A stretch of 64,000 bases of DNA from Candidatus Iainarchaeum sp. Its GTDB lineage: Archaea; Iainarchaeota; Iainarchaeia; Iainarchaeales; Iainarchaeaceae. Of this stretch, positions 1-64,000 are shown one piece after another. Below the pieces are notes generated by a model that was not told the origin of the DNA, searched no databases, and worked only from the letters and a program-made list of their open reading frames with translations. The stretch is from NCBI GenBank assembly GCA_016202305.1, contig JACQPB010000041.1:398-64397 (forward strand). The letters run 5' to 3'. Position 1 is the first letter of the stretch; every line of letters begins with the position of its first letter. The translations under genes were made by a program, and so were the position numbers.

Positions 1-593
1 CAAAGAAAAACCTCATAATCGAAATCCACGGAAGGCCGAAGCGCTACATGGCAATAGAACCCGAAAAGGTTTTCGGCACACTTATAGAAGAGAAGAAGAA
101 GGAGCTCGCGGAACTCGAGAAGGAAGCAAGCGCCCTCAAGCACGCCGTTTCATTTGACACTCCCAGCAACAAGCACGAGAAAGTCCTCAAGGTCAAGGAC
201 AGGAGCGACTTCATGAAAATACTCGGCCAGGAAATAGACACGGCAAAGGAAAGCGTGCGAGGCATGACGCCAATCTCGAAAGAGCACGGAATAATAAGGG
301 AATCAATGCAAAGCGCGGCGTCAAGGAACGTCGAGATAAAGCTCATAAGCAGGATGAACGAAGCCTCTGACAAAGTGTGCCGCGACTTCACGCAGGCAGG
401 AGCGAGCGTGAAGGAATTCGACCACGGAATGAACGCATTCATAATCGACGGCAAGAAGGTCGTGCTCGCGCTCAGCGACTTCACGCAGGAAAAACCGGAA
501 TACCACTTCACAATATGGCCCGAAAACAGGCCCATGGCAGAAGCGCTCAAGAAATACTTCGACCACGCATGGGAGAACGGGAAGCAGGTGTGA
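1..593 (+). CDS. TrmB-like transcriptional regulator, C-terminal part (5' end outside window)
   Basis: The frame stays open to the left edge (..KKNLIIEIHGRPKRYMAIEPEKVF..). It shows the end of a winged helix, a coiled linker (EEKKKELAELEKE) and a C-terminal domain, as in TrmB-type regulators. The family call is from memory and was not searched. Confidence 0.5.
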   Translation, partial: KKNLIIEIHGRPKRYMAIEPEKVFGTLIEEKKKELAELEKEASALKHAVSFDTPSNKHEKVLKVKDRSDFMKILGQEIDTAKESVRGMTPISKEHGIIRESMQSAASRNVEIKLISRMNEASDKVCRDFTQAGASVKEFDHGMNAFIIDGKKVVLALSDFTQEKPEYHFTIWPENRPMAEALKKYFDHAWENGKQV

Positions 594-767
594 GAAACAA
601 ACAACTTTCAATTGCATTTCACGGCGCAAAATGCGGTAAAAATATTCACAACAAAAGAGTTGGCGAAAATGCTGTAGATTTGCCAAAAATGCACCCGGAT
701 AAAGCCTAAAAACTCTTCGCAGGGATATCAATTCAATTGCATTTGTTTTTTGCAAGGGGGGAATGAC

Positions 768-881
768 ATGGATTTCGGTAAACTGTTAGGCGCATTCATG
801 AAAAGCAAGGCCGACATAGGCGAGTACAAGCCCAAGGCAAAATGGGCTTTCACGGAAGGAAAATCGAAGAAGAAAAAGTGA
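768..881 (+). CDS. small basic protein, 37 aa (hypothetical)
   Basis: ATG 768 is preceded by a G-rich stretch (GGGGGG) 5 nt upstream. Product is MDFGKLLGAFMKSKADIGEYKPKAKWAFTEGKSKKKK. It shares GxL[LF]G...KWAF[TS] with the next small ORF and is below the ORF-track size cutoff. Confidence 0.35.
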   Translation: MDFGKLLGAFMKSKADIGEYKPKAKWAFTEGKSKKKK

Positions 882-931
882 GAAGCGCAGAATATAGCCG
901 CAAAGGTTGTGTTGCAATAGACCTCAATGGA

Positions 932-1072
932 ATGCTGAAAGGGCTCTTCGGGCGGAGCATTGAAGAGAAAGCAAGGCACCAGAAATGGGCGTTCTCCGCA
1001 AAAAAGTCCGAACTCTCGAAGCGCACGAAGGCCGGACACAAGCAGACAAGTGGGAAGAGGCAGGAGTACTGA
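932..1072 (+). CDS. small basic protein, 46 aa (hypothetical, paralogue-like to 768..881)
   Basis: Internal ATG of track ORF 842..1072. Product is MLKGLFGRSIEEKARHQKWAFSAKKSELSKRTKAGHKQTSGKRQEY. Confidence 0.35.
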   Translation: MLKGLFGRSIEEKARHQKWAFSAKKSELSKRTKAGHKQTSGKRQEY

Positions 1073-1161
1073 CTTTAACACTGCTTAAGGGCATTTCGCG
1101 TTATGAGCCAAAGTCAGCGCCGAAATCCGGTTATTAACCTTTTTCGCACCAATTTATCATT

Positions 1162-2838
1162 ATGGCAGCCGACAAGTCCGCACTCGAAAAAGTAAGGCAG
1201 GACGCCCACCGCTATGCGGTGAAGAATGCATTCGAGCATGGCGGAAGGGCGGAGATCGGAGCGCTCATTGGCAAGCTCAAGGCCCTGCACAAGGAAATGC
1301 CAGTGCCTGAAATCATGCCCACTGCAATAGAAGTGGTGAAGAAAGTCAACTCAATGAGCTCTGCGGACATTGAACAAGAATTCAGGTCCTTCGAGGGCGG
1401 CTATGAACTAAAACCGCAGAAGGGCCGCGAAGGCCTTCCGGAGCTCGAATGGGCTGAAAGCGGGTCGCGGGTGGTCACGCGCTTCGCACCGAACCCCAAT
1501 GGCCCGCCCCATCTCGGGAACGCACGCGCAGCATTCCTCAGCTATGCATACGCGGAAAAGTACGGCGGAAAATTCATACTGCGCTTCGAGGACACAGACC
1601 CTAAAGTGAAAAAGCCCATGGAGAACCCGGAGGAGGCTTTCCGGGAGGACCTCGAATGGCTCGGCATTAAAGTGGATGAAGTTTACTTCGCGTCCGACAG
1701 GCTGCCGCTCTACTATTCATACATGCGCAAAATCACTGAAGCGGGACACGCGTACGTGTGCATGTGCAAAAGCGGGAAATGGAAAGAAAATATTGACACG
1801 AAAAGGGCCTGCCCTTGCAGGGACAAGGATGCGAAACACCAGATGGAGCTTTTCGAAAAAATGATTTCGCACGAACTCAAAGAAGGGGAAGCGGTACTCA
1901 GGATAAAGACTGACCTGAAGCACCCGGACCCGAGCGTGCGTGACTGGTGGATTGCGCGCATAGTGGACAGGCCCGAGCATCCGCGCGCAACAGGCAAGGA
2001 CTTTGTATGGCCGAGCTTCATGTTCGAGAGCGCGATAGATGACCACGACATGGGCATAACGCTCGTGCTGCGCGGCCAGGAGCACGCACAGAACTCGACA
2101 AAGCAGAAATACCTGTACGATTATTTCGGGTGGGAGCCACCGCACGCAATCCACTTCGGGAGGCTTTCAATAGGGGAAATGGTGCTGTCGAAATCCAGGA
2201 TTCGTGAAGGCGTGGAGAGCGGCGAGTACGAAGGGTGGGATGACATAAGGCTCGGCACGCTGCGCGCCCTGCGCAGGCGCGGATTCAGGCCTGAGGCACT
2301 GCAAAAGGTGATAATAGACTCCGGGCTCACGACGAGCGACGCCAACATTTCCGTACAGAAAATATCGGCATACAACCGCGACCTGATAAAGGAAGACGCC
2401 ACGAGAACCACTTACCTTCTCGACCCTGTAAAACTAGAGGTGCCGGCCCATGAGGGCATGGAAATCGAGAAGGACGGCAAGAGCATCGAATTGCCGCAGG
2501 GCATGCACGAGTTCCTTGTCTCGGCAAAGGAGATAAAGGCCGTCAAGGAGCCGGTGCTCCGGCTGCGGAATGCGTACAACGTGCGCGTCGAGAACAGGGA
2601 AGGATTCTCCCTGCTCGGGAAGTTCATCGGGAAAGAGGCCGGGGGCAAGCAAGTGGTTTCATGGGTATATGAAATGATGGACCTGGAACTCAAGCTGCCT
2701 GACGGCTCGCGCGAACTCGGCATTATAGAGGCCATGGACCTGAAGAAAGGCCAGTACCTGTACCTCGAGAAGAAAGGCTTTTGCATAATCGACTCGGCGG
2801 ACGGGAAAAGGCCAGTGGCATGGTTCTGCCACGAATAA
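1162..2838 (+). CDS. gltX: glutamyl-tRNA synthetase (archaeal type)
   Basis: 558 aa with a class I HIGH-region (PNPNGPPHLGNARAA) and a KMSKS-like VLSKSR. Length and layout match archaeal GluRS. A TATA-like GGTTATTAAC lies ~27 nt before the ATG and there is no SD. Confidence 0.93.
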   Translation: MAADKSALEKVRQDAHRYAVKNAFEHGGRAEIGALIGKLKALHKEMPVPEIMPTAIEVVKKVNSMSSADIEQEFRSFEGGYELKPQKGREGLPELEWAESGSRVVTRFAPNPNGPPHLGNARAAFLSYAYAEKYGGKFILRFEDTDPKVKKPMENPEEAFREDLEWLGIKVDEVYFASDRLPLYYSYMRKITEAGHAYVCMCKSGKWKENIDTKRACPCRDKDAKHQMELFEKMISHELKEGEAVLRIKTDLKHPDPSVRDWWIARIVDRPEHPRATGKDFVWPSFMFESAIDDHDMGITLVLRGQEHAQNSTKQKYLYDYFGWEPPHAIHFGRLSIGEMVLSKSRIREGVESGEYEGWDDIRLGTLRALRRRGFRPEALQKVIIDSGLTTSDANISVQKISAYNRDLIKEDATRTTYLLDPVKLEVPAHEGMEIEKDGKSIELPQGMHEFLVSAKEIKAVKEPVLRLRNAYNVRVENREGFSLLGKFIGKEAGGKQVVSWVYEMMDLELKLPDGSRELGIIEAMDLKKGQYLYLEKKGFCIIDSADGKRPVAWFCHE

Positions 2839-2871
2839 GCTTAAATAATCGAACAAGGACAAAGTAGCACT

Positions 2872-3075
2872 ATGAAGTTTGCAGCACTTTTGCTGATTTC
2901 AGTTGCGCTTCTTGGAATGGTTTTAGCTTCCGGTTGCCTTGGGAACAGCACGCCGGCACCGCAGGGCGGGAACAACAACCAGCCCGCGCAGTCGCCAGCG
3001 AACGGCCAGCCGAATAATCCGTCGGCTAATTCAGGCACGGGCAGCATCCCGCAGCCGCCAGCGCTGCCAGAGTGA
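2872..3075 (+). CDS. small putative lipoprotein, low-complexity
   Basis: MKFAALLLISVALLGMVLASGC is a signal peptide with a lipobox-like L-A-S-G-C. The remainder is P/N/Q/G-rich and ends in PPALPE. Confidence 0.5.
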   Translation: MKFAALLLISVALLGMVLASGCLGNSTPAPQGGNNNQPAQSPANGQPNNPSANSGTGSIPQPPALPE

Positions 3076-3755
3076 AAAGGGTGAAAACGATGGACAAGGG
3101 ATTCCAAGCTATAATAGGCATGCTGATTTTGGGAGCCTCAATTGTGGTGGCGGAAAGCGCACAGCCACAATTCCCCAGTTTGACCGTTAATCCCGGCTGG
3201 AACCTCATTCCCGGAGGGCTTGGCGAACTCATGAGCAACAGGGGATGTATAAATAATTTCAGCACAGTGTATGCATATTCCCCCCTTGAAAAAAAATATT
3301 ATGGCGGGGCGTATGTGAACGGTACTCCTTCAGGCGACCAGACAACCATCAACTATGACTTATACAATGGATATTCAGACAAGTGGTATTTGTATGGCAG
3401 CGGTTCTGGCACCAGCCTTTGGGCTTATTCAACCAAGTCCTGCGAGCTGGCATTAGATGGAACCGTCAACCCGGGAATACCGGAAGTCGGGCTTTTCAGT
3501 GGATGGAATTTCATTTCAGTCACAGGCAGGATGTACGGGCTCTCACCAAATACCGTTTTCCAGAATTGCAAACTGCAAAAAGCATTTTATTGGGACAGCG
3601 CAATACAGGGCTGGAAAGATTCACTGACACTGCTACAATCAAGCGGGCAATTTACATTAGGCGATGTTGGAAAAGGACTTGTTGTCAAGGTTGCTGCAGA
3701 ATGTAAACTGTCTGGCACTCCTGCCACTCCGCCAGCGCCTGCATTGCCAGATTGA
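3072..3755 (+). CDS. secreted protein with Sec-type or class III (prepilin-like) signal
   Basis: (MKRVKT)MDKGFQAIIGMLILGASIVVAES has a short charged leader ending K-G, then a hydrophobic stretch. The mature part is aromatic/Gly-rich with 4 Cys and ends in PAPALPD. The start is GTG 3072 or ATG 3090. Confidence 0.55.
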   Translation: MKRVKTMDKGFQAIIGMLILGASIVVAESAQPQFPSLTVNPGWNLIPGGLGELMSNRGCINNFSTVYAYSPLEKKYYGGAYVNGTPSGDQTTINYDLYNGYSDKWYLYGSGSGTSLWAYSTKSCELALDGTVNPGIPEVGLFSGWNFISVTGRMYGLSPNTVFQNCKLQKAFYWDSAIQGWKDSLTLLQSSGQFTLGDVGKGLVVKVAAECKLSGTPATPPAPALPD

Positions 3756-3762
3756 ACATCTG

Positions 3763-4008
3763 CTACCGGTAAATTTTCCCTCTATGCTCAAAAGTGTGGA
3801 AAATGACCTGATTTTCGTGCACTTCAAAAATCAGCCGAAATGGAGTTACCCTGACGCTTTTCTTGCCAGCGAGGATATTGCCGAGGAACTTCCCTTTTCC
3901 GGGGTTTGCCAGAATGCTTTCCACTACCTTCTTCAATCGTACAAGCGTTGCTGAGTCCCTTATCTTGTCCATTTGCTTCCTGAACTCATCGGAAAAAACG
4001 GCTTCCAA
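3763..4008 (-). CDS. relE: RelE/ParE-superfamily toxin
   Basis: 81 aa; ..NPGKGKFLGNILAGKKSVRVTPFRLIFEVHENQVIFHTFEHRGKIY fits the RelE-type pattern. It lies 5 nt downstream of a small antitoxin-like ORF on the same strand. Confidence 0.8.
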   Translation of the reverse strand: MEAVFSDEFRKQMDKIRDSATLVRLKKVVESILANPGKGKFLGNILAGKKSVRVTPFRLIFEVHENQVIFHTFEHRGKIYR

Positions 4009-4013
4009 GCAAA

Positions 4014-4235
4014 TTACCCTCTGAAGAAGCGGTCGAGGTCTTTTCTGGAAGTGGCCTTTGTCAACTTTCCGGACTTTATATCCTGCTCGCTTCTCCGAAG
4101 GCTGCCCATGAGCGGCGCATTGCCAAGTATTCTGGCCGTTTCTATCAGCCCATCAAGCTCATCCCTCACTTTCATTGCCGTTTTAATCCTGCTTTTTGGC
4201 AAGAGCGATGATTTTGCGCCGTTCAAACATGACAC
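4014..4235 (-). CDS. antitoxin (Phd/YefM/RelB-like) of the RelE module
   Basis: ..DELDGLIETARILGNAPLMGSLRRSEQDIKSGKL.. is a typical antitoxin C-terminal pattern. The start is GTG 4235 or ATG 4175. Confidence 0.65.
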   Translation of the reverse strand: MSCLNGAKSSLLPKSRIKTAMKVRDELDGLIETARILGNAPLMGSLRRSEQDIKSGKLTKATSRKDLDRFFRG

Positions 4236-4312
4236 CTATGACAGAGTAATTGGGCGGCGGAGAATAAAATGCTTTTGTCCGGATTTTCCGGAAAACGGAT
4301 AAGCAATACGCC

Positions 4313-4792
4313 TCACGCCGATTGCCACGGGACACTCTGGCCGCGCTTTCCTGCCATCACCACAACGGCGGCTATTGACAAGATGAGGGATAGCAATGCG
4401 AGCGCGGCATTGTAATCGAGCAGCACGGGCCAGCTATACTGGGTGTTTGAAAGCGGCCAGAGAAGCTTTACGGGCCAGTCGGTGAAAACAGCGTCCGTGA
4501 GAGGGTGAAGTGCATAGGACGCGGCGAACACGGCAAAGGACTTCTTGAAATCCATTTTTGCGAAACGCGAAAGCGCGAGGGCGAAAACGAGGCCAAAGAG
4601 CACGGCATAAATGAGCGGATTCAAAAGCTCGTGATGCAAGGCATAGAACAATTCCCTGTCGAAGAGCACCGGGATGCCGTCAAGGTCGGGCATCATGCCT
4701 GCCAGGAACGCGAGGAGCAAAAGCCGCCTGTCTTTTGTGAAGGGGAATGCCGCGAGGAAAGAAATGAGGCCGTGTATGAGAGTGAAGGGCAT
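4313..4792 (-). CDS. membrane-bound metal-dependent hydrolase-like protein (YdjM/DUF457-like)
   Basis: MPFTLIHGLISFLAAF..MMPDLDG..HHELLNP..HPLTDAVF is a multi-TM protein with His/Asp motifs. The start is taken at internal ATG 4792. Confidence 0.55.
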   Translation of the reverse strand: MPFTLIHGLISFLAAFPFTKDRRLLLLAFLAGMMPDLDGIPVLFDRELFYALHHELLNPLIYAVLFGLVFALALSRFAKMDFKKSFAVFAASYALHPLTDAVFTDWPVKLLWPLSNTQYSWPVLLDYNAALALLSLILSIAAVVVMAGKRGQSVPWQSA

Positions 4793-5014
4793 CCATGAAA
4801 CGTGTTTTTCGGGAATTGATAACGCTTTTGGTGCGCGGCCTGCACCAGCACTGCACAACATGCAACGCCGGAAACACAAGAATATCTTCTACATAACAGG
4901 TGCCTTTTTGCCCGCCCTATTAGCCTTATAAACCCTTTCAGGGCATTTCTTGTCAGAATAAGCTCATTTTGCCTATGACGATGAAGGCCTTTCGGGGCTG
5001 AAGGAGGTGCGCGC

Positions 5015-5383
5015 ATGGCAGAATTCGTAAAGTTCAGCATGCCTGAGGAACTCAGGGCGAGGCAGGCGATGCTTCTCGAGAAAATAAAGAAGAGCGGGAA
5101 AGTGAAGATTGGCGCCAACGAGGCCACGAAGGCCGCGGAGCGCGGCAGCGCGAAGCTTATAGTCGTCGCAGAGGATGTCTCGCCGCCTGAAATAGTGATG
5201 CACCTGCCGCTCATATGCAGGGAGAAGAACATACCGTTCAGCTACGTTTCCACGAAGAAGGGCCTCGGCCAGTACGTGGGCATCGCAGTCGGCACATCCG
5301 CGATAGCAATCCTCGATGAGGGCGACCAGAAGAAGGAGCTCGCGGATTTCGCGAAGAAGCTGCAGGAAATCGCGAAGCAGTGA
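5015..5383 (+). CDS. rpl7ae: ribosomal protein L7Ae
   Basis: GANEATKAAERGSAKLIVVAEDVSPPEIVMHLPLICREKNIPFSYV matches L7Ae. A GGAGGTG SD precedes the ATG. Confidence 0.95.
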   Translation: MAEFVKFSMPEELRARQAMLLEKIKKSGKVKIGANEATKAAERGSAKLIVVAEDVSPPEIVMHLPLICREKNIPFSYVSTKKGLGQYVGIAVGTSAIAILDEGDQKKELADFAKKLQEIAKQ

Positions 5384-5402
5384 ATGCGGAAAAGGTGATG
5401 GG

Positions 5403-5609
5403 TTGGAAAAGGGAACTCCTGCTGAAGTCGTTGAAATTCTCGGCCGCACAGGCGTGTACGGCGAGATAGTGCAGGTGCTCTGCAAGATTCTCGACGGCCC
5501 GGAATCCGGAAGGGTCAAGAGGCGCAACATCAAGGGCAACTGCAAGAAGGGAGACGTGATTATCCTGCTTTCCACGGAAAGGGAAGCGAAGGAAATCAGG
5601 GCGAAGTAA
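5403..5609 (+). CDS. rps28e: ribosomal protein S28e
   Basis: ..GTPAEVVEILGRTGVYGEIVQVLCKILDGPESGRVKRRNIKG..GDVIILLSTEREAKEI matches S28e. There is no in-frame ATG after the L7Ae stop, so TTG 5403 preceded by GGTGA is proposed as the start. Confidence 0.85.
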   Translation: MEKGTPAEVVEILGRTGVYGEIVQVLCKILDGPESGRVKRRNIKGNCKKGDVIILLSTEREAKEIRAK

Positions 5610-5707
5610 GGTGGTATGATGAGCGCAAGCGAAATTGCGATTCGGGCGGGCAATGGCTGTATGGCCCATGGCGAAGATAATGCGCCGCCAAGGATTAGGT
5701 GACAACT

Positions 5708-5962
5708 ATGCCCGTGGATTCTTTTACCGGAAAGCAGATACAGAAAGGCCACGGCCTCATGTATGTGAAGAAGGACGGCTCGGTCTATTGGTTCGCGGAA
5801 AAGAAGTCAGAGAAGAATTTCTTCATGGGCCGCAACCCCAGCAATACCAAATGGACAGACCATTACCACAAGGAGAAGGGCATAAGGCTCGAATCGAAGA
5901 AAGCCCAGGCTGGCGGCGGCAAGGAAACCGTGGCCGGCACAAAAAGGAAGAAGGGGAAATAA
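5708..5962 (+). CDS. rpl24e: ribosomal protein L24e (Cys-less variant)
   Basis: MPVDSFTGKQIQKGHGLMYVKKDGSVYWFAEKKSEKNF..NPSNTKWT matches L24e. An AGGTGA SD lies 6 nt before ATG 5708. Confidence 0.85.
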   Translation: MPVDSFTGKQIQKGHGLMYVKKDGSVYWFAEKKSEKNFFMGRNPSNTKWTDHYHKEKGIRLESKKAQAGGGKETVAGTKRKKGK

Positions 5963-5981
5963 GCACAAGCGAGGTGGCATC

Positions 5982-6446
5982 ATGGAAAGGACATTGGTGA
6001 TAGTGAAGCCAGACGCGGTAAACAGGGGCCTGATAGGCGAAGTCGTCCACAGGTTCGAGAGGAAGGGCCTGAAGATAATAGCGATGAAGATGGAGCACCT
6101 CTCGGAGAAAATACTCGAAGAACATTACGCGCATCTTGCCGCAAAGCCATTCTTCCCGAGCATAAGGTCATTCATGCGCGCGGCACCGAGCATCCTCATG
6201 GTGATTGAGGGCAGGAACGCGGTCGACGTCGTGAGGAGAATGGCAGGAGTCACAGAAGGCACCGAGGCCCTGCCTGGGACAATAAGGGGGGATTTTTCCC
6301 TCAGCATCCAGAACACAATCATCCACGCCTCTGACGGCAAGGACGCGGCCAAGATTGAAATCAGGAGGTTCTTCTCGGACAAGGAGCTGCATGAATACAC
6401 AAAAGTTGGCAGCGACATGATTTACAGTGAGAACGAGAAGAAGTGA
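5982..6446 (+). CDS. ndk: nucleoside diphosphate kinase
   Basis: MERTLVIVKPDAVNRGLIGEVVHRFERKGLKI.. and NTIIHASD (the active-site His region) match NDK. Confidence 0.95.
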   Translation: MERTLVIVKPDAVNRGLIGEVVHRFERKGLKIIAMKMEHLSEKILEEHYAHLAAKPFFPSIRSFMRAAPSILMVIEGRNAVDVVRRMAGVTEGTEALPGTIRGDFSLSIQNTIIHASDGKDAAKIEIRRFFSDKELHEYTKVGSDMIYSENEKK

Positions 6447-6486
6447 CTGGCCGGGGAAAAAAGGTGTTTGGGTGAAGGTGAGGATT

Positions 6487-6903
6487 ATGCGGCTTTCCGA
6501 GGCGGCGAAACTGCCGAAGCTGGAGCACCCCGGAGACGCGGGCCTTGACCTTTACGCAAATGAAGACACAACGCTCAAACCCATGGAAAGGAAGCTCATA
6601 GGCACAGGAATCAGCATCTCTTTCGAGCGAGGATATGAAGCGCAGGTGAGGCCCAAGAGCGGCCTTGCACTGGAGCACGGCATAACAATCCTGAACACGC
6701 CGGGCACCATCGATTCAGGATACCGCGGAGAGGTGAAGGTCATCGCCATAAACCTCGGAGACCGTGAGTACAGGATTGAGAAGGGAAAGAAAATCTGCCA
6801 GCTCGTCTTCAGCAGTGTGGAGGAGCCGGAAATAGAGGAAGCCCGTTCGCTGGAGGAAAGCCCGCGAGGAAAAGGCGGCTTCGGCTCCACCGGCCTTCAC
6901 TGA
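6487..6903 (+). CDS. dut: dUTP diphosphatase (trimeric dUTPase)
   Basis: HPGDAGLDLYA, DSGYRGEVKVIAINLG and RGKGGFGSTG are dUTPase motifs. A GGTGA SD lies 6 nt before ATG 6487. Confidence 0.9.
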   Translation: MRLSEAAKLPKLEHPGDAGLDLYANEDTTLKPMERKLIGTGISISFERGYEAQVRPKSGLALEHGITILNTPGTIDSGYRGEVKVIAINLGDREYRIEKGKKICQLVFSSVEEPEIEEARSLEESPRGKGGFGSTGLH

Positions 6904-6904
6904 T

Positions 6905-9900
6905 ATGCGGCCGCTTGAAGGTGTTACGATGATAAGGAAACCGATTATTACAGTGCTCGGACATGTTGATGCTGGAAAATGTGTCAGTGGAAACACAAGA
7001 ATATTCCTAAATGATGGAACAACTTCCACAATAAAGGAACTTTTTGAGCAGCATGAGGAAAAATCAAAAAAACTTGCAGATAAAGATGGAGTTGGCCTAG
7101 AGGTTAGCGAAAAATTATTGGTTTTGGGAGAGGAAAACGGAAAAATAGAGAAAAAACCAATATCCCACATTTGGAAACTAAGGAAAAAAGAATTGATGTA
7201 TATAGAGTTCGAAACCGGTCAAACGATTGAAGTTACGCCTGAACACCTTTTCCCGATGCTAAATGAAGACGTGGATTTCAGCTACAAGCCAGCGAGCTTA
7301 ATTAATGAGAAGGACTTTGTGGCAGTACCGCACAGGTTATCTGCACAAGAACATTCTTTGGATGGAGTAAAGTCAATTATAATCAATAAACTTGCCGAAA
7401 ACAAAGGCATACTGGCGTTCTGTTTGAATGAATTTGTTGAAGAAATAACGCCGGCAATGATGAACCATGAAAAAAACCTAATGACCATTACTATTAGGGC
7501 GTGCATCCAGAAAAACAGGTTCAGGCTTGCTGACTTGGTAAGGGTCTGCATTGCAGAGCAAATAAGCCTCGCAAAATTATATGACTCGATTGAGTTTTTC
7601 AAATACTCCACGACCAAAAAGAGGGCATCTCACAAGTCGATAAAAATCAAAATGCCTAAAACCTATGAAGGCATCAGGGAGTTTTGTTACATTGCTGGCC
7701 TGATTGCAGGTGATGGGAGCAGCCAACATCTCCAATTGACAAACAATGATTTTGAACTTCTGAGCTATTACACTGAATTCTTCGTCAAGGAAATTGGAGT
7801 GAAAGCAAAAGTGACAAAGGACAAGTCATGTTTTGTCGCCGTCAATTATGGCTGGAAAACTTTCAAGGAAATATGCGGCACACTCTTTGAGTTCGCCCCA
7901 AAATCAAAAACATATTCAGTCGGGATTTCCGAGACACTGAAGAGGCTCCCTAACGAATTCATTGGAGAATACATTAGCGGATATTTCGACACGGACGGAT
8001 ATGTCACAAGAAATGTAGAAATCTCGACAAACAGCGCCAAAATGCCGTCAGATTTAATGGAAATTCTCCCAAGATTCGGCATACTGCCTTACATGAAAAA
8101 AAATAAAACGGCAGTGAGAATTACAATAAGCGGGAAAAAGAACATTGAATTGTTTAAGGAAAGCATTGGTTTTAGATTGCAAAGAAAAAAAGTTTTGATG
8201 AATAATTACCTGTCCAAATGCAAATCCAGCAGAATCAGCGATGTTTCGCCAATAACCGGAGAAAAGATAAAAAATATAAGGGTTGAATACGGCCTAAGTG
8301 GAATGGAAACTGAAGTGCCATATCAAAAAAAGTATGAAGCGTATGATTTTGTGTCAAATCGGTTTGCGGGGAATTTTTTGAGGGCAATTTTGGAAAAAAC
8401 GGAAACTGCAAAATACAAAGATAATTTGAAAGATAAAATCCGCGTTCTCAAATTGTTGAAAGAAAACACCTTAACATACAATGAGTCTTATAAAAAACTT
8501 GCCGTAGAGCACAGAAAATTGGCAAACCACTTTGCATTCCTTGAAAGCGAAGGACTGATTAAAAAAACAGGCGACAATCATTCAATAACCGAAAAAGGAG
8601 TCAAAACACTCGTTAAGTGGATTAGTGGTGCAAACATGGAAAAAATAAAATCACTCTATGAGTTGCTGTCATCCGACCTTGCATTCATAAAGGTAAAAAA
8701 AATTGCCAAAATAGAAAATAGCGAAGAGTTTGTTTATGACCTGACACAGCCCAAAAGCCATAATTTCGTTGCAAACGGTGTTTTAGTGCACAACACAAAG
8801 CTACTCGACTCCGTGAGAGGAACATCCGTGGCGGACAAGGAAGCCGGCGGAATCACGCAGCACATAGGTGCAACGGAGGTGCCAATTTCAGTGATAACAG
8901 GGCTTTCCGGCCCCATAATCGCGAAATACAAATTCACGATTTCTATACCAGGCCTGCTCTTCATCGACACGCCGGGCCACGAAGCTTTCACGAACCTCAG
9001 GAAGCGCGGCGGAAGCATTGCGGACCTCGCGGTCCTCGTGGTGGACGTGCACAAAGGCCTTGAGGAGCAGGCACTCGAAGCAATAGAGATACTGAAAAGC
9101 TACAAGTGCCCGTTCATTGTAGCAGCCAACAAGGTAGACACCATAAAAGGGTGGATAGTCGAGCCTGGCTCCATTTCAGACGCCCTGCAGAAGCAGAACG
9201 CCGACGTCCTTGAGGCGCTTGACACGAAGATTTACACGCTTGTGGGCCAGCTGCACGGAAATGGCTTCGCATCAGAAAGGTTCGACAGGGTGAAGGACTT
9301 CACCAAAGAAGTCGCGATAGTGCCGGTTTCAGCGAAAATGAAAATCGGGATACAGGAACTGCTCGTGTTCCTCGCGGCGCTTTCCCAGAAATACCTCGAC
9401 AAGAAGCTCGTGGTGCACGAGAACGGGAAATGCAGGGGTACAGTACTGGAGGTGCGCGAAGAGCGCGGCCTCGGCAAGACAATAGACCTGATAATCTATG
9501 ATGGCATGCTGAAAGTCGGCGAGGAAATATCGGTGGGCGGAAAGAACGGCGCGATAAGGGCAAAGGTCAGGGCACTGCTCGAGCCGAGGCCGGCAGGGGA
9601 GCAGGGCAGCGACAAGTTCAGGAACGTGCACGAGGTGCATGCGGCCGCAGGCGTGAAAGTTGCAGCCCCGGGGCTGGACGACGCGCTGAGCGGCTCGCCC
9701 GTGAGGAATTACTCGCCAGAAGCGGAGAAGGAAATAAACGAGGAAATACACAGGATAAGGATTGACTCCGATGCCATCGGCCCGATAGTGAGGAGCAACA
9801 CCCTCGGAAGCCTAGAGGCGATAGTCAAACTGCTCCAGGACCGCGGCATAAAGGTCAAGAAAGCGGATGTAGGCGAAATAGCGCGCAAGGATATCCTCGA

Positions 9901-10486
9901 AATAGGCCCAGTGGCGGAAAAGGACAGGTTCAAGGGAGTGATATTCGCCTTCCACACGAAAGTCAGCGAAGGCGCCGCAATCGAGGCGGAAAAGCACGGC
10001 ACGAAAATTTTCCAGAATGACGTAGTCTACAGGATACTCGAGGAATACGAGGCATGGATGAAGGCAGAGAAGGAAGGCGAGAAGAAGGAGAAGCTCGCGG
10101 CCATCGTGATGCCCGCAAAGTTCGAGGTCATGCCGGGATTCGTATTCAGGCACAGCGGCCCCGCCATTGTCGGCGTGAAAGTCGTGGAGGGCAAGCTCAG
10201 GAAAGGCATACAGGTCATGAATGAGGACGGTGAGGTCATAGGGAAGGTACTGGGAATACAGAGCGACAACAAGAGCGTGGACGAGGCCACGAAGGGCATG
10301 GAAGTAGCGGTTTCGATAGACGGCGGGGTAGTAGGCAGGAACCTCGAGGAGCGCGATGAGATGTACAGCTTCATCCCGCTCAAGGGATTCATGGAGCTTA
10401 AGGCGGTCGAGGACTCCTTCACAAGGGAAGAACTCGACCTCATTGAGGAAATAAGGAAGGTCGAGGCCGAGAAGGCCGAGGCGTGA
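6905..10486 (+). CDS. infB: translation initiation factor aIF5B (IF2-like GTPase), intein-containing
   Basis: The P-loop GHVDAGK is interrupted and then resumes as TKLLDSVRGT..GGITQHIGATEV..DTPGHEAF..NKVD. The exteins sum to ~588 aa, which is normal for aIF5B. Confidence 0.95.
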   Translation: MRPLEGVTMIRKPIITVLGHVDAGKCVSGNTRIFLNDGTTSTIKELFEQHEEKSKKLADKDGVGLEVSEKLLVLGEENGKIEKKPISHIWKLRKKELMYIEFETGQTIEVTPEHLFPMLNEDVDFSYKPASLINEKDFVAVPHRLSAQEHSLDGVKSIIINKLAENKGILAFCLNEFVEEITPAMMNHEKNLMTITIRACIQKNRFRLADLVRVCIAEQISLAKLYDSIEFFKYSTTKKRASHKSIKIKMPKTYEGIREFCYIAGLIAGDGSSQHLQLTNNDFELLSYYTEFFVKEIGVKAKVTKDKSCFVAVNYGWKTFKEICGTLFEFAPKSKTYSVGISETLKRLPNEFIGEYISGYFDTDGYVTRNVEISTNSAKMPSDLMEILPRFGILPYMKKNKTAVRITISGKKNIELFKESIGFRLQRKKVLMNNYLSKCKSSRISDVSPITGEKIKNIRVEYGLSGMETEVPYQKKYEAYDFVSNRFAGNFLRAILEKTETAKYKDNLKDKIRVLKLLKENTLTYNESYKKLAVEHRKLANHFAFLESEGLIKKTGDNHSITEKGVKTLVKWISGANMEKIKSLYELLSSDLAFIKVKKIAKIENSEEFVYDLTQPKSHNFVANGVLVHNTKLLDSVRGTSVADKEAGGITQHIGATEVPISVITGLSGPIIAKYKFTISIPGLLFIDTPGHEAFTNLRKRGGSIADLAVLVVDVHKGLEEQALEAIEILKSYKCPFIVAANKVDTIKGWIVEPGSISDALQKQNADVLEALDTKIYTLVGQLHGNGFASERFDRVKDFTKEVAIVPVSAKMKIGIQELLVFLAALSQKYLDKKLVVHENGKCRGTVLEVREERGLGKTIDLIIYDGMLKVGEEISVGGKNGAIRAKVRALLEPRPAGEQGSDKFRNVHEVHAAAGVKVAAPGLDDALSGSPVRNYSPEAEKEINEEIHRIRIDSDAIGPIVRSNTLGSLEAIVKLLQDRGIKVKKADVGEIARKDILEIGPVAEKDRFKGVIFAFHTKVSEGAAIEAEKHGTKIFQNDVVYRILEEYEAWMKAEKEGEKKEKLAAIVMPAKFEVMPGFVFRHSGPAIVGVKVVEGKLRKGIQVMNEDGEVIGKVLGIQSDNKSVDEATKGMEVAVSIDGGVVGRNLEERDEMYSFIPLKGFMELKAVEDSFTREELDLIEEIRKVEAEKAEA
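6980..8794 (+). mobile_element. intein (605 aa) with LAGLIDADG homing-endonuclease domain, in the aIF5B P-loop
   Basis: It starts with Cys (CVSGNTRIFLNDG) directly after GHVDAGK and ends ..GVLVHN followed by Thr. Two LAGLIDADG-type motifs are present (IAGLIAGDGSS and ISGYFDTDGYV). The segment is clearly more A/T-rich than the exteins. Confidence 0.9.
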
Positions 10487-10508
10487 ATTGCACTTGGGAG
10501 GTATCAGC

Positions 10509-10976
10509 ATGAACATAGTGGTGTCAGACCCGAAGACGAGAAAGGCTTACTCGAAGAAAATCGACAACCCCGCGGTTTTCATAGGAAAGAGGATGGGGGA
10601 GGAAGCCGAACTCGGCATCATAGGACTCGAAGGGTATACGGCCATGATAACAGGAGGCTCGGACAAGCAAGGATTCCCCATGAAGGCGGACCTCGCTGGC
10701 GGAAACAGGCGCGAAGTGTACGTTGTCACAGACGCAAAGAAAGGCCACCGCGAGAAGATAAGCAGGCGCGGCCACACTGTAACAGATGAAATCGCGCAGC
10801 TCAACCTCAAGGTCGTGAAGGAAGGCCACAAGAAGCTCGACGAGCTCCTCGGCAGCCAGAACGCGGAGAAGAAGGAGCAAAAAGTATCAATCAAGGAGCA
10901 AATGGTGAAGGAGTCGCTTGATAACGTCGGAAAGATTTCCGCGGAAGAGGCAAAACTCATAAAGAAGTCGAAGTGA
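10509..10976 (+). CDS. rps6e: ribosomal protein S6e
   Basis: MNIVVSDPKTRKAYSKKID..GYTAMITGGSDKQGFPMKADL matches S6e. A GGAGGT SD lies upstream. Confidence 0.9.
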   Translation: MNIVVSDPKTRKAYSKKIDNPAVFIGKRMGEEAELGIIGLEGYTAMITGGSDKQGFPMKADLAGGNRREVYVVTDAKKGHREKISRRGHTVTDEIAQLNLKVVKEGHKKLDELLGSQNAEKKEQKVSIKEQMVKESLDNVGKISAEEAKLIKKSK

Positions 10977-11001
10977 TTCGTGGAACAGAAAAGCGGTTTA
11001 T

Positions 11002-12327
11002 ATGAAGGCTGTGAAGGAAACCGGAAAGGTGCGGCAGGCGCACGGCAGGGAAGCCAGGCACAGCCACGGCAATGGCGAAGAAGGCACGGATTCCGGAGAA
11101 GGCCGCGCAAAACCCGCACCGGAAAAGAAAGGGCCGGGAGCACAGGCAGTTGTGAACATCGGTTTTGTGGGGCACGTAGATAACGGCAAAACCTCTATTT
11201 GCAAAGCCCTCACAGGCAAATGGGTGGACACTCATAGTGAGGAAGTCAAGCAGGGAATATCAATAAGGCTTGGGTATGCCGACGCCACGTTCTACAGGTG
11301 CAGCCTCGCGAAAGGCCCGGAAGGGTACAATGCCACTGGAAAGTGCCCTGATGGCACCGGGAAAGCGATACCGCTGAGGCATGTTTCCTTCGTGGACGCC
11401 CCCGGCCACGAAACACTCATGGCTACCATGCTTTCCGGCGCGGCACTTATGGATGGCGCGGTGCTAGTGATTTCCGCAACAGAGAAATGCCCGCAGCCAA
11501 GGACAGCGGAGCACCTCATGGCACTCGGAATTGTCGGCATCAGGAACATAGTGGTCGCGCAGAACAAGATTGACCTGGTGGATGCAAAACGCGCAAACGA
11601 AAGCCACGCGGAGATAAAAGCGTTCCTCAAGGAATACGGATACGAAAATGCGCCCATAATACCGACTGCCGCAAACCTTGGAGTGAATATAGACCTCCTC
11701 ATAGAGGCCATAGAGGAGAGCATACCGACACCCAAGAAGGATGACTCCAAGGAACTCAAGATGCACGTGGTGAGGAGCTTTGACGTCAACAAGCCAGGCA
11801 CGAAACCCGAGGACATCAAGGGAGGAGTGCTCGGCGGAAGCATAATACAGGGAAGGATAAAAGTCGGGGACAGGATACAGATAAGCCCCGGAATTGACGG
11901 AAAGCCGCTCGAAACCGAGGTAGTGAGCCTCGGCGTGGAGGGAGGAAGGCTTGAAGCAGCCAGCGCCGGCGGCCTCATTGCAGTGGGCACGAAACTAGAC
12001 CCGTTCTTCACGAAGAATGATGAAATGCGCGGCCAGATTGTAGCAAAGCCCGGCACGCTGCCCAGCCCCGTCACATCGGCAAAACTCGAAGTGACCCAGA
12101 TAGACAGGCTCGTGGACAAGAAGTCCGGAGAGCTCAAGGCCAACGATTTCGTGGTGCTCGCCATAGGCGCGGCAACCGTTATAGGGCAGGTCGTGAGGCC
12201 ATCCGGGAAAAACGAATTCGAGTTCAAGCTCAGGAGCCCCGCGATAATCGAGAGCGGCCAGAAAGTCGCGATAAGCAAGCGCGAGCAGAGCGGATGGAGG
12301 CTGCGCGCCTACGGGATTTGCAAGTGA
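11002..12327 (+). CDS. eif2g: translation initiation factor aIF2 gamma subunit
   Basis: NIGFVGHVDNGKTS, DAPGHE and QNKIDLV are GTPase motifs with domain II/III beyond them. An unusual ~45-aa basic N-terminal extension is present if ATG 11002 is used. Confidence 0.9.
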   Translation: MKAVKETGKVRQAHGREARHSHGNGEEGTDSGEGRAKPAPEKKGPGAQAVVNIGFVGHVDNGKTSICKALTGKWVDTHSEEVKQGISIRLGYADATFYRCSLAKGPEGYNATGKCPDGTGKAIPLRHVSFVDAPGHETLMATMLSGAALMDGAVLVISATEKCPQPRTAEHLMALGIVGIRNIVVAQNKIDLVDAKRANESHAEIKAFLKEYGYENAPIIPTAANLGVNIDLLIEAIEESIPTPKKDDSKELKMHVVRSFDVNKPGTKPEDIKGGVLGGSIIQGRIKVGDRIQISPGIDGKPLETEVVSLGVEGGRLEAASAGGLIAVGTKLDPFFTKNDEMRGQIVAKPGTLPSPVTSAKLEVTQIDRLVDKKSGELKANDFVVLAIGAATVIGQVVRPSGKNEFEFKLRSPAIIESGQKVAISKREQSGWRLRAYGICK

Positions 12328-12385
12328 AGCCCCCGCGGCGAAAACATTATTAATTTTTTATAGCTATAGCATATAGGTGATTTCT

Positions 12386-12586
12386 ATGGACACTACCACT
12401 ATACAGGTCAGCAAGTCAACCGTTTCAATGCTGGAAAAGGTGAAGAAAAAATATGGTGTAAAGTCCTACGACAAGGCTATATTGAGGATGGCCGGAAAAG
12501 AGGTAAGGATACCAAAGAGCATGTTCGGAATTGACCCCAGCATGAAGCCGTTCAAGAGGGACAAGGATGACTTCCACGACCTCTAA
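12386..12586 (+). CDS. VapB-type antitoxin (small, putative)
   Basis: MDTTTIQVSKSTVSMLEKVKKKYGVKSYDKAILRM.. resembles small archaeal VapB antitoxins. Its end overlaps the following PIN gene. Confidence 0.6.
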   Translation: MDTTTIQVSKSTVSMLEKVKKKYGVKSYDKAILRMAGKEVRIPKSMFGIDPSMKPFKRDKDDFHDL

Positions 12587-12965
12587 ATATGTCATTGACA
12601 GCCACTCATGGATAGAGTATTTCCGCGGCTCGCAGACAGGTGAGAAGGCAGGAAAATTGCTCGAATCGGGAGGGTGTTATACCCCCACAATAGTGATTGC
12701 GGAACTGTCGGACTGGCATGTGAGGCAACAGAGGGACTTTTCCAAAAGGCTGGATTTTATAACCGCCTCTTCGACAGTGCTGGGGCTATCATCCGCAACA
12801 GCGTCTCAAGCAGGGAAAATAAAGAATGAAGTTAGGCAAAAATACAACAATAACTTCGGGATAGCCGATGCAATCATAGTGGCCATTGCGCTCGAAATTG
12901 GCGCGAAAGTGGCAACAGGGTATTATCACTTCAAGCCGCTGAAAAATGTGGAGTATCTTGGCTGA
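12567..12965 (+). CDS. vapC: PIN-domain ribonuclease (VapC-like toxin)
   Basis: YVIDSHSWIEYF.., ..IAELS.. and ..IADAIIVAIALEIGAKVATG show the PIN acidic-residue pattern. Confidence 0.8.
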   Translation: MTSTTSKYVIDSHSWIEYFRGSQTGEKAGKLLESGGCYTPTIVIAELSDWHVRQQRDFSKRLDFITASSTVLGLSSATASQAGKIKNEVRQKYNNNFGIADAIIVAIALEIGAKVATGYYHFKPLKNVEYLG

Positions 12966-12985
12966 GATTGCGGTGGCTGATTCAA

Positions 12986-13375
12986 ATGGATGGCAAAAGA
13001 ACAACAGTCGCATTCGACACGAACATGCTCCTGAACATCGCCCGGTTCAGGGCCGATGTCTTTGCGCAGGCCAGGGAACTGCTTGGAAACCCGGAATTTA
13101 TAGTTCCGGAGCAGGTCATGGAGGAGCTTGAAAGGCTCGCGAAAAGGGGCCTGAAAATAAAAAAAGAGGCGAGAGTGGCAAAAGAGGCGATGGCCAAAAA
13201 CAGGGTAAAAATCGTCAAAGTTGACGCTGCGGGCGCTGACGAGGCCCTTAAAAAGCTTGCCTTGCAGGCCATTGTGGCGACCAATGACAAAGAATTAAAA
13301 GATTCCGTAAAGGAATCAGTAGTGGGCGGAAAGGTATTGCTCTTGAGGCAGAGGAAGTTCCTCGAGCTTGGTTGA
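12986..13375 (+). CDS. PIN-domain protein, Fcf1/Utp24-like (conserved neighbour of rpoE')
   Basis: VAFDTNMLLNIARF.. and ..IVATNDKELKDSV fit a PIN domain. It occupies the usual position between aIF2gamma and Rpo7 in archaeal gene order (from memory). Confidence 0.7.
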   Translation: MDGKRTTVAFDTNMLLNIARFRADVFAQARELLGNPEFIVPEQVMEELERLAKRGLKIKKEARVAKEAMAKNRVKIVKVDAAGADEALKKLALQAIVATNDKELKDSVKESVVGGKVLLLRQRKFLELG

Positions 13376-13387
13376 GAAGGTGGACAA

Positions 13388-14008
13388 ATGTATATCGGGT
13401 ACACGGTAAGGGATACTGTAAGGGTTCCCCCAGCAGACATAGGTGGCGAGCTGAAGGGCGTACTCCTTGCACAGGCAAGGAAAGCGTACGAAGGCGCCCT
13501 TGACGAGGACACGGGCGTGGTGATTGCGGTGACAGGCGTCGGCAATGTCGGGGACGGAAGGATAGTCCCGGGAGACGGCGCGGCGTATTATGAAGCCGAC
13601 ATCTCGTTCCTGGCATACAAGCCGAAGATTGGAGAAATCGTGGAAGGCGAAATAAGCGACGTCACGGAATTCGGCGCGTTCATAAAGACCGGACCGCTTG
13701 AAGGCCTCATACATGTGAGCCAGATAATGGATGATTACATAAACTATGACGCGAAGCTCCCGGGCTTTTCCGGAAAGGAAACCGCGAAGAAGCTCATAGT
13801 GAAGGACACTGTCCTAGCGAGGATAGTGACAGTCTCGCTCAAGGGCACAATATCCAGCTCGAAAGTTGGGCTTACAATGAGGCAGCCAGGACTCGGAAAG
13901 CCTGAATGGCCGAGGATTGACGACAAGGAAAAGGCAAGGAAGGCGCCAAGAATGGAGAGGAAGCAGGGAGACAAGAAACCCGCCAAGGACAGGGGGGAGA
14001 AACAGTGA
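13388..14008 (+). CDS. rpoE: DNA-directed RNA polymerase subunit E' (Rpo7)
   Basis: MYIGYTVRDTVRVPPADIG.. is followed by an S1-like region, GEIVEGEISDVTEFGAFIKTGPLEGLIHVSQI. Confidence 0.9.
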   Translation: MYIGYTVRDTVRVPPADIGGELKGVLLAQARKAYEGALDEDTGVVIAVTGVGNVGDGRIVPGDGAAYYEADISFLAYKPKIGEIVEGEISDVTEFGAFIKTGPLEGLIHVSQIMDDYINYDAKLPGFSGKETAKKLIVKDTVLARIVTVSLKGTISSSKVGLTMRQPGLGKPEWPRIDDKEKARKAPRMERKQGDKKPAKDRGEKQ

Positions 14009-14202
14009 AGCAGGACAAGGCATGCAGGTCATGCAGGTATGTGCTCGAGGAAGGCGGCGAAATATGCCCCGTATGCGGTTCGAACGCATTCACGACCTTC
14101 TGGCGCGGGTATGTGGTGGCGCTCAAGCCGGAGCAGTCGCAGATAGCGCAGAAAATGGGCATTACGCGCGCGGGAAAATACGCACTGAGGCTGAGTAGGT
14201 GA
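14005..14202 (+). CDS. spt4: transcription elongation factor Spt4 (RpoE'')
   Basis: It has a zinc ribbon (CRSC..CPVC) followed by FTTFWRGYVVALKPEQSQIAQKMGI. The GTG start overlaps the rpoE stop. Confidence 0.85.
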   Translation: MKQDKACRSCRYVLEEGGEICPVCGSNAFTTFWRGYVVALKPEQSQIAQKMGITRAGKYALRLSR

Positions 14203-14268
14203 ATGAGCGCTCCGCAATATTTATATTATACATCAATATTTTTCATGCACGGATGAAAAGGTGGGAAT

Positions 14269-14598
14269 GTGAAAGTTGAGATAAAATCAAAGGAAGAGAA
14301 CCCGCTGCTTGCGAGGCAGGAAGTGGAGTTCACGGTAAAGGAAACCACGGTTACGCCCTCAAGGAAGGAACTGCGGCAACAAATCGCGGCCATCATGGGA
14401 GCGGATGAAAAGAAACTCGTGGTGGACGTTTTCCGCACGAGCTTCGGCACGACAGACATCAGCGGAACTGCAAGGATATACAAGGAAGAGAAGGACATGA
14501 AGCGCATTGAGCTCGAACCCGTTCTTGGAAGGAATTTCGGAAGGCCGGAAAAGGCAAAGAAACAGGAAGCCGAAGCCGCCCCCGAGCAGAAGAAATGA
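14269..14598 (+). CDS. rps24e: ribosomal protein S24e
   Basis: KVEIKSKEENPLLARQEVEFTVKETTVTPSRKELRQQIAAIMGAD matches S24e. Confidence 0.9.
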   Translation: MKVEIKSKEENPLLARQEVEFTVKETTVTPSRKELRQQIAAIMGADEKKLVVDVFRTSFGTTDISGTARIYKEEKDMKRIELEPVLGRNFGRPEKAKKQEAEAAPEQKK

Positions 14599-14631
14599 TT
14601 ATTACCCTGAACTGAAGGAGAAGTGGATTGC

Positions 14632-14832
14632 ATGGCTGAAAAAACCGGCGCAAAACCTGGCGCAGCAAAAAAAGAAAAAGCCCTGAAGAGCAGGAAGGGC
14701 ACATACTACAAGGCGGAAGGCCAGAAAATCATAAGGAAAAAATCATGCCCAAAGTGCGGGCCAGGCGTGTTCATGGCCCAGCATGAGAAGCGGACGCATT
14801 GCGGCAGGTGCGGATACACGGAATTCAAGTGA
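14632..14832 (+). CDS. rps27ae: ribosomal protein S27ae
   Basis: YYKAEGQKIIRKKSCPKCGPGVFMAQHEKRTHCGRCGYTE contains the C4 zinc ribbon. Confidence 0.9.
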   Translation: MAEKTGAKPGAAKKEKALKSRKGTYYKAEGQKIIRKKSCPKCGPGVFMAQHEKRTHCGRCGYTEFK

Positions 14833-14910
14833 GGGGACGCTATTCCCGCCGAACTACTTTACATTAATGCCGCCATCGATGCACTGCTTGTTGCCCTTCC
14901 GCTGGCCTAT

Positions 14911-15387
14911 GTGAAGCTCGCGGAGAGGAAAAAGATTTCAGCGCAGGAATTCGGCCTGCGCAGCATGGGGGCACTTGAGGGAATTGCGCTCACCGGCAAA
15001 ATTCTCGCCGTACTGATTGCCACGGCAGTAATACTTTCCATCGCACTTTCCGCCCTTGCAGTGAACGACACGGAAAAAGTCGGTTTCGCAATACAGAAAG
15101 TGCTGCTCGCGGCCCCGCTCCTGCTGGTGTACCTTTCCATAGCAAGGGTATTTGCAGAGGAATTCTTTTTCCGCGCGTTCCTCGTGCCAAGGATAGGGGC
15201 CCTCGGCTCCAGCCTCGTGTTCGGGATTTCGCATTTTGCCTATGGCTCGGCAGCGGAAGTGCTCGGGGCAAGCGTGCTCGGATACGTGCTAGCGGTTTTT
15301 TACAGGGACAACAGGGCGCTGGTGCCTAATTTCATCGCACACGTGCTGTACAATTTTTTCGTGCTTGCACTCATTTTCTATGCGTGA
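14911..15387 (+). CDS. CPBP-family intramembrane metalloprotease (CAAX protease-like)
   Basis: EEFFFRAFLVPR, ISHFAYGS and HVLYNF are the three CPBP motifs. The start is uncertain (see finding). Confidence 0.75.
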   Translation: MKLAERKKISAQEFGLRSMGALEGIALTGKILAVLIATAVILSIALSALAVNDTEKVGFAIQKVLLAAPLLLVYLSIARVFAEEFFFRAFLVPRIGALGSSLVFGISHFAYGSAAEVLGASVLGYVLAVFYRDNRALVPNFIAHVLYNFFVLALIFYA

Positions 15388-15392
15388 TTCGG

Positions 15393-16397
15393 ATGAGTAA
15401 GACCAAGGTGCTGAAGGTTCGCCGGAAAAAGGGCGCATCGCGCAAAATCCTGGAAGCCGCAGGCATGCTCAGGTCAGGGAACCTCGTGGCTTTCCCCACG
15501 GAAACCGTGTATGGCCTCGGGGCCAACGCCCTCGACAGGAAAGCCGTGCGGAAAATTTTCCGCGCAAAGGGACGGCCGGCCAACGACCCGCTGATTGTGC
15601 ACGTGGCAAGCGAGGCGCAGGTTTACACTCTCGTGAAGGGAGTCCCGCTGAGCGCGAAGCTCCTCATGGAAAAATTCTGGCCAGGACCGCTTACGATAGT
15701 GCTGCGGAAGTCGAAGGCCGTGCCACGCGAAGTCACGGCTGGCCTCGGCACTGTCGCAGTGAGGATGCCGGGAAATCCGATTGCCCTAGCGCTAATCAGC
15801 GCAGCTGGCATCCCTGTAGCTGCGCCATCAGCTAACCTGTTCGGAAAGCCATCGCCTACAAGAGCCAGAGATGTCCTCGATGACCTTGACGGGAGAATAA
15901 GTGTTTTGATTGACGGAGGGCGCACCAGGATAGGCATCGAGTCAACGGTCATTGACATGAGCGGCAAAACACCCGTGCTGCTCAGGCCGGGAAATGTCAC
16001 CCTGGAAGAACTCGAAAGTGCAATAGGCAAGGTCAAGGTTCACCCGCTTGTCAGGAAAAATCCGGGAAAAAATGCAGGAAACGCCGCTACGAGGTCCCCC
16101 GGAATGGCATACAGGCACTACGCGCCGCTCGCGGAAGTGGTGCTTGTGGAAGGGAAAGCCGCAAAAGTGCGCGAAAAGATTGGGGCGCTGGCAAAAGCCA
16201 TGAAAGGCAGGGCAGTGGTAATACGCACTGCAGGAAAAGGGAAAAATGAAATCGCTGCAGGCCTCTTCAGGCTTTTCAGGGAAGCAGACAGGAAAGGGGC
16301 GCAGGCAATAATCGTGGAAGGCATTGACGAGAAGGGCCTCGGCCTCGCGGTCATGAACCGCATAAGGAGGGCAGCGAAGAGGATAGTCAGGGTGTGA
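15393..16397 (+). CDS. sua5: threonylcarbamoyl-AMP synthase Sua5/YrdC
   Basis: VAFPTETVYGLGANA and KGRPANDPLIVHV are YrdC-domain motifs. A C-terminal Sua5 domain follows. Confidence 0.9.
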   Translation: MSKTKVLKVRRKKGASRKILEAAGMLRSGNLVAFPTETVYGLGANALDRKAVRKIFRAKGRPANDPLIVHVASEAQVYTLVKGVPLSAKLLMEKFWPGPLTIVLRKSKAVPREVTAGLGTVAVRMPGNPIALALISAAGIPVAAPSANLFGKPSPTRARDVLDDLDGRISVLIDGGRTRIGIESTVIDMSGKTPVLLRPGNVTLEELESAIGKVKVHPLVRKNPGKNAGNAATRSPGMAYRHYAPLAEVVLVEGKAAKVREKIGALAKAMKGRAVVIRTAGKGKNEIAAGLFRLFREADRKGAQAIIVEGIDEKGLGLAVMNRIRRAAKRIVRV

Positions 16398-16399
16398 AC

Positions 16400-17401
16400 A
16401 TGGAGCCAAAAATGAGAAAGAACCTTGCATGCCTCGCCCTCGAAGGAACGGCCCACACAGCCGGGGTGGCGGTCGTTGACGGCAGATGCGGTGTCCTTGC
16501 AGATGAGAGGCATTCCTTCACTTCCAAAACAGGAGGGATGGTACCGCGCGAGCTTGCGGAGCACCACACAGCCCGCTTTCCCGCACTGCTTGAGGCGGCG
16601 CTAGCAAAATCCGGCAAGGGCTTCGGGGAGATTGACTGCATCGCGTACAGCGCCGGCCCCGGAATAGGGAATGCACTGAGCGTCACCGCAACGGCCGCGA
16701 GGATTCTCGCCCTGCTGCGTGGACTGCCGATTGTGCCGGTGAACCATGCGGTGGCCCACATAGAGATTGCGAAAAAGCTCTGCGGGGCAAAAGACCCTTT
16801 GGTGCTTTACGTTTCAGGCGGAAACACACAGGTCATAGGCTATGAAAACGGGCGATATAGGGTGTATGGGGAGACCCTTGACATCGGCGTCGGGAACCTC
16901 CTTGACTCGTTTGGCAGGAGCCTCGGCATGGGCTTTCCGGCCGGCCCGGAGCTCGACAGGGTTTATTTCGAGGCGGTGGATTACATTGAATTGCCATATT
17001 CGGTAAAGGGGATGGATGTGGAATTCTCCGGCCTGCAGACAGCCGCCGAAAGGAAAATAGGGAAGGCTGGCAACGCAACGCTTGCCTACAGCATGATGCA
17101 CAATGCATTCGCTATGCTCACGGAAGTCACGGAGCGCGCACTCGCGCACACCGGGAAAAAGGAACTCATGGTAACCGGCGGGGTGGCTGCATCAAAGGCG
17201 CTGCAGAAAATGCTGGCCGAAATGTGCAGTGGCCGGGGCACGAAACTGAAGATGTGCCCCAGGGAATACGCCACGGACAACGCAGTGAATATCGCCTGGA
17301 CAGGCATGCAGATGTTCGGGGCCAAGAGGGCCGTGACTGCTGACAAGGCGTTCACTAACCAGGATTTCAGGGTGGATGCGGAGGAAGTGAATTGGCTATA
17401 A
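16400..17401 (+). CDS. kae1: tRNA N6-adenosine threonylcarbamoyltransferase Kae1
   Basis: LALEGTAHTAGVAVV, VNHAVAHIEI and SGGNTQVI match Kae1. The ORF overlaps the sua5 stop and is not fused to Bud32. Confidence 0.9.
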   Translation: MEPKMRKNLACLALEGTAHTAGVAVVDGRCGVLADERHSFTSKTGGMVPRELAEHHTARFPALLEAALAKSGKGFGEIDCIAYSAGPGIGNALSVTATAARILALLRGLPIVPVNHAVAHIEIAKKLCGAKDPLVLYVSGGNTQVIGYENGRYRVYGETLDIGVGNLLDSFGRSLGMGFPAGPELDRVYFEAVDYIELPYSVKGMDVEFSGLQTAAERKIGKAGNATLAYSMMHNAFAMLTEVTERALAHTGKKELMVTGGVAASKALQKMLAEMCSGRGTKLKMCPREYATDNAVNIAWTGMQMFGAKRAVTADKAFTNQDFRVDAEEVNWL

Positions 17402-17507
17402 GCCCCACTGTGCACCGGCAACGAACCCTGACAAAGCTTTTATTATGTCAGCACACAATTCCATATGAACAATTCAAACACGGAATGTTGCAAAAAATGG
17501 CGATGAC

Positions 17508-18740
17508 ATGGTGGAAGGCAGAGTCATAATTGGGGACAGCAGGCAGATGCTTGAAGTGCAGGACACTTCCGTTGATTTGGTAGTTACATCTCCGCCTTAC
17601 TGGCACATCAAAGATTACGGTGTTGACGGCCAAATAGGATTCGGACAGACTTTGCATAATTACCTGCAGGACCTGTGTTTGACATGGAAAGACTGCTATA
17701 GAGTGCTGAAGCCAGGAAGCAGGCTTTGTATAAACATCGGCGACCAATTTTTGAGAAGTGTAATTTACGGGAGGTATAAAATAGCCCCACTGCACTCGGA
17801 ATTCATTTCACAATGCGAGAAAGTAGGCTTTGATTACATGGGGGCCATAATCTGGCAAAAAAAGACAACTATGAACACTACTGGTGGCGCGGCAGTCATG
17901 GGCTCGTACCCGTATCCGCCAAACGGGCTTATTGAGATTGACTACGAGTTTATACTTTTGTTCAAAAAACCGGGCAAAAGGGAAGTCAGCAAGGAAATAA
18001 AAGAAAAATCGAAGATGAGCAAAGAAGAATGGAGACAATACTTTTCAGGTCACTGGGCGTTTGCGGGGGAAAGGCAGGGAGAGCATGAAGCTATGTTTCC
18101 GGAAGAGCTCCCAAAAAGGCTCGTGAAAATGTTTACATTTGTCGGAGACGTTGTTCTTGACCCATTTTTAGGAAGCGGAACAACAATAAAAATGTCGCTG
18201 GATTTGGGCAGAAACGGCATAGGCTATGAGATAAATCCAGGGTTCCTGCCGCTCATAAAGAAAAAAATCGGAATGACAAGCACTCTATTCAATAATAAAA
18301 AAATTGAAGTCCTGCAAAGACGGGAAAAAATAAACGTAAAACCATTTAACGATTATATTCCGGCCATCCAAGATGCGAATCCTGTGATTTCACCGGACAA
18401 ATTCAAATTCAAGGAAAAATTATACAAAGTAACAAAAATTAAAGACAAAAATCTTGTTGAACTTGATACCGGCCTTAATGTTAAACTCCATGGATTAAAT
18501 ATTATCCAGCAGAAGTCTTCCGAGGCAATAAAATATCTTGAAGAATATGTAAAAGGAAAACAGGTTTTTCTTAAGTTTGAACCGTCCGCCTTGCCAGAAA
18601 ACGAGATAATCCCCGCGTACATCTTTTTGAAGAATAAAATTTTCATCAACAAAGAAATGGTCAAAAGCGGCTTGGCTGAAATAGACGATAGCAAGTTCAT
18701 GTATAAGGAAAATTTCCTAAAAGCAAAACTCGGTGTTTGA
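17508..18740 (+). CDS. DNA amino-methyltransferase (beta class, N4-C or N6-A) with C-terminal SNase-like domain
   Basis: DLVVTSPPYWHIKDYG (motif IV) is followed ~200 aa later by VLDPFLGSGTT (motif I). The last ~110 aa align by eye to the staphylococcal-nuclease OB fold. The gene is A/T-rich. Confidence 0.85.
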   Translation: MVEGRVIIGDSRQMLEVQDTSVDLVVTSPPYWHIKDYGVDGQIGFGQTLHNYLQDLCLTWKDCYRVLKPGSRLCINIGDQFLRSVIYGRYKIAPLHSEFISQCEKVGFDYMGAIIWQKKTTMNTTGGAAVMGSYPYPPNGLIEIDYEFILLFKKPGKREVSKEIKEKSKMSKEEWRQYFSGHWAFAGERQGEHEAMFPEELPKRLVKMFTFVGDVVLDPFLGSGTTIKMSLDLGRNGIGYEINPGFLPLIKKKIGMTSTLFNNKKIEVLQRREKINVKPFNDYIPAIQDANPVISPDKFKFKEKLYKVTKIKDKNLVELDTGLNVKLHGLNIIQQKSSEAIKYLEEYVKGKQVFLKFEPSALPENEIIPAYIFLKNKIFINKEMVKSGLAEIDDSKFMYKENFLKAKLGV

Positions 18741-19373
18741 ATGGCAAAAGAATGGATTCTCAACAGCGCAAACATGAGGTGGGGCTTGCAACGTAAAAAA
18801 CAGGTTGGGGCAGTTTCTGAAGAAATAAGAAAATGCGCTCCAAAAACGGTGCAACAGTGGGAGCAGTATTATTACAAAAATATCAAACCAAAAGACCATC
18901 TCGTTTCTTTGGGGAAAAAATTGTATACCAAAATAACAGAGGTTTTGCCAGCTGAAATTGAAAGCATCACCGAAGAAGATTGCATCGAATTTGTTAAAAA
19001 TCTAGTAATACACAGAACTTTTGACGGATATGTAACTGAAAGACAAACCATCTATGGGCAGTTGCAAGACATCCTTAAAGTAAAAATTGAACCAGCCCCA
19101 GACGAATGGGACCGGCGGTATAACGTGGACTTCTTTATCAAAGAGAATGGTAAATTTATTGGCCTACAAATAAAGCCCGCGGGGGGAGTTTCGCATATCA
19201 CGCAAATTTACCAAGAAAGGGGCCAGCAAGCAAAAACGCACGAACAATTTATGAAAAAATTCGGCGGAAAGGTCTTTTATGTTATTTCGATAAAAGACGG
19301 CGACAAAAAGAAAATACACAATCCCGAAGTGATTTTGGAGATAGAGGAAGAAATAAGGCGCCTTCAAAAATAA
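18741..19373 (+). CDS. putative type II restriction endonuclease (PD-(D/E)xK-like)
   Basis: It starts 1 nt after the MTase stop. ..RRYNVDFFIKENGKFIGLQIKP.. fits a D...QxK core. I recall MjaI-type (CTAG) enzymes of similar size and context but cannot verify this. Confidence 0.5.
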   Translation: MAKEWILNSANMRWGLQRKKQVGAVSEEIRKCAPKTVQQWEQYYYKNIKPKDHLVSLGKKLYTKITEVLPAEIESITEEDCIEFVKNLVIHRTFDGYVTERQTIYGQLQDILKVKIEPAPDEWDRRYNVDFFIKENGKFIGLQIKPAGGVSHITQIYQERGQQAKTHEQFMKKFGGKVFYVISIKDGDKKKIHNPEVILEIEEEIRRLQK

Positions 19374-19394
19374 TTTCCCGGCGCAAGCCGAAAT

Positions 19395-19928
19395 TCATGC
19401 CATGACAAATTTTTCCTGCACGTAGAAGTACAGCGGCCACGAGAGCACCAGCAGGAAAATCAGGATGTTGAATGGATATGGCGCCACGTTCAGGGCCGGG
19501 TTCTGGTAGATGTACGCGGAAATCACCACTATCGAAAATATGGCCAGCTCAAGGAGGAAGGTGCGGAGGTTTTTCCTGCGCATTATGGAATTAGTGCGTG
19601 AAGCCCTGTATGACTGGGTATAAGTGTATATGTGGATAATCGCGTACAGGGCGATGCCGAATATTATGAAGTTGAAAGGCTCCTGCAGGGTGCTTATGCG
19701 CGCATCGAGGAATACATAAATGGCCCCTATTATTGCCAGGGTAAGGAAGAATTCCGCCGCAAGCAGGGCGGCAAGGTGCTTGTCTGAAAGCACGGTGCGC
19801 ACCTTCTCCCTCGCCTTGTCAATAAGGAGGTAGCTGACGTCCCAACTGAAGCCCTGGTGCCTGTGGCCTGCCATATGATGGAATATATGGCACATGAAGG
19901 ATTTATAGTTTATGTTGGGGGCCAACAC
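19395..19928 (-). CDS. multi-pass membrane protein (hypothetical)
   Basis: It has four or more hydrophobic helices (..LAALLAAEFFLTLAIIGAIYVFL.., ..FNFIIFGIALYAIIHIY.., ..LELAIFSIVVISAYIY.., ..FNILIFLLVLSWPLYFY). No family was recognised. Confidence 0.5.
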   Translation of the reverse strand: MLAPNINYKSFMCHIFHHMAGHRHQGFSWDVSYLLIDKAREKVRTVLSDKHLAALLAAEFFLTLAIIGAIYVFLDARISTLQEPFNFIIFGIALYAIIHIYTYTQSYRASRTNSIMRRKNLRTFLLELAIFSIVVISAYIYQNPALNVAPYPFNILIFLLVLSWPLYFYVQEKFVMA

Positions 19929-19949
19929 ACGATTAGGCTGAATCCCCTT

Positions 19950-20393
19950 TTACCCTTTGAACACCCTTGGTGAAACACCCAGGAGTTCCTCGTCTATTTC
20001 CATCGCGGTTTTCTTCATTTTCGCGAAAATGCGCTCAATGTCCTCCTCTATCTCCTCTATGGTACGGTAAATGGAGCGCGAGCGTGCGCTGTAATAGCGG
20101 CCGCTGCGCACTATGAGGCCGGAGCGCATGAGGTTATTCAGGTGGTTTATGACCGCGCCGCGGCTCATGCCGACACGCTCGGCAATGGCGCTTGAGGTGA
20201 GGGCCTCGCCGCTGTCGGTGGCACGCACTATTTCCTTGAATATCGCGACAGCAACCTTGTCCCTGTCAATCGGCTCGAGGAATCCCAAAGACTGGCATAT
20301 CCATTCGAGCTCGTCAACCGGCCTTGCCTTGAACGGCTGTTCGACACGCCTTATCACAATCTTGAATGCCGTTGCGCGCCTCTGCCGCTCCAT
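19950..20393 (-). CDS. winged-helix transcriptional regulator, divergent from grpE
   Basis: Only the C-terminal 147 aa of track ORF 19950..20996 look real: MERQRR..AIAERVGMSRGAVINHLNNLMRSGLIVRSGRYY.. (HTH plus wing). The upstream part of that ORF is antisense to grpE. Confidence 0.65.
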   Translation of the reverse strand: MERQRRATAFKIVIRRVEQPFKARPVDELEWICQSLGFLEPIDRDKVAVAIFKEIVRATDSGEALTSSAIAERVGMSRGAVINHLNNLMRSGLIVRSGRYYSARSRSIYRTIEEIEEDIERIFAKMKKTAMEIDEELLGVSPRVFKG

Positions 20394-20492
20394 GAAAAAT
20401 AGTCCTGCAGAAAGCTTTAAAAAGATTTTGATTGAAAAGAACTGTAAATGTCCAAGAAGTTTGGACGTTTTACATGATTTTGTGGTGTTAAA

Positions 20493-21077
20493 TTGAAAAA
20501 AGGTAATGAAGGAAAAAGCGGGAGCGTGGGAAATGCCGGACATGGCACAGCGCCGCAGGATTTGGAGAATGCGCACACGACCGCCGAAAAAGACCGTGAA
20601 AAACCCCATGAGAAAGAAATAGAGGAGCTGAAGAAAATCGCGGCCGACTACAAGGAAACTCTGCAGCGCATGCAGGCCGAATTCGAGAACGCCGACAAGA
20701 GGCTTGAGCGCGAGAAGGAGGAATTCGTGAAGTTCGCGGCTTTCATGGCCATCACGAAATTCCTGCCAATAGCGGACTCGATTGAGGAAGGGATGAAGGA
20801 GGCTGAAAAAACCGGCAATTCTGCAATGAAGGAAGGGTTCGAAAAGCTGCAGAAGCAGTTCATGCAGGCACTTGAAATGAACGGCGTGAAAAGGATTGAA
20901 AGCGTCGGGAAAAAGTTCGACCATGAAATGCACGAAGTGCTGATGACCGCAAAAGAGGAAAGCAAGGAGGACGGCATCGTCCTCGAGGAATTCCATAAAG
21001 GATACATGATGAATGGCAGGGTTCTGAGGCCGGCGAAAGTGAAAGTGAACAAGAAAGAAGAAACTATCACGAAGTGA
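20493..21077 (+). CDS. grpE: nucleotide exchange factor GrpE
   Basis: YKETLQRMQAEFENADKRLEREKEE..FLPIADSIEEG..FDHEMHEVLM..GYMMNGRVLRPAKVKV matches GrpE. A TTG or GTG start is likely. Confidence 0.85.
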   Translation: MKKGNEGKSGSVGNAGHGTAPQDLENAHTTAEKDREKPHEKEIEELKKIAADYKETLQRMQAEFENADKRLEREKEEFVKFAAFMAITKFLPIADSIEEGMKEAEKTGNSAMKEGFEKLQKQFMQALEMNGVKRIESVGKKFDHEMHEVLMTAKEESKEDGIVLEEFHKGYMMNGRVLRPAKVKVNKKEETITK

Positions 21078-21148
21078 TTTTTATTACACTTAAAACACAC
21101 CAAAAAACATGCTATGGTTAAGGAAATTTTGAGGGAGGTTGATTGAAC

Positions 21149-23038
21149 ATGGCAAAAATAATAGGCGTGGACTTAGGCACGACGAATTCGGGTGCTGCGT
21201 TTTTAGAGGGGGGAAAACCAAAGATAATACCCTCTGCAGAAGGAATGACGGTCTATGGCAAGGCGTTCCCAAGCGCCGTGGCATTCACAAAGGACGGACA
21301 GCTACTCGTGGGCGAGCCGGCAAGGAGGCAGGCCGTCAGCAACCCGGAAAGGACATTCTTCGGATTCAAGAGGAAAATGGGCACCGACTACAAGTACAAG
21401 GCCGGCGGGAAGGAATACACGCCCCAGCAGCTCTCGGCATTCGTGCTCCAGAAGATAAAGAAGGACGCCGAGGCTTTCCTGGGCGAGAAGGTGGAGAAAG
21501 CGGTCATTACAGTGCCAGCGTACTTCGACGACAACCAGAGGCAGGCAACAAAAGACGCGGGCGCCATCGCCGGCCTTGAAGTGATAAGGATAGTCAACGA
21601 ACCCACAGCCGCCTCAATGGCTTACGGCCTTGACAAGAAGACCCAGAACTTCAAGATTCTGGTGTTCGACCTCGGCGGCGGAACGCTCGACGTGACGATA
21701 ATGGAGTACAGCGACGGCGTCTTCGAGGTGAAAAGCACTTCAGGAGATACACAGCTTGGCGGCCGTGACATGGACACGGCCCTAATAAACCACCTTGTCA
21801 AAGAGTTCAAGGCCATGGAGGGGGTGGACCTCTCCAAGGACGCAACGGCAATGCAGAGGCTCTCCGAGGCCGCGGAAAAGGCAAAGATAGAACTCTCAAC
21901 CGTGCTCGAGACCGAAATAAACCTGCCGTACATCACGGCCACGAACGAGGGGCCGAAACACATGCAATCAAAGCTCAACAGGGCAAAGCTCGACGAGCTC
22001 GTCGCACCCATAATAAAGAGGTGCTCGAAGCCCGTGCAGCAGGCGCTCGCGGACGCGAAGATGACCCCCGCGGACATCAGCAAGGTTGTTCTGGTAGGCG
22101 GCCCCACCAGGATGCCGACGGTGCAGGACTTCATAGAGAAGGAAGTCGGCATTACAGTGGAGCGTGGCGTTGACCCGATGGAATGCGTCGCTGCTGGCGC
22201 CGCAATACAGGCAGGAGTGCTTTCAGGGGATGTAAAGGATGTTTTGCTCCTTGATGTCACGCCGCTCAGCCTAGGAATAGAAACCCTTGGAGGGGTTTTC
22301 ACCAAGCTCATAGAGAGGAACACCACCATACCCACGAAAAAGAGCCAGGTGTTTTCAACTGCCGCGGACAGCCAACCAGCGGTTGACATACACGTGCTGC
22401 AAGGCGAGAGGCAGATGGCCAATGACAACAAGGAACTCGGCAGGTTCCAACTCACTGGCATACTGCCGGCGCCACGTGGCGTCCCGCAGATAGAGGTCAC
22501 GTTCGACATAGACGCGAACGGCATAGTGCACGTTGCCGCAAAGGACCTAGGCACCGGCAAGGAGCAGAGCGTGAAGATAGTGGCCTCGCAGAAGCTCGGC
22601 GAGGAAGAGATAGAGCGCATGAGGAAGGATGCGGAAGCGCACGAATCCGAGGACAAGAAGAGGCGCGAGGAGGTAGAAACAGTCAACAGTGCTGACGCTA
22701 TGGTGTACAGCACCGAGAAGATGCTTGAGGAAATGAAGGGAAAGTTCCCCGAGGACAAGGCATCCGCGGTGAAAGGCAAGCTCGAGGAAATCAAGAAGCT
22801 GCTCGGCGCGGAACCGAAGGACACGGCAAGGATAAAGTCCATGCTGGAGGAAATCACCCGCGATGTCCAAGCAATGTCATCGGAGATATACAAGAAGGCC
22901 GGCGCAGGGAACGCTGCAGGAGGCCCCGGCGGCAATGGCGGGCCGGAAAGCGGAAAAGGGAGGAAAAAAGGGAAGGAGGAGGAAGGCGGAGACAACGTGG
23001 TTGACGCTGACTTCACGGAAGAGGAAGCCAAGAAATGA
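21149..23038 (+). CDS. dnaK: chaperone DnaK (Hsp70)
   Basis: [17 protein letters not shown].., [10 protein letters not shown] and [10 protein letters not shown] are Hsp70 signatures. Confidence 0.97.
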
Positions 23039-23134
23039 TTATTCAGTAGGCTCACAACGGCCGGTGCTGCATTGGCAGCACCGGCCACATTACCATTTGG
23101 TTTTAAAACGAGTTCCGGAAATATGGGCGTCTGC

Positions 23135-24274
23135 ATGGCAAAGGACTACTACGAAACGCTCGGCATCCAAAGGAACGCCAGCCAGGAAGAGATAACAAGG
23201 GCGTACAAGGAGCTCGCGAAGAAATACCACCCTGACATCAGCAAGGAAAGGGGCGCGGAGGAAAAATTCAAGGAAGTCCAGCACGCATATTCAGTCCTCG
23301 GGGACGGGCAGAAGCGCCGCAACTACGACCAATTCGGCTCGGAAGCGGAAAGGTTCTCCGGCTTTTCAGGGTTCAACGCAGGCGGCTTCTCGAACACGGA
23401 AGCAGACTTCTCCGACATCTTCGAATCGTTCGGCTTCGGCCGCGGATTCTCCGACATCTTCGGCGCGGAATTCGGAGGAGGAAGGGCCGGCCCGAGGCGC
23501 GGAGAAAACATGGCTGTCAGGCTAAACCTCACTTTTGAGGAAGCGGCCTTCGGCACGAAAAAGGAGATAGAGCTTGAGCGCATCGAGGAATGCGGAAACT
23601 GCCACGGCTCCGGGGCGAGGCCGGGAACGAGCATCGAAACTTGCAGGGTGTGCGGCGGAAGCGGGATGGAGAGGAGCACGCGCAGGACTTTCCTAGGAGT
23701 GATACAGACACAAAGCACGTGCAGGAAGTGCCGCGGCTCCGGGGAAACGGTCTCTGACCCGTGTCCCGAATGCTCCGGAAAAGGGAACGTGCACAGGAGG
23801 AAGAAGATTACCATTTCCGTACCTGAAGGAATAGACACGGGCCAGCAATTGCGCCTGAAAGGGCAGGGCAACTACGGCGAGAAAGGCGCCGGAAGGGGAG
23901 ACCTCATAGCGATAGTGTATGTAGAGCCGCATGAAATCTTCAGGCGCGATGGAACCGACATATTCATGGAAGCCCCGCTCTCCTTCAGCGAGGCCGCGCT
24001 CGGCGCGGCAATAGAGGTGCCTACGCTGAAAGGAAAGGCCAAGCTCAGAATCCCGGCGGGAACACAGGGAGGCACTATTTTCAAGATGACCGGAAAGGGA
24101 GTGAAGGCCGTTGACAGGAACGCATACGGCGACGAATACGTGAAAGTGCTCGTGCGCACGCCTGAAAAACCCTCGAAGCGCGAGCGCGAGCTCCTCGAAA
24201 AGCTCGCGGAGGAAGAGGAAGTCTCGAGGAAGAGGAACAGCTTCTTCGACAGGTTCAAGGGAATGTTCGGGTGA
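23135..24274 (+). CDS. dnaJ: co-chaperone DnaJ
   Basis: It has a J domain ([14 protein letters not shown]), a G/F region and four CxxCxGxG repeats ([32 protein letters not shown]). Confidence 0.95.
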
Positions 24275-24280
24275 AGGCCA

Positions 24281-24808
24281 ATGCAAAGACGCATGGTGGA
24301 TATAATAAAACCGTTTGTTGGACAGAGAAAGTGGCACCCACACCAAAAAGACCAAATAGAAAGAGCAATGTTCTACATGATAAAGAGGGCCGAGAAAGAG
24401 GCCGAGAAAAGAGCGGGTCGCAATAATAGAAAACCTACTTTGAATGACATTGCTTTGGAATTTATAGTGCTCAGAAGATTTGAACGAATCATCATTACGC
24501 AAGAATTTAATATTGCGAAAAGAAAATTTGAAAATGAGATACATAAAAAGCCCCAAATAATAAAGAGGGAGTGGATTGCGGGGCTTTACACGGCATTGAG
24601 GGAAGACTACGAAAAATGGGCTGCTTTGCCGAAGCTAAGGAAAGAAGATTCTGGAGAAATTGAGCTTTCTAAAATGGCTCAACGCTTGGTCATCAGGAAA
24701 CTCGTTCGCAGCATAATAGGCGAAAATAAAATAGGCAGAGCAACAGACATAGAAATTGGGGAAGCAGAGGAAAAAGTATTCGGCAAGTATGACATAGAAG
24801 TCGATTAA
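24281..24808 (+). CDS. hypothetical helical protein
   Basis: A 175-aa ORF starting 6 nt after dnaJ. It is A/T-richer than dnaJ. No family was recognised. Confidence 0.45.
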   Translation: MQRRMVDIIKPFVGQRKWHPHQKDQIERAMFYMIKRAEKEAEKRAGRNNRKPTLNDIALEFIVLRRFERIIITQEFNIAKRKFENEIHKKPQIIKREWIAGLYTALREDYEKWAALPKLRKEDSGEIELSKMAQRLVIRKLVRSIIGENKIGRATDIEIGEAEEKVFGKYDIEVD

Positions 24809-25680
24809 ACAAGTTCCGTATAAGTAACCGTGAAAGCATAAGCCAAAGCCAGCAGAATTATTGCCGCCACTTCAAGCACAAGAAGTACATTGCAGATAAG
24901 CCTTGCGTTCCCGTTTTCATGAGCCTTCACCCTGCCTCTGGCAATCAAACTCAGCACTGCCTGCAAAGGCGGGGTGAGCAAAGCAAGCATTCCTATCCCT
25001 GAAGAGCCTCCAAACGGGAATAGAATCGTAGCCGCGATAAGAGCAAGCCAAATGAGGAACTTTACCGCATAAAGCCTTTTCACAGAGCCGTCTTTTGAAA
25101 GGAAAAACAGGGCCAGCGGCAGCAAAACAAGGGCGCCGAGGATTGTGAAGAAAAAAATCAAAAAAAGCTGCGGCCCCGAACCATCCGAGGCTGAATATGG
25201 TTCGGCTTTTGTGAGGACAATTACGCACCCGATGCGGGATGTAGAAGGGCTGAAGCCGCATTCGCGCACGAGGTCAACCGAGGCAAGGTCAGCATCAGAA
25301 TAATCGCTTATTGTCTCCCGCAGCTCACTCTGCCTGTCGCAAAGAAGCCGGTAGGAAACACGGTAATTTCCTTTGAGCCCGATTACCTTTCCCTCCTCAA
25401 GAACCTCGAAGCTGCTGCCCCCGCGCAGCCTTCCGGGGGAAATGCAGATTTGCTCCTCTGGAAGCACGCCTGACTCAGTAGCAATGGAATTGGAATCAAT
25501 CATGGGCTCGAAGGCCGAGAGATTATTAACATCCTTGACTAGCCCCGGAGAATACGCCAACGTTTCCAAGTGATATGCAATAGTGTAGTAAGAGGGAAGA
25601 GGCGGCGAAGCCACAATGCTGGAATGGGCAAATGACGCGGCAAGAAAAACAAAAAGTATAGGCAGGACAAACCGCTTCAT
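24805..25680 (-). CDS. secreted/membrane protein (hypothetical)
   Basis: Internal start MKRFVLPILFVFLAASFAHS (signal peptide), a ~170-aa extracytoplasmic part, then 4-5 C-terminal TM helices. Confidence 0.55.
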   Translation of the reverse strand: MKRFVLPILFVFLAASFAHSSIVASPPLPSYYTIAYHLETLAYSPGLVKDVNNLSAFEPMIDSNSIATESGVLPEEQICISPGRLRGGSSFEVLEEGKVIGLKGNYRVSYRLLCDRQSELRETISDYSDADLASVDLVRECGFSPSTSRIGCVIVLTKAEPYSASDGSGPQLFLIFFFTILGALVLLPLALFFLSKDGSVKRLYAVKFLIWLALIAATILFPFGGSSGIGMLALLTPPLQAVLSLIARGRVKAHENGNARLICNVLLVLEVAAIILLALAYAFTVTYTELV

Positions 25681-25777
25681 GCCAATAGTACATGCATTGC
25701 GGAATTTAAGGCTTTGGAAATGGTTAGGCGACGGCCAGCATATCAGACCCGGCAGCGTAACGAGGCATCGCGCAAAA

Positions 25778-25809
25778 TACAGAGCCAAATAGTTAAATAC
25801 TTGTCAGGC
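25778..25809 (+). repeat. 32-nt promoter-bearing repeat, copy 1 (TACAGAGCCAAATAGTTAAATACTTGTCAGGC)
   Basis: Identical to 26582..26613. It contains a TATA-like TTAAATA ~25-30 nt upstream of the small-ORF ATG. Confidence 0.85.
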
Positions 25810-25822
25810 CGAATATAGTATT

Positions 25823-25957
25823 ATGGAAACAATTGTTATCCAAAAGCAGAAACGCCCCAAGCCGAAAAAGAAGGTTGTACGCATGGACATTATTGAGCAA
25901 CTCGAAAGGAGCTTTCAGGACATGCGCGAGGGAAAAATCAGGGAATGGAAAGATTAG
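25823..25957 (+). CDS. small antitoxin-like protein, 44 aa
   Basis: METIVIQKQKRPKPKKKVVRMDIIEQLERSFQDMREGKIREWKD. A paralogue lies at 26627..26764. The C-terminal xxDxxxG[KR]IRE tail resembles antitoxin tails. Confidence 0.5.
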   Translation: METIVIQKQKRPKPKKKVVRMDIIEQLERSFQDMREGKIREWKD

Positions 25958-26259
25958 AGCCTTTCTGCAAGCCGCTTATAAGCGTCAAGGTTTCTCAGAA
26001 TTGAATCTATTATCATTTGCTGCTCTTTCTTGCCTCCGAAACCAACTAACAGTATTTTGCCGAGATTTTCGTAAATAATGAAATACAGTCGTGCGCCACG
26101 GAACTTCTTTTCCCTGAACCATGGAAACTTGAGTGGCTTCCCGGCATATGGATTGTGCTTGAGTTGTTCTACCATTTTCCCTATCCAGACTTTCTCGTCT
26201 TTTTCAAGCGTGTTGAAAATCTCCGCGAATAACTCGGTTTTGTAAATCTGATAACCCAT
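25954..26259 (-). CDS. RelE-superfamily toxin, HigB/Gp49-like (copy 1)
   Basis: MGYQIYKTELF..NPYAGKPLKFPWFREKKFRGARLYFIIYENLGKILLVGFGGKKEQQMIIDSI. An alternative start is ATG 26346, which has a strong GGGGGTGA SD. Confidence 0.7.
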   Translation of the reverse strand: MGYQIYKTELFAEIFNTLEKDEKVWIGKMVEQLKHNPYAGKPLKFPWFREKKFRGARLYFIIYENLGKILLVGFGGKKEQQMIIDSILRNLDAYKRLAERL

Positions 26260-26416
26260 ATGGCAGATGCTGCTCCCGCGAGATAAAAACATTTGGTTGG
26301 ATGTTGAAGGGTAACAGTTCAAGATTTTCCCGTAGTTTTTACCCATTTTTTCACCCCCTTACCCTACTCGCGTAGTTTTTGATTAATCACTCATTTGAAT
26401 CACGGCGTATAATAAC

Positions 26417-26516
26417 TTTCTCATTTTTCTTATCTTTTCCTCACATTTTCTTGCATTTTTCGCACACTTTCCGCACACTTTTTAATGTTTTTTACACACT
26501 TTTAAACACATTTTTA
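26417..26516. repeat. helically phased T-tracts / degenerate (C)ACAC(T)TTTT repeats
   Basis: T-runs start at 26417, 26424, 26435, 26446, 26456, 26468, 26479, 26488, 26500 and 26511, with a mean spacing of ~10.5 bp. Confidence 0.65.
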
Positions 26517-26581
26517 AAACGCGCCATTTTGGCAATTGCACACAAAATAAGAGGTCTCGCAAAAAAACCGTTAGCAGTTAT

Positions 26582-26613
26582 TACAGAGCCAAATAGTTAA
26601 ATACTTGTCAGGC
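26582..26613 (+). repeat. 32-nt promoter-bearing repeat, copy 2
   Basis: Identical to 25778..25809. Confidence 0.85.
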
Positions 26614-26626
26614 GAAATGTATTAGT

Positions 26627-26764
26627 ATGCAGACAATAACGATTCCAAAGCAGGAATATATAATGCTGAAAAAGAAGGCTTCGCTTGCGGAAGACCTGTT
26701 TATACAGCTTGAAAGCAGCCTCAGGGATGCTGAAGCGGGCAGAATTAGGGAAGCCAAACACTAA
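26627..26764 (+). CDS. small antitoxin-like protein, 45 aa
   Basis: MQTITIPKQEYIMLKKKASLAEDLFIQLESSLRDAEAGRIREAKH. Confidence 0.5.
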   Translation: MQTITIPKQEYIMLKKKASLAEDLFIQLESSLRDAEAGRIREAKH

Positions 26765-27063
26765 TCGCCAACAATCCTGCGGTACCTTTCCAGATTGGCC
26801 AGTACATTATTTATGATTGCCTGCTGCTCTTTCTTGCCTGCAAAAGCCAGAAGAAGCACTTTTTCGGAGTTTTCATAAACGAGATAATAAAGCCGCTTGC
26901 CTTTGTACTTCTTCTCCCTGAACCATTTATAGCCGAGAGGCTTTCCGACAAATGAATTCTGCTTCAACTGCTCAATAATTTTGCTTATCCACTCGCGCTC
27001 CTCCACAGAGGAGGATTCAAAAAACCTGGTGAAGGAATCGGTTTCCAGAACTTTGTTTGGCAT
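26761..27063 (-). CDS. RelE-superfamily toxin, HigB/Gp49-like (copy 2)
   Basis: MPNKVLETDSF..NSFVGKPLGYKWFREKKYKGKRLYYLVYENSEKVLLLAFAGKKEQQAIINNV. By eye it is about half identical to copy 1. Confidence 0.7.
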   Translation of the reverse strand: MPNKVLETDSFTRFFESSSVEEREWISKIIEQLKQNSFVGKPLGYKWFREKKYKGKRLYYLVYENSEKVLLLAFAGKKEQQAIINNVLANLERYRRIVGD

Positions 27064-27146
27064 AACAAAGGCACGCCGAATCACCCTTTTAACCCTTATC
27101 CTGCCAGAATATTCCTTGATGCCGCGCTTTTGGCGGCTTTGAAAAA

Positions 27147-29636
27147 GTGGTTGTTTTGGCAAAGAAAGGCGGTTCCGGAGCGAAACCCGTGCAGGCGAAG
27201 CCCGCGGCCCGCGCGCAGCCCAACGAGTTCCTCGCCATCGAGAGGAAGTGGCAGGAGCTCTGGGAAAAGGAAAAGATATATTCCTTCGACCCCGACAGGA
27301 AGGGCGATGTTTTCAGCATTGACACGCCACCGCCGACTGTTTCCGGAAGGATGCACCTCGGCCACGCGTTCTCGTACGCGCAGGCGGACTTCATTGCGAG
27401 GTACAAGAGGATGCGGGGCTTCAGCGTGTTCTACCCTTTCGGCCTTGACGACAATGGCCTCGCGACGGAAAGGCTCGTGGAGAATAGCAGGAACATACGC
27501 GCGAAGGACTTCACGCGCGAGCAGTTCATAAAAATCTGCCTCGAGGAGACAAAGAAGCACGAGGACACGATGATTGCCGATTTCAGGAGCCTCGGCCTGA
27601 GCGTGGACTGGGCACTCATTTACAGGACAATAGACGGCCCCGCGAGGAAAGCGAGCCAGCGCAGCTTCATGGAAATATACGGGAAAGGCCGCGCGTACAG
27701 GAAGGAGGCGCCGGCAATGTGGTGCCCCTCATGCGAAACCGCGGTAGCGCAGGCAGAGCTCGAGGACATAGAGACGGACAGCATTTTCAGCGACATAGTT
27801 TTCAGGCTGGACAACGGCAAGGAACTCGTGATTGCCACCACGAGGCCGGAACTGCTGCCGAGCTGCGTGGCGGTATTCATACACCCGGATGACAAGAGGA
27901 AGAAGGAATTGCTCGGAAGGAAAGCCAAGGTGCCGCTGTTCAACCACACTGTGCCGATACTAGAGGACAGGCGCGTGGACATGCAGAAAGGCACCGGCAT
28001 AGTGATGTGCTGCACATTCGGCGACCAGACAGACATGGAATGGTACTTTGCGCACAGCCTGCCTCTCAGGGCGGGACTGACGCCTGACGGCAGGATGACG
28101 AAGCTCGCTGGAAAATACGAGGGAAAGAAAATAAAGGAAGCGAGAAAGGAAATACTCGAGGACCTCGCGGCCGCAAAGCTGCTTAAAGGCCAGAGGCCGA
28201 TAAGGCACGCGGTCAAGGTGCATGAACGCTGCAAGGCCGAGATGGAGATAATGAACACCAAGCAGTGGTTCATAAAGTACCTCGACCTGAAGCAGGAATT
28301 CCTCAGGAAAGGGGACGAGCTGAAATGGCACCCTGAGCACATGAAGGTTAGGTACAGGAACTGGATAACCGGCCTGCAGTGGGACTGGTCACTCTCGAGG
28401 CAGAGATTCTTCGGCGTGCCATTCCCTGTATGGTACTGCGCGAAATGCGGCGAAACAATACTTGCAGGGGAAAAGCAGCTCCCTGTAGACCCGCTGCAGG
28501 ACAAGCCGCCAGTCAAAAAGTGCCCGAAGTGCGGCTCGGCAGGATTCGAACCTGAAAAAGACGTGCTGGACACCTGGGCGACGTCCTCGCTCACGCCACA
28601 GATAAACTCCAAATGGGGCGAGGACGAAAAGCTGCACGCCAAAATTTTCCCCATGTCCCTGAGGCCGCAGGCACATGACATAATAACGCTGTGGGCATTC
28701 AACACCGTCGTGAAGGCATACTTCCATGCGGGAAAGCTCCCTTGGAAGGACATAATGATTTCAGGGCACGCACTCGACTCGAAAGGGAGGAAGATGTCGA
28801 AGAGCCTCGGGAACGTTGTGAACCCAGTGGAAATGGTGGAAAAGTACTCTGCCGACATGCTACGGTACTGGGCCGCGACAGGCACTCTCGGCGATGACCT
28901 GCCGTTCCAGGAGAAGGAATTCGTGACCGCGAAGAAGTTCCTCACAAAGCTTGCCAACGCATCGAAATTCGTGGCTATGAAAACAGAGGGAGTGAAGCCA
29001 GAGGAAGTTTCTGTGGAAGCATGGAACATGCGCGAAATCGACAGGTGGATACTGAGCAGGTTCTCGCGCGCGAAAAAAGAGGCAACGCAGGCGCTTGAAG
29101 CATACGAGTACTCCAGGGCGCTCTCCGCGCTCAGGAACTTCTTCTGGAACGAATTCGCAGATTTTTACATAGAGGAAGTAAAGCACCGCGTGTACAGCGA
29201 AGATGACAAGAGCGCCAGGGCGGCCAAAGCCGTGCTAGTGAAGCTGATGTCAGAACTCCTCAAGGCGCTCGCACCTTTCATACCGCACACGGCGGAGGAA
29301 ATCTTCAAAACAAGCTTCGGGGCATGCGCGAAGGAAAAATCAATCCACCTCGAGAAATGGCCCACTGCAGAGGAAGAATACATGGATGAAAACGCGGAGA
29401 AAGCAGGCGAGATTGCGAAAGCCGTGATTTCCGGGATAAGAAAGCACAAGACAGAGAAGGGCCTCGCCATGAACGCAGATGTGGGCGAGGTGACAATCTT
29501 CCTAGAAAAAGACGAGGTGCTCGCCGAGAAAGTGCTTGCGGACATAAAGGAAACGATGAAGGCCGCGGGCATTGCCATTTCCGCGGGAAAAGGGAGAATA
29601 GACGCGGGAAACGGCATTACGATTGACGTCAAGTGA
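27147..29636 (+). CDS. valS: valyl-tRNA synthetase
   Basis: IDTPPPTVSGRMHLGHAFSY..FGLDDNGLATE (archaeal-type ValRS N-terminus) and GRKMSKSLGNVVNP (KMSKS). 829 aa. Confidence 0.88.
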   Translation: MVVLAKKGGSGAKPVQAKPAARAQPNEFLAIERKWQELWEKEKIYSFDPDRKGDVFSIDTPPPTVSGRMHLGHAFSYAQADFIARYKRMRGFSVFYPFGLDDNGLATERLVENSRNIRAKDFTREQFIKICLEETKKHEDTMIADFRSLGLSVDWALIYRTIDGPARKASQRSFMEIYGKGRAYRKEAPAMWCPSCETAVAQAELEDIETDSIFSDIVFRLDNGKELVIATTRPELLPSCVAVFIHPDDKRKKELLGRKAKVPLFNHTVPILEDRRVDMQKGTGIVMCCTFGDQTDMEWYFAHSLPLRAGLTPDGRMTKLAGKYEGKKIKEARKEILEDLAAAKLLKGQRPIRHAVKVHERCKAEMEIMNTKQWFIKYLDLKQEFLRKGDELKWHPEHMKVRYRNWITGLQWDWSLSRQRFFGVPFPVWYCAKCGETILAGEKQLPVDPLQDKPPVKKCPKCGSAGFEPEKDVLDTWATSSLTPQINSKWGEDEKLHAKIFPMSLRPQAHDIITLWAFNTVVKAYFHAGKLPWKDIMISGHALDSKGRKMSKSLGNVVNPVEMVEKYSADMLRYWAATGTLGDDLPFQEKEFVTAKKFLTKLANASKFVAMKTEGVKPEEVSVEAWNMREIDRWILSRFSRAKKEATQALEAYEYSRALSALRNFFWNEFADFYIEEVKHRVYSEDDKSARAAKAVLVKLMSELLKALAPFIPHTAEEIFKTSFGACAKEKSIHLEKWPTAEEEYMDENAEKAGEIAKAVISGIRKHKTEKGLAMNADVGEVTIFLEKDEVLAEKVLADIKETMKAAGIAISAGKGRIDAGNGITIDVK

Positions 29637-29711
29637 GGTAAGCCCGGAACCATGCCTCCAACCGCCGGAAACGATTAATAAGCAGAAAAGCGATTATACG
29701 GAGTGGAGATT

Positions 29712-30242
29712 ATGGGCGCAAAAAGGAAGCTTTTGGTGCTGGCGATTGCGATTGTGATAGCCTACTTCGGGGCGCAGCAGTTCGGGTTATTCAGCAGCCT
29801 TGACAGGATTGCGGACATTGATGCACGCTACGGGCTTTCTGACGGCATGCTGGCACCGGCGGAAATGGCAAGCATTGAAAAATATGAGGCAGAACTGAAA
29901 GCGGCGTCATCCGGGTTCCTCGTTTCCGACAGCTCAAGGAAAATAGGGGAAGTGAAACTGGAACTCGCTGAAATGCAGAAAAGCATGCTTGCGCTGAGGG
30001 AACACTCGGCGAAAATAAACTTCTCGCGGCCGGACTGCTCGGTTGCAGGCATGGTTGCGCTTGCGAAGAAGGATGCGGAAGCCGCGCTTGGACATGCGGA
30101 AGCCGCGACCGAAAAAAGGTCGCAAATAGGCAATGTGGCAAGCTTCAGGGAAATTACCGGAAAGGACTTCGACACAACAATGGCCGCGGTGAATGACGCC
30201 CTCGGTGAATCCGTAAAGTCTCTTAATTCCCTCTGCCGATGA
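29712..30242 (+). CDS. N-terminally membrane-anchored hypothetical protein
   Basis: MGAKRKLLVLAIAIVIAYFGAQQF is a TM anchor, followed by a helical Ala/Glu-rich domain. GGAG lies upstream of the ATG. Confidence 0.5.
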   Translation: MGAKRKLLVLAIAIVIAYFGAQQFGLFSSLDRIADIDARYGLSDGMLAPAEMASIEKYEAELKAASSGFLVSDSSRKIGEVKLELAEMQKSMLALREHSAKINFSRPDCSVAGMVALAKKDAEAALGHAEAATEKRSQIGNVASFREITGKDFDTTMAAVNDALGESVKSLNSLCR

Positions 30243-30249
30243 TTGATTC

Positions 30250-30864
30250 ATGAAGATGCTTGCGCAGGGCGCAGAAGCAAAGCTCTACCTCTCGGAATAC
30301 CTCGGGAAAAAATGCATCGTCAAAGTGCGGCAGAATAAGGCATACAGGGAAAAGGCGCTCGACAGGAAAATAATAACGGAACGGCTCCGCGCGGAATGCA
30401 ACCTCGTTTCCCGCGCGAAGAGTGCCGGAGTGAGGACGCCGCTCATATACAAGGTTGACATTGAGGGATGCGCCATAACCTTCGAGTTCTTGGAAGGCAC
30501 AAGGCTCAAGGAAGGGCTTTTGATGGCAGGGAGTGAAAAGGCCGGCATGCTCTGCGCAGAATTCGGGAAAACCGTTGCAAAGCTGCACTCCGCAGGGATA
30601 GTGCACTTCGACCTCACGACGAGCAACGCAATCATGCACAATGGCAAAATCGCCCTCCTTGACTTCGGATTGGGAGAGGTTTCCGCGCGCATAGAGGACA
30701 TGGCAGTGGACATACTTGCGCTCAAGAGGACATTCATGGCCACGCATTACAGGCACGCGGAAGGATGGAGGGAGCTTGAGGAAGCATACTCGGCGAACTT
30801 CCAGAATGGCCATGCGGCCCTCAGGCAGGTCGCGGAAATAGAGGCGAGGGCAAGATATTACTGA
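30250..30864 (+). CDS. bud32: KEOPS kinase Bud32 (PRPK)
   Basis: GAEAKLY..CIVKVR.., HSAGIVHFDLTTSNAIM and LLDFGLG match. The small atypical kinase size (204 aa) also fits. Confidence 0.85.
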   Translation: MKMLAQGAEAKLYLSEYLGKKCIVKVRQNKAYREKALDRKIITERLRAECNLVSRAKSAGVRTPLIYKVDIEGCAITFEFLEGTRLKEGLLMAGSEKAGMLCAEFGKTVAKLHSAGIVHFDLTTSNAIMHNGKIALLDFGLGEVSARIEDMAVDILALKRTFMATHYRHAEGWRELEEAYSANFQNGHAALRQVAEIEARARYY

Positions 30865-31046
30865 GGCAAAAGGCAGGATTACTTATACATAATAGAATCG
30901 CACCGCCTGATTTTTATAGGTTTCCATAGGGAGATTAGTCAGCAGTTTTTGAGTTTTGCTTTCCCTTTCCGGCAGGGAGGGAAGGTACAGGGAAAATAGG
31001 CCCTGGTTTTTGAATAAAAACATTATATGAAGCTCGATGGGTTTTC

Positions 31047-31466
31047 ATGGCCAAAAAAAGCGAGGAAAAGGGCAAGAAGCCCCTGATAGAGTACGATGCC
31101 AAGGAGATTGAGAAGACAGTCATCGAACTCGCGAATGCCGGCCAAACACCGAGCGAAATAGGCATGACACTGCGAGACCAGTACGGCGTGCAGAACGCCA
31201 AGAAGCTCACTGGAATGAAGATAGAGGCCATGCTGGCAAAGCACGGCCTCCGGGGAGACATGCCGCGCGACCTCCTGAACCTCATCAGGCATTCTGTTGT
31301 ACTGCAGAAGCACATGGAGCATAACAACAAGGACCAGACCGCAAGGCGCGGCTATACCCTTGCAGTGAGCAAGATAAGGAGACTAACCAGTTATTACCAG
31401 AAGAGCGGCAAACTCGACAAGGGCTGGAGATACACCCCTGAAACCGCGGCCCTGCTGGTGAAGTGA
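31047..31466 (+). CDS. rps15: ribosomal protein S15 (S13e family)
   Basis: PSEIGMTLRDQYGV..LLNLIRHSVVLQKHMEHNNKDQTARRGYTLAVSKIRRLTSYY matches S15. Confidence 0.95.
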   Translation: MAKKSEEKGKKPLIEYDAKEIEKTVIELANAGQTPSEIGMTLRDQYGVQNAKKLTGMKIEAMLAKHGLRGDMPRDLLNLIRHSVVLQKHMEHNNKDQTARRGYTLAVSKIRRLTSYYQKSGKLDKGWRYTPETAALLVK

Positions 31467-31510
31467 ATACCATGGAATGCTGCAATATTTGTTGTTAAGG
31501 TGATGATGAC

Positions 31511-32149
31511 ATGCCAAGGCTTGTAGAGGACGAAAAGGAAGCAAAGCCGGGGAAGGAAAAAGCGGCACAGCCCAAGACCAGAAAAAAGGGAGTTGACAAG
31601 TGGAAGAAGAAGGTTTGGTATACGCTCCTTGCGCCGGAGGAGTTCGAACGCAAAGAAATCGGTGAAACCATCGCCGAGAAGCCGGAGATGCTCACTGGCA
31701 GGACCATACTTGTGACAGGGCGCGACCTCGCCAACCAGCCAAAGAAACAGCACATAAGGATAAAATTCAGGGTAGTGAGCGTCAGCGGAAGCAAGGCCCA
31801 CACTGAAGCGTATGGCCACATAATAAAGGACGACTTCATGAGGCGCGTGGTGAGGAGAAGGTCAAGCAAGGTCATGAGCGTGAACAATTACACCACGAAG
31901 GACGGAAAGGGCATAAAGCTGAAGCTCATAGTGGTCACCGACAGGAAGGCATCCGGAAAGCAGAAGGCAAGCATAAAAAAGAAAGTGGAGGAACTTGCCA
32001 AAAAAGTGATTTCGGAATTTGACTCCAAAAAGATAATCGATGAGCTGGTGTTCGGCAACTTCCCTAACAAGCTCTACCCCGGCCTGAAGAAAATAGTGCC
32101 GATAAAAAGGATTGAAGCCACTAATTCGGAGATTACAGCCGCAAAGTGA
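31511..32149 (+). CDS. rps3ae: ribosomal protein S3Ae (S1e)
   Basis: KKKVWYTLLAPEEFERKEIGETIAEKPEMLTGRTILVTGRDL..HIRIKFRV matches S3Ae. Confidence 0.9.
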   Translation: MPRLVEDEKEAKPGKEKAAQPKTRKKGVDKWKKKVWYTLLAPEEFERKEIGETIAEKPEMLTGRTILVTGRDLANQPKKQHIRIKFRVVSVSGSKAHTEAYGHIIKDDFMRRVVRRRSSKVMSVNNYTTKDGKGIKLKLIVVTDRKASGKQKASIKKKVEELAKKVISEFDSKKIIDELVFGNFPNKLYPGLKKIVPIKRIEATNSEITAAK

Positions 32150-32829
32150 ACCACATGTTCAATGGCATTGAGCCGATAATAGTCATTGCCACAATTGCCT
32201 TTTTCTCGGCCGCGGCCCTGCTGTCAAAAAGCCTTACAAAGGACGGAATAATCGCGTCGGTTGCGGTTGGAATAATCGCGTATTTTTTCGCCGGGTTTGC
32301 AGCGTTCGCGGCGCTCGTGATTTTCTTTGCAATAGGGGATGCAGCAACAGTGGCAGGGCGTAAAGGCCTTGGAAAACACGAGCCACGCAACTGGGCAAAC
32401 ATCCTTGGCAATACCGGGGCAGGGGCGATAGCACTGGCGCTTGGGCACACAGCGGGCTTTTTCGGCGCAATATCCGCGGCATTCTCTGATACAATATCCT
32501 CTGAAATAGGAATGCTCTCTGCAAGCAAGCCAGTGCTCGTAACCAGCCTCAGGGAAGTGGAAAAGGGCACCAATGGCGGAATCACGCTTCTCGGCCTTGC
32601 CGCAGCAGCCATTGGAGGGGCAATCATTGGAGCGGTTTATTATGCCGGAGTGGACGCGTCAATCAGGGGATTTGCCGCAATAGCGCTAACCGGCATTGCA
32701 GGAAGCCTCATAGACAGCATTTCGGGTGCATTATTGCAGAACAGGGGATTGATAAGCAACAACCAGGTGAACTTCCTCTCAAGCATGGCAGGCGCGGCGA
32801 TTTCGATAGTGCTGTTTGCCGCATTATGA
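32146..32829 (+). CDS. DUF92/TMEM19-family integral membrane protein
   Basis: ..HEPRNWANILGNTGAG.. and ..AFSDTISSEIGML..KGTNGGITLLG.. match the motifs I recall for DUF92 (COG1836). Confidence 0.7.
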   Translation: MNHMFNGIEPIIVIATIAFFSAAALLSKSLTKDGIIASVAVGIIAYFFAGFAAFAALVIFFAIGDAATVAGRKGLGKHEPRNWANILGNTGAGAIALALGHTAGFFGAISAAFSDTISSEIGMLSASKPVLVTSLREVEKGTNGGITLLGLAAAAIGGAIIGAVYYAGVDASIRGFAAIALTGIAGSLIDSISGALLQNRGLISNNQVNFLSSMAGAAISIVLFAAL

Positions 32830-32881
32830 TTCAAGAAAAATCGCCCCAACAAACATTGGCGGAAAGGTGAAATGTCCGGCA

Positions 32882-33838
32882 CTACTTTAACCTGAACTGC
32901 GAATCCTCTGCCCTGAGCGAACTCACAATACCCGCGCCGAACGCCTTTCCGGAACTGAATAACACGCTATAGAGGCTGAACTTTTCCTCTTCATACGAAA
33001 TTATCTCCGGGTTCCGGATTCCTGCCAGTTCCCCGGCCCTGTCTATTGCGCGCTTTCTCGTGGTAATCTCGTCTATGAGGTGATGCTCATACGCCTGGGA
33101 GCCCGTGAGGATACGGCCGTCAGCAACCGCGTCAAGCTCCTTGGAAGTGATTTTCCCGGCCCTGAACTCAAGGACATTGTACTTGAAGTTTTGGTAAGCC
33201 TGCAATATTATGCCTTCAAGGAGCTCCCTGTGCTCCGGAGTGAACTCTGTGAACGGGCTTCCGGTGTCCTTGAGGCTGCCTTCCTTGAGAGTGGTCACCT
33301 TAACGCCTATCTTCTCCATGAACCCCTCGATGTTCACCACTTCGGAAATCACGCCGATGCTGCCGGTAAGCGAGTCCTCGTCCGCCATTATGTGCCGTGT
33401 CGATGCCGCAACATAATACGCGCCTGAAGCCCCCATGGAATTGATGTACGAATATACCGGCTTCTTTGATTCACGGACCCTGTACACTATCTGCTTCGAC
33501 GCGACGACCTCGCCGCCGGGGCTGTCTATGTCGAGGAGTATCGCCCCGACGCCGGAATTGGCCTCGGCATCATCAATAAGCCGTATGACCTCGTTAGCGC
33601 TCAGGGTATCGGCACTGCCTGAACTGGAAATCTCGCCCTTCAAAGGTATCACTGCAATGCCTGAAGGGACATATTTCCCGTCCGCGAAAGACCCGTCGAA
33701 AAGCTTTCCCGCCGCAAAAATGAAGAGAAGGGCGACAGCTATGAAAACCACGAAGCCAGCAGCGGCAACTAGCAGGATGCGGCCATTGCCGCCGCGCCTC
33801 TTGGAAAGCTGCCCATCAAGCGATTTTTGCTCGGCCAC
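32882..33838 (-). CDS. sppA: signal peptide peptidase SppA (S49, 36K type)
   Basis: ILLDIDSPGGEVV, SMGASGAYYVAAS and SLTGSIGV match SppA. It has an N-terminal TM anchor. Confidence 0.9.
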   Translation of the reverse strand: MAEQKSLDGQLSKRRGGNGRILLVAAAGFVVFIAVALLFIFAAGKLFDGSFADGKYVPSGIAVIPLKGEISSSGSADTLSANEVIRLIDDAEANSGVGAILLDIDSPGGEVVASKQIVYRVRESKKPVYSYINSMGASGAYYVAASTRHIMADEDSLTGSIGVISEVVNIEGFMEKIGVKVTTLKEGSLKDTGSPFTEFTPEHRELLEGIILQAYQNFKYNVLEFRAGKITSKELDAVADGRILTGSQAYEHHLIDEITTRKRAIDRAGELAGIRNPEIISYEEEKFSLYSVLFSSGKAFGAGIVSSLRAEDSQFRLK

Positions 33839-34018
33839 TCAAAACACCATCATCGCACCATATGCTGCGGAAGCCACGGAGGCGGCCATGCATCAAAACG
33901 CCGACCTATAATATGTATATGCCAAGGCCCAATCACTAACAGTTACCCCCAAGAAATGGTTAAATAGCTTGTGATGCCATACTCGTTCAGGAATTGTTGA
34001 ACCCGGAGATGCGGCCTC

Positions 34019-34540
34019 ATGGTGCAGACGCTTGATTTTTTGGCAAGGATGGCGCTCTACCTCGCGCCGATGTACTTCGCGAACAGTTCCGCGATGATTC
34101 TGGGCGGAAAAACACCCATTGACCTCGGCACGAAAATATGGGACGGCAACAGGCTGTTCGGCAGAGGCAAGACATTCAGGGGCTTCATTGCAGGAGTCGC
34201 CGTAGGGACATCGGTGGCCGCAATAATATCGGCGCTTTTCCCCGTGCAAACAGCTGAACTTACAGGCAACTACATCATGCTTGGCCTGCTCCTGTCCCTC
34301 GGAGCCATAACGGGCGACCTCGCCGCGAGCTTCCTCAAGCGCCGTGTGGGAATGGAACCTGGGAAGGAAGTGCTTTTCCTCGACCAGCTCGACTTCCTCG
34401 CCGGAGGAATAGCCTTCGCGGCCGTGATTTATATCCCAACATTGCTGGAAATAGCCGCATACGCCAGCGCAACTCTTATCGTCCACAGGCTCTCGAATTA
34501 TGTTGCCTTCAGGACCAACCTGAAAAGGGTGCCATGGTGA
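34019..34540 (+). CDS. carS: CDP-archaeol synthase
   Basis: LAPMYFANSSAMILGG..DGNRLFGRGKTFRGFIAGV..GDLAASFLKRRVG..GKEVLFLDQLDFL matches the CarS/DUF46 pattern. Confidence 0.85.
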   Translation: MVQTLDFLARMALYLAPMYFANSSAMILGGKTPIDLGTKIWDGNRLFGRGKTFRGFIAGVAVGTSVAAIISALFPVQTAELTGNYIMLGLLLSLGAITGDLAASFLKRRVGMEPGKEVLFLDQLDFLAGGIAFAAVIYIPTLLEIAAYASATLIVHRLSNYVAFRTNLKRVPW

Positions 34541-35022
34541 GAATTACACAGAATGAACTGCTGTTCCTAGCAAAGTTCACCGCGATTTTCGCGGCCGCCG
34601 AGCTTCTGATAAATACACTCGACTTTTCATGGCTCGAAAATGCGCTCGCGGCATACGCTGCATCGCCCATCGGGCTGCAGGCATACGGGAACACCGTCAC
34701 GGCAGGCACAGGCTCCTTCGAAGTCAACGCATCATGCACGGGCCTCGTGAGCGCGAGCGTGCTCGCCGCAATAATATTCTCCCTCAGGAAGCCCGACCTG
34801 AAGGAAAAGGCCGGAATATTCCTCGGCGGCACCGCGATTCTTTTTGCGCTCAATTACTTCAGGGTGATGCTTGTGCTCCTCATAGGGAAAAACTTCGGGC
34901 CGGGAGCTGCCGAAACCGCGCACATAATATCGTGGTTCACGACATCGGCGTTCATAATAGCGCTCTGGTACCTGTTCACCAAGAGGATGACCGGCACGAA
35001 GGACTTCTCCGGCTTCCTGTGA
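34534..35022 (+). CDS. archaeosortase/exosortase-family protein (short form)
   Basis: Candidate catalytic residues occur in the expected order: Cys (NASCTGLVS), Arg (LNYFRVMLV) and His (ETAHIISWF). It is polytopic and overlaps carS by 7 nt. Confidence 0.7.
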   Translation: MVRITQNELLFLAKFTAIFAAAELLINTLDFSWLENALAAYAASPIGLQAYGNTVTAGTGSFEVNASCTGLVSASVLAAIIFSLRKPDLKEKAGIFLGGTAILFALNYFRVMLVLLIGKNFGPGAAETAHIISWFTTSAFIIALWYLFTKRMTGTKDFSGFL

Positions 35023-35056
35023 GAAAAAAGGCCCAAGGATATTCAGGCGACAGGAA

Positions 35057-35098
35057 GTGTTCTTCGGCGGGATTTTCTTAAGCCTGAACGCTGAAAAT
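35057..35098 (+). repeat. direct repeat, left copy, flanking the AbiE island
   Basis: GTGTTCTTCGGCGGGATTTTCTTAAGCCTGAACGCTGAAAAT compares with 37230..37270 GTGTTCTTCGGCGGGATATTCCTCAGCCTGAACCGGAAAAT. The first 17 nt are identical and the whole repeat is ~85% identical. Confidence 0.8.
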
Positions 35099-35310
35099 CA
35101 GGCGGAAAAAAGCTGATTCCGAATCTGCGAAAACTGCGACGGAAAAGCAAACCAACGGAAAACCCCTATGAAAATATAGGGGATCTCTTTAGCTTCTGGG
35201 TAATTAATTAATCGTGATTTAAATGAACCACGACGTGGGGGCGGCCTTCATACACGAAACCTTTGTATTCGACGCTATTGATGCCTTTTGTAAATGCCGT
35301 ATTTTGGCGG

Positions 35311-35417
35311 TGCACACTAGTGTGCATTGGCAATGCACGCTTAATGTTTTTTCTATTGCGCAATATTTGTTTCCACATGGAAACATTTTCCGTATTAAAT
35401 GTTTCTTCCAGGAAACA
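35311..35417. repeat. cluster of five dyad-symmetric elements
   Basis: The elements are TGCACACTAGTGTGCA (35311-26), GTGCATTGGCAATGCAC (35322-38), ATTGCGCAAT (35355-64), TGTTTCCACATGGAAACA (35368-85) and TGTTTC-ttccag-GAAACA (35400-17). Confidence 0.7.
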
Positions 35418-35433
35418 CTTTTGTAGTGCAGAT

Positions 35434-36186
35434 TCATGCGCTCTTGAGCCATTCTGTCACTTCCTTAGCTGTTGCCTCGTAGTCAGGGACTTGCTTGAGG
35501 AACTGCTGCAGGTCACGGTCCCAGTTTACTTGGAAGCCTGTGATTTTGCTTTCCAATTTGTCGGAGTCAAATTCTTCCTTGTAGAATCCGAATTTTTTAT
35601 TTATGGTTTGCCTGTCCAGTTTTACGTTGTTTTTGAGCAGGTACCATGTGTCGTAGAGATCTCTTGCGACAGTTCTTGTGAGAAGCGCCTGTATTTTTTC
35701 GGCAAATATTTCTTCCAGATGCAACACCATTGCAGAACTTTTTCCGAGTGAATAAGTGTCAATCACCTCTATTTCAACCGGCTTTAGCACAATGTTATCG
35801 CGGAAGCTTATGTCAAATCTTATGCTCTGCGGGTGGTTTAGTGCAGACGTGAATTTGATGGCAAGGCGAAGGCCCGCGGTAGTTTTTTCTTTCGACAATC
35901 TGAAAAAGTTTATGTCAGTGATTCTTTTGTTCTCAAAAATGGCGCGCAGTGCGCTCTCTATTTCCTCCTGAGTTGCGTTTCTGGCTGTAAAGTCGAGGTC
36001 TTCGGAGAATCTTGCATTCGCAAAATATATTTTCTTTATTGCTGTGCCGCCTTTGAAAATCAACTTGTTTTTGAGGTTTGATTGTGAAATTTCCTTGAGA
36101 ACTATTGATAGGGCATAATCCTTTTCGAGCGTAGCCTGTGGGATACCTTGTTTTGCCGACTGGCTTTTGAGGGTTTTTGCATCCAT
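35434..36186 (-). CDS. abiEii: AbiEii/AbiGii-family nucleotidyltransferase toxin (type IV TA / abortive infection)
   Basis: ..ATLEKDYALSIVLKEI..LIFKGGTAIKKIYF..RFSEDLDFTA.. matches the N-terminal signature of DUF1814/AbiEii. The gene is A/T-rich. Confidence 0.85.
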   Translation of the reverse strand: MDAKTLKSQSAKQGIPQATLEKDYALSIVLKEISQSNLKNKLIFKGGTAIKKIYFANARFSEDLDFTARNATQEEIESALRAIFENKRITDINFFRLSKEKTTAGLRLAIKFTSALNHPQSIRFDISFRDNIVLKPVEIEVIDTYSLGKSSAMVLHLEEIFAEKIQALLTRTVARDLYDTWYLLKNNVKLDRQTINKKFGFYKEEFDSDKLESKITGFQVNWDRDLQQFLKQVPDYEATAKEVTEWLKSA

Positions 36187-36966
36187 TTAGTGCACTTCCA
36201 AAAAATCCAGGAGTTCGCGTTCTGTCATGTTTATTTTAAGCCCCCATTTTTTTGAATAAGACAGAGTTTTTTTGGCAAGGTGAGGGTCGAGCCATGCAAA
36301 ACCGGCGAATTTTCCTTCGAGTTTTTTTGCATGGGGATTCAATCCTAATTGTTCCAAAATGTACCCAAGCCTTCCTTTTACAGCCGCCTTTGCTTTATTT
36401 GCCATTTCTAAGAGCTTTTCAAAATCCAGGGTCTTTCTTGAGGCATTGAGTGCCTTGGCGACTTCCGATATGCCGAGGCAATATTGGGGGAAAGCCAGTC
36501 CGTCAATTATTGTTTGCTCCCTTGAGGAAAACGCTATTTCTTCCCCGCTGATTTTTTCCACAGTGATTTCCCCAAACTCCTTTTTTTTGGTGAAGACAAA
36601 TTTTGCCCCAACAGCATTAATGGGTTTTTTCTGCCTTGTGAGTACAACATGGACTATAACGGGTATTTGTTCAGTCATGCCATAATGGTTCATCGCAGAG
36701 AGAAAGCCGATATAATAATTTTCTTTGCCAACCAGTTGTTTTGCCACCAAGAAGGCATCCTCGCTCCAATAGCCTTCTTTGCCGCTCTTCAAAGGGGCAA
36801 AAAGATAAATCCCTTTTTGCAGGGGTATGACTCTCTTTTTTTTCTTAAGCCTTTTGAGCACATTTTTGGCTGAGGCAACAGTCCCGCCTATTGCGGCTCT
36901 GGCTTGTGCAAAAGTGAAAATTGATTTTTCGTTCTCCTCGAGCCAGAATAGGAGCTTTGTTTCCAT
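36187..36966 (-). CDS. abiEi: AbiEi-family antitoxin/transcriptional regulator
   Basis: An N-terminal wHTH (..FTFAQARAAIGGTVASAKNVLKRLKKKKRVIPLQKGIYLF) plus a C-terminal AbiEi domain. It abuts abiEii with no gap. Confidence 0.8.
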   Translation of the reverse strand: METKLLFWLEENEKSIFTFAQARAAIGGTVASAKNVLKRLKKKKRVIPLQKGIYLFAPLKSGKEGYWSEDAFLVAKQLVGKENYYIGFLSAMNHYGMTEQIPVIVHVVLTRQKKPINAVGAKFVFTKKKEFGEITVEKISGEEIAFSSREQTIIDGLAFPQYCLGISEVAKALNASRKTLDFEKLLEMANKAKAAVKGRLGYILEQLGLNPHAKKLEGKFAGFAWLDPHLAKKTLSYSKKWGLKINMTERELLDFLEVH

Positions 36967-37229
36967 GCCTCCGAACCTAATTAATTTACGTATAGTCAAA
37001 GTATCGCCTAATGATACTATCAGTATATGAAATATATAAGCCTTCCGTCCACTCATATAAAAACTTAACTAAACATTAAATAGACTTTAATTTTAGTTAT
37101 ACTAAACCTTCAATTACATTAAGTTTTAGTTTCTATGGGGTTTTAGCTAAACTTTACAAGTGGCAGGAAGCATTCATAAGGGAAATCTTTGTTGTGGCAT
37201 ATGAACCGGGCAAATGCTCCCCAAGAGAC

Positions 37230-37270
37230 GTGTTCTTCGGCGGGATATTCCTCAGCCTGAACCGGAAAAT
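37230..37270 (+). repeat. direct repeat, right copy, flanking the AbiE island
   Basis: See 35057..35098. It lies ~60 nt beyond the secD stop. Confidence 0.8.
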
Positions 37271-37328
37271 ATTCCGCGGGCAAGCAGCGCGTGAATTACT
37301 CTTGATGGCCATGTGCAAGAAACCCTCT

Positions 37329-39002
37329 TCACTTCGCCTGCTGCTTCTCCGCACTCTTCTTGAACACGTATTCCGCGAACACGGAGAATGCCGGCCTCGT
37401 GATGAGCACGCCTATGAGCGCCCCCAGCACTGTGGCTATTGCGAAGCCCCTGAGCTTGCCGAAGCCCGTGCTGAAAATCAGCAGCGGCAGCATCGTCACA
37501 ATAGCGGTTGCCGCGGCCGCAACGATGATGAAGAGGGCCTTCTTTATCCTAGCGGAATAGCTGGTTGTGTCGGCAACTCCCTGGTCGCCCTTGCTCAACT
37601 CGTCTGTGATTATCACCTGGTGGTCAACTCCTGTGCCTATTGCCGCGAGGATGCCGGCAATGGATGAGAGGTCAAGCGTGAACCTCGTGCCGAACAGGAG
37701 CCCGGCCGCAACGCCGAGGATGATTATTATCTCGCTTGCGCACGTGACTATTATGGGCACCACGAGGCCTATGTTCCTGTAGCGCAGGAAAACCACCAGC
37801 GAAACCACCACGAGGGCGAGAAGCCCTATGATGAGCGTGACGTTGAGGAATTCCTTGCCCAACAGGGGCGAGATTGTTTCCTTGGAAATGCTCCTTATGC
37901 CAACGGGCAGAGAGCCTGTTTCCAGGAGGACGGCAGTGCCCTTGAGCTCCCTTTCGGCATCCAGGCGCGTGGCCGATGAGCCGGTTATCACTAGTTTGGA
38001 GAATATGCGCGCATTCTTCTCCTCAGCGACGTATGGGTCAAGGTTGGCTATTCCGGGGGTTACGTTTATTACCTGCCTTGCGCCCACAGCAGTCCACACC
38101 CATGGGATGGAAGGGTCCTTCTGCGGCACTTCGACAACCTTGAAGCCCAGCTGTGCGAGACTTTCCTTGGCTGCCTGCGGCAATGAAGGCGGCACGAGCG
38201 CCCTCGCGCCCTTTTCGCCCCTCTCCTTGAGCTGCTGGAGCTGCTCCGCAGTAAAAACCGCGTTCGAGTCAAGAATGTAATGCGGCAGGCCCGCATTCTG
38301 CAGAAGCTCTTCTATGGATGTCGACTGCGGAATGTTGTGGATGGTGCTGCCAACGCTCATTGCCTGCAAATCTGAAGCGTACAGCACGTCCTGCAGCACT
38401 ATGACGGCATCCGCCGGCCTGTCTATGAAGAAGTACGTCTTCTGGCAGTCGTACTGCGCCCCGGCCTTGACATCGAATGAAACTGCGGTGCACTTGTGGA
38501 AAACCTTGCGGGAAAAGTTCTCCGCGGCCCTCTGGTTCAGCACGAAAGGCAGCTGCCATTCGCTGCCGGTACCGTCAATCCCGCCGCCTCCGGCAATGCC
38601 ATAACCGTCGGCAGGGTTCCTCGAAACCGCCAGTATGTCAGAGCCCTGGAAAAGAATGCCGCCATTCAAGGTGGCCTCGAAGCGCCCCTGCGTCTTGAGA
38701 AGGGATTCGAGCTGCTCAATCCTCTTCGGGTCGGTCTCGGCTATCTGCGCCGCGATTAGGTCATCACCAAGCGCGCTCACCTTCGTGTCCTTGAGGCCGA
38801 AAGCATCAAGCCTTTCCGACACTATGGAGGTTATCGTGCCGAGCTTGTCCGCAGGCGCCTTGTCCTCAAGCTGGACCTGGAACAGGGTACCGCCCCTGAA
38901 GTCAATGCCGAAGTCTAGGCCATTGAAGAATATCGCAAAGAGCGAAAGCAGGACAAGGGCGCCGAGCAGCAGCACGCGCCAGTTCCTGAAAACTTCCCTC
39001 AT
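37329..39002 (-). CDS. secD: protein-export membrane protein SecD
   Basis: MREVFRNWRVLLLGALVLLSL.. is TM1, followed by a large extracytoplasmic domain and a C-terminal 5-TM bundle. It overlaps the upstream secF by 4 nt. Confidence 0.85.
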   Translation of the reverse strand: MREVFRNWRVLLLGALVLLSLFAIFFNGLDFGIDFRGGTLFQVQLEDKAPADKLGTITSIVSERLDAFGLKDTKVSALGDDLIAAQIAETDPKRIEQLESLLKTQGRFEATLNGGILFQGSDILAVSRNPADGYGIAGGGGIDGTGSEWQLPFVLNQRAAENFSRKVFHKCTAVSFDVKAGAQYDCQKTYFFIDRPADAVIVLQDVLYASDLQAMSVGSTIHNIPQSTSIEELLQNAGLPHYILDSNAVFTAEQLQQLKERGEKGARALVPPSLPQAAKESLAQLGFKVVEVPQKDPSIPWVWTAVGARQVINVTPGIANLDPYVAEEKNARIFSKLVITGSSATRLDAERELKGTAVLLETGSLPVGIRSISKETISPLLGKEFLNVTLIIGLLALVVVSLVVFLRYRNIGLVVPIIVTCASEIIIILGVAAGLLFGTRFTLDLSSIAGILAAIGTGVDHQVIITDELSKGDQGVADTTSYSARIKKALFIIVAAAATAIVTMLPLLIFSTGFGKLRGFAIATVLGALIGVLITRPAFSVFAEYVFKKSAEKQQAK

Positions 39003-40066
39003 CGTGCAGCCTCCTTCTTCTCGAAGTAAGAAAGCAGCATGGGCGCGTTCATGAGCCACGTGGCTATAATGTCGGCGAATATGCCGAATAGCAGCACCGC
39101 GGAAATCTCGAAAATCACCTGCAGCTGGCTGTAATACGAAAGCGTGAGCATCACGGCAAGGGCTGCGAGCGTGGCCATGGTCATGGTCAGGCCGGTTATC
39201 ATGGAATCATGCGCCCTCTGCCTGGCATTGGAATCCCTGCGCTTGAGGACGCGCGTGGTGAGGAGGATGTCCGTGTCAACGCTGTACCCTATCATCATGA
39301 GGAGCGCAGGTATGGTGGTAAGAGAGAGCGGCACCTGGAAAATCGCCATGCCGGCAAGCGCGCCCACAATGTCGAAAATAATCGCCGCTATTATGGCGGC
39401 AGACGGCACGAATTCCCTGAAGGATATGAAAACCACGAAAACAATCCCGAGGAAACCGAGCACTGTAACAAGCATCGCTAGGCCGAAGAAACTTTCGCCC
39501 AAGGACGGCCTTATCTCGCGCTTCTGGTACGCGATGTCGCCGCCGAGGCCGTAAGCTTCCCTTATGGTTTCCTGCAGGCCGAGCTGGAACGACTCCTCGG
39601 CCTTGCCAAGAGCGGTGCCGGCGGCGGCAACAGCATCTGCAGGACTGAGAACAGCGGCATCATCGACCGCGTGATACTTCGCGGAATACGCAATTGACTG
39701 GAGCGCGAGCGACTTGGCATTCTCTGGGTCTGCGGCAAGGGAAGAGCGGGCGCTCTCAAACAGCCTCGAAGCCTCGCCGAGCCCCTTCTCCTCAAGGAAC
39801 TGTATGAAAAGGCCATTGCTCGTCGGCGAGGAAACAGAGCCTAGCTGGAGCTCGGTGAGCGAATACTTTTCCTCCAGCACCGGCCGGATGACCGCAGTGT
39901 CAAGCGCCTTGTCGGCCCTCACAATGATGTTGGTGCCACCCTTCAGGTCAATGCCCTGCTTTATCCCCGGAAAGAAGGCAATAACCACTATGAAAACTAT
40001 GAAAAGCGCCGCGGGAAGCAGCATATACCTTTTATACTCACCCTCGTAGAAATTGTTTATCTTCAT
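38999..40066 (-). CDS. secF: protein-export membrane protein SecF
   Basis: MKINNFYEGEYKRYMLLPAALFIVFIVVIAF..GIDLKGGT.. is followed by a C-terminal TM bundle with ..SVDTDILLTTRVLKRR. This is the secF-secD order I recall for archaea. Confidence 0.82.
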   Translation of the reverse strand: MKINNFYEGEYKRYMLLPAALFIVFIVVIAFFPGIKQGIDLKGGTNIIVRADKALDTAVIRPVLEEKYSLTELQLGSVSSPTSNGLFIQFLEEKGLGEASRLFESARSSLAADPENAKSLALQSIAYSAKYHAVDDAAVLSPADAVAAAGTALGKAEESFQLGLQETIREAYGLGGDIAYQKREIRPSLGESFFGLAMLVTVLGFLGIVFVVFISFREFVPSAAIIAAIIFDIVGALAGMAIFQVPLSLTTIPALLMMIGYSVDTDILLTTRVLKRRDSNARQRAHDSMITGLTMTMATLAALAVMLTLSYYSQLQVIFEISAVLLFGIFADIIATWLMNAPMLLSYFEKKEAAR

Positions 40067-40084
40067 GAAAACCAGGCAATCCGA

Positions 40085-41143
40085 ATGAAAAGGGATAAAA
40101 AACATTTAAAAAACAGCCAGCGAGAGGGCAAAGGGGCCGGGGCAAAACCGGACGAATCAAGCGCATTCCCCACCTCGGAAGAGCTCCTTGAGCAGGCATT
40201 CCGCCTATGCTCTGAACTGAGCGTGAGCAGGAGGGGCATAGCTCCGCTGAAAGTCGTCAAGAACCTGAACATACTCAAGCTGACCAGATTCGGTGAATTC
40301 CTTTATGAAAAGCTCTCAACCCTGGGCAAGCAGTTCCCGAAGATAGACTCGATGAACACATTCTACCTCGACCTCCTCGCGGTGATAGCAGACATAGGGC
40401 GCCTCAAGCAGAACCTCGCCATGCTCAACTCCTCAGCCCGCATAATAAAGAGGCTCCGCTACGAATACTCCGGAGTGATATACCGCGCGAAAACTATACC
40501 TGCAGTGAACGCCGGGCTCAAATCATTCCAGGGAAGGGCAAGCTCGGTTGTCAAGAAACTCAGGAAGCCACTCGCGGAACTCAAGGAGGACTCGAAAAAG
40601 CTCCGCGAACTCCCGGCAATAGACTTCGAAGCCCCGACAGTAGTGCTCGCGGGGTTCCCTAACGTAGGCAAGAGCACTCTCCTCAAGAGGCTCACAGGGG
40701 CCAACGCGAAGATAGCTCCGTTCCCGTTCACCACCAAGCAGATAAACACGGGCTACTACGAGCAGAACTACATAAGGGTGCAGGCCATAGACACGCCCGG
40801 CCTCCTCGACCGCGAAGAGATGAACCCCATAGAGAAGAAGGCGCTGGCCGCGCTGAACCACCTCGCGGACGCAATCGTGTTCGTACTCGACCCGACAGCA
40901 TACTCAGGGTATGGGCTAGATGCGCAGCTTTCATTACTCCAGAACACGAAAGAAAGGTTTTCCGGAAAGAAGCTGCTCGTCGTGGTGAACAAAGCTGACC
41001 TTGCGAGCGCCGAAGAAATGGCGCTGGCGGAGAAAGGCCTGGCCAGCTTTCATACCATGAATCAGGGCCAAGGCGTGGATGAAGGGGCAGAAAGCCTGAG
41101 AAAGGAAATAATGGGAATGCTCCATGCAGCCGGCCGCATTTAG
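40085..41143 (+). CDS. nog1: Nog1-family GTPase
   Basis: A helical NOG1-type N-domain is followed by VVLAGFPNVGKSTLLKRLTG, IDTPGLLDR and VVNKADL. Confidence 0.85.
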   Translation: MKRDKKHLKNSQREGKGAGAKPDESSAFPTSEELLEQAFRLCSELSVSRRGIAPLKVVKNLNILKLTRFGEFLYEKLSTLGKQFPKIDSMNTFYLDLLAVIADIGRLKQNLAMLNSSARIIKRLRYEYSGVIYRAKTIPAVNAGLKSFQGRASSVVKKLRKPLAELKEDSKKLRELPAIDFEAPTVVLAGFPNVGKSTLLKRLTGANAKIAPFPFTTKQINTGYYEQNYIRVQAIDTPGLLDREEMNPIEKKALAALNHLADAIVFVLDPTAYSGYGLDAQLSLLQNTKERFSGKKLLVVVNKADLASAEEMALAEKGLASFHTMNQGQGVDEGAESLRKEIMGMLHAAGRI

Positions 41144-41432
41144 GCACCGGAAACCCACTTCAGGCAAAACAGCACCAGGTATGGGCAGCCAGCCACAAAA
41201 CCAAAAAGCCAAATTGCCATCGAAGCCCCACTTGGCCCCCCGCACCCATTTATATTAATTTGGGGGCAACCTTATTTCAAGCGGTTTGAACTATCCGCGG
41301 TTTTGTCTGCCGGCCATTGAACGGCCGCTGATTTTAGAGGCATGTGGCCTTTGGGCCATATACAGCAGGGAACCGCATCTGGCTCGCAACCGCCTTTCAT
41401 TGCATTGTTTGAACAATCAGGTGTGTGGGAGC

Positions 41433-41711
41433 ATGAACGTCGCTGGATTGAAAGAACAGATAGAATGCGCCATTGAGTTGCTGGATAGTATCATGGATGA
41501 CACCACTGTGCCGCGCAACATAAGGAAGGCATGCGAGGACGCAAAGCTCAAGATGAGCGGGCCGGAACAGGACATCAGCGTTAACGTATCCACCGCAATC
41601 TACCTAATGGAGGACATCAGCAATGACATCAATATGCCGGCGCACACCCGCACCGAGATATGGACCATAATTTCAGAGCTTGAGGCAATAAGGGAAAAAT
41701 GCAAGGGATGA
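41433..41711 (+). CDS. UPF0147-family protein
   Basis: ..LLDSIMDDTTVPRNIRKACEDAK..AIYLMEDISNDINMPAHTRTEIWTIISELEAI matches the pattern I recall for UPF0147. The start is taken at ATG 41433. Confidence 0.8.
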   Translation: MNVAGLKEQIECAIELLDSIMDDTTVPRNIRKACEDAKLKMSGPEQDISVNVSTAIYLMEDISNDINMPAHTRTEIWTIISELEAIREKCKG

Positions 41712-41712
41712 A

Positions 41713-43248
41713 ATGCCATCAAAGACGGGCGCGCTTCTCGGCTCAAAGAGCAAGGAAATAATCGAATTCTGCAGCTCAAGGGAACAGCTCATTGACCGGG
41801 AGTCCCTCGAACTGCTCTCCGCAGAGGAGCACTGGAAGCAAGTGCTTGAACAGATATCATCGCCCATGGTGACAGCCAAGGAAGTGAAGCAGTGCCTCGT
41901 GAAGCACAATTCGAAACTCGGCGAGATGATGATGGAAACCGTGGTGAAGCGCGGCTCGTTCACGGCCACGGCGAAAGAAACGGCAGGGAGATTCAGGGTA
42001 ATGAAGGAGCTTGAGGCCGGAGGAAAGGGCGCGAGCGAAGGCAAGCTCAAGGATTTCAAGGAATATTTCATGGACAAGTACACGTTCCTCTCCTCGCTGC
42101 TCTCCCACCGGACGGGCTTCGCGCCTAAAACTTTCGACCGCCTCAAGGATCTCCCGAAGTATGCCGAAGCCGACATAATAGGCATGGTAATGAAGAAATG
42201 GGTGAGCAAGAACGGCAACACCACTATAGAGGTCGACAGCCCGGACGGAAGATGCATAGTGATTGTCTCCAAGGAAGACCTCGAGACAAACCGCGATGCA
42301 GACAGGATACTCCTTGACGACGTAATCGGGGTCAAGGGCAAGAAGTTCTCTGACGAGGTCATAATTGCGAAGCGCTTCCTATGGCCAGACATCATGCAGA
42401 GGACGCCGAAGAATGCCGACACTGACCTGAGCGCCGCTCTCATTTCTGACATACATGTCGGAAGCAAGCTCTTCATGGAAAAGGAATTCTCAAGATTCAT
42501 AGCATGGCTCAACGGCAGCGTTGCCTCCGAGTCGGAGAAGCGGCACATGGGAAAAATCAAGTACCTCTTCATAGCCGGCGACAACGTGGACGGCGTCGGC
42601 ATCTACCCCGAGCAGTTCGATGAGCTCGAGATAAAGGACGTCTATGCGCAGTACGACAGGCTGTCAGAACTGATACTGCAGATACCAGAGTACATAGAAA
42701 TTTTCATAGCCCCGGGGCAGCATGACGCGGTGAGGAGGGCCGACCCGCAGCCCGCAATACAGCATGAATTCGTGAAAGGGATTTCATCAGCTGGAAACGT
42801 GCATTTCATAGGCTCGCCAGGATGGGTGGAGGCGGAAGGCCTGAAATTCATGGTGTACCACGGCGCGTCAATGCATGACATGATTGCGGCAACCAAGCAC
42901 CTCAAATACACGGAACCGGAAAAAGCCATGATAGAGCTGCTGCGCAGGCGCGACCTCTCCACAGGCTTCGGCCTCACCCAGCCATATGTGCCGGAGAGGC
43001 ATGACTACATGGTCATAAGGGAGGAACCTGACTTCTATTTCGGCGGAGACATGCACATCAAGGGCTATGCCCAATACAGGGGATGCCTCGTGGCCAATGC
43101 AGGATGCTGGCAGAGCAGAACAGACTTCCAGGTGAAGCAAGGGCTGCAGCCAACACCCGGAATATGCATAGACATAAACCTCAAGACCAGGAAGCTGACG
43201 GAGAACAATTTTGCAAGGAGCGGAAACGATGGAGCAGATAGCGGCTGA
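41713..43248 (+). CDS. dp1: DNA polymerase D small subunit (DP1)
   Basis: Calcineurin-like phosphoesterase motifs are present: LISDIHVGS, FIAGDNVDGVGIYP, APGQHDA, YHGAS and GGDMH. An N-terminal OB region is also present. Confidence 0.92.
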   Translation: MPSKTGALLGSKSKEIIEFCSSREQLIDRESLELLSAEEHWKQVLEQISSPMVTAKEVKQCLVKHNSKLGEMMMETVVKRGSFTATAKETAGRFRVMKELEAGGKGASEGKLKDFKEYFMDKYTFLSSLLSHRTGFAPKTFDRLKDLPKYAEADIIGMVMKKWVSKNGNTTIEVDSPDGRCIVIVSKEDLETNRDADRILLDDVIGVKGKKFSDEVIIAKRFLWPDIMQRTPKNADTDLSAALISDIHVGSKLFMEKEFSRFIAWLNGSVASESEKRHMGKIKYLFIAGDNVDGVGIYPEQFDELEIKDVYAQYDRLSELILQIPEYIEIFIAPGQHDAVRRADPQPAIQHEFVKGISSAGNVHFIGSPGWVEAEGLKFMVYHGASMHDMIAATKHLKYTEPEKAMIELLRRRDLSTGFGLTQPYVPERHDYMVIREEPDFYFGGDMHIKGYAQYRGCLVANAGCWQSRTDFQVKQGLQPTPGICIDINLKTRKLTENNFARSGNDGADSG

Positions 43249-46200
43249 CGATGCCACAAGGAACTATTTCCGCATCCTCCAGGAGAGGATTGACAGGCAA
43301 TACGCGGCCGCGGCCGAAGCACGCTCGAAAGGAAAGGACGCGAGCTTCGAGGTGGAATGCCCCCCGACCCTTGACCTCGCTGACAGGACAGAGAACATAA
43401 TAGGTCCGAAAGGCGTAGCCAAGAGGTACAGGGAACTCTACGCCGAACACAAAGGGGACAGGAACCGCGCCATTTTCCACCTTTTCAGGGAAATAGTAGA
43501 AGGGAAAATGGGGGAAATCCCGGACCCTGAGAAGCGACTCGAACAGGCCGTGCGAACCTGCCTCGTGCTCGTTACGGAAGGAGTCGTGGTAGCGCCACTG
43601 GACGGCGTGCCAAAAGTGAAAATCAGCAAGAACCCTGACGGAAGCAGGTACGTGGACATCTACTTTGCAGGGCCGATAAGGGCGGCAGGCGGCACGGCAA
43701 CGGTGTTCCCCCTGATTCTCGGGGACTACGCGAGGCAGCTCATGGGCCTCGACCGCTACAAGGCAACCAACGACGAAGTGGAAAGATACGTGGAGGAAAT
43801 AAGCATTTACGACGAGATAATCACGCGCCAGTACAAGCTGAAGGACGACGACGTGAGGAAGATAGTGCGCGGCTGCCCGGTATGCGTGAACGGAGAACCT
43901 ACCGAGGAAAGGGAAGTGGTGAACTACAAGGACCTCGAACGCATACCGACCAACAGGGTGCGCGGAGGGATGTGCCTCGTGATATCCGAGGGCGTAGGGC
44001 TCAAGGCAATGAAGATAATGAGCCTCGCGAAAATGCTGGGCCTCGACTGGAAGTGGCTGGAAGAAGTCATAAAAATCGGGAAAAGCGCAAGCGGCAAGGA
44101 AAAGGAGATAAAACCTAACTTCACTTACCTTTCAAGGATTGCGGCAGGAAGGCCCATATTCGCATATCCATCCGCATTCGGTGGATTCAGGCTGCGCTAC
44201 GGAAGGGCCAGGAACACCTGCATAATGGGGAAGGGCATACACCCCGCGACAATGTTCCTGCTGGATGAATTCATAGCTGTCGGCACCCAGACAAAGATGG
44301 AGAGGCCTGGAAAAAGCGCGGAAATGTTCCCGGTGGACAGCATCGAGGCGCCTATAGTGAAGCTCGCGAGCGGCGAAGTCAGGAAAATCGGCTCGGTGGA
44401 AGAGGCCTTGGAGATTCGCGGCGAAGTGAAGGAAATACTTTTCCTCGGGGACATGCTGATTGCGCTGGGCGACTTCCGGAAAACCGCGCACCCCCTGATG
44501 CCGACAGGATACTGCGAAGAGTGGTGGGCGCTCGAACTGAGGAAAGCGCTCGAATCAGCGGGCAACGGCACAGGTGATGCGCAAAAACACGGAGCGCACC
44601 GCGTGAAAAAGGAAAACGGCGAGCACGACATTGATTTCCATGCAATTGCCGCAAACCCCGGCCTTGTAGACCAGAATACCGCAATAGAGGTTTCACTCCA
44701 GCTCGGCGTGCCGCTGCACCCGAAGTACCTGCACTATTACACCGCGCTTTCGCCTGAAGAAGCGACGGAACTCGTGGCCTCCGCGAGGAAAGCCCAGAAG
44801 ACCTTCGCAGGCACGGAGATGGAGGAACTGGTGTTCGGAAACAGCCCGCGCCTCAAGGAACTGCTTGAGAAGGCAGGCGTGCCGCACCGGCCCGAGAACG
44901 GCGGAATAACTGTCCTGAAAGAGTACGCTTACTCACTCTTCAAGACATTCGGCGGGATGAGCGAAGCGGAGCCGGAGAAAGGAACCCCTGCACTGGAAAT
45001 GCTTTCCAGGATTTCAGGAATGACGATAAGGGACAAGGGAGGCACATTCATAGGGTGCAGGATGGGAAGGCCGGAAGCCGCAAAGCCGAGGAAAATGACC
45101 GGCGACCCGATGGTGCTGTTCCCCATAAGCACCGCTGGAGGAAACATCAGGTCAATAAACAAGGCCGCCGAGAGCGCAGGAATGATAGAGGCTGAAGTGG
45201 CATACTTCCTCAACACGGAAACCAAAGGGATAGAGGAACAGCAGACCTCCGCCAGCGGCACGAGGAATGAAATAGCCAGGAAATGCACGAGATGCGGCCA
45301 TTTCTCGAAGGCCGAAAAATGCACGAACTGCGGAGCTGACACCGAATCGTTCAGCAAGAGGAAAATTGATGTCAGGGCAGTATTCGCGAGCGCCGCGGAG
45401 AGGCTCGGCGTGACGGCACCGCCGCTCGTCAAGGGCGTAAAGGGCCTCATAAACGCGGAAAAAATACCGGAACCACTGGAGAAAGGCATCCTCAGGGCAA
45501 GGCAGGGAGTGCACATCTTCAGGGATGCGACAATACGGTACGAGCTCCTGAACGCGCCACTCACGCACTTCAAGCCCTCCGAGATAGGGCTCAGCGCCGA
45601 GAAGGCGAGGGAACTCGGATACAAAAAAGACTATGCAGGACGGGAGCTGCTGAGCGCGGAACAGATGTGCGAGATTTTCCCCCAGGACATGATAGTGAAC
45701 GAGGATGCGGGGGATTTCTTCCTCCGCGTGGCGAAGTTCGTGGACGAGGAACTCGAAAAATTCTACGGCATGCCCAGACACTACAATTATGATTCCAAGG
45801 AAGACTTCGTGGGAGAGCTCTTCCTTGCCCTGGCGCCGCACACGTCGGCCGCGGTGGCCGCGAGGATAATAGGCTACACGAAGGCCAAGGTAAATTTCGC
45901 GCACCCGTACTTCCACCTCGCGAAAAGAAGGAACTGCGATGGCGACCAGGATTCCATAATGCTCCTCATGGACGCGCTGCTCAACTTCTCGAAGAGTTAC
46001 CTTCCATCGACGCGCGGCGGCAGGATGGACGCGCCGCTCGTGTTCACAACCGCGATAAACCCCTCGGAAATAGACGATGAAGTGTATGAAGTCGAAACAT
46101 GCAGCGAGTACCCGCTTGAGCTTTACGAGCAGAGCCTCGTGCTCGGAGACCCTGAAATAGAGGCTATCCCCACAGTGAAACGCAAGATAGGCAAGGAAGG

Positions 46201-46684
46201 GCAATACACCGGGTTCGGGTTCACGCACGACACCACTAGGTTCGATGCCGGCCCGAAAATGTCGCGCTATGTCGCCTTCAAGTCGATGGAGGAGAAAATA
46301 AGGGCACAGGCAGAGGTGCAGGGCAAGATAAGGGCGGTGGAGAAGAAGGACGCGCTCGAAAGGGTGCTTATGAGCCATTTCCTGCCGGACATAATAGGGA
46401 ACGCGAGGTCCTTTTCAAGGCAGGTGGTCAGGTGCAGCAAGTGCAACGAGAAATTCAGGCGCATACCCCTGAATGGCAGGTGCACGAAATGCAGGGAAGA
46501 GACGCTCATACTCACGATTGCGCAAGGCTCGGTAAGGAAATACCTGGCGATTGCGAAGGAACTCATAAGGGAACACCAGCTGAGCGCATACCTGAAGCAG
46601 AGGATTGACCTCATAGAAAGGGAAATAGACTCCGTGTTCACCTCGGACAAGGCCAGCCAGAAAAGCCTCAGCGACTACGCCTGA
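43229..46684 (+). CDS. dp2: DNA polymerase D large subunit (DP2)
   Basis: ~1150 aa immediately downstream of and overlapping DP1. It has conserved Cys clusters (CTRCGHFSKAEKCTNCG; CSKCNEKFRRIPLNGRCTKC). No intein is present. Confidence 0.92.
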   Translation: MEQIAADDATRNYFRILQERIDRQYAAAAEARSKGKDASFEVECPPTLDLADRTENIIGPKGVAKRYRELYAEHKGDRNRAIFHLFREIVEGKMGEIPDPEKRLEQAVRTCLVLVTEGVVVAPLDGVPKVKISKNPDGSRYVDIYFAGPIRAAGGTATVFPLILGDYARQLMGLDRYKATNDEVERYVEEISIYDEIITRQYKLKDDDVRKIVRGCPVCVNGEPTEEREVVNYKDLERIPTNRVRGGMCLVISEGVGLKAMKIMSLAKMLGLDWKWLEEVIKIGKSASGKEKEIKPNFTYLSRIAAGRPIFAYPSAFGGFRLRYGRARNTCIMGKGIHPATMFLLDEFIAVGTQTKMERPGKSAEMFPVDSIEAPIVKLASGEVRKIGSVEEALEIRGEVKEILFLGDMLIALGDFRKTAHPLMPTGYCEEWWALELRKALESAGNGTGDAQKHGAHRVKKENGEHDIDFHAIAANPGLVDQNTAIEVSLQLGVPLHPKYLHYYTALSPEEATELVASARKAQKTFAGTEMEELVFGNSPRLKELLEKAGVPHRPENGGITVLKEYAYSLFKTFGGMSEAEPEKGTPALEMLSRISGMTIRDKGGTFIGCRMGRPEAAKPRKMTGDPMVLFPISTAGGNIRSINKAAESAGMIEAEVAYFLNTETKGIEEQQTSASGTRNEIARKCTRCGHFSKAEKCTNCGADTESFSKRKIDVRAVFASAAERLGVTAPPLVKGVKGLINAEKIPEPLEKGILRARQGVHIFRDATIRYELLNAPLTHFKPSEIGLSAEKARELGYKKDYAGRELLSAEQMCEIFPQDMIVNEDAGDFFLRVAKFVDEELEKFYGMPRHYNYDSKEDFVGELFLALAPHTSAAVAARIIGYTKAKVNFAHPYFHLAKRRNCDGDQDSIMLLMDALLNFSKSYLPSTRGGRMDAPLVFTTAINPSEIDDEVYEVETCSEYPLELYEQSLVLGDPEIEAIPTVKRKIGKEGQYTGFGFTHDTTRFDAGPKMSRYVAFKSMEEKIRAQAEVQGKIRAVEKKDALERVLMSHFLPDIIGNARSFSRQVVRCSKCNEKFRRIPLNGRCTKCREETLILTIAQGSVRKYLAIAKELIREHQLSAYLKQRIDLIEREIDSVFTSDKASQKSLSDYA

Positions 46685-46727
46685 AAACCATGTATAGGCA
46701 TCAGGCCGAAAGCCCGGTGAAGCAAGT

Positions 46728-47540
46728 TCACATCCCGAAGGAAACGTACAATATGACGATTATCGCGATTATAGTAAGGGCTATTACATGCAAATCCTGC
46801 TGGGAGAGGCCACCTGAAACCCCGTGGCCGTCATCAGCACCATGACCTGTTTCGCCGTTGCCGGAACCATGTGCTTCCGCGCCGCCCCTTGCGGCGGAAG
46901 ACACGGCATTGGTTGCGGATGAAACCAGCGCGACAGAATACTTCCACCAGCCAGCAGGAGCGGAGAGCTCATCAAGAAGCTCGCGCGTCAACTCCGCGTA
47001 GCCCTTCCTGCGGCGCGGCACGCTATGCTTGTTCAGCATATCCCCCGTGGCCGCATTTATCCGGAAAGAGAATTTCTCCCCGGCGACATCCGCCTCGACA
47101 AGCCATATCGGAACGAAAGCGATTTCCAGGCCTGAAACAATCACGTTCTCTTTAGCCGAATCCTCTTCGGAAGCTACACGGACAGCGATTATTTCACGCG
47201 CGTCCGCCTCGGAAATCCTTGGAGGGATAACACGCGCATCTGGATTGTCTGGAACTTCCTTTTCTTTCCTGAGCCCGCTGTCCTGGACAAGCCCGGAAAT
47301 CCCCGCGTCAGGCTCGTTAGAGAATGCATTAAGGGAGCCGAACCCTGAAGAGATGTGCTTGGTCTTCCCGGCATCGTGCGAATAGGCATCGTACGAGTAT
47401 AGCCAATAAGGAACGTAAAAAAGTGTTGACCTGGAAAAATCGTGGTCGGCCCAATGCATTTTCCGGATGAGCTGGGACACTTTCTTCTTTGCGCCCTCTT
47501 CATCAATCACGGCGGGAAAAGCAGGTTTTTCGAGGAGCAT
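46728..47540 (-). CDS. tail-anchored membrane protein with two PepSY-like repeats (hypothetical)
   Basis: It has no signal peptide. Two repeats are present (..FYVPYWLYSYDAYS..SLNAFSNE and ..AFVPIWLVEADVAG..RINAATGD), then a His/Gly/Asp linker and a single C-terminal TM (VIALTIIAIIVILYVSFGM-stop). It starts 39 nt downstream of sepF. Confidence 0.55.
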   Translation of the reverse strand: MLLEKPAFPAVIDEEGAKKKVSQLIRKMHWADHDFSRSTLFYVPYWLYSYDAYSHDAGKTKHISSGFGSLNAFSNEPDAGISGLVQDSGLRKEKEVPDNPDARVIPPRISEADAREIIAVRVASEEDSAKENVIVSGLEIAFVPIWLVEADVAGEKFSFRINAATGDMLNKHSVPRRRKGYAELTRELLDELSAPAGWWKYSVALVSSATNAVSSAARGGAEAHGSGNGETGHGADDGHGVSGGLSQQDLHVIALTIIAIIVILYVSFGM

Positions 47541-47579
47541 TCAACCCACTGAGAAACTGTGAAAAAGGAAAAGCAGCTT

Positions 47580-47939
47580 TCACTGCTCGTCCTTCCTCTT
47601 GATTATCTTTACCTTGCTCGGCGTCACTATCAGGCGCTCCTGTGAGATGCCCGCTATGTCGCCATCAATGTCCTCTATGCTCGATTTTATCGAACTGACG
47701 AGCTCCTTGAGCTTCATCGGGTTCCTCTTGCGGAGGTCAGCTATGTTGACAAGCATTATGTTGCCCTTCTTGACCTCTTCCATGACTATATCCGTATCCT
47801 TCTCAGCTTGCAGAGTTATCGGTTTGACGAAAGCCTCGGCATCCGCGTAAGGATCCTCCTCTTCTGTATCAAGATTATTGAGGAAATCCTCAATATCGAG
47901 TTCTTCTCTCTTTCCAATAAGCTTCTCCATGAAAGCCAT
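47580..47939 (-). CDS. sepF: cell-division protein SepF
   Basis: MAFMEKLIGK.. is an amphipathic N-terminus. ..VKPITLQAEKDTDIVMEEVKKGNIMLVNIADL..DIDGDIAGISQERLIVTPSKV fits the SepF/DUF552 pattern. Confidence 0.75.
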   Translation of the reverse strand: MAFMEKLIGKREELDIEDFLNNLDTEEEDPYADAEAFVKPITLQAEKDTDIVMEEVKKGNIMLVNIADLRKRNPMKLKELVSSIKSSIEDIDGDIAGISQERLIVTPSKVKIIKRKDEQ

Positions 47940-48140
47940 TCTAAGATCACCCCTTAAAGAAAATAAGAACCGACTGTAACTAATAGCACCTGAACTATAT
48001 TTTAAGGCTTTCTGAACACGGATTGCACAACAACCCATGCCATTGGCTACATAATCGGCGCACGGGGGAGGGCAAACTACATAACAGGAAAATCTTAATA
48101 ACAACGCAAGCCTACTTTTCTCAGCGGAGACGGCGGTAAT

Positions 48141-48908
48141 ATGCCAGTGGTATACCGGAAGTACAAGAGAACACGTTATGACCCACCTTACAGAGTCGAA
48201 ATAAACAGGGATGTCTTTGTCGGCATTGGAAACGTCAATGTTAACACAGCTCTTCAGGAAAAACTGGGCGCAAAAGGAATCACGGAACTGGTCATGGCAA
48301 TGGGAAATGACAGAGCCGCCGCAATAAGCCAGCTCAAATCCGACGCCGAGCGGGTTGTGCTTCCGGTCATTACTCTTTTTTATAAGCCAACGTGGGAAGA
48401 TGTGCTAAGGTCGATTGTCCTGAAAAGACGCCTCGAAAAAAGGTTCGCCAAAGGCCAACTGGACATACTCATTGACCGTCTGACCGATATGACAGGGCAC
48501 CCGGGGTGGGTCAGCGTCATGGAAAACTACAGCACCATTAAAGGGCTAAGAGGAAAAAAACTGACGGCGGCGGGAGCACTGGAAAACATCGGCACTGCAT
48601 TGGCGCAAAAAGTAAAACCAACTGCCGATGCTCCGGCCCCACAGAGGAAACGGCCGGGAAAACCAAGGTATAGGGAGCTAACTGACATCGCGTATTCAAT
48701 CAGCCACCCGAAGAGCGGCGGCATAATCATCACGTTCATTGAAGGGGAAAGGCGGGTCCAAGTGATGCCTCGGGGTTTTTTGCACGGAAACCCCATGGTA
48801 CTGGACACCAAAGGCAGGATTGTCATGGTACAGGGGGACAAACTGGTGTTCCCTCACACACAGGAGAAACAGGATGCCCTGAAGAGCACGAAAGCGGCAA
48901 GCGCATGA
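48141..48908 (+). CDS. hypothetical protein upstream of orc1/cdc6
   Basis: A 255-aa ORF with normal composition for this genome. No family was recognised. Confidence 0.5.
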   Translation: MPVVYRKYKRTRYDPPYRVEINRDVFVGIGNVNVNTALQEKLGAKGITELVMAMGNDRAAAISQLKSDAERVVLPVITLFYKPTWEDVLRSIVLKRRLEKRFAKGQLDILIDRLTDMTGHPGWVSVMENYSTIKGLRGKKLTAAGALENIGTALAQKVKPTADAPAPQRKRPGKPRYRELTDIAYSISHPKSGGIIITFIEGERRVQVMPRGFLHGNPMVLDTKGRIVMVQGDKLVFPHTQEKQDALKSTKAASA

Positions 48909-48972
48909 GCAGAGTAAGCTTTCCGAACACTATTACCGGAAGCGGTTCACTTCCACAACTCAATCCCATTAA

Positions 48973-50235
48973 ATGGACTTTGATGCCATTCAGTTCTGGG
49001 GTAAAATCGTGCAATCAGCTTCCGCAACCGCCAACATTTTTGAGCGTGAGTTCGCACGGGAAACCATTTTTGCCGACAGGGCCATAATAACGCCCCATTA
49101 CACCCCGAAAGAGCTCCCTTTCAGGGAACCTTATATAAATAATATCTCCTCGATGCTCGCGCAGACGATAAAGGGCAAGAAGGCAGACAACATATTCATA
49201 TACGGGAAAGTCGGTACTGGCAAGACATCCGTGACAAAACACGTCATGCAGCAGCTCCTTGAATTCGCATCCTCGAAGAACGTCGCGGTAGAGGGCAACT
49301 ACGTCAACTGCAGGAACCACAACAGCAAGTACAGGATACTCATAAAGGCCGCGAAAGACTTTTACCCGGAAGAGAATTTCCTCGGCTTTTCCGCGGCGTT
49401 CGTTTACGAGAAGCTCGTGGATTACGCGCGCAAGGGAAGGCAGATAGTGCTCGTGCTGGACGAAATAGACAAGGTCAAGGACCTTGACGATTTGGTGTAT
49501 GGCCTGACGCGCGCAAATGACGAGATGCAGCAGGGAGGCATCTCGATAATCGGCATATCCAACAATGTCATGTTCAAGGACCGCCTTGACCCCAGGACAA
49601 AGAGCAGCCTGTGCGAGAAGGAACTCGTGTTCCCGCCATACAACGCACCTGAACTCACGGAGATTCTCAAGCAGCGCACGGAAAAGGCCTTTTCCCCCGG
49701 CACCGTGGACGAATCAGCGGTAAGCCTCGCGGCGGCAATTGCCGCGCAGGAGAGCGGCGACGCGAGGACTGCGGTAAAGCTCATGCTCCGCGCCGGCGAA
49801 ATTGCGGACAGGAAAGGGTCAGGGCGCGTGACCGACGCGGAAGTCAAAAAGGCAAAAAAGCAGGTGGACGAGGAAATAATATTCGACATGGTGTCGACAC
49901 TGCCGCAGCAGCAGCAGCTCGTGCTCTATTCAATAGCCGCGCTTTCACTGACCAAGAAACCCCAGCCTAAGATAACCGGCGAGAGGGAGGAAGGCGTGCT
50001 GTTCTCCGGGGAGGTGTATGACGAGTACTGCACAATATGCAGGAAATTCAAGGAAACGCCGGTGAGCGCACGCTGGTACCGCGAGTACATCTCCGAGCTC
50101 GAAATGTTCGGCCTCATATTGTCAACAGCTTCAGGAAAGGGCATAAAGGGCCAGACCACCCTCATAAAGCTCGGCTTTGAAGCACAGAGGATAAAGGCGC
50201 AGATTGAGCGCGAGCTGTCGGACAGCACGGCATGA
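48973..50235 (+). CDS. cdc6: Orc1/Cdc6 replication initiator
   Basis: PKELPFRE.., Walker A IYGKVGTGKTS, Walker B VLVLDEIDKV, and a C-terminal winged helix. Confidence 0.92.
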   Translation: MDFDAIQFWGKIVQSASATANIFEREFARETIFADRAIITPHYTPKELPFREPYINNISSMLAQTIKGKKADNIFIYGKVGTGKTSVTKHVMQQLLEFASSKNVAVEGNYVNCRNHNSKYRILIKAAKDFYPEENFLGFSAAFVYEKLVDYARKGRQIVLVLDEIDKVKDLDDLVYGLTRANDEMQQGGISIIGISNNVMFKDRLDPRTKSSLCEKELVFPPYNAPELTEILKQRTEKAFSPGTVDESAVSLAAAIAAQESGDARTAVKLMLRAGEIADRKGSGRVTDAEVKKAKKQVDEEIIFDMVSTLPQQQQLVLYSIAALSLTKKPQPKITGEREEGVLFSGEVYDEYCTICRKFKETPVSARWYREYISELEMFGLILSTASGKGIKGQTTLIKLGFEAQRIKAQIERELSDSTA

Positions 50236-50324
50236 AAAATCCCCGCGATTTCCGGCAATGCCGTCCCAAAGCCTGTGAATGTTATTTCCGAACAACCCCT
50301 TAGCCCCTTTTCACGAAAAAAAAT

Positions 50325-50552
50325 CTAAGCAGTGGCTTTTATCTTTGCCTTGAATTCCGCAACTTCCCTAATTTCTGGCAAGGTAACGTCATCATCTTCT
50401 AGGTAGAGCTCAACTGCTTCCTTCAGGTTCTTCAAAGCGCCTTCCTTATTCCTTCCCTGTGAAGCGACTCCAGTCTCGGGATTGTATGAAACGTACCATT
50501 TGCCTTCTTTTGTGAGGACAGCTGTGAACAACCGCTCTTGAGACCTTGCCAT
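50325..50552 (-). CDS. hicB: HicB-like antitoxin (orphan)
   Basis: ..FTAVLTKEGKWYVSYNPETGVASQGRNKEGALKNLKEAVELYLED matches the HicB/UPF0150 fold pattern. No HicA ORF lies on either side. Confidence 0.7.
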   Translation of the reverse strand: MARSQERLFTAVLTKEGKWYVSYNPETGVASQGRNKEGALKNLKEAVELYLEDDDVTLPEIREVAEFKAKIKATA

Positions 50553-50669
50553 GACTTTCACTAAAATTAATTGCACGAATTAGTATTTAAGCCTACGAAA
50601 TGAGTCAAAGTCAGAAACCGTTAGCAGTTACCAATGAGTGCGCAGATTCCTCTGGCATAACTCCAAGCG

Positions 50670-53600
50670 TTATTTTTTGAGCTCCATCTGCCCCTTCACT
50701 CGCACCGCCACTTTCTCGCCCAATATCCTGCCCAGGTCCCTCACATCCGCCCTTTTCACGTCCGCAATGCCCTTCACGCCAGCGTTGAATAGCCTGCGTG
50801 CCCTCACACGGCCTATGCCACGAAGCTCGCAGAGCGGGATTAGCTCTTCCCTTATGCCGGACTTGAGGCGCCTGCGCATCCTGCCGAGCGGGGAGAAATG
50901 CTGTTCGAGCCCGAGCAGCTTCGCGAGCTCCAGCGCAGAATATGCAAGCCAGTCCGCGCTCTGGAGCTTCGCGCGCAGGATGCCAGGCTGCACCTTGTAC
51001 AAATCAACAAGCTCCTGCTCGCGCACCTCCGAAACCCACTCGTTCAGCATGAGCGACGTCCAATACTTCTGGAGGAGGCCCTCATCGGAAAACATTTCCA
51101 TGTCGACATTCACGGGGAGCAGGCCCTTGCCCTCCTGCAGCTTTTCCCATAGCTCGCCTTCCTTGCTGCGCGGCACGGAAATGAGGGGATAAAACTCGGA
51201 AGAGCTAGAAATGGTGAAAAGGTAGGACATGTCAGAGGTGTTGTTGCGGCGCAACATCGTTACCATGCGATGCGCGGAAAGCGGGTCAAGATAAAGTTCA
51301 GAGACGCGTTTCCCGAGCAATGTGGCGTCAATCCTCCTGTCGCTGGACTTCACGAAACCCATCGCTTCAAGCTCCGAGACAAGGGAAGTCACGCGCGAGA
51401 ACAGGGATGAAATGCCTGAAGACTGCCGCGCATAGAACGTGCAGGAAAAGAACTTCTCTGCGGAATCCAGATCAAAAATGAATCCCGTCGCAATCGCGGA
51501 AAGCAGGTGGAACCTGAGTTGTGACTCGGAGGAAAGCCGCGAGTCGGCGCTCTCGACCTCGCCCTTTATGAAGTAGTCAATGTAGTCGTCCTTCTCCATT
51601 TCTGTCCTGGAGATAAGTATTGCCTCGCCCTCAGTGTCGTACTTGGGCCTGCCAGCACGGCCAGCTGCCTGCTTGTACTCTGAAACAGGAATGCGCTCCA
51701 TGCCTGCACCTGTATACCTGTATGGCGAGTGAATAATCACCCTGAAGGCAGGAAGGTTGACCCCTGCAGAATTGTGTACAAGAAATCCTTCTGCTGCAAA
51801 TAAATGGTCATTTGAGCCATCAGATGGCAATACAACATTGTAGACAAACGGGTATTCTTCAGAAGATTCCACGGATATTTTTCTAACAAAATCCCAGTAG
51901 ATATCTCCTTCAAAATCTTCTTCCCGCCACCCGTTCTTTGTTTTCTTTTCTAAGGCAGCACCGCACAAGGGGCAATTCTCAAGCGAAATAATTTCGCTCA
52001 ACCTTTTGCCACCTAATATTACAGTTTGATAGATGTATTGCCCTATGGCATTGAGACGCCAATATTTTGCTTTTGCCAAACGCCTTCGTTCAATTAATTC
52101 AAAATGGTGGTTTAGTCGGTTAATTTTCTTATAGCACATAAAACCTAAAATCTTTCGAATATCTGCTGACTTACACTCACCAAATTTGCCAAGGAGTTTT
52201 ATTATCTGGTATTTCTGCGCACCCCACTGGCGGTGCGAGTTAGCCCTGCCTGAAAATAGGTCGTTATACAGCCTAAAGCCACACGTTTTACAACAACTAA
52301 AGTGGATATTTTGTTTTATTGTTTTAACAAGGCTCTCCAAAGCCGCCTGTTTTCTCTTTATCCTAAAACCTATTGATTCACAAAAGGAAACGATACTTTT
52401 CTTGTTGGCTATTGTAAGCTCGTAGTAATCTTTGGTTTTGTAAATTTTCTCCCCAACACTCATAGAACTTCCTTTTCTTTTTCTCAAACGTGACACTATT
52501 CCGAAAGTCAGCAGAAGCCTTTGAATATCCTTTATGAGAATTATTGAAATATTACTAAATCCAACATCCCTCAACTTCTGCACATGACCATCAGTGTCAA
52601 AAAGACCTTGTAGGAGGGCTGCAACAGTTTCTTTTTTTGCTAATTTGAGGCTTTCTGCAATGAATTTATGTTCACCGACATCTACCCCACACGATAACAG
52701 AAGTTCTCTGAACCATTTTTCCTTTGATAGGAATAACTCTGGAACACCATATGAATTCTGGGTTTCGCGATATTTTAAGCCAAGTACTGTAGAAACGCCT
52801 TTTGCATATTCGAATGTTTCTGAATCCCGACCTACTATACAGGGACTTCCTTTAAACTTAACAGCGCCGTTGGATGTTTCCGCGCCTGAATATCCATCAC
52901 CAAGCATGCAACCGACAAAGTAGAAAAAATCCGCGCCAAGATAGTCAAATTTGTTAATTCCGTAAGAGACAGAGCTATTGTCAGCATGAATTTTGCCAAC
53001 AGTCGCTATTTTGTCGCCTTTTTTGCATTCACCGGCATGAATAAGCACCTTGACACCATTTCTTTTAACAAGAATCTGGTGATTGGAAGTCAATTTGATT
53101 GCATGGCCAGAAACACTTTCAATCTGTATAATTGAATTAGTGTTCTCGATTTTTTGAACTTCTACAGGACGAATTTCGCCCAGTTTATTACCTTTAAGCG
53201 CCAACACATTCTCTCTACCGGAGAAAGAATTCGCTTGAAATTCTTTTATTCCACCCCAAATTTTCGTTTCCGGAATTAAACAAAGTGTAGGAGTGCTGCA
53301 AATGAACTTCAAATAATTCTTCCTGAACAGCTCCTCAATCACCTCACGCTGCTTCTGGACCAGGCCGGCATTATGGAAGCAGGCCCCCTGCCTCACGAGC
53401 GTGGAGAGGGACCTGCACTGCTCGGTAGGCTGCTCAAGCGCGTTCAGCACCTTGGATGAGGCCTTCTCAAGGGCAATGCTTTCCGACGGCTTGAGCATGG
53501 GAGCAGTGAGAGCCGCAAGTTTCCTGGCCATTGACTCCGACATCTTCCGCGTGTTCACGAACACCAGCGCCTGCTTGCCCTTTTTCAGAGTGTCTGAAGC

Positions 53601-54281
53601 GATTGAGGAAACCTCGTCCTTTTCCTGCGCGATTTCCTCGGAGGAATCAAGAAAATCAATCATGCCGTCAAGATAGACGCCCTCGCGCAGCTTCACGGGC
53701 CGATAGTCGCTCTGAACTAGCTCCGCGCCGAGCCAGCCAGCAAGCTCCTTCGCATTGGGAATGGTGGCGGAGAGTCCGAGCACCTGCATCTTCGGGTTCA
53801 GGAGGCGCAACTTGGTTATGAGCATTTCAAGAGCCGGGCCGCGGTCATTGCCGACAGAGTGAATCTCGTCAACGACAAGAAGGCCCAAAGAGGATAGCCA
53901 CTCGGCCTTGTGGTTCAGGAGAGATGCAATTTTTTCGTAAGTGCTGAATATTATGTCCTTGTTGGAAAGGTAAACTCCGGAAGAGTCGAAGTCACCGGTA
54001 CTGAGCACTGTCCTTATCCTGAACCCCTTTGAGTACTTCTCCTTGAAGTCGTGCGCGTGCTCGGAGGCGAGGGCGCGCAGAGGCGCAATGTAAACGACTT
54101 TCTTGCGCAGGTTGAGTATTGAATTGAGGGCCGCTATTTCGGCAACTATTGTCTTTCCGGAAGCCGTGGGGGAACTCACTATCATGCTTTTTTCAAGCGC
54201 CCCTGAGGAAATTGCCTTCTCCTGCATGGGGTTGAATGAAGCGAAGCCGTTCTGCTTCTTCACTATTTCGAGGATTTCCAT
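50670..54281 (-). CDS. hel308: Hel308/Ski2-like DNA helicase, intein-containing
   Basis: Motifs present: FNPMQ, SSPTASGKT, VVDEIH and LSAT. STPTL is interrupted and resumes as SAGVNLPA..QAAGRAGR, followed by a C-terminal HhH. The exteins sum to ~700 aa. Confidence 0.92.
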   Translation of the reverse strand: MEILEIVKKQNGFASFNPMQEKAISSGALEKSMIVSSPTASGKTIVAEIAALNSILNLRKKVVYIAPLRALASEHAHDFKEKYSKGFRIRTVLSTGDFDSSGVYLSNKDIIFSTYEKIASLLNHKAEWLSSLGLLVVDEIHSVGNDRGPALEMLITKLRLLNPKMQVLGLSATIPNAKELAGWLGAELVQSDYRPVKLREGVYLDGMIDFLDSSEEIAQEKDEVSSIASDTLKKGKQALVFVNTRKMSESMARKLAALTAPMLKPSESIALEKASSKVLNALEQPTEQCRSLSTLVRQGACFHNAGLVQKQREVIEELFRKNYLKFICSTPTLCLIPETKIWGGIKEFQANSFSGRENVLALKGNKLGEIRPVEVQKIENTNSIIQIESVSGHAIKLTSNHQILVKRNGVKVLIHAGECKKGDKIATVGKIHADNSSVSYGINKFDYLGADFFYFVGCMLGDGYSGAETSNGAVKFKGSPCIVGRDSETFEYAKGVSTVLGLKYRETQNSYGVPELFLSKEKWFRELLLSCGVDVGEHKFIAESLKLAKKETVAALLQGLFDTDGHVQKLRDVGFSNISIILIKDIQRLLLTFGIVSRLRKRKGSSMSVGEKIYKTKDYYELTIANKKSIVSFCESIGFRIKRKQAALESLVKTIKQNIHFSCCKTCGFRLYNDLFSGRANSHRQWGAQKYQIIKLLGKFGECKSADIRKILGFMCYKKINRLNHHFELIERRRLAKAKYWRLNAIGQYIYQTVILGGKRLSEIISLENCPLCGAALEKKTKNGWREEDFEGDIYWDFVRKISVESSEEYPFVYNVVLPSDGSNDHLFAAEGFLVHNSAGVNLPAFRVIIHSPYRYTGAGMERIPVSEYKQAAGRAGRPKYDTEGEAILISRTEMEKDDYIDYFIKGEVESADSRLSSESQLRFHLLSAIATGFIFDLDSAEKFFSCTFYARQSSGISSLFSRVTSLVSELEAMGFVKSSDRRIDATLLGKRVSELYLDPLSAHRMVTMLRRNNTSDMSYLFTISSSSEFYPLISVPRSKEGELWEKLQEGKGLLPVNVDMEMFSDEGLLQKYWTSLMLNEWVSEVREQELVDLYKVQPGILRAKLQSADWLAYSALELAKLLGLEQHFSPLGRMRRRLKSGIREELIPLCELRGIGRVRARRLFNAGVKGIADVKRADVRDLGRILGEKVAVRVKGQMELKK
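51771..53282 (-). mobile_element. intein (504 aa) with LAGLIDADG homing-endonuclease domain, in Hel308
   Basis: It starts with Cys (CLIPETKIWGG) right after ICSTPTL and ends ..EGFLVHN followed by Ser. LAGLIDADG-type motifs are FVGCMLGDGYS and LLQGLFDTDGHV. It also has a Cys-pair ribbon (CCKTCG..CPLCG) and is A/T-rich. Confidence 0.88.
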
Positions 54282-54556
54282 AAACAAAGAACCTGCGGAA
54301 AGTGAATTAAATACCGGGGGAAGGGCTAATTCGCCCACCAAATCTCTTTCTGCGAAGCGCCCTTGTCCCCTGAAAACCTGACTATTGCGAACTCGTACAT
54401 CAAATCACCCACCAGAAGACGCGGCAGCCATTTATAAAGGTCTGGAGGCACCTCATTGCCGGTGCGGAATCTTCAATGCGGGAATTCTGGCACCGGCAAT
54501 GAACCGTCTCCTCAGGTATATAAAGCCCCGAAACTATATAGGCTTGAGGTGATCCA

Positions 54557-54640
54557 ATGAACGCATTCAGGCTCGTGAGGTTCATCGAAGGGATGAAAGG
54601 CGAGCACGACCCCAAGGCCAAAGTCATAAGGCTGATTTGA
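54557..54640 (+). CDS. small ORF, 27 aa (hypothetical)
   Basis: MNAFRLVRFIEGMKGEHDPKAKVIRLI. It is preceded by GAGGTGATCC, a 10-nt match to the anti-SD as I recall it, and by a TATA-like GGTATATAAAG ~30 nt upstream. Confidence 0.35.
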   Translation: MNAFRLVRFIEGMKGEHDPKAKVIRLI

Positions 54641-54661
54641 CCCCGCAATGGAGGGATTGCA

Positions 54662-54898
54662 ATGGAAGAATCTAAAGGACCGAAGGCAAAGTTCAGCGCT
54701 GGCGCTGTGCATGTTGCCATTTGGGAAAATACAGGAAAAGAAGGAATGCAGTACAACACTATCTCCATAGAGAAGCATTACAAGTCCGGGGAAGAGTGGA
54801 AAACCACGAAGTCACTGCGCACCAATGAATTGCCGAAAGCAATACTCGCGCTCCAGAAGGCGTACGAGTACCTTGCTCTCAGGGGACAGGAAGCATAG
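54662..54898 (+). CDS. small beta-rich protein, possibly PC4/Whirly-like ssDNA binder (hypothetical)
   Basis: ..AVHVAIWENTGKEGMQYNTISIEKHYKSGEEWKTTKSLRTNELPKAILALQKAYEYL has a beta-beta-beta-beta-alpha layout reminiscent of PC4-like folds. A GGAGGG SD is present. Confidence 0.45.
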   Translation: MEESKGPKAKFSAGAVHVAIWENTGKEGMQYNTISIEKHYKSGEEWKTTKSLRTNELPKAILALQKAYEYLALRGQEA

Positions 54899-55071
54899 CA
54901 GGCTTCCTCCCCCGGCACCTATAACGCCAAAACCAGATGAAAATATAGCAAATGACAAAAATAATTGAACAAAAACAAGCCATTTGCTATACTGTCAGGC
55001 GACCATAAAGTGTTCAAAAAATAATGTCGCCTGCTATAGTTTAATTAACATGAAAGTGGGATAAATGAATT

Positions 55072-55218
55072 ATGCCGGAAAAAAAACCGCCTCCGATAGG
55101 TTCGCTCCGCCATACCGTTCCAGTGAGCGATGCTCTGCGTAAAGCCCAGTTACAAGTTATAAAATGGAGAATGGAGGAAGAAGCCAAAAAAAGCAAAAAA
55201 CGCCCGGTAAAAAAATAG
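55072..55218 (+). CDS. small ORF, 48 aa (hypothetical)
   Basis: MPEKKPPPIGSLRHTVPVSDALRKAQLQVIKWRMEEEAKKSKKRPVKK. A TATA-like TAGTTTAATTAAC lies ~30 nt upstream. No SD is present. Confidence 0.25.
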   Translation: MPEKKPPPIGSLRHTVPVSDALRKAQLQVIKWRMEEEAKKSKKRPVKK

Positions 55219-55272
55219 GGCGGCAACATTGAACGGCCTTGGCCACAACCGCGGGACTTTTTGGTAAAACCC

Positions 55273-55929
55273 TCATTCCTGCGCCCATTTCCTTATAGCC
55301 TTGAGCGCGGCGAGTTCTTCTTCCACCTGCTTGAGCTTTTCATTGAATTCTGACAGCCTTGCCTCGGAAATCTCGGAGCGCAGGTCTATGAGCACGTCGG
55401 CATACTTTGCCACTTTCTTGTCCTTCTTGTACACTATGCTCGTCTGCACGGTTTCGACAAGATTCTTCCTGTACTCAAGGTCATTGATGAACATGTTAAT
55501 CATGGGCTTCCACTTTGGGTCGGCGGAAAGATGCACTGGCAGGCCGACCTTGCGCGCATCCTCGCTGTAATCCTTGTCCGTGAGGGACTTCGCGGTGTGC
55601 TGCCAGTAGAGCGGCTCGGAAAACTTCATGACCTGGTGCCTCCGGTGGTAGGATTTTGCGCTGGACTGCTTTCCCTTCCATTCCGCGAGCCTCTTCCCAT
55701 AGTTATCCTTCAGTTCCGCGAGCTCCTTTATTTGCGCATCAATGCGAAGGATGGATGGATAGAGCAGCTTGGGCCATACATGCTTTTCGCTTGCCTTCAC
55801 CGCGGATATGACGCCGCCGCGGGCGAAGTACCTCTTGAGCGCTCCGAGGCGCTCGCGCGTGTCCTTGCCTTCCTGAATCCCGAAGCGCTCCTGGAAAGAG
55901 CTGTAGGAACTGATTATGTTTTTGGCCAT
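55273..55929 (-). CDS. hypothetical protein (218 aa, helical)
   Basis: A long ORF with host-like composition and a C-terminal coiled coil (..EKLKQVEEELAALKAIRKW). No family was recognised. Confidence 0.5.
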   Translation of the reverse strand: MAKNIISSYSSFQERFGIQEGKDTRERLGALKRYFARGGVISAVKASEKHVWPKLLYPSILRIDAQIKELAELKDNYGKRLAEWKGKQSSAKSYHRRHQVMKFSEPLYWQHTAKSLTDKDYSEDARKVGLPVHLSADPKWKPMINMFINDLEYRKNLVETVQTSIVYKKDKKVAKYADVLIDLRSEISEARLSEFNEKLKQVEEELAALKAIRKWAQE

Positions 55930-56004
55930 ATATAAAAGGGAACGATAAAGCGGTTAATAAAGCTTATTTCACTGAGATTTACAGGGCTATTGGAGGATGA
56001 TGCG

Positions 56005-56412
56005 ATGTTTCCTGGTTTAGGCGGTCTCGGCGGTGGCATGGACCCGCGCAGGATGAAGGCCATGCTCAGGCAGTTCGGCATAAAGTCAGAGGACATCAAT
56101 GCGAAGCGCGTCATCTTCGAGCTTGAAAGCGGGAAGCTCGTCATCGAGAACCCACAGGTCACGGCGATGGACATACAGGGAAAGAAGACCTACACGGTCA
56201 TGGGAGAGGCCAAGGACTCCTTGCACGATGGTGCTGGCGATTCGGATTCGGTGGAAGAGGAAACATCTGATGCGGAGGAAGGCGCACAGGAAATACCTGA
56301 GTCGGATGTTGAAATGGTCGCGGAGAAGGCAAAGGCCACTAAAGCGAAAGCGCGCAAGGCGCTTGAGGAAACGGGCGGCGACATAGCGGAAGCCATTGAG
56401 AAATTGAAGTGA
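56005..56412 (+). CDS. nac: nascent polypeptide-associated complex protein (NAC alpha)
   Basis: MDPRRMKAMLRQFGIKSEDINAKRVIFELESGKLVIENPQVTAMDIQG.. is the NAC domain. A C-terminal UBA follows (..KARKALEETGGDIAEAIEKL). Confidence 0.9.
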   Translation: MFPGLGGLGGGMDPRRMKAMLRQFGIKSEDINAKRVIFELESGKLVIENPQVTAMDIQGKKTYTVMGEAKDSLHDGAGDSDSVEEETSDAEEGAQEIPESDVEMVAEKAKATKAKARKALEETGGDIAEAIEKLK

Positions 56413-56456
56413 ATAACTTTAAATACTAATTATACCTAATTATACTATGTGGTTCT

Positions 56457-56687
56457 GTGGCTGAAACAGAGGTCATTGTGAAGGCAAGGAAATGGGGCAA
56501 CAGCATCGGGTTCACGGTCCCGAAGAACACCGTGGAAAAGGAGGGCATCAGGGCGGGTGAGGATTTCAGGCTAAGGATCAGCAGGCCGCTGAAAATGCCC
56601 CACCCCGGTTCATTTGGCTTCCTGAATGGGTGGAAAATAGATTCCCAGAAGCTCAAGGACAGGCTAAGGGAAGAGAGTGACTGGTAA
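56457..56687 (+). CDS. vapB: AbrB/MazE/SpoVT-type antitoxin (VapB)
   Basis: VIVKARKWGNSIGFTVPKNTVEKEGIRAGEDFRLRI is a swapped-hairpin motif. The gene abuts the following PIN gene. Confidence 0.8.
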   Translation: MAETEVIVKARKWGNSIGFTVPKNTVEKEGIRAGEDFRLRISRPLKMPHPGSFGFLNGWKIDSQKLKDRLREESDW

Positions 56688-57047
56688 ATGTATTTTTTCG
56701 ACACCTACGCTCTGATAGAGAAAAACAAGGGCAGCCAAAATTACGAAAAGTATTCCGGTGAACCGGTAATGACAAGTGTCTTCCACCTCTACGAATTCTT
56801 TTATTCCGCGCTCGGCGAGTTTGAAGAGAGCAAATCCAGGGAGGCAATGGGCAGGCTCGGGGCGAACAAAATAGAGGTGCTTGACAGGGACATTATCGAA
56901 GCCTCGAAGTTCCGGAGGCAAAACAGGCAGAAAAGGCTCTCCTACGCCGACTGCATGGGCTACATCCTCGCAAAGAGGATAGGCGCGAAGTTCCTAACCG
57001 GCGACAAAGAGTTCAGGGGAATGGAAAACGTCGAATTCGTGAAGTGA
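56688..57047 (+). CDS. vapC: PIN-domain toxin VapC
   Basis: MYFFDTYALIE.., ..YEFFYS.., ..SYADCMGYILA.. and ..LTGDKEF match the PIN pattern. Confidence 0.75.
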   Translation: MYFFDTYALIEKNKGSQNYEKYSGEPVMTSVFHLYEFFYSALGEFEESKSREAMGRLGANKIEVLDRDIIEASKFRRQNRQKRLSYADCMGYILAKRIGAKFLTGDKEFRGMENVEFVK

Positions 57048-57124
57048 AAAAGTAAATGGTTCTTCGCGGAGAAACGGGAAAAGGCATGCGACCTTGTACT
57101 CGTTACATGCATTCCTTCAAAAGC

Positions 57125-58453
57125 CTATGATTCCTCCGCCTGTATGCTCGAAGCGCCATTCCTCTGGCTTGCGGCCATCATGATGCTCAGGTTGACCTTG
57201 TCACCGGCCGAATGGTTGGGCCTCACCAATGCGGTGAATGAGCCGGGCTGAACGGGGAATGAAATGTTCTGGTCTGGCACGGAAACGATGTTCGAATCGA
57301 TTATCGCCCCCTGCATCACGTTGATGTCGAGCGCAGCCTCCTTGGAGAGCGCAGCTATGGCGGAGAGGAAATCCTCCCGCGGCGACATTGCCTTGACGCT
57401 GGCACGGAGCGCGTGCTCCGGCTCCTTTACAGATTCGACTACGAAGCCCAGGTAGCCGAGCCCGTCCTCGATGCCCCTGATGAAAGCAGGATAATTGGAG
57501 TCGGAGCCGCTTGCGGGAACCACGGAAACGTAATTGGAATCGAGCGCGAGCCTGAAAGAGGCAATGCCATTGTAATCGGCAAGGAACGCATTGATGTCAC
57601 GGGAAGACAGCGCATCGGGGCTGGCAAAGTAAAGCCTCGTCTCTTCGCCGAGGGGCTGGAGGCCCGTAACAGCATTCGAATCAAGGGTTGAGGTTATTTT
57701 TGCGGCGAGCGCATTCAGGTCCGCCTTGCGTGAGCGCGGAGCGACAGACAATAGGGAATAGGCGTTTCCGAGCGATGCCAGCGCATATGTGCCTGAAGTG
57801 AAGTAAATCTGCTCGGTGGTGGCACGGTTCTGCTGTATCACCGCAGTAGCGTTTGAAATGTCCTGCCCCCGGAATTCCGCGGTGATGGAAATCGTTATTT
57901 CATCCCCGGGCAGCGCACCGGAGTCCACGAAGCTTTGCAGTTGCGCTCCGGGAAAGGAATAGTTCTGGTCAACGCCGAGGTCGGCATTGGTGAAAATGAT
58001 TGCCTGCGGCACTGAAACAAGCGCCTGGGGGAAGAGCTGCACCGCGGAAAACGAACTCGAATCGTTCAAGGCGAGAAATGCGCCCTGCATTTTTTCCGGG
58101 GACGAGAACCTGAGTTCAGCGCGGAAATTTGCCCCGCCTTCGCTTGATGAGAGGAACTGCGCATTCTCCACTGCAAGTATTCCGGGAACCTGCCTTATGG
58201 CGGCCACAATTGGCGCGACATCATCCGCATCGGTCAGGGCAGCGAGAACCGCTGTGGGAAACAACTGGATGACCTTTGCGTTTACGCCGCTCGCGGCGTA
58301 AGTTATCGTGGTGGGCTGCTGCGGAACAACGCCCGGAGGGATTACGGGGCCCGTGCCGGTGTCATCAGCACCAAGCCCTATTCCTAGTATGGAGCCAACC
58401 ATCACTACGGCAATGACAAGCGCAAAAACCTGGTTCTGTGAAAGCCGCACCAA
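57125..58453 (-). CDS. N-terminally anchored extracytoplasmic protein (hypothetical)
   Basis: (M)VRLSQNQVFALVIAVVMVGSILGIGLG is a TM anchor, followed by a Ser/Ala/Asn-rich ~410-aa domain. The start is TTG or GTG. Confidence 0.55.
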   Translation of the reverse strand: MVRLSQNQVFALVIAVVMVGSILGIGLGADDTGTGPVIPPGVVPQQPTTITYAASGVNAKVIQLFPTAVLAALTDADDVAPIVAAIRQVPGILAVENAQFLSSSEGGANFRAELRFSSPEKMQGAFLALNDSSSFSAVQLFPQALVSVPQAIIFTNADLGVDQNYSFPGAQLQSFVDSGALPGDEITISITAEFRGQDISNATAVIQQNRATTEQIYFTSGTYALASLGNAYSLLSVAPRSRKADLNALAAKITSTLDSNAVTGLQPLGEETRLYFASPDALSSRDINAFLADYNGIASFRLALDSNYVSVVPASGSDSNYPAFIRGIEDGLGYLGFVVESVKEPEHALRASVKAMSPREDFLSAIAALSKEAALDINVMQGAIIDSNIVSVPDQNISFPVQPGSFTALVRPNHSAGDKVNLSIMMAASQRNGASSIQAEES

Positions 58454-58598
58454 TACACGCCCCGCAACAAATTAACCTTAAAATACCATCCGGGAGCAAA
58501 TTCTGAGCCGGAAGATATACAACTCCGAATGAAAAAGGTTTTAAAAGGGCTTTTTGGCCGCAATTATGCCAAGCCGCCGTTTTGAAAAAGGGTTTTTT

Positions 58599-59339
58599 AT
58601 GAAGGAAAAAAGCGTTGTTCTAGTAGAATTCACAGGCAGGGAGCTTACAACTGGAAAAGTGTTCGACACGACATCCGAAAAGGCCGCAAAGGAAGCCGGC
58701 ATCCACCGTGAAAACATGGCCTTCCGGCCAATGCCCGTGATTGTCGGCAACGGGGACGTGCTTCCCGCACTCGATGAAGCGCTCAGGGGCATGAACGAAG
58801 GCGAATCCAAAAACATCAGGCTCGCGCCGGAAAAGGCGTTCGGCGAGCGAAGGAAAGACCTCATTGTGGTTGTGCCGATACGCGAGTTCACCGAAAGGAA
58901 GATTAGGCCTCTGCCTGGCCTCATCGTGGACGTCAATGGCCAGTATGGGCGCGTGCAAACGGTTTCAGGAGGCCGCGTCAGGATTGACCTCAACTCCGAC
59001 CTTGCCGGAAAGGAAGTGGAGTACGAGCTGAAAATAGTGAAAGAGCTGAAAGGCACGCAGGAAATCTGCCAAGAATTAGCTGAAAAGTTCTTCCCGCTCA
59101 AGTCATCGAAAGCGGAAGTGCGGGCAGGCAAGGACGGCATAAAGCTCAAGCTCCCGAAAGAGCTGGTACAGCAGCTCACGCCAATAACCGTCGAATACAC
59201 GAAAACCCTCAGGTCCGTGCTCCCGGACATGAGCGAGGTGACCGTGGTGGAAAGCTTCGAGGAAAAGAAGGCCGGCACGAAGGCACTGCTGCCGCAGGCT
59301 GAAAAAACGGCAAAGAAGAAAACGGCGCCTATTATATAG
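58599..59339 (+). CDS. FKBP-type peptidyl-prolyl isomerase (long archaeal type with IF insert)
   Basis: VLVEFTGRELTTGKVFDTT.., ..VIVGNGDVLPALDEALRGMNEGESK.. and ..GRVRIDLNSDLAGKEVEYELKIV match the FKBP pattern. Confidence 0.88.
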   Translation: MKEKSVVLVEFTGRELTTGKVFDTTSEKAAKEAGIHRENMAFRPMPVIVGNGDVLPALDEALRGMNEGESKNIRLAPEKAFGERRKDLIVVVPIREFTERKIRPLPGLIVDVNGQYGRVQTVSGGRVRIDLNSDLAGKEVEYELKIVKELKGTQEICQELAEKFFPLKSSKAEVRAGKDGIKLKLPKELVQQLTPITVEYTKTLRSVLPDMSEVTVVESFEEKKAGTKALLPQAEKTAKKKTAPII

Positions 59340-59361
59340 AACCCCCCACCATCATTAGATT

Positions 59362-62300
59362 ATGTGGTCTGCACGGCCGAAGCTTGCGGCACTGGCGGTC
59401 TTTGCTTTTGCCGCAATTGCATTACTTTCAGGATGCACTTTCGGCCAGGACCCAACGGCGGAAATAACTGTTTACGTGAATGATGCCTCCGGCAGCCCGG
59501 TGGACGGAGCATATGTCACTGTTTACTCAAGTTATAGCTTTGGCACGGGCATAGAAAAAACCCTGGAACTCGGCGGCACCATAACAGCCACGGACACCAC
59601 GAAAAACGGGCGCGCAACATTCAACATAACACCAGGGAACTACGCTTTCAAGGCATCAAAAGACGGCGCGCAGGGCGACGCGGAACAGCTTATTGTTTCC
59701 TCCCAAAGCAGCATTACCATACGCCTCAAGCCCAAAGAGGGGATTGTGACGGCGGAAATATGCACAAATGGCCGCGATGATGACTCTGATGGAAAAACCG
59801 ACTGCCTTGATGAGGATTGTTCGGGAAATGCAGCCTGCACCGGAGGCGAAATGGCAGCAGACGCCGGAAAGGAATACAGGTTTAATGCAAACAGAGAAGC
59901 CAAACTGAGTGCAAACGCAAGCGGCGGGCGCGAGCCTTATTCCTATCAGTGGAGCATAAATGCTGACCTGCAGAATTGCTCCATTGATGACCCCACCCTG
60001 AAAAATCCGGCAGTCAGATGCATCCGGACAGGCGAATCGGAAATAACGCTTACTGTAAAGGACTCTTCAAATCCCGCAAAAGCCGCGACTTCGAAGGCGG
60101 CTCTCTTTTCGCTCGCCCCGCCAGTTGAATTGTGCGGCAATGGAAGTGACGATGATGGAGACGGAAGCGTTGATTGCGCGGACTTTTCATGCTATGCGAG
60201 CAGCGCCTGCATTGATGCATCATGCAAAGGCTATCCGGCAGGGGATGATAAAATAGAAGGCGCGCCCGCGCGCGATATCGGGCTCAAGTCCATAAGCGCA
60301 CTTAGCGCCCTTGAAACGGTAAAGGCAACAACCGACCAGCTTCTTGGAAATGGGAAATCCCCCGGCGTTGCCCCGCAATCTGTGGGAACCCTTAGGGCAA
60401 TCTCGCTCAAAAGAAAGGCCGCGATGCTTGAGCTTGCGCAGAGCCAGCCAAGCCTGTTCCTGCTAAATGCAATGAGCGAAAAGGATAGGCAGAGCCTGCC
60501 TGAAAATGTTTCGGCAAATATTGAGAAAAAAGAAGTGGTCGAGGGGACATTGCGCGTATTTGAAAACCCCCACCTTAGCCCTGGCAAGTCAAAGGAGAGC
60601 GAGTCCGCCGAGCCGTTTGCGCACACAATAAGAACGACGGGCAAGCTCGAGTACGCCCTCAAGTTTGCAGATAATACCGGCGTTGGGTTTGTGTCCGAGC
60701 AAAAAGTGGTTGCGCGCGGGGTTGCGCTCGAGAATGTATTGGTCGCAAAGGACGGCGAGCCTGAAAATGTCAAGGTTACGCAAAATCCCCCTGCAAATGA
60801 AAATTTGGGCGAACTCAAATTTGCAGTCATATTGGCAAAAACCCCCGGAACAAGTGACCCGGAGGCCGTGGACAAAATAAAATCCAACATCCAATACAAC
60901 AAAAAAATCCTCGAGGAAATGGCCTATGGCAAGAGCAAATTCACATTCGATGTGTACGGCTGGTACGAGGTAAAGCCCAAATCCCCTGACTACACTTCTG
61001 ACATTGATATTCTAAAGGTAGCCGAGGCCGCGGGAGTGGATTTTTCCGGCTATGGGGGAATAATGATTGTCGATAAAGGTCAATGCTTTGGATGCGCAAT
61101 TGTCGGAAAAATTGTATATGATGGGGAACTTGCAAAATACAGCGGGAAGTGGTACTCATGGTATTCGCCCTCGGCTTTTGACATTGATGGATTTACGGTG
61201 GTGTCGCACGAGCTTGGCCACAACCTGGGGCTGCACCATGCAAACAAGCTGGAGTGCAACGGGGCTGCGGACGGGGACTTTTCAGATTGCACCCATGTCG
61301 AGTATGGGGACAGCTTTGATACTATGGGCTCTGCCGATGGCCAGCACTTCAATTTGCCATACAAGAAAATAATAGGATGGATTGACGCGGGCAAAATTAT
61401 CACCGCAGATAAAAGCGGAATTTATACCATCAACCCCATTGAAAAGGATTCCGGGATTTTGGGCATACAAATACCAAGAAAGGTCGATGAGAGCGGAAAG
61501 GCCGAGCAGTTCTACTACCTCGAATTGCGCCTGCCCATAGGCTCTGATGAGCATATGCTCAAAAGCATCAAAAAAGGAATACAGCTAAGGATACAGAACC
61601 ACTATTATGAGAACGGGACAACGCACCACTTCGAGCAGGCGGGTGGCGAAGTCTACCCCCTCACAGGAATCATATCCGAAGGCGAATCGTTTACGGACAG
61701 GCAGACGGGCACAAGTGTAAAGCTTATGTCAATATCCGTGGAGAGCGCCAAGGTTGAAATTTCGCTCCCGAACCTCAAGTGCACCAGAAGCGAACCCGAG
61801 TTCACGGTCGCGCAGGCCAAAATAAATGCAAAACCTGGCCAGACCGCATACCTTAACGCAAAAATAACAAACAGGGATTCGGTCGCATGCAGCGACCGAC
61901 AGATATACGTCGAACATGAGAAGGGCAAGGAAAGGGAATATGAGGTTACGTTCTATTCGCCGACCGGGGTGTTTTATGCCGGCAACAGCAAGGAAGAGCC
62001 GGTAAAGATTGCAAGCGGCCAGACAATCAATGCGGTCGTTACCATACATGGCTCCGGAACGCAGGGAGATTTTGCGCGCGAGATAGCGCTTTATGAAAAG
62101 GGGAAAAAGATTGCCTCAAGGCCCGTTACGCTATCGGTGCTGGAAAAAACGGATTCCACGGATTTTTTCGGAAAGGACATGGCGATTAGGTTCAAATACG
62201 ACCAGAGCAGCGAAGGCTATTATCTGCTTGACAAAAACGGGAAGCTCTATGCTGTGGGAAACGCAAATAACGTGTTTGAAGACCCTCCGGCGATGGCAGC

Positions 62301-62982
62301 TCCCGCCCGCGCTGTTGCGTTAGACGCCCTCGAGGGCGGATTTTTAACGATGTATTCGGCCGGAAAAATCAACAGGGTTGGATTGTCTTACACAAGCCTT
62401 AGGAACGGAGAGGTTAAAGCCCCAACGCTTGCATGCAACATAGCCGCGGATTTCAGGGCGGAAGGGGGAAGGATAAGGGCAATTGACGCGTATGGTAACA
62501 CCATCGGCATTTACTATGAAGGCGCATATCCTATAAAGTGCCTTGACCGCAACGAAAAGAAAGTCGGGTTTTCAACGCCTGAAGTTGTGAGGGCGCTCTT
62601 TTCCGGAAAGTACGAAAATCGGCAGGAAAATGAGTTCTACATCCTCACGCGCAAAGGGGAAATTTATGCGTGCAACGGAGCAGATGAGTCTTTCACAAGG
62701 CTAAAGCAGCCGTTCTCCCCCTCGGAGGGCAAGTACCCGGTCGCGCTTGCGCTCCAACAGGGAAGGGGCATTGTGATGCTTGATTCATTTGGAAACATCT
62801 ACACCTCCGGGACCGCGCAAAATACCGGCGCCCCGAATTTCGGCTTTGACAATGCGCGCGACCTGCAGATATTCCCTGACGGAACAGGATACGGAGTGCT
62901 TTCCGCGGACGGAAAAGTGTACGCGTATAAGGGGCTGGATCCTCCGGAAAAGCCTGTAAAAAATGAAACCGCGCTCAAATAG
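59362..62982 (+). CDS. large surface lipoprotein with metzincin-type zinc protease motif
   Basis: It has a signal peptide plus lipobox (ALLSGC), a CarboxypepD_reg-like beta domain, and two Cys/Asp-rich repeats (CTNGRDDDSDGKTDCLDEDC and CGNGSDDDGDGSVDCADFSC). HELGHNLGLHH (HExxHxxGxxH) lies at 61207-61239. The C-terminus carries repeated ..[DN]G.[IL]Y[AT].G.. blades. Confidence 0.75.
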   Translation: MWSARPKLAALAVFAFAAIALLSGCTFGQDPTAEITVYVNDASGSPVDGAYVTVYSSYSFGTGIEKTLELGGTITATDTTKNGRATFNITPGNYAFKASKDGAQGDAEQLIVSSQSSITIRLKPKEGIVTAEICTNGRDDDSDGKTDCLDEDCSGNAACTGGEMAADAGKEYRFNANREAKLSANASGGREPYSYQWSINADLQNCSIDDPTLKNPAVRCIRTGESEITLTVKDSSNPAKAATSKAALFSLAPPVELCGNGSDDDGDGSVDCADFSCYASSACIDASCKGYPAGDDKIEGAPARDIGLKSISALSALETVKATTDQLLGNGKSPGVAPQSVGTLRAISLKRKAAMLELAQSQPSLFLLNAMSEKDRQSLPENVSANIEKKEVVEGTLRVFENPHLSPGKSKESESAEPFAHTIRTTGKLEYALKFADNTGVGFVSEQKVVARGVALENVLVAKDGEPENVKVTQNPPANENLGELKFAVILAKTPGTSDPEAVDKIKSNIQYNKKILEEMAYGKSKFTFDVYGWYEVKPKSPDYTSDIDILKVAEAAGVDFSGYGGIMIVDKGQCFGCAIVGKIVYDGELAKYSGKWYSWYSPSAFDIDGFTVVSHELGHNLGLHHANKLECNGAADGDFSDCTHVEYGDSFDTMGSADGQHFNLPYKKIIGWIDAGKIITADKSGIYTINPIEKDSGILGIQIPRKVDESGKAEQFYYLELRLPIGSDEHMLKSIKKGIQLRIQNHYYENGTTHHFEQAGGEVYPLTGIISEGESFTDRQTGTSVKLMSISVESAKVEISLPNLKCTRSEPEFTVAQAKINAKPGQTAYLNAKITNRDSVACSDRQIYVEHEKGKEREYEVTFYSPTGVFYAGNSKEEPVKIASGQTINAVVTIHGSGTQGDFAREIALYEKGKKIASRPVTLSVLEKTDSTDFFGKDMAIRFKYDQSSEGYYLLDKNGKLYAVGNANNVFEDPPAMAAPARAVALDALEGGFLTMYSAGKINRVGLSYTSLRNGEVKAPTLACNIAADFRAEGGRIRAIDAYGNTIGIYYEGAYPIKCLDRNEKKVGFSTPEVVRALFSGKYENRQENEFYILTRKGEIYACNGADESFTRLKQPFSPSEGKYPVALALQQGRGIVMLDSFGNIYTSGTAQNTGAPNFGFDNARDLQIFPDGTGYGVLSADGKVYAYKGLDPPEKPVKNETALK

Positions 62983-63188
62983 TCCGACTGACCTAATTAC
63001 CCAAAGGGCAATCTTTTCTATTTGTGCATTCATTTTTACATTAAGTGAAACATGCGGCCCATAACCGGTTGGCTTGGGAACAACAAATTTCGATGCCCTG
63101 TAGCCTCTGCCATAGCTAAAAATATGCATCAGCATTTCTTTGGCTTTGCGTATGGCAACACCAATATATTTAAATATGGGTACATAGT

Positions 63189-63443
63189 ATGAGTATTCAT
63201 ATGGCCAGCCAGAACATATCTGTAAAGCAGGAAGCGTATGATTTCCTCAGGTCGCGCAAAGGGAGAGACAGGAGCTTTTCCGATGTAATACTGGAGTTCA
63301 AGGAAATGGGCGCGGATAAGAAAGGCAGCCCTGAGGCAGTCATGAAGTTCTTCGGGGTGCTAAAGGGTAAGGGCATCGACTGGAAAGAAAAAGAGAAAAG
63401 GATGGCTGAGTTCAGGGCGGAAGTGGAAAGGCGGCTTGCATGA
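63189..63443 (+). CDS. vapB: VapB-type antitoxin
   Basis: ..ISVKQEAYDFLRSRKGRDRSFSDVILEF.. belongs to the same small-antitoxin family as 12386..12586. It overlaps the following PIN gene by 4 nt. Confidence 0.65.
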   Translation: MSIHMASQNISVKQEAYDFLRSRKGRDRSFSDVILEFKEMGADKKGSPEAVMKFFGVLKGKGIDWKEKEKRMAEFRAEVERRLA

Positions 63444-63832
63444 TAGGCCTGGACAGCACAATCATTATCGACTTGTTCCGTGGCGACATGATGGCAAGGG
63501 AAGCCATTGCAAATGCGGACGAACCGCTTGCAAGCACAATTATCAACTACCAGGAACTTATGTTCGGCCTTGACCTTGACAAAAAAGAGCATAAAGAAGA
63601 GGGGGAATTCTATGACCGGCTTTTCGACGGCATTTTCCTGCTTGACATGACCAAGCAATCCGCAAAAAAGGCTGCCGGAGTAATGAAAGAGCTCCAAAAA
63701 ACAGGGGTGGAGGCCGGCAGATTTGATTCGATGATTGCGGCAATCCTTCTGGAAAGCGGGGTAAAAAGAATCATGACCAGGAATGCCAGGCATTTCGCAA
63801 AAATAAAGAGCCTTGAAGTCATCAGGTACTGA
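63440..63832 (+). CDS. vapC: PIN-domain toxin VapC
   Basis: MIGLDSTIIIDLFRGD.., ..YQELMFG.., ..FDSMIAAILLESG.. and ..TRNARHF match the PIN pattern. Confidence 0.8.
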   Translation: MIGLDSTIIIDLFRGDMMAREAIANADEPLASTIINYQELMFGLDLDKKEHKEEGEFYDRLFDGIFLLDMTKQSAKKAAGVMKELQKTGVEAGRFDSMIAAILLESGVKRIMTRNARHFAKIKSLEVIRY

Positions 63833-63900
63833 ATTTTGGAAAAAATATATTTATATTTATTAACCGAAAATGTGCGAGAAGCTGAACACGGAGAGATTTT

Positions 63901-64000
63901 ATGGCGGAAGACAGGTCAATGTTCGTCGAATTTTTTGGAGACTACCCTATGATAAGGGTGCTTGACTTCCTCATGGAAAACAGCGTGTTCGATTACTCGA
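63901..64000 (+). CDS. putative DNA-binding protein, N-terminal fragment (3' end outside window)
   Basis: MAEDRSMFVEFFGDYPMIRVLDFLMENSVFDYS.. resembles N-termini of small archaeal wHTH proteins (from memory). GGAGAG lies upstream. Confidence 0.4.
   Translation, partial: MAEDRSMFVEFFGDYPMIRVLDFLMENSVFDYS

Follow-up and report, generated by a model that had tools for sequence, protein, structure and literature searches.

The window analysed here, a stretch of 64,000 nucleotides from a Candidatus Diapherotrites/Iainarchaeum MAG, carries two diverged copies of a small two-gene module (Table 1). Each module consists of a 44- or 45-aa plus-strand gene convergent with a minus-strand gene of ~100 aa, and the two genes overlap by 4 nt at their stop codons, a type of overlap often seen between convergent genes. 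The first-pass annotation had described a module present twice with a period of 804 bp, whose convergent genes share stop-codon nucleotides, and both points were confirmed, as was all else that could be checked in the sequence. At NCBI toxin 1 (101 aa), small ORF 2 and toxin 2 are annotated as hypothetical proteins, and small ORF 1 is without annotation. The mechanical ORFs are longer than the genes, that of toxin 1 extending up to 26346 and that of toxin 2 up to 27162; the start of toxin gene 1 was set from the homologue alignment and the TATA box at -30, and NCBI also gives a protein of 101 aa.

Table 1. Genes and predicted promoter elements of the two convergent modules (positions in the window)
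Feature	Position	Strand	Sequence	Evidence and remarks
32-nt element copy 1, small gene 1 promoter region	25778..25809	+	TACAGAGCCAAATAGTTAAATACTTGTCAGGC	exact repeat; A-rich BRE-like stretch, TATA and flanks
Small gene 1 TATA box	25793-25800	+	TTAAATAC	-30..-23 from ATG; position conserved in 83 loci
Small gene 1, 44 aa, putative antitoxin	25823..25957	+	METIVIQKQKRPKPKKKVVRMDIIEQLERSFQDMREGKIREWKD	small-protein profile E 8e-17 (window search)
RelE/ParE-fold gene 1, 101 aa, putative toxin	25954..26259	-		family HMM E 5e-45; overlaps small gene 1 (TTAG 25954-57)
Toxin gene 1 TATA box	26282..26289	-	TTTTTATC	-30..-23 from ATG 26259; position family-wide (86 toxin loci)
32-nt element copy 2, small gene 2 promoter region	26582..26613	+	TACAGAGCCAAATAGTTAAATACTTGTCAGGC	exact repeat; TATA at 26597-26604
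Small gene 2, 45 aa, putative antitoxin	26627..26764	+	MQTITIPKQEYIMLKKKASLAEDLFIQLESSLRDAEAGRIREAKH	small-protein profile E 8e-24; HY544_04555
RelE/ParE-fold gene 2, 100 aa, putative toxin	26761..27063	-		AF2, Foldseek; HY544_04560; overlaps small gene 2 (CTAA 26761-64)
Toxin gene 2 TATA-like box	27086..27093	-	GTTAAAAG	-30..-23 from ATG 27063

The proteins of the two copies, estimated earlier to be about half identical, share 20/45 (44%) residues in the small proteins and 47/101 (47%) in the toxins, and at the DNA level 88/138 and 184/306 positions are identical in the small genes and toxin genes, respectively. The window contains two old paralogues side by side. The modules had been taken for a tandem duplication, and they are indeed adjacent, but duplication in place is uncertain: the divergence between the two is as great as that seen across phyla within the family, and they may therefore have been brought together.

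The minus-strand ORFs had been proposed to belong to the RelE superfamily and to be HigB/Gp49-like, which was borne out by structure prediction. The AF2 model of toxin 2 (pLDDT 94.1, pTM 0.86, order E-H-H-E-E-E-E-H-H) has the RelE/ParE fold, and all Foldseek PDB matches with E ≤ 0.001 are RelE/ParE-superfamily toxins (RelE, RelE1/2, HigB2, YafQ and PfiT; TM 0.6-0.7), with YoeB and ParE next at E 0.002-0.004. HigB2 is among the best structural matches. Pfam model PF05016 (ParE_toxin) matches 8/15 family members, at best with E 1.4e-5, and PF05973 (Gp49) matches 2/15. The window's own proteins stay under the Pfam and NCBIfam cut-offs; toxin 2 reaches E 0.015 and 16.3 bits against PF05016, where the cut-off is 23, and the toxins score E 0.03-0.08 against TIGR02683. 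A profile search gave a weak toxin match to YoeB (8yxv). Altogether 168 toxin relatives were found. A search of viral contigs gave no toxin relatives, and PADLOC returned for one toxin just a weak, implausible match to JetD.

Residues K41, R49, E50, R57 and K77 are invariant in 82 toxins, and K51, K78 and Q80 are 99% conserved. In the alignment these residues would fit a conserved basic active face. Since the closest relatives are RelE, HigB2 and YoeB, the ~100-aa protein is probably a ribosome-dependent mRNA endonuclease and presumably toxic. It is, however, devoid of the His/Tyr with which YoeB and RelE end and has two additional C-terminal helices, so that it may be catalytically incompetent.

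The small ORFs are conserved as proteins: the profile search collected 178 proteins in its first search and finally about 563 clusters at 50% identity. Nucleotide differences are distributed over the three codon positions as 0.47/0.32/0.64, which is a protein-coding pattern, and different codons are used in 57% of the amino-acid-identical codon pairs. By this pattern of substitution the small ORF is genuinely protein-coding. In the AF2 model of small protein 2 (pLDDT 88) an extended N-terminus is followed by a single helix (residues 8-36) and a tail, and the 44-46-aa product is accordingly modelled as a peptide with a short β-strand, then a long helix, Gly and a basic tail. Small gene 1 belongs to a Pro/Lys-linker subtype, also present in loci L002, L012 and L014. 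Some variants have the C-terminal motif twice, and in the rare variants L019 and L034 an RHH-like N-terminal domain precedes the same C-terminal motif, still in convergent arrangement.

The Pfam search of the small proteins revealed no recognisable DNA-binding domain (RHH_1 in only 2/60, E about 0.05), and no significant match to any known antitoxin, nor any match to PF02604 (Phd/YefM), was obtained in the Pfam and PDB profile searches. The commonest Pfam match, T7 gp5.9, probably reflects composition, and matches to DUF2683, RHH_1 and VAPB_antitox are limited to 1-4 members. Pairwise hhalign comparison placed the small protein on residues 39-76 of Escherichia coli YefM in the expected register, at a non-significant probability of 5%, and on 13 columns of Axe at an equally non-significant 0.7%. 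An RHH fold was considered on account of the length and the N-terminal strand, and was rejected for the family as a whole: AF2 predicts one unbroken helix, the Pro/Lys linker replaces the first helix in the subtype of small gene 1, and the N-terminal half is wholly replaced in loci L060 and L071.

Several observations connect the small protein with its neighbour. When the window was searched with both family profiles, their next-best matches were the two members of a co-directional RelE/ParE pair at 3763-4235 (E 0.0019 and 0.089), the small-protein profile matching weakly the C-terminal motif of this canonical antitoxin. A homologue search with the latter, intended for a comparison profile, returned only the protein itself. 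In addition, toxin and small protein co-diverge (Mantel r 0.39, reached by 0/999 permutations). Co-divergence, motif duplication and the weak match to the canonical antitoxin suggest direct binding, and the small peptide is most likely a stand-alone, putatively toxin-neutralising segment. Similarly short segments are known to be sufficient: in HigBA2 a disordered segment that folds into a helix and a strand neutralises the toxin, a HigA2 peptide of 20 residues being enough to inhibit HigB2, and the helix-plus-strand motif has been called omnipresent in relBE-related modules (PMC5416850).

The head-on layout is kept in about ninety loci of DPANN archaea. In all 85 pairs that were compared (82 distinct, mostly from DPANN archaea) the small gene is found on the opposite strand at the 3' end of the toxin gene, and a co-directional bicistronic operon is not seen in any of them. 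The genes overlap in 79/85 pairs, by exactly 4 nt in 47 and by 6-63 nt in 32; the others are separated by a gap of 0 to +3 nt (four pairs) or about +52 to +55 nt (two pairs). Loci L060 and L071, missed by the HMM, have diverged convergent partners with overlaps of 15 and 14 nt. Reciprocally, 4/4 small proteins encoded on long contigs have a convergent partner of 103-106 aa. The two genes are thus adjacent, protein-coding and linked obligately in both directions. DPANN archaea have compact genomes, in which close convergent packing may in part be neutral. The modules are patchy in copy number, occurring in multiple copies and repeatedly in tandem arrays. The modules lie among housekeeping genes (ValRS in the window; GatB, ArgRS and tRNA genes elsewhere), and one of them adjoins another TA pair (HepT/MNT, L004/L005).

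No conserved upstream co-directional partner is present in L001-L003, and L004/L005 have only an unrelated 103-aa gene in that place; neither was a conserved regulator gene found beside the archaeal modules at the neighbourhoods examined. It had been pointed out that a conventional co-directional antitoxin could be hidden in the upstream extension at 26260-26346. There is none: this extension continues the toxin's reading frame, has no counterpart in any homologue and carries the TATA box of the toxin gene. The first-pass annotation knew of no described TA family with such architecture, and our literature searches likewise found no published description of a convergent arrangement of a RelE-type toxin and a small antitoxin. 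We rate the convergent module as a variant of type II TA systems for which no earlier description was found.

A TATA-like box had been placed ~25-30 nt before the ATG of the small ORFs, and TTAAATA(C) is found at -30..-23 in front of each of them. Throughout the family an A-rich stretch at -37..-32 and a T/A-rich one at -30..-23 stand at fixed distance from the ATG, both in the 83 small-gene and in the 86 toxin-gene upstream sequences, and none of these sequences has an SD. The promoters are predicted from position-specific composition only. With an own BRE/TATA box at -30..-23, each of the two genes would be a separate transcription unit, head-on to the other and not part of an operon, and both would be transcribed as leaderless mRNAs. 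T5 runs occur at a median distance of 18 nt past the stop of the small gene and 76 nt past that of the toxin gene, so the mature transcripts may overlap only briefly. We do not claim these runs as selected terminators, as Lys-rich coding on the other strand gives such runs anyway. An Rfam search of positions 25000-27600 found nothing, and scans for bacterial promoters and terminators, with models that are not applicable to archaea, remained at chance level.

The 32-nt block is the promoter region of the small gene. It had been reported as identical in both copies, and it is so at 32/32 positions, with exactly two copies in the window; no further copy with up to 3 mismatches was found there, shuffled sequences giving an expectation of 0. 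At a background identity of ~60%, the chance of 32 consecutive matches is about 0.6^32, or roughly 1e-7. Tandem pairs have common upstream blocks (32, 31, 29, 19 and 10 nt), and in the window as well as in the tandem loci L070, L083 and L013 the block always covers the BRE/TATA; in L013 it also takes in the duplicated 3' end of tRNA-Glu. Identical upstream blocks of at least 17 nt are seen in 0/2094 inter-locus pairs at 35-55% protein identity, and even for orthologues in other genomes whose proteins are 90-100% identical, the median shared length is just 13 nt. Selection for promoter function by itself consequently does not keep 32/32 positions. It had been suggested that either selection or gene conversion acts on the element: conversion, recombination or copying upon insertion stands, but ordinary purifying selection does not explain the identity. 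The same promoter identity in other tandem arrays points to concerted evolution or recombination.

It could nevertheless be purifying selection on an operator that keeps the block, if a trans regulator or the TA complex bound both copies and the modules were co-regulated. The invariable position over the BRE/TATA would agree with an operator, and CAAATAGTTAAATACTTG forms an imperfect palindrome (14/18, by eye) over the TATA box. Such an explanation is doubtful, however, in view of the short blocks common to close orthologues and of a small protein for which neither Pfam nor AF2 indicates a DNA-binding domain. Moreover, the window has no third copy, a search of metagenome contigs gave no exact match to the element's 26-nt core, and the block in L013 looks like a recombination or insertion footprint.

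We propose, with a probability of about 0.65, that the module is a two-gene TA-like unit of a family widespread in DPANN archaea, in which a RelE/ParE toxin and a stand-alone peptide antitoxin are expressed convergently from two promoters. The small peptide would bind the toxin in the way of the disordered helix-plus-strand segments of RelB, YefM and HigA2. Judging from promoter placement, transcription would start at or beside the ATG of each gene, and the two head-on units would overlap by a few bases at the stop codons. As the genes do not form an operon and each has its own promoter, the toxin:antitoxin ratio would have to be set by the two promoters, perhaps together with collision or antisense pairing of the 3' ends, instead of by translational coupling or operator binding by the antitoxin; any antisense effect is presumed from the layout. 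The 32-nt block would be kept identical by gene conversion or recombination, or it may have been copied when one module inserted beside the other.

Among characterised systems, HigB2–HigA2 of Vibrio cholerae is similar in its toxin fold (HigB2 TM 0.68, 20-23% identity) and in having the toxin gene first along the DNA. The predicted helix and Gly-basic tail of the small protein can be compared with the neutralising segment of HigA2, although a profile search detected no sequence similarity between the two. HigA2 contains a DNA-binding domain of the HTH type and is expressed from the same transcript, behind higB2, whereas the partner described here is ~45 aa long, without DNA-binding domain, encoded on the opposite strand under its own predicted promoter, and overlaps the toxin stop. 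The RelBE and YefM–YoeB systems, including archaeal aRelBE, share the RelE-fold toxin (matches to 2kc8, 4fxe, 1wmi and 3bpq), and the register of the non-significant YefM alignment is that of its YoeB-binding C-terminal half. Their operons are antitoxin-first, co-directional and translationally coupled, none of which is found here, and the N-terminal dimerisation and DNA-binding domain by which their antitoxins autoregulate is not found in the archaeal modules. PaaA2 is a small, largely helical antitoxin without DNA-binding domain that neutralises a RelE/ParE-fold toxin, ParE2, and 5czf and 5cw7 are among our Foldseek matches. However, paaR2-paaA2-parE2 are co-directional genes with a separate regulator, PaaR2, for transcription, and no conserved regulator gene was found beside the archaeal modules.

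In their geometry the modules resemble type I systems. In TxpA/RatA and BsrG/SR4 the two RNAs overlap at their 3' ends, and these systems, like Fst/RNAII, comprise two convergent transcription units with complementary 3' ends. Their antitoxin is a non-coding or mostly non-coding RNA and the toxin a small hydrophobic peptide, whereas the archaeal modules specify two soluble proteins, both subject to coding selection. The relBE2–asrelE2 'type IIb' system of Mycobacterium tuberculosis also combines a RelE-type toxin with both a protein antitoxin and a convergent antisense RNA (PMC9325379). There relB2 and relE2 still make up a normal operon, to which the antisense RNA is added as a third partner that does not code for protein. 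In the archaeal modules, by contrast, there is no operon, and the putative antitoxin is encoded by the convergent transcript itself.

Such likenesses raise the question of whether the head-on layout is itself a control circuit, in which the antitoxin mRNA also acts in cis. In a hybrid of type I and type II control, the peptide would still neutralise the toxin, and read-through dsRNA and/or polymerase collision would be essential in setting toxin expression; with an antitoxin that has no DNA-binding domain, convergent 3' overlap would have replaced operator-based autoregulation. The convergent overlapping layout is present in essentially all complete loci across DPANN lineages and leaves no intergenic room for terminators, so that either 3' UTR necessarily runs antisense into the partner. 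M. tuberculosis has a documented case of a RelBE locus under antisense control (PMC9325379), and antisense RNAs have been reported at archaeal type II TA loci (PMC6523106). Yet the position of the T5 runs, near the stops, points to short overlaps, synonymous sites vary freely without visible RNA-level sequence constraint, and the layout could persist simply through inheritance and movement as a unit. We thus hold essential cis control to be a tentative idea. If it is true, one convergent gene gives both a type II (protein) and a type I (antisense) layer, and the near-identical small-gene promoters of tandem arrays tie several modules to one input.

Taken to the extreme, the small-gene transcript would be the real antitoxin, a type I-like antisense RNA, and the peptide would be incidental or have another role. 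The 3'-overlapping geometry, with stops overlapping in 79/85 pairs, fits this, but strong protein-level selection combined with free synonymous change, and a C-terminal peptide motif surviving where the rest of the protein is replaced or duplicated, make it highly improbable. Besides, the toxin is a soluble RelE-fold protein and not a small hydrophobic peptide, and the complementary region is short if the T5 runs terminate transcription. Unlikely too, though less so, is that no addiction or toxin system exists and that the RelE-fold protein has been domesticated into a non-lethal factor associated with ribosomes or RNA, with the small protein as its regulator or chaperone. Housekeeping neighbours, relatives absent from viral contigs, the lack of a credible PADLOC match and a C-terminus unlike that of characterised RelE and YoeB would all speak for this. 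Against it stand features that are typical of TA modules: a patchy copy number with multiple copies and repeated tandem arrays, paralogues that diverge fast and still keep an invariant charged constellation, and a HepT/MNT pair beside one module.

If the proposed TA-like unit is real, RelE-type toxins have as their natural partner a minimal antitoxin that apparently does not have the capacity for DNA binding, and translational coupling is impossible, unlike in the described protein TA pairs, which are co-transcribed operons. The module would then offer a direct test of how TA balance is attained where both operon and conditional cooperativity are missing, and of whether convergent transcription serves instead. 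The TA content of DPANN archaea is little studied, and the family would add to it a few hundred modules (168 toxin relatives and about 563 small-protein clusters). Standard TA finders require same-strand genes within a short distance. By such rules the archaeal toxins described here would count as orphans, and the majority of their 45-codon partners would never be called. Furthermore, the tandem modules, which repeatedly have identical promoters and proteins diverged to about 45% identity, would cleanly illustrate one of two processes, concerted evolution confined to a regulatory block or the site-directed insertion of modules.

The duplicated module is a real feature, and its anatomy, fold, coding status and conserved architecture are close to certain. 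With a probability of roughly 0.65, it would represent a RelE/ParE toxin–antitoxin family that is obligately convergent and stop-sharing, with two promoters and a minimal antitoxin. The 32-nt element TACAGAGCCAAATAGTTAAATACTTGTCAGGC is present exactly twice, 804 nt apart; no third copy with up to 3 mismatches was found in the 64-kb window, and none in shuffled sequence. When the 0.8-kb units are aligned, the element is identical (32/32), both coding regions are about 55–65% identical and the sequence beyond is unalignable. The small proteins match at 20/45 and the larger ones at 47/101 positions. The first-pass annotation had described the repeat, the shared stop codons and the roughly half-identical proteins correctly. 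Toxin 2 is identical to HY544_04560 from a Candidatus Diapherotrites (Iainarchaeum) MAG (DPANN archaea). The NCBI annotation contains small ORF 2, toxin 2 and toxin 1 (at 101 aa) and misses small ORF 1; in UniRef, both larger proteins carry the label RelE/ParE family toxin.

Features of the two modules, of the canonical pair in the window and of selected related loci
Feature	Location	Strand	Remark
32-nt element	from 25778; from 26582	+	ahead of small genes 1 and 2
Small ORF 1	25823-25957	+	44 codons; ATG 13-14 nt past 32-nt element
Small ORF 2	26627-26764	+	45 codons; ATG 13-14 nt past 32-nt element
Toxin 1	25954-26259	-	
Toxin 2	26761-27063	-	
Shared stops, module 1	25954-57		TTAG
Shared stops, module 2	26761-64		CTAA
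TATA, small gene 1	25793-25800	+	fits family position
TATA, small gene 2	26597-26604	+	fits family position
TATA, toxin 1	26282-26289	-	fits family position; inside ORF extension 26260-26346
TATA, toxin 2	27086-27093	-	fits family position
SD-like motif	26344-26358	-	5 nt upstream of in-frame ATG 26346
Short-unit repeat array	26435-26518		
Canonical antitoxin	4235..4014	-	pair spans 3763-4235
Canonical toxin (PF05016)	4008..3763	-	5 nt past antitoxin
tRNA-Ser	L001 2407-2491		adjoins module
tRNA-Glu	L013 3558-3634		adjoins module; fragment upstream of 2942
tRNA-His	L085 2933-3004		adjoins module
tRNA-Leu	L020 2021-2104		adjoins module
RHH-like partner	L019 2791-3129		
RHH-like partner	L034 1923-2219	-	
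Module in toxin–antitoxin cluster	L004 1794-3139; L005 971-2343		same protein, two contigs

Within the family the convergent layout is standard, and it reaches well beyond what the window shows. In all five contexts retrieved by exact protein look-up, the toxin 3' end is overlapped by a 44–46-aa gene of the opposite strand. Scanning GTDB with one genome for each species gave 168 relatives; 80 loci were retained, almost all from Iainarchaeum/Diapherotrites, Woese-, Pace-, Aenigmat-, Micr- and Nanoarchaeota bins, and every ORF in them was scored with HMMs of both proteins. The convergent pairing proposed by the first-pass annotation was retained in 85/85 pairs (82 distinct), always at the toxin 3' end. 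The two genes overlap by exactly 4 nt in 47 pairs (TTAA 19, CTAA 15, TTAG 7, CTAG 6) and by 6–63 nt in 32, and are separated by 0 to +3 nt in four and by about +52 to +55 nt in two. Among unpaired loci, the contig ends just beyond the toxin in L035 and L062, and the small-protein partner has diverged in L060 and L071; in L058 the partner is 401 nt distant. In the reverse direction, 4/4 small proteins, picked solely for their long contigs, had a convergent partner of 103–106 aa overlapping by 4–11 nt. The distances among toxins and those among small proteins correlate (Mantel r 0.39, reached in 0/999 permutations).

Two loci (L009, L023) are on contigs of a 'Candidatus Falkowbacteria' bin, and about ten are labelled 'uncultured Methanosarcinales'. 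The modules under these labels of CPR bacteria and Methanosarcinales are of archaeal type, with BRE/TATA promoters; mis-binned or mislabelled DPANN contigs are the likely explanation, and transfer between lineages is less likely.

Taken alone, sequence profiles identify the window's own larger proteins weakly. Pfam gave no toxin-family match for the mechanically called larger ORFs of the window; TIGR02683 reached E 0.03–0.08 and PF05016 E 0.015, under its cut-off. Among 15 family members tested, PF05016 was matched by eight (best 1.4e-5) and Gp49 by two. AlphaFold2 modelled the protein confidently from the family alignment (pLDDT 94.1, pTM 0.86), and the PDB neighbours of the model, at TM about 0.6–0.7, are all RelE/ParE-superfamily toxins: RelE of E. 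coli and T. thermophilus, RelE1/2 of M. tuberculosis, HigB2 of V. cholerae, archaeal aRelE, YoeB, YafQ and ParE. The predicted fold bears out the earlier placement of the minus-strand ORFs in the RelE superfamily. Across 82 distinct toxins K41, R49, E50, R57, K77, G40, L43 and I84 are invariant and F48, K51, K78 and Q80 are 99% conserved, which indicates that a basic surface is probably maintained. Two additional helices are present at the C-terminus of the family, and the C-terminal His/Tyr found in YoeB and RelE is absent; toxin activity therefore cannot be assumed.

The small ORF had been put forward as a conserved protein gene, and its substitution pattern agrees. A profile from six small ORFs, used as first query, retrieved 178 proteins of about 44–60 aa, without Pfam domain and all unnamed or hypothetical, and HMMER, run exhaustively over 1.84 billion representatives, yielded 563 clusters at E <= 0.001. 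Among 81 distinct small genes, nucleotide differences at codon positions 1, 2 and 3 are 0.47, 0.32 and 0.64, and 57% of same-amino-acid codon pairs use differing codons, so that selection acts on the peptide and not on the RNA sequence, which marks the small ORF as a genuine gene. Its consensus is M-E-T-V-T-I-P-K-x-E-Y-x-x-L-K-K-K-A...L-x-x-L-x-x-S-L-x-D-I-x-x-G-R-I-K. In the AF2 model the N-terminus is extended and is followed by a single helix (8–36) and a tail (pLDDT 88), a fold that is neither globular nor DNA-binding. What all members share is the C-terminal helix-Gly-basic tail, which is kept in L060 and L071 with an unrelated N-terminal half. Four proteins of 72–91 aa (P0164, P0172, P0194, P0246) contain two tandem copies of the C-terminal motif ..SLEDIKxGRIKxW and may be antitoxins binding two toxin molecules. 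In L019 and L034 the convergent partner (~100 aa) joins an RHH-like N-terminal part (RHH_1 in L019 weak, E 0.027) to the family C-terminal motif. An RHH-like domain ahead of such a motif is the usual modular antitoxin build, and these partners are conventional modular antitoxins that retain the unconventional orientation.

Profile and alignment comparisons found no significant similarity of the small protein to any characterised antitoxin. In the window, the next-best matches of both profiles fall in one co-directional canonical RelE/ParE pair: the small-protein profile on its short antitoxin (E 0.089, alignment across LMGSLRRSEQDIKSGKLTK) and the toxin profile on its toxin (E 0.0019, 81 aa). 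A homologue search with that antitoxin returned only the protein itself. In HigB2–HigA2 the neutralising element is a disordered segment folding into a helix and a strand, 20 residues of HigA2 are enough to inhibit HigB2, and the authors call the motif omnipresent in relBE-related modules (PMC5416850). Taken with the modular variants and the next-best matches, this makes an antitoxin the most likely role by analogy: the small protein would be a stand-alone neutralising segment, presumably binding the toxin directly.

By analogy of function and fold, a RelE/ParE-type toxin with a protein partner, the closest class would be type II. Especially close are HigB2–HigA2, with its toxin gene first and short neutralising segment, and PaaA2–ParE2, whose antitoxin has no DNA-binding domain. 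Two defining features of canonical type II modules, the co-directional operon and the DNA-binding autoregulatory antitoxin, are missing. Type I systems overlapping at their 3' ends match in geometry, but not in their RNA antitoxin and peptide toxin. For archaeal type II loci there are reports of antisense RNAs (PMC6523106), and M. tuberculosis relBE2–asrelE2 is described as a RelBE operon plus a separate antisense RNA (PMC9325379). In the full texts searched for convergent or tail-to-tail type II modules, DPANN included, which cover few subscription journals, this layout is undescribed.

The archaeal BRE/TATA box lies about 25 nt upstream of the transcription start. Upstream regions aligned on the start codons (83 small-gene, 86 toxin-gene sequences) have, for both genes, an A-rich stretch at -37..-32 and a T/A-rich octamer at -30..-23 with an AT content of 0.88–0.95 (small gene: A at -34 in 61/83, T at -30 in 55/83; toxin gene: T at -29 in 64/86), and no SD-like signal appears in either set. 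This spacing places initiation at or next to the ATG and predicts leaderless mRNAs; the two genes would be separate head-on transcription units. The TATA-like box noticed earlier in the 32-nt element has the family-wide spacing. A hidden co-directional antitoxin in 26260-26346 is ruled out: this extension is found in no homologue and holds the toxin 1 TATA box, which leaves toxin 1 alone in its unit, with no gene ahead of it. A longer, leadered toxin 1 isoform of 130 aa, opening at ATG 26346, is possible, given the near-perfect SD-like GGGGGTGA before it, but the same lack of the extension in homologues counts against it. The motif GGNGGTGA occurs twice in the window versus 6.5 expected, and a TTATTATA lies about 62–69 nt upstream. 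Since stops are shared, the 3' UTR of each gene necessarily extends antisense into its partner. The first T5 run follows at a median of 18 nt past the small-gene stop and 76 nt past the toxin stop, giving an expected transcript overlap of tens of nt up to about 200 nt. The T5 runs were not accepted as selected terminators because opposite-strand Lys codons generate T runs. A functional role for antisense transcription or transcriptional interference is possible, but less likely than not.

The 32-nt element is, on its sequence, the predicted small gene promoter region, a BRE-like stretch and TATA box with about 10 nt on each side. Its identity had been attributed to selection or gene conversion. 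Orthologues with 90–100% identical proteins share a median common block of only 13 nt, and a block of at least 17 nt occurs upstream in 0/2094 pairs from different loci at 35–55% protein identity; plain purifying selection on the promoter is therefore insufficient for 32/32. In other tandem two-module loci, with proteins 31–49% identical, the small-gene upstream regions still have identical blocks in L083 (31 nt), L070 (29 nt), L013 (19 nt, inside a stretch matching at 62/70) and L067 (10 nt), and the toxin promoters are mostly without match. Gene conversion, or recombination or insertion at the site, would be the better reading. The repeated block of L013 includes a second copy of the adjacent tRNA-Glu 3' end, one before each small gene, which looks like an integration or recombination footprint; together with the several modules abutting tRNA genes it fits an insertion mechanism. 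The element is also a possible regulator-binding site.

The AT-rich 320 nt that separate the start of toxin 1 from the second 32-nt element contain about five copies of a 10–11-nt unit (CACACTTTTTA / TTTCCGCACAC), with no counterpart at module 2; the copies recur in phase with the DNA helix, which suggests DNA bending or a series of binding sites. In L004/L005 the module has a HepT/MNT (HEPN-nucleotidyltransferase) pair and a DUF4258 gene as neighbours, and all of them make up a small toxin–antitoxin cluster.
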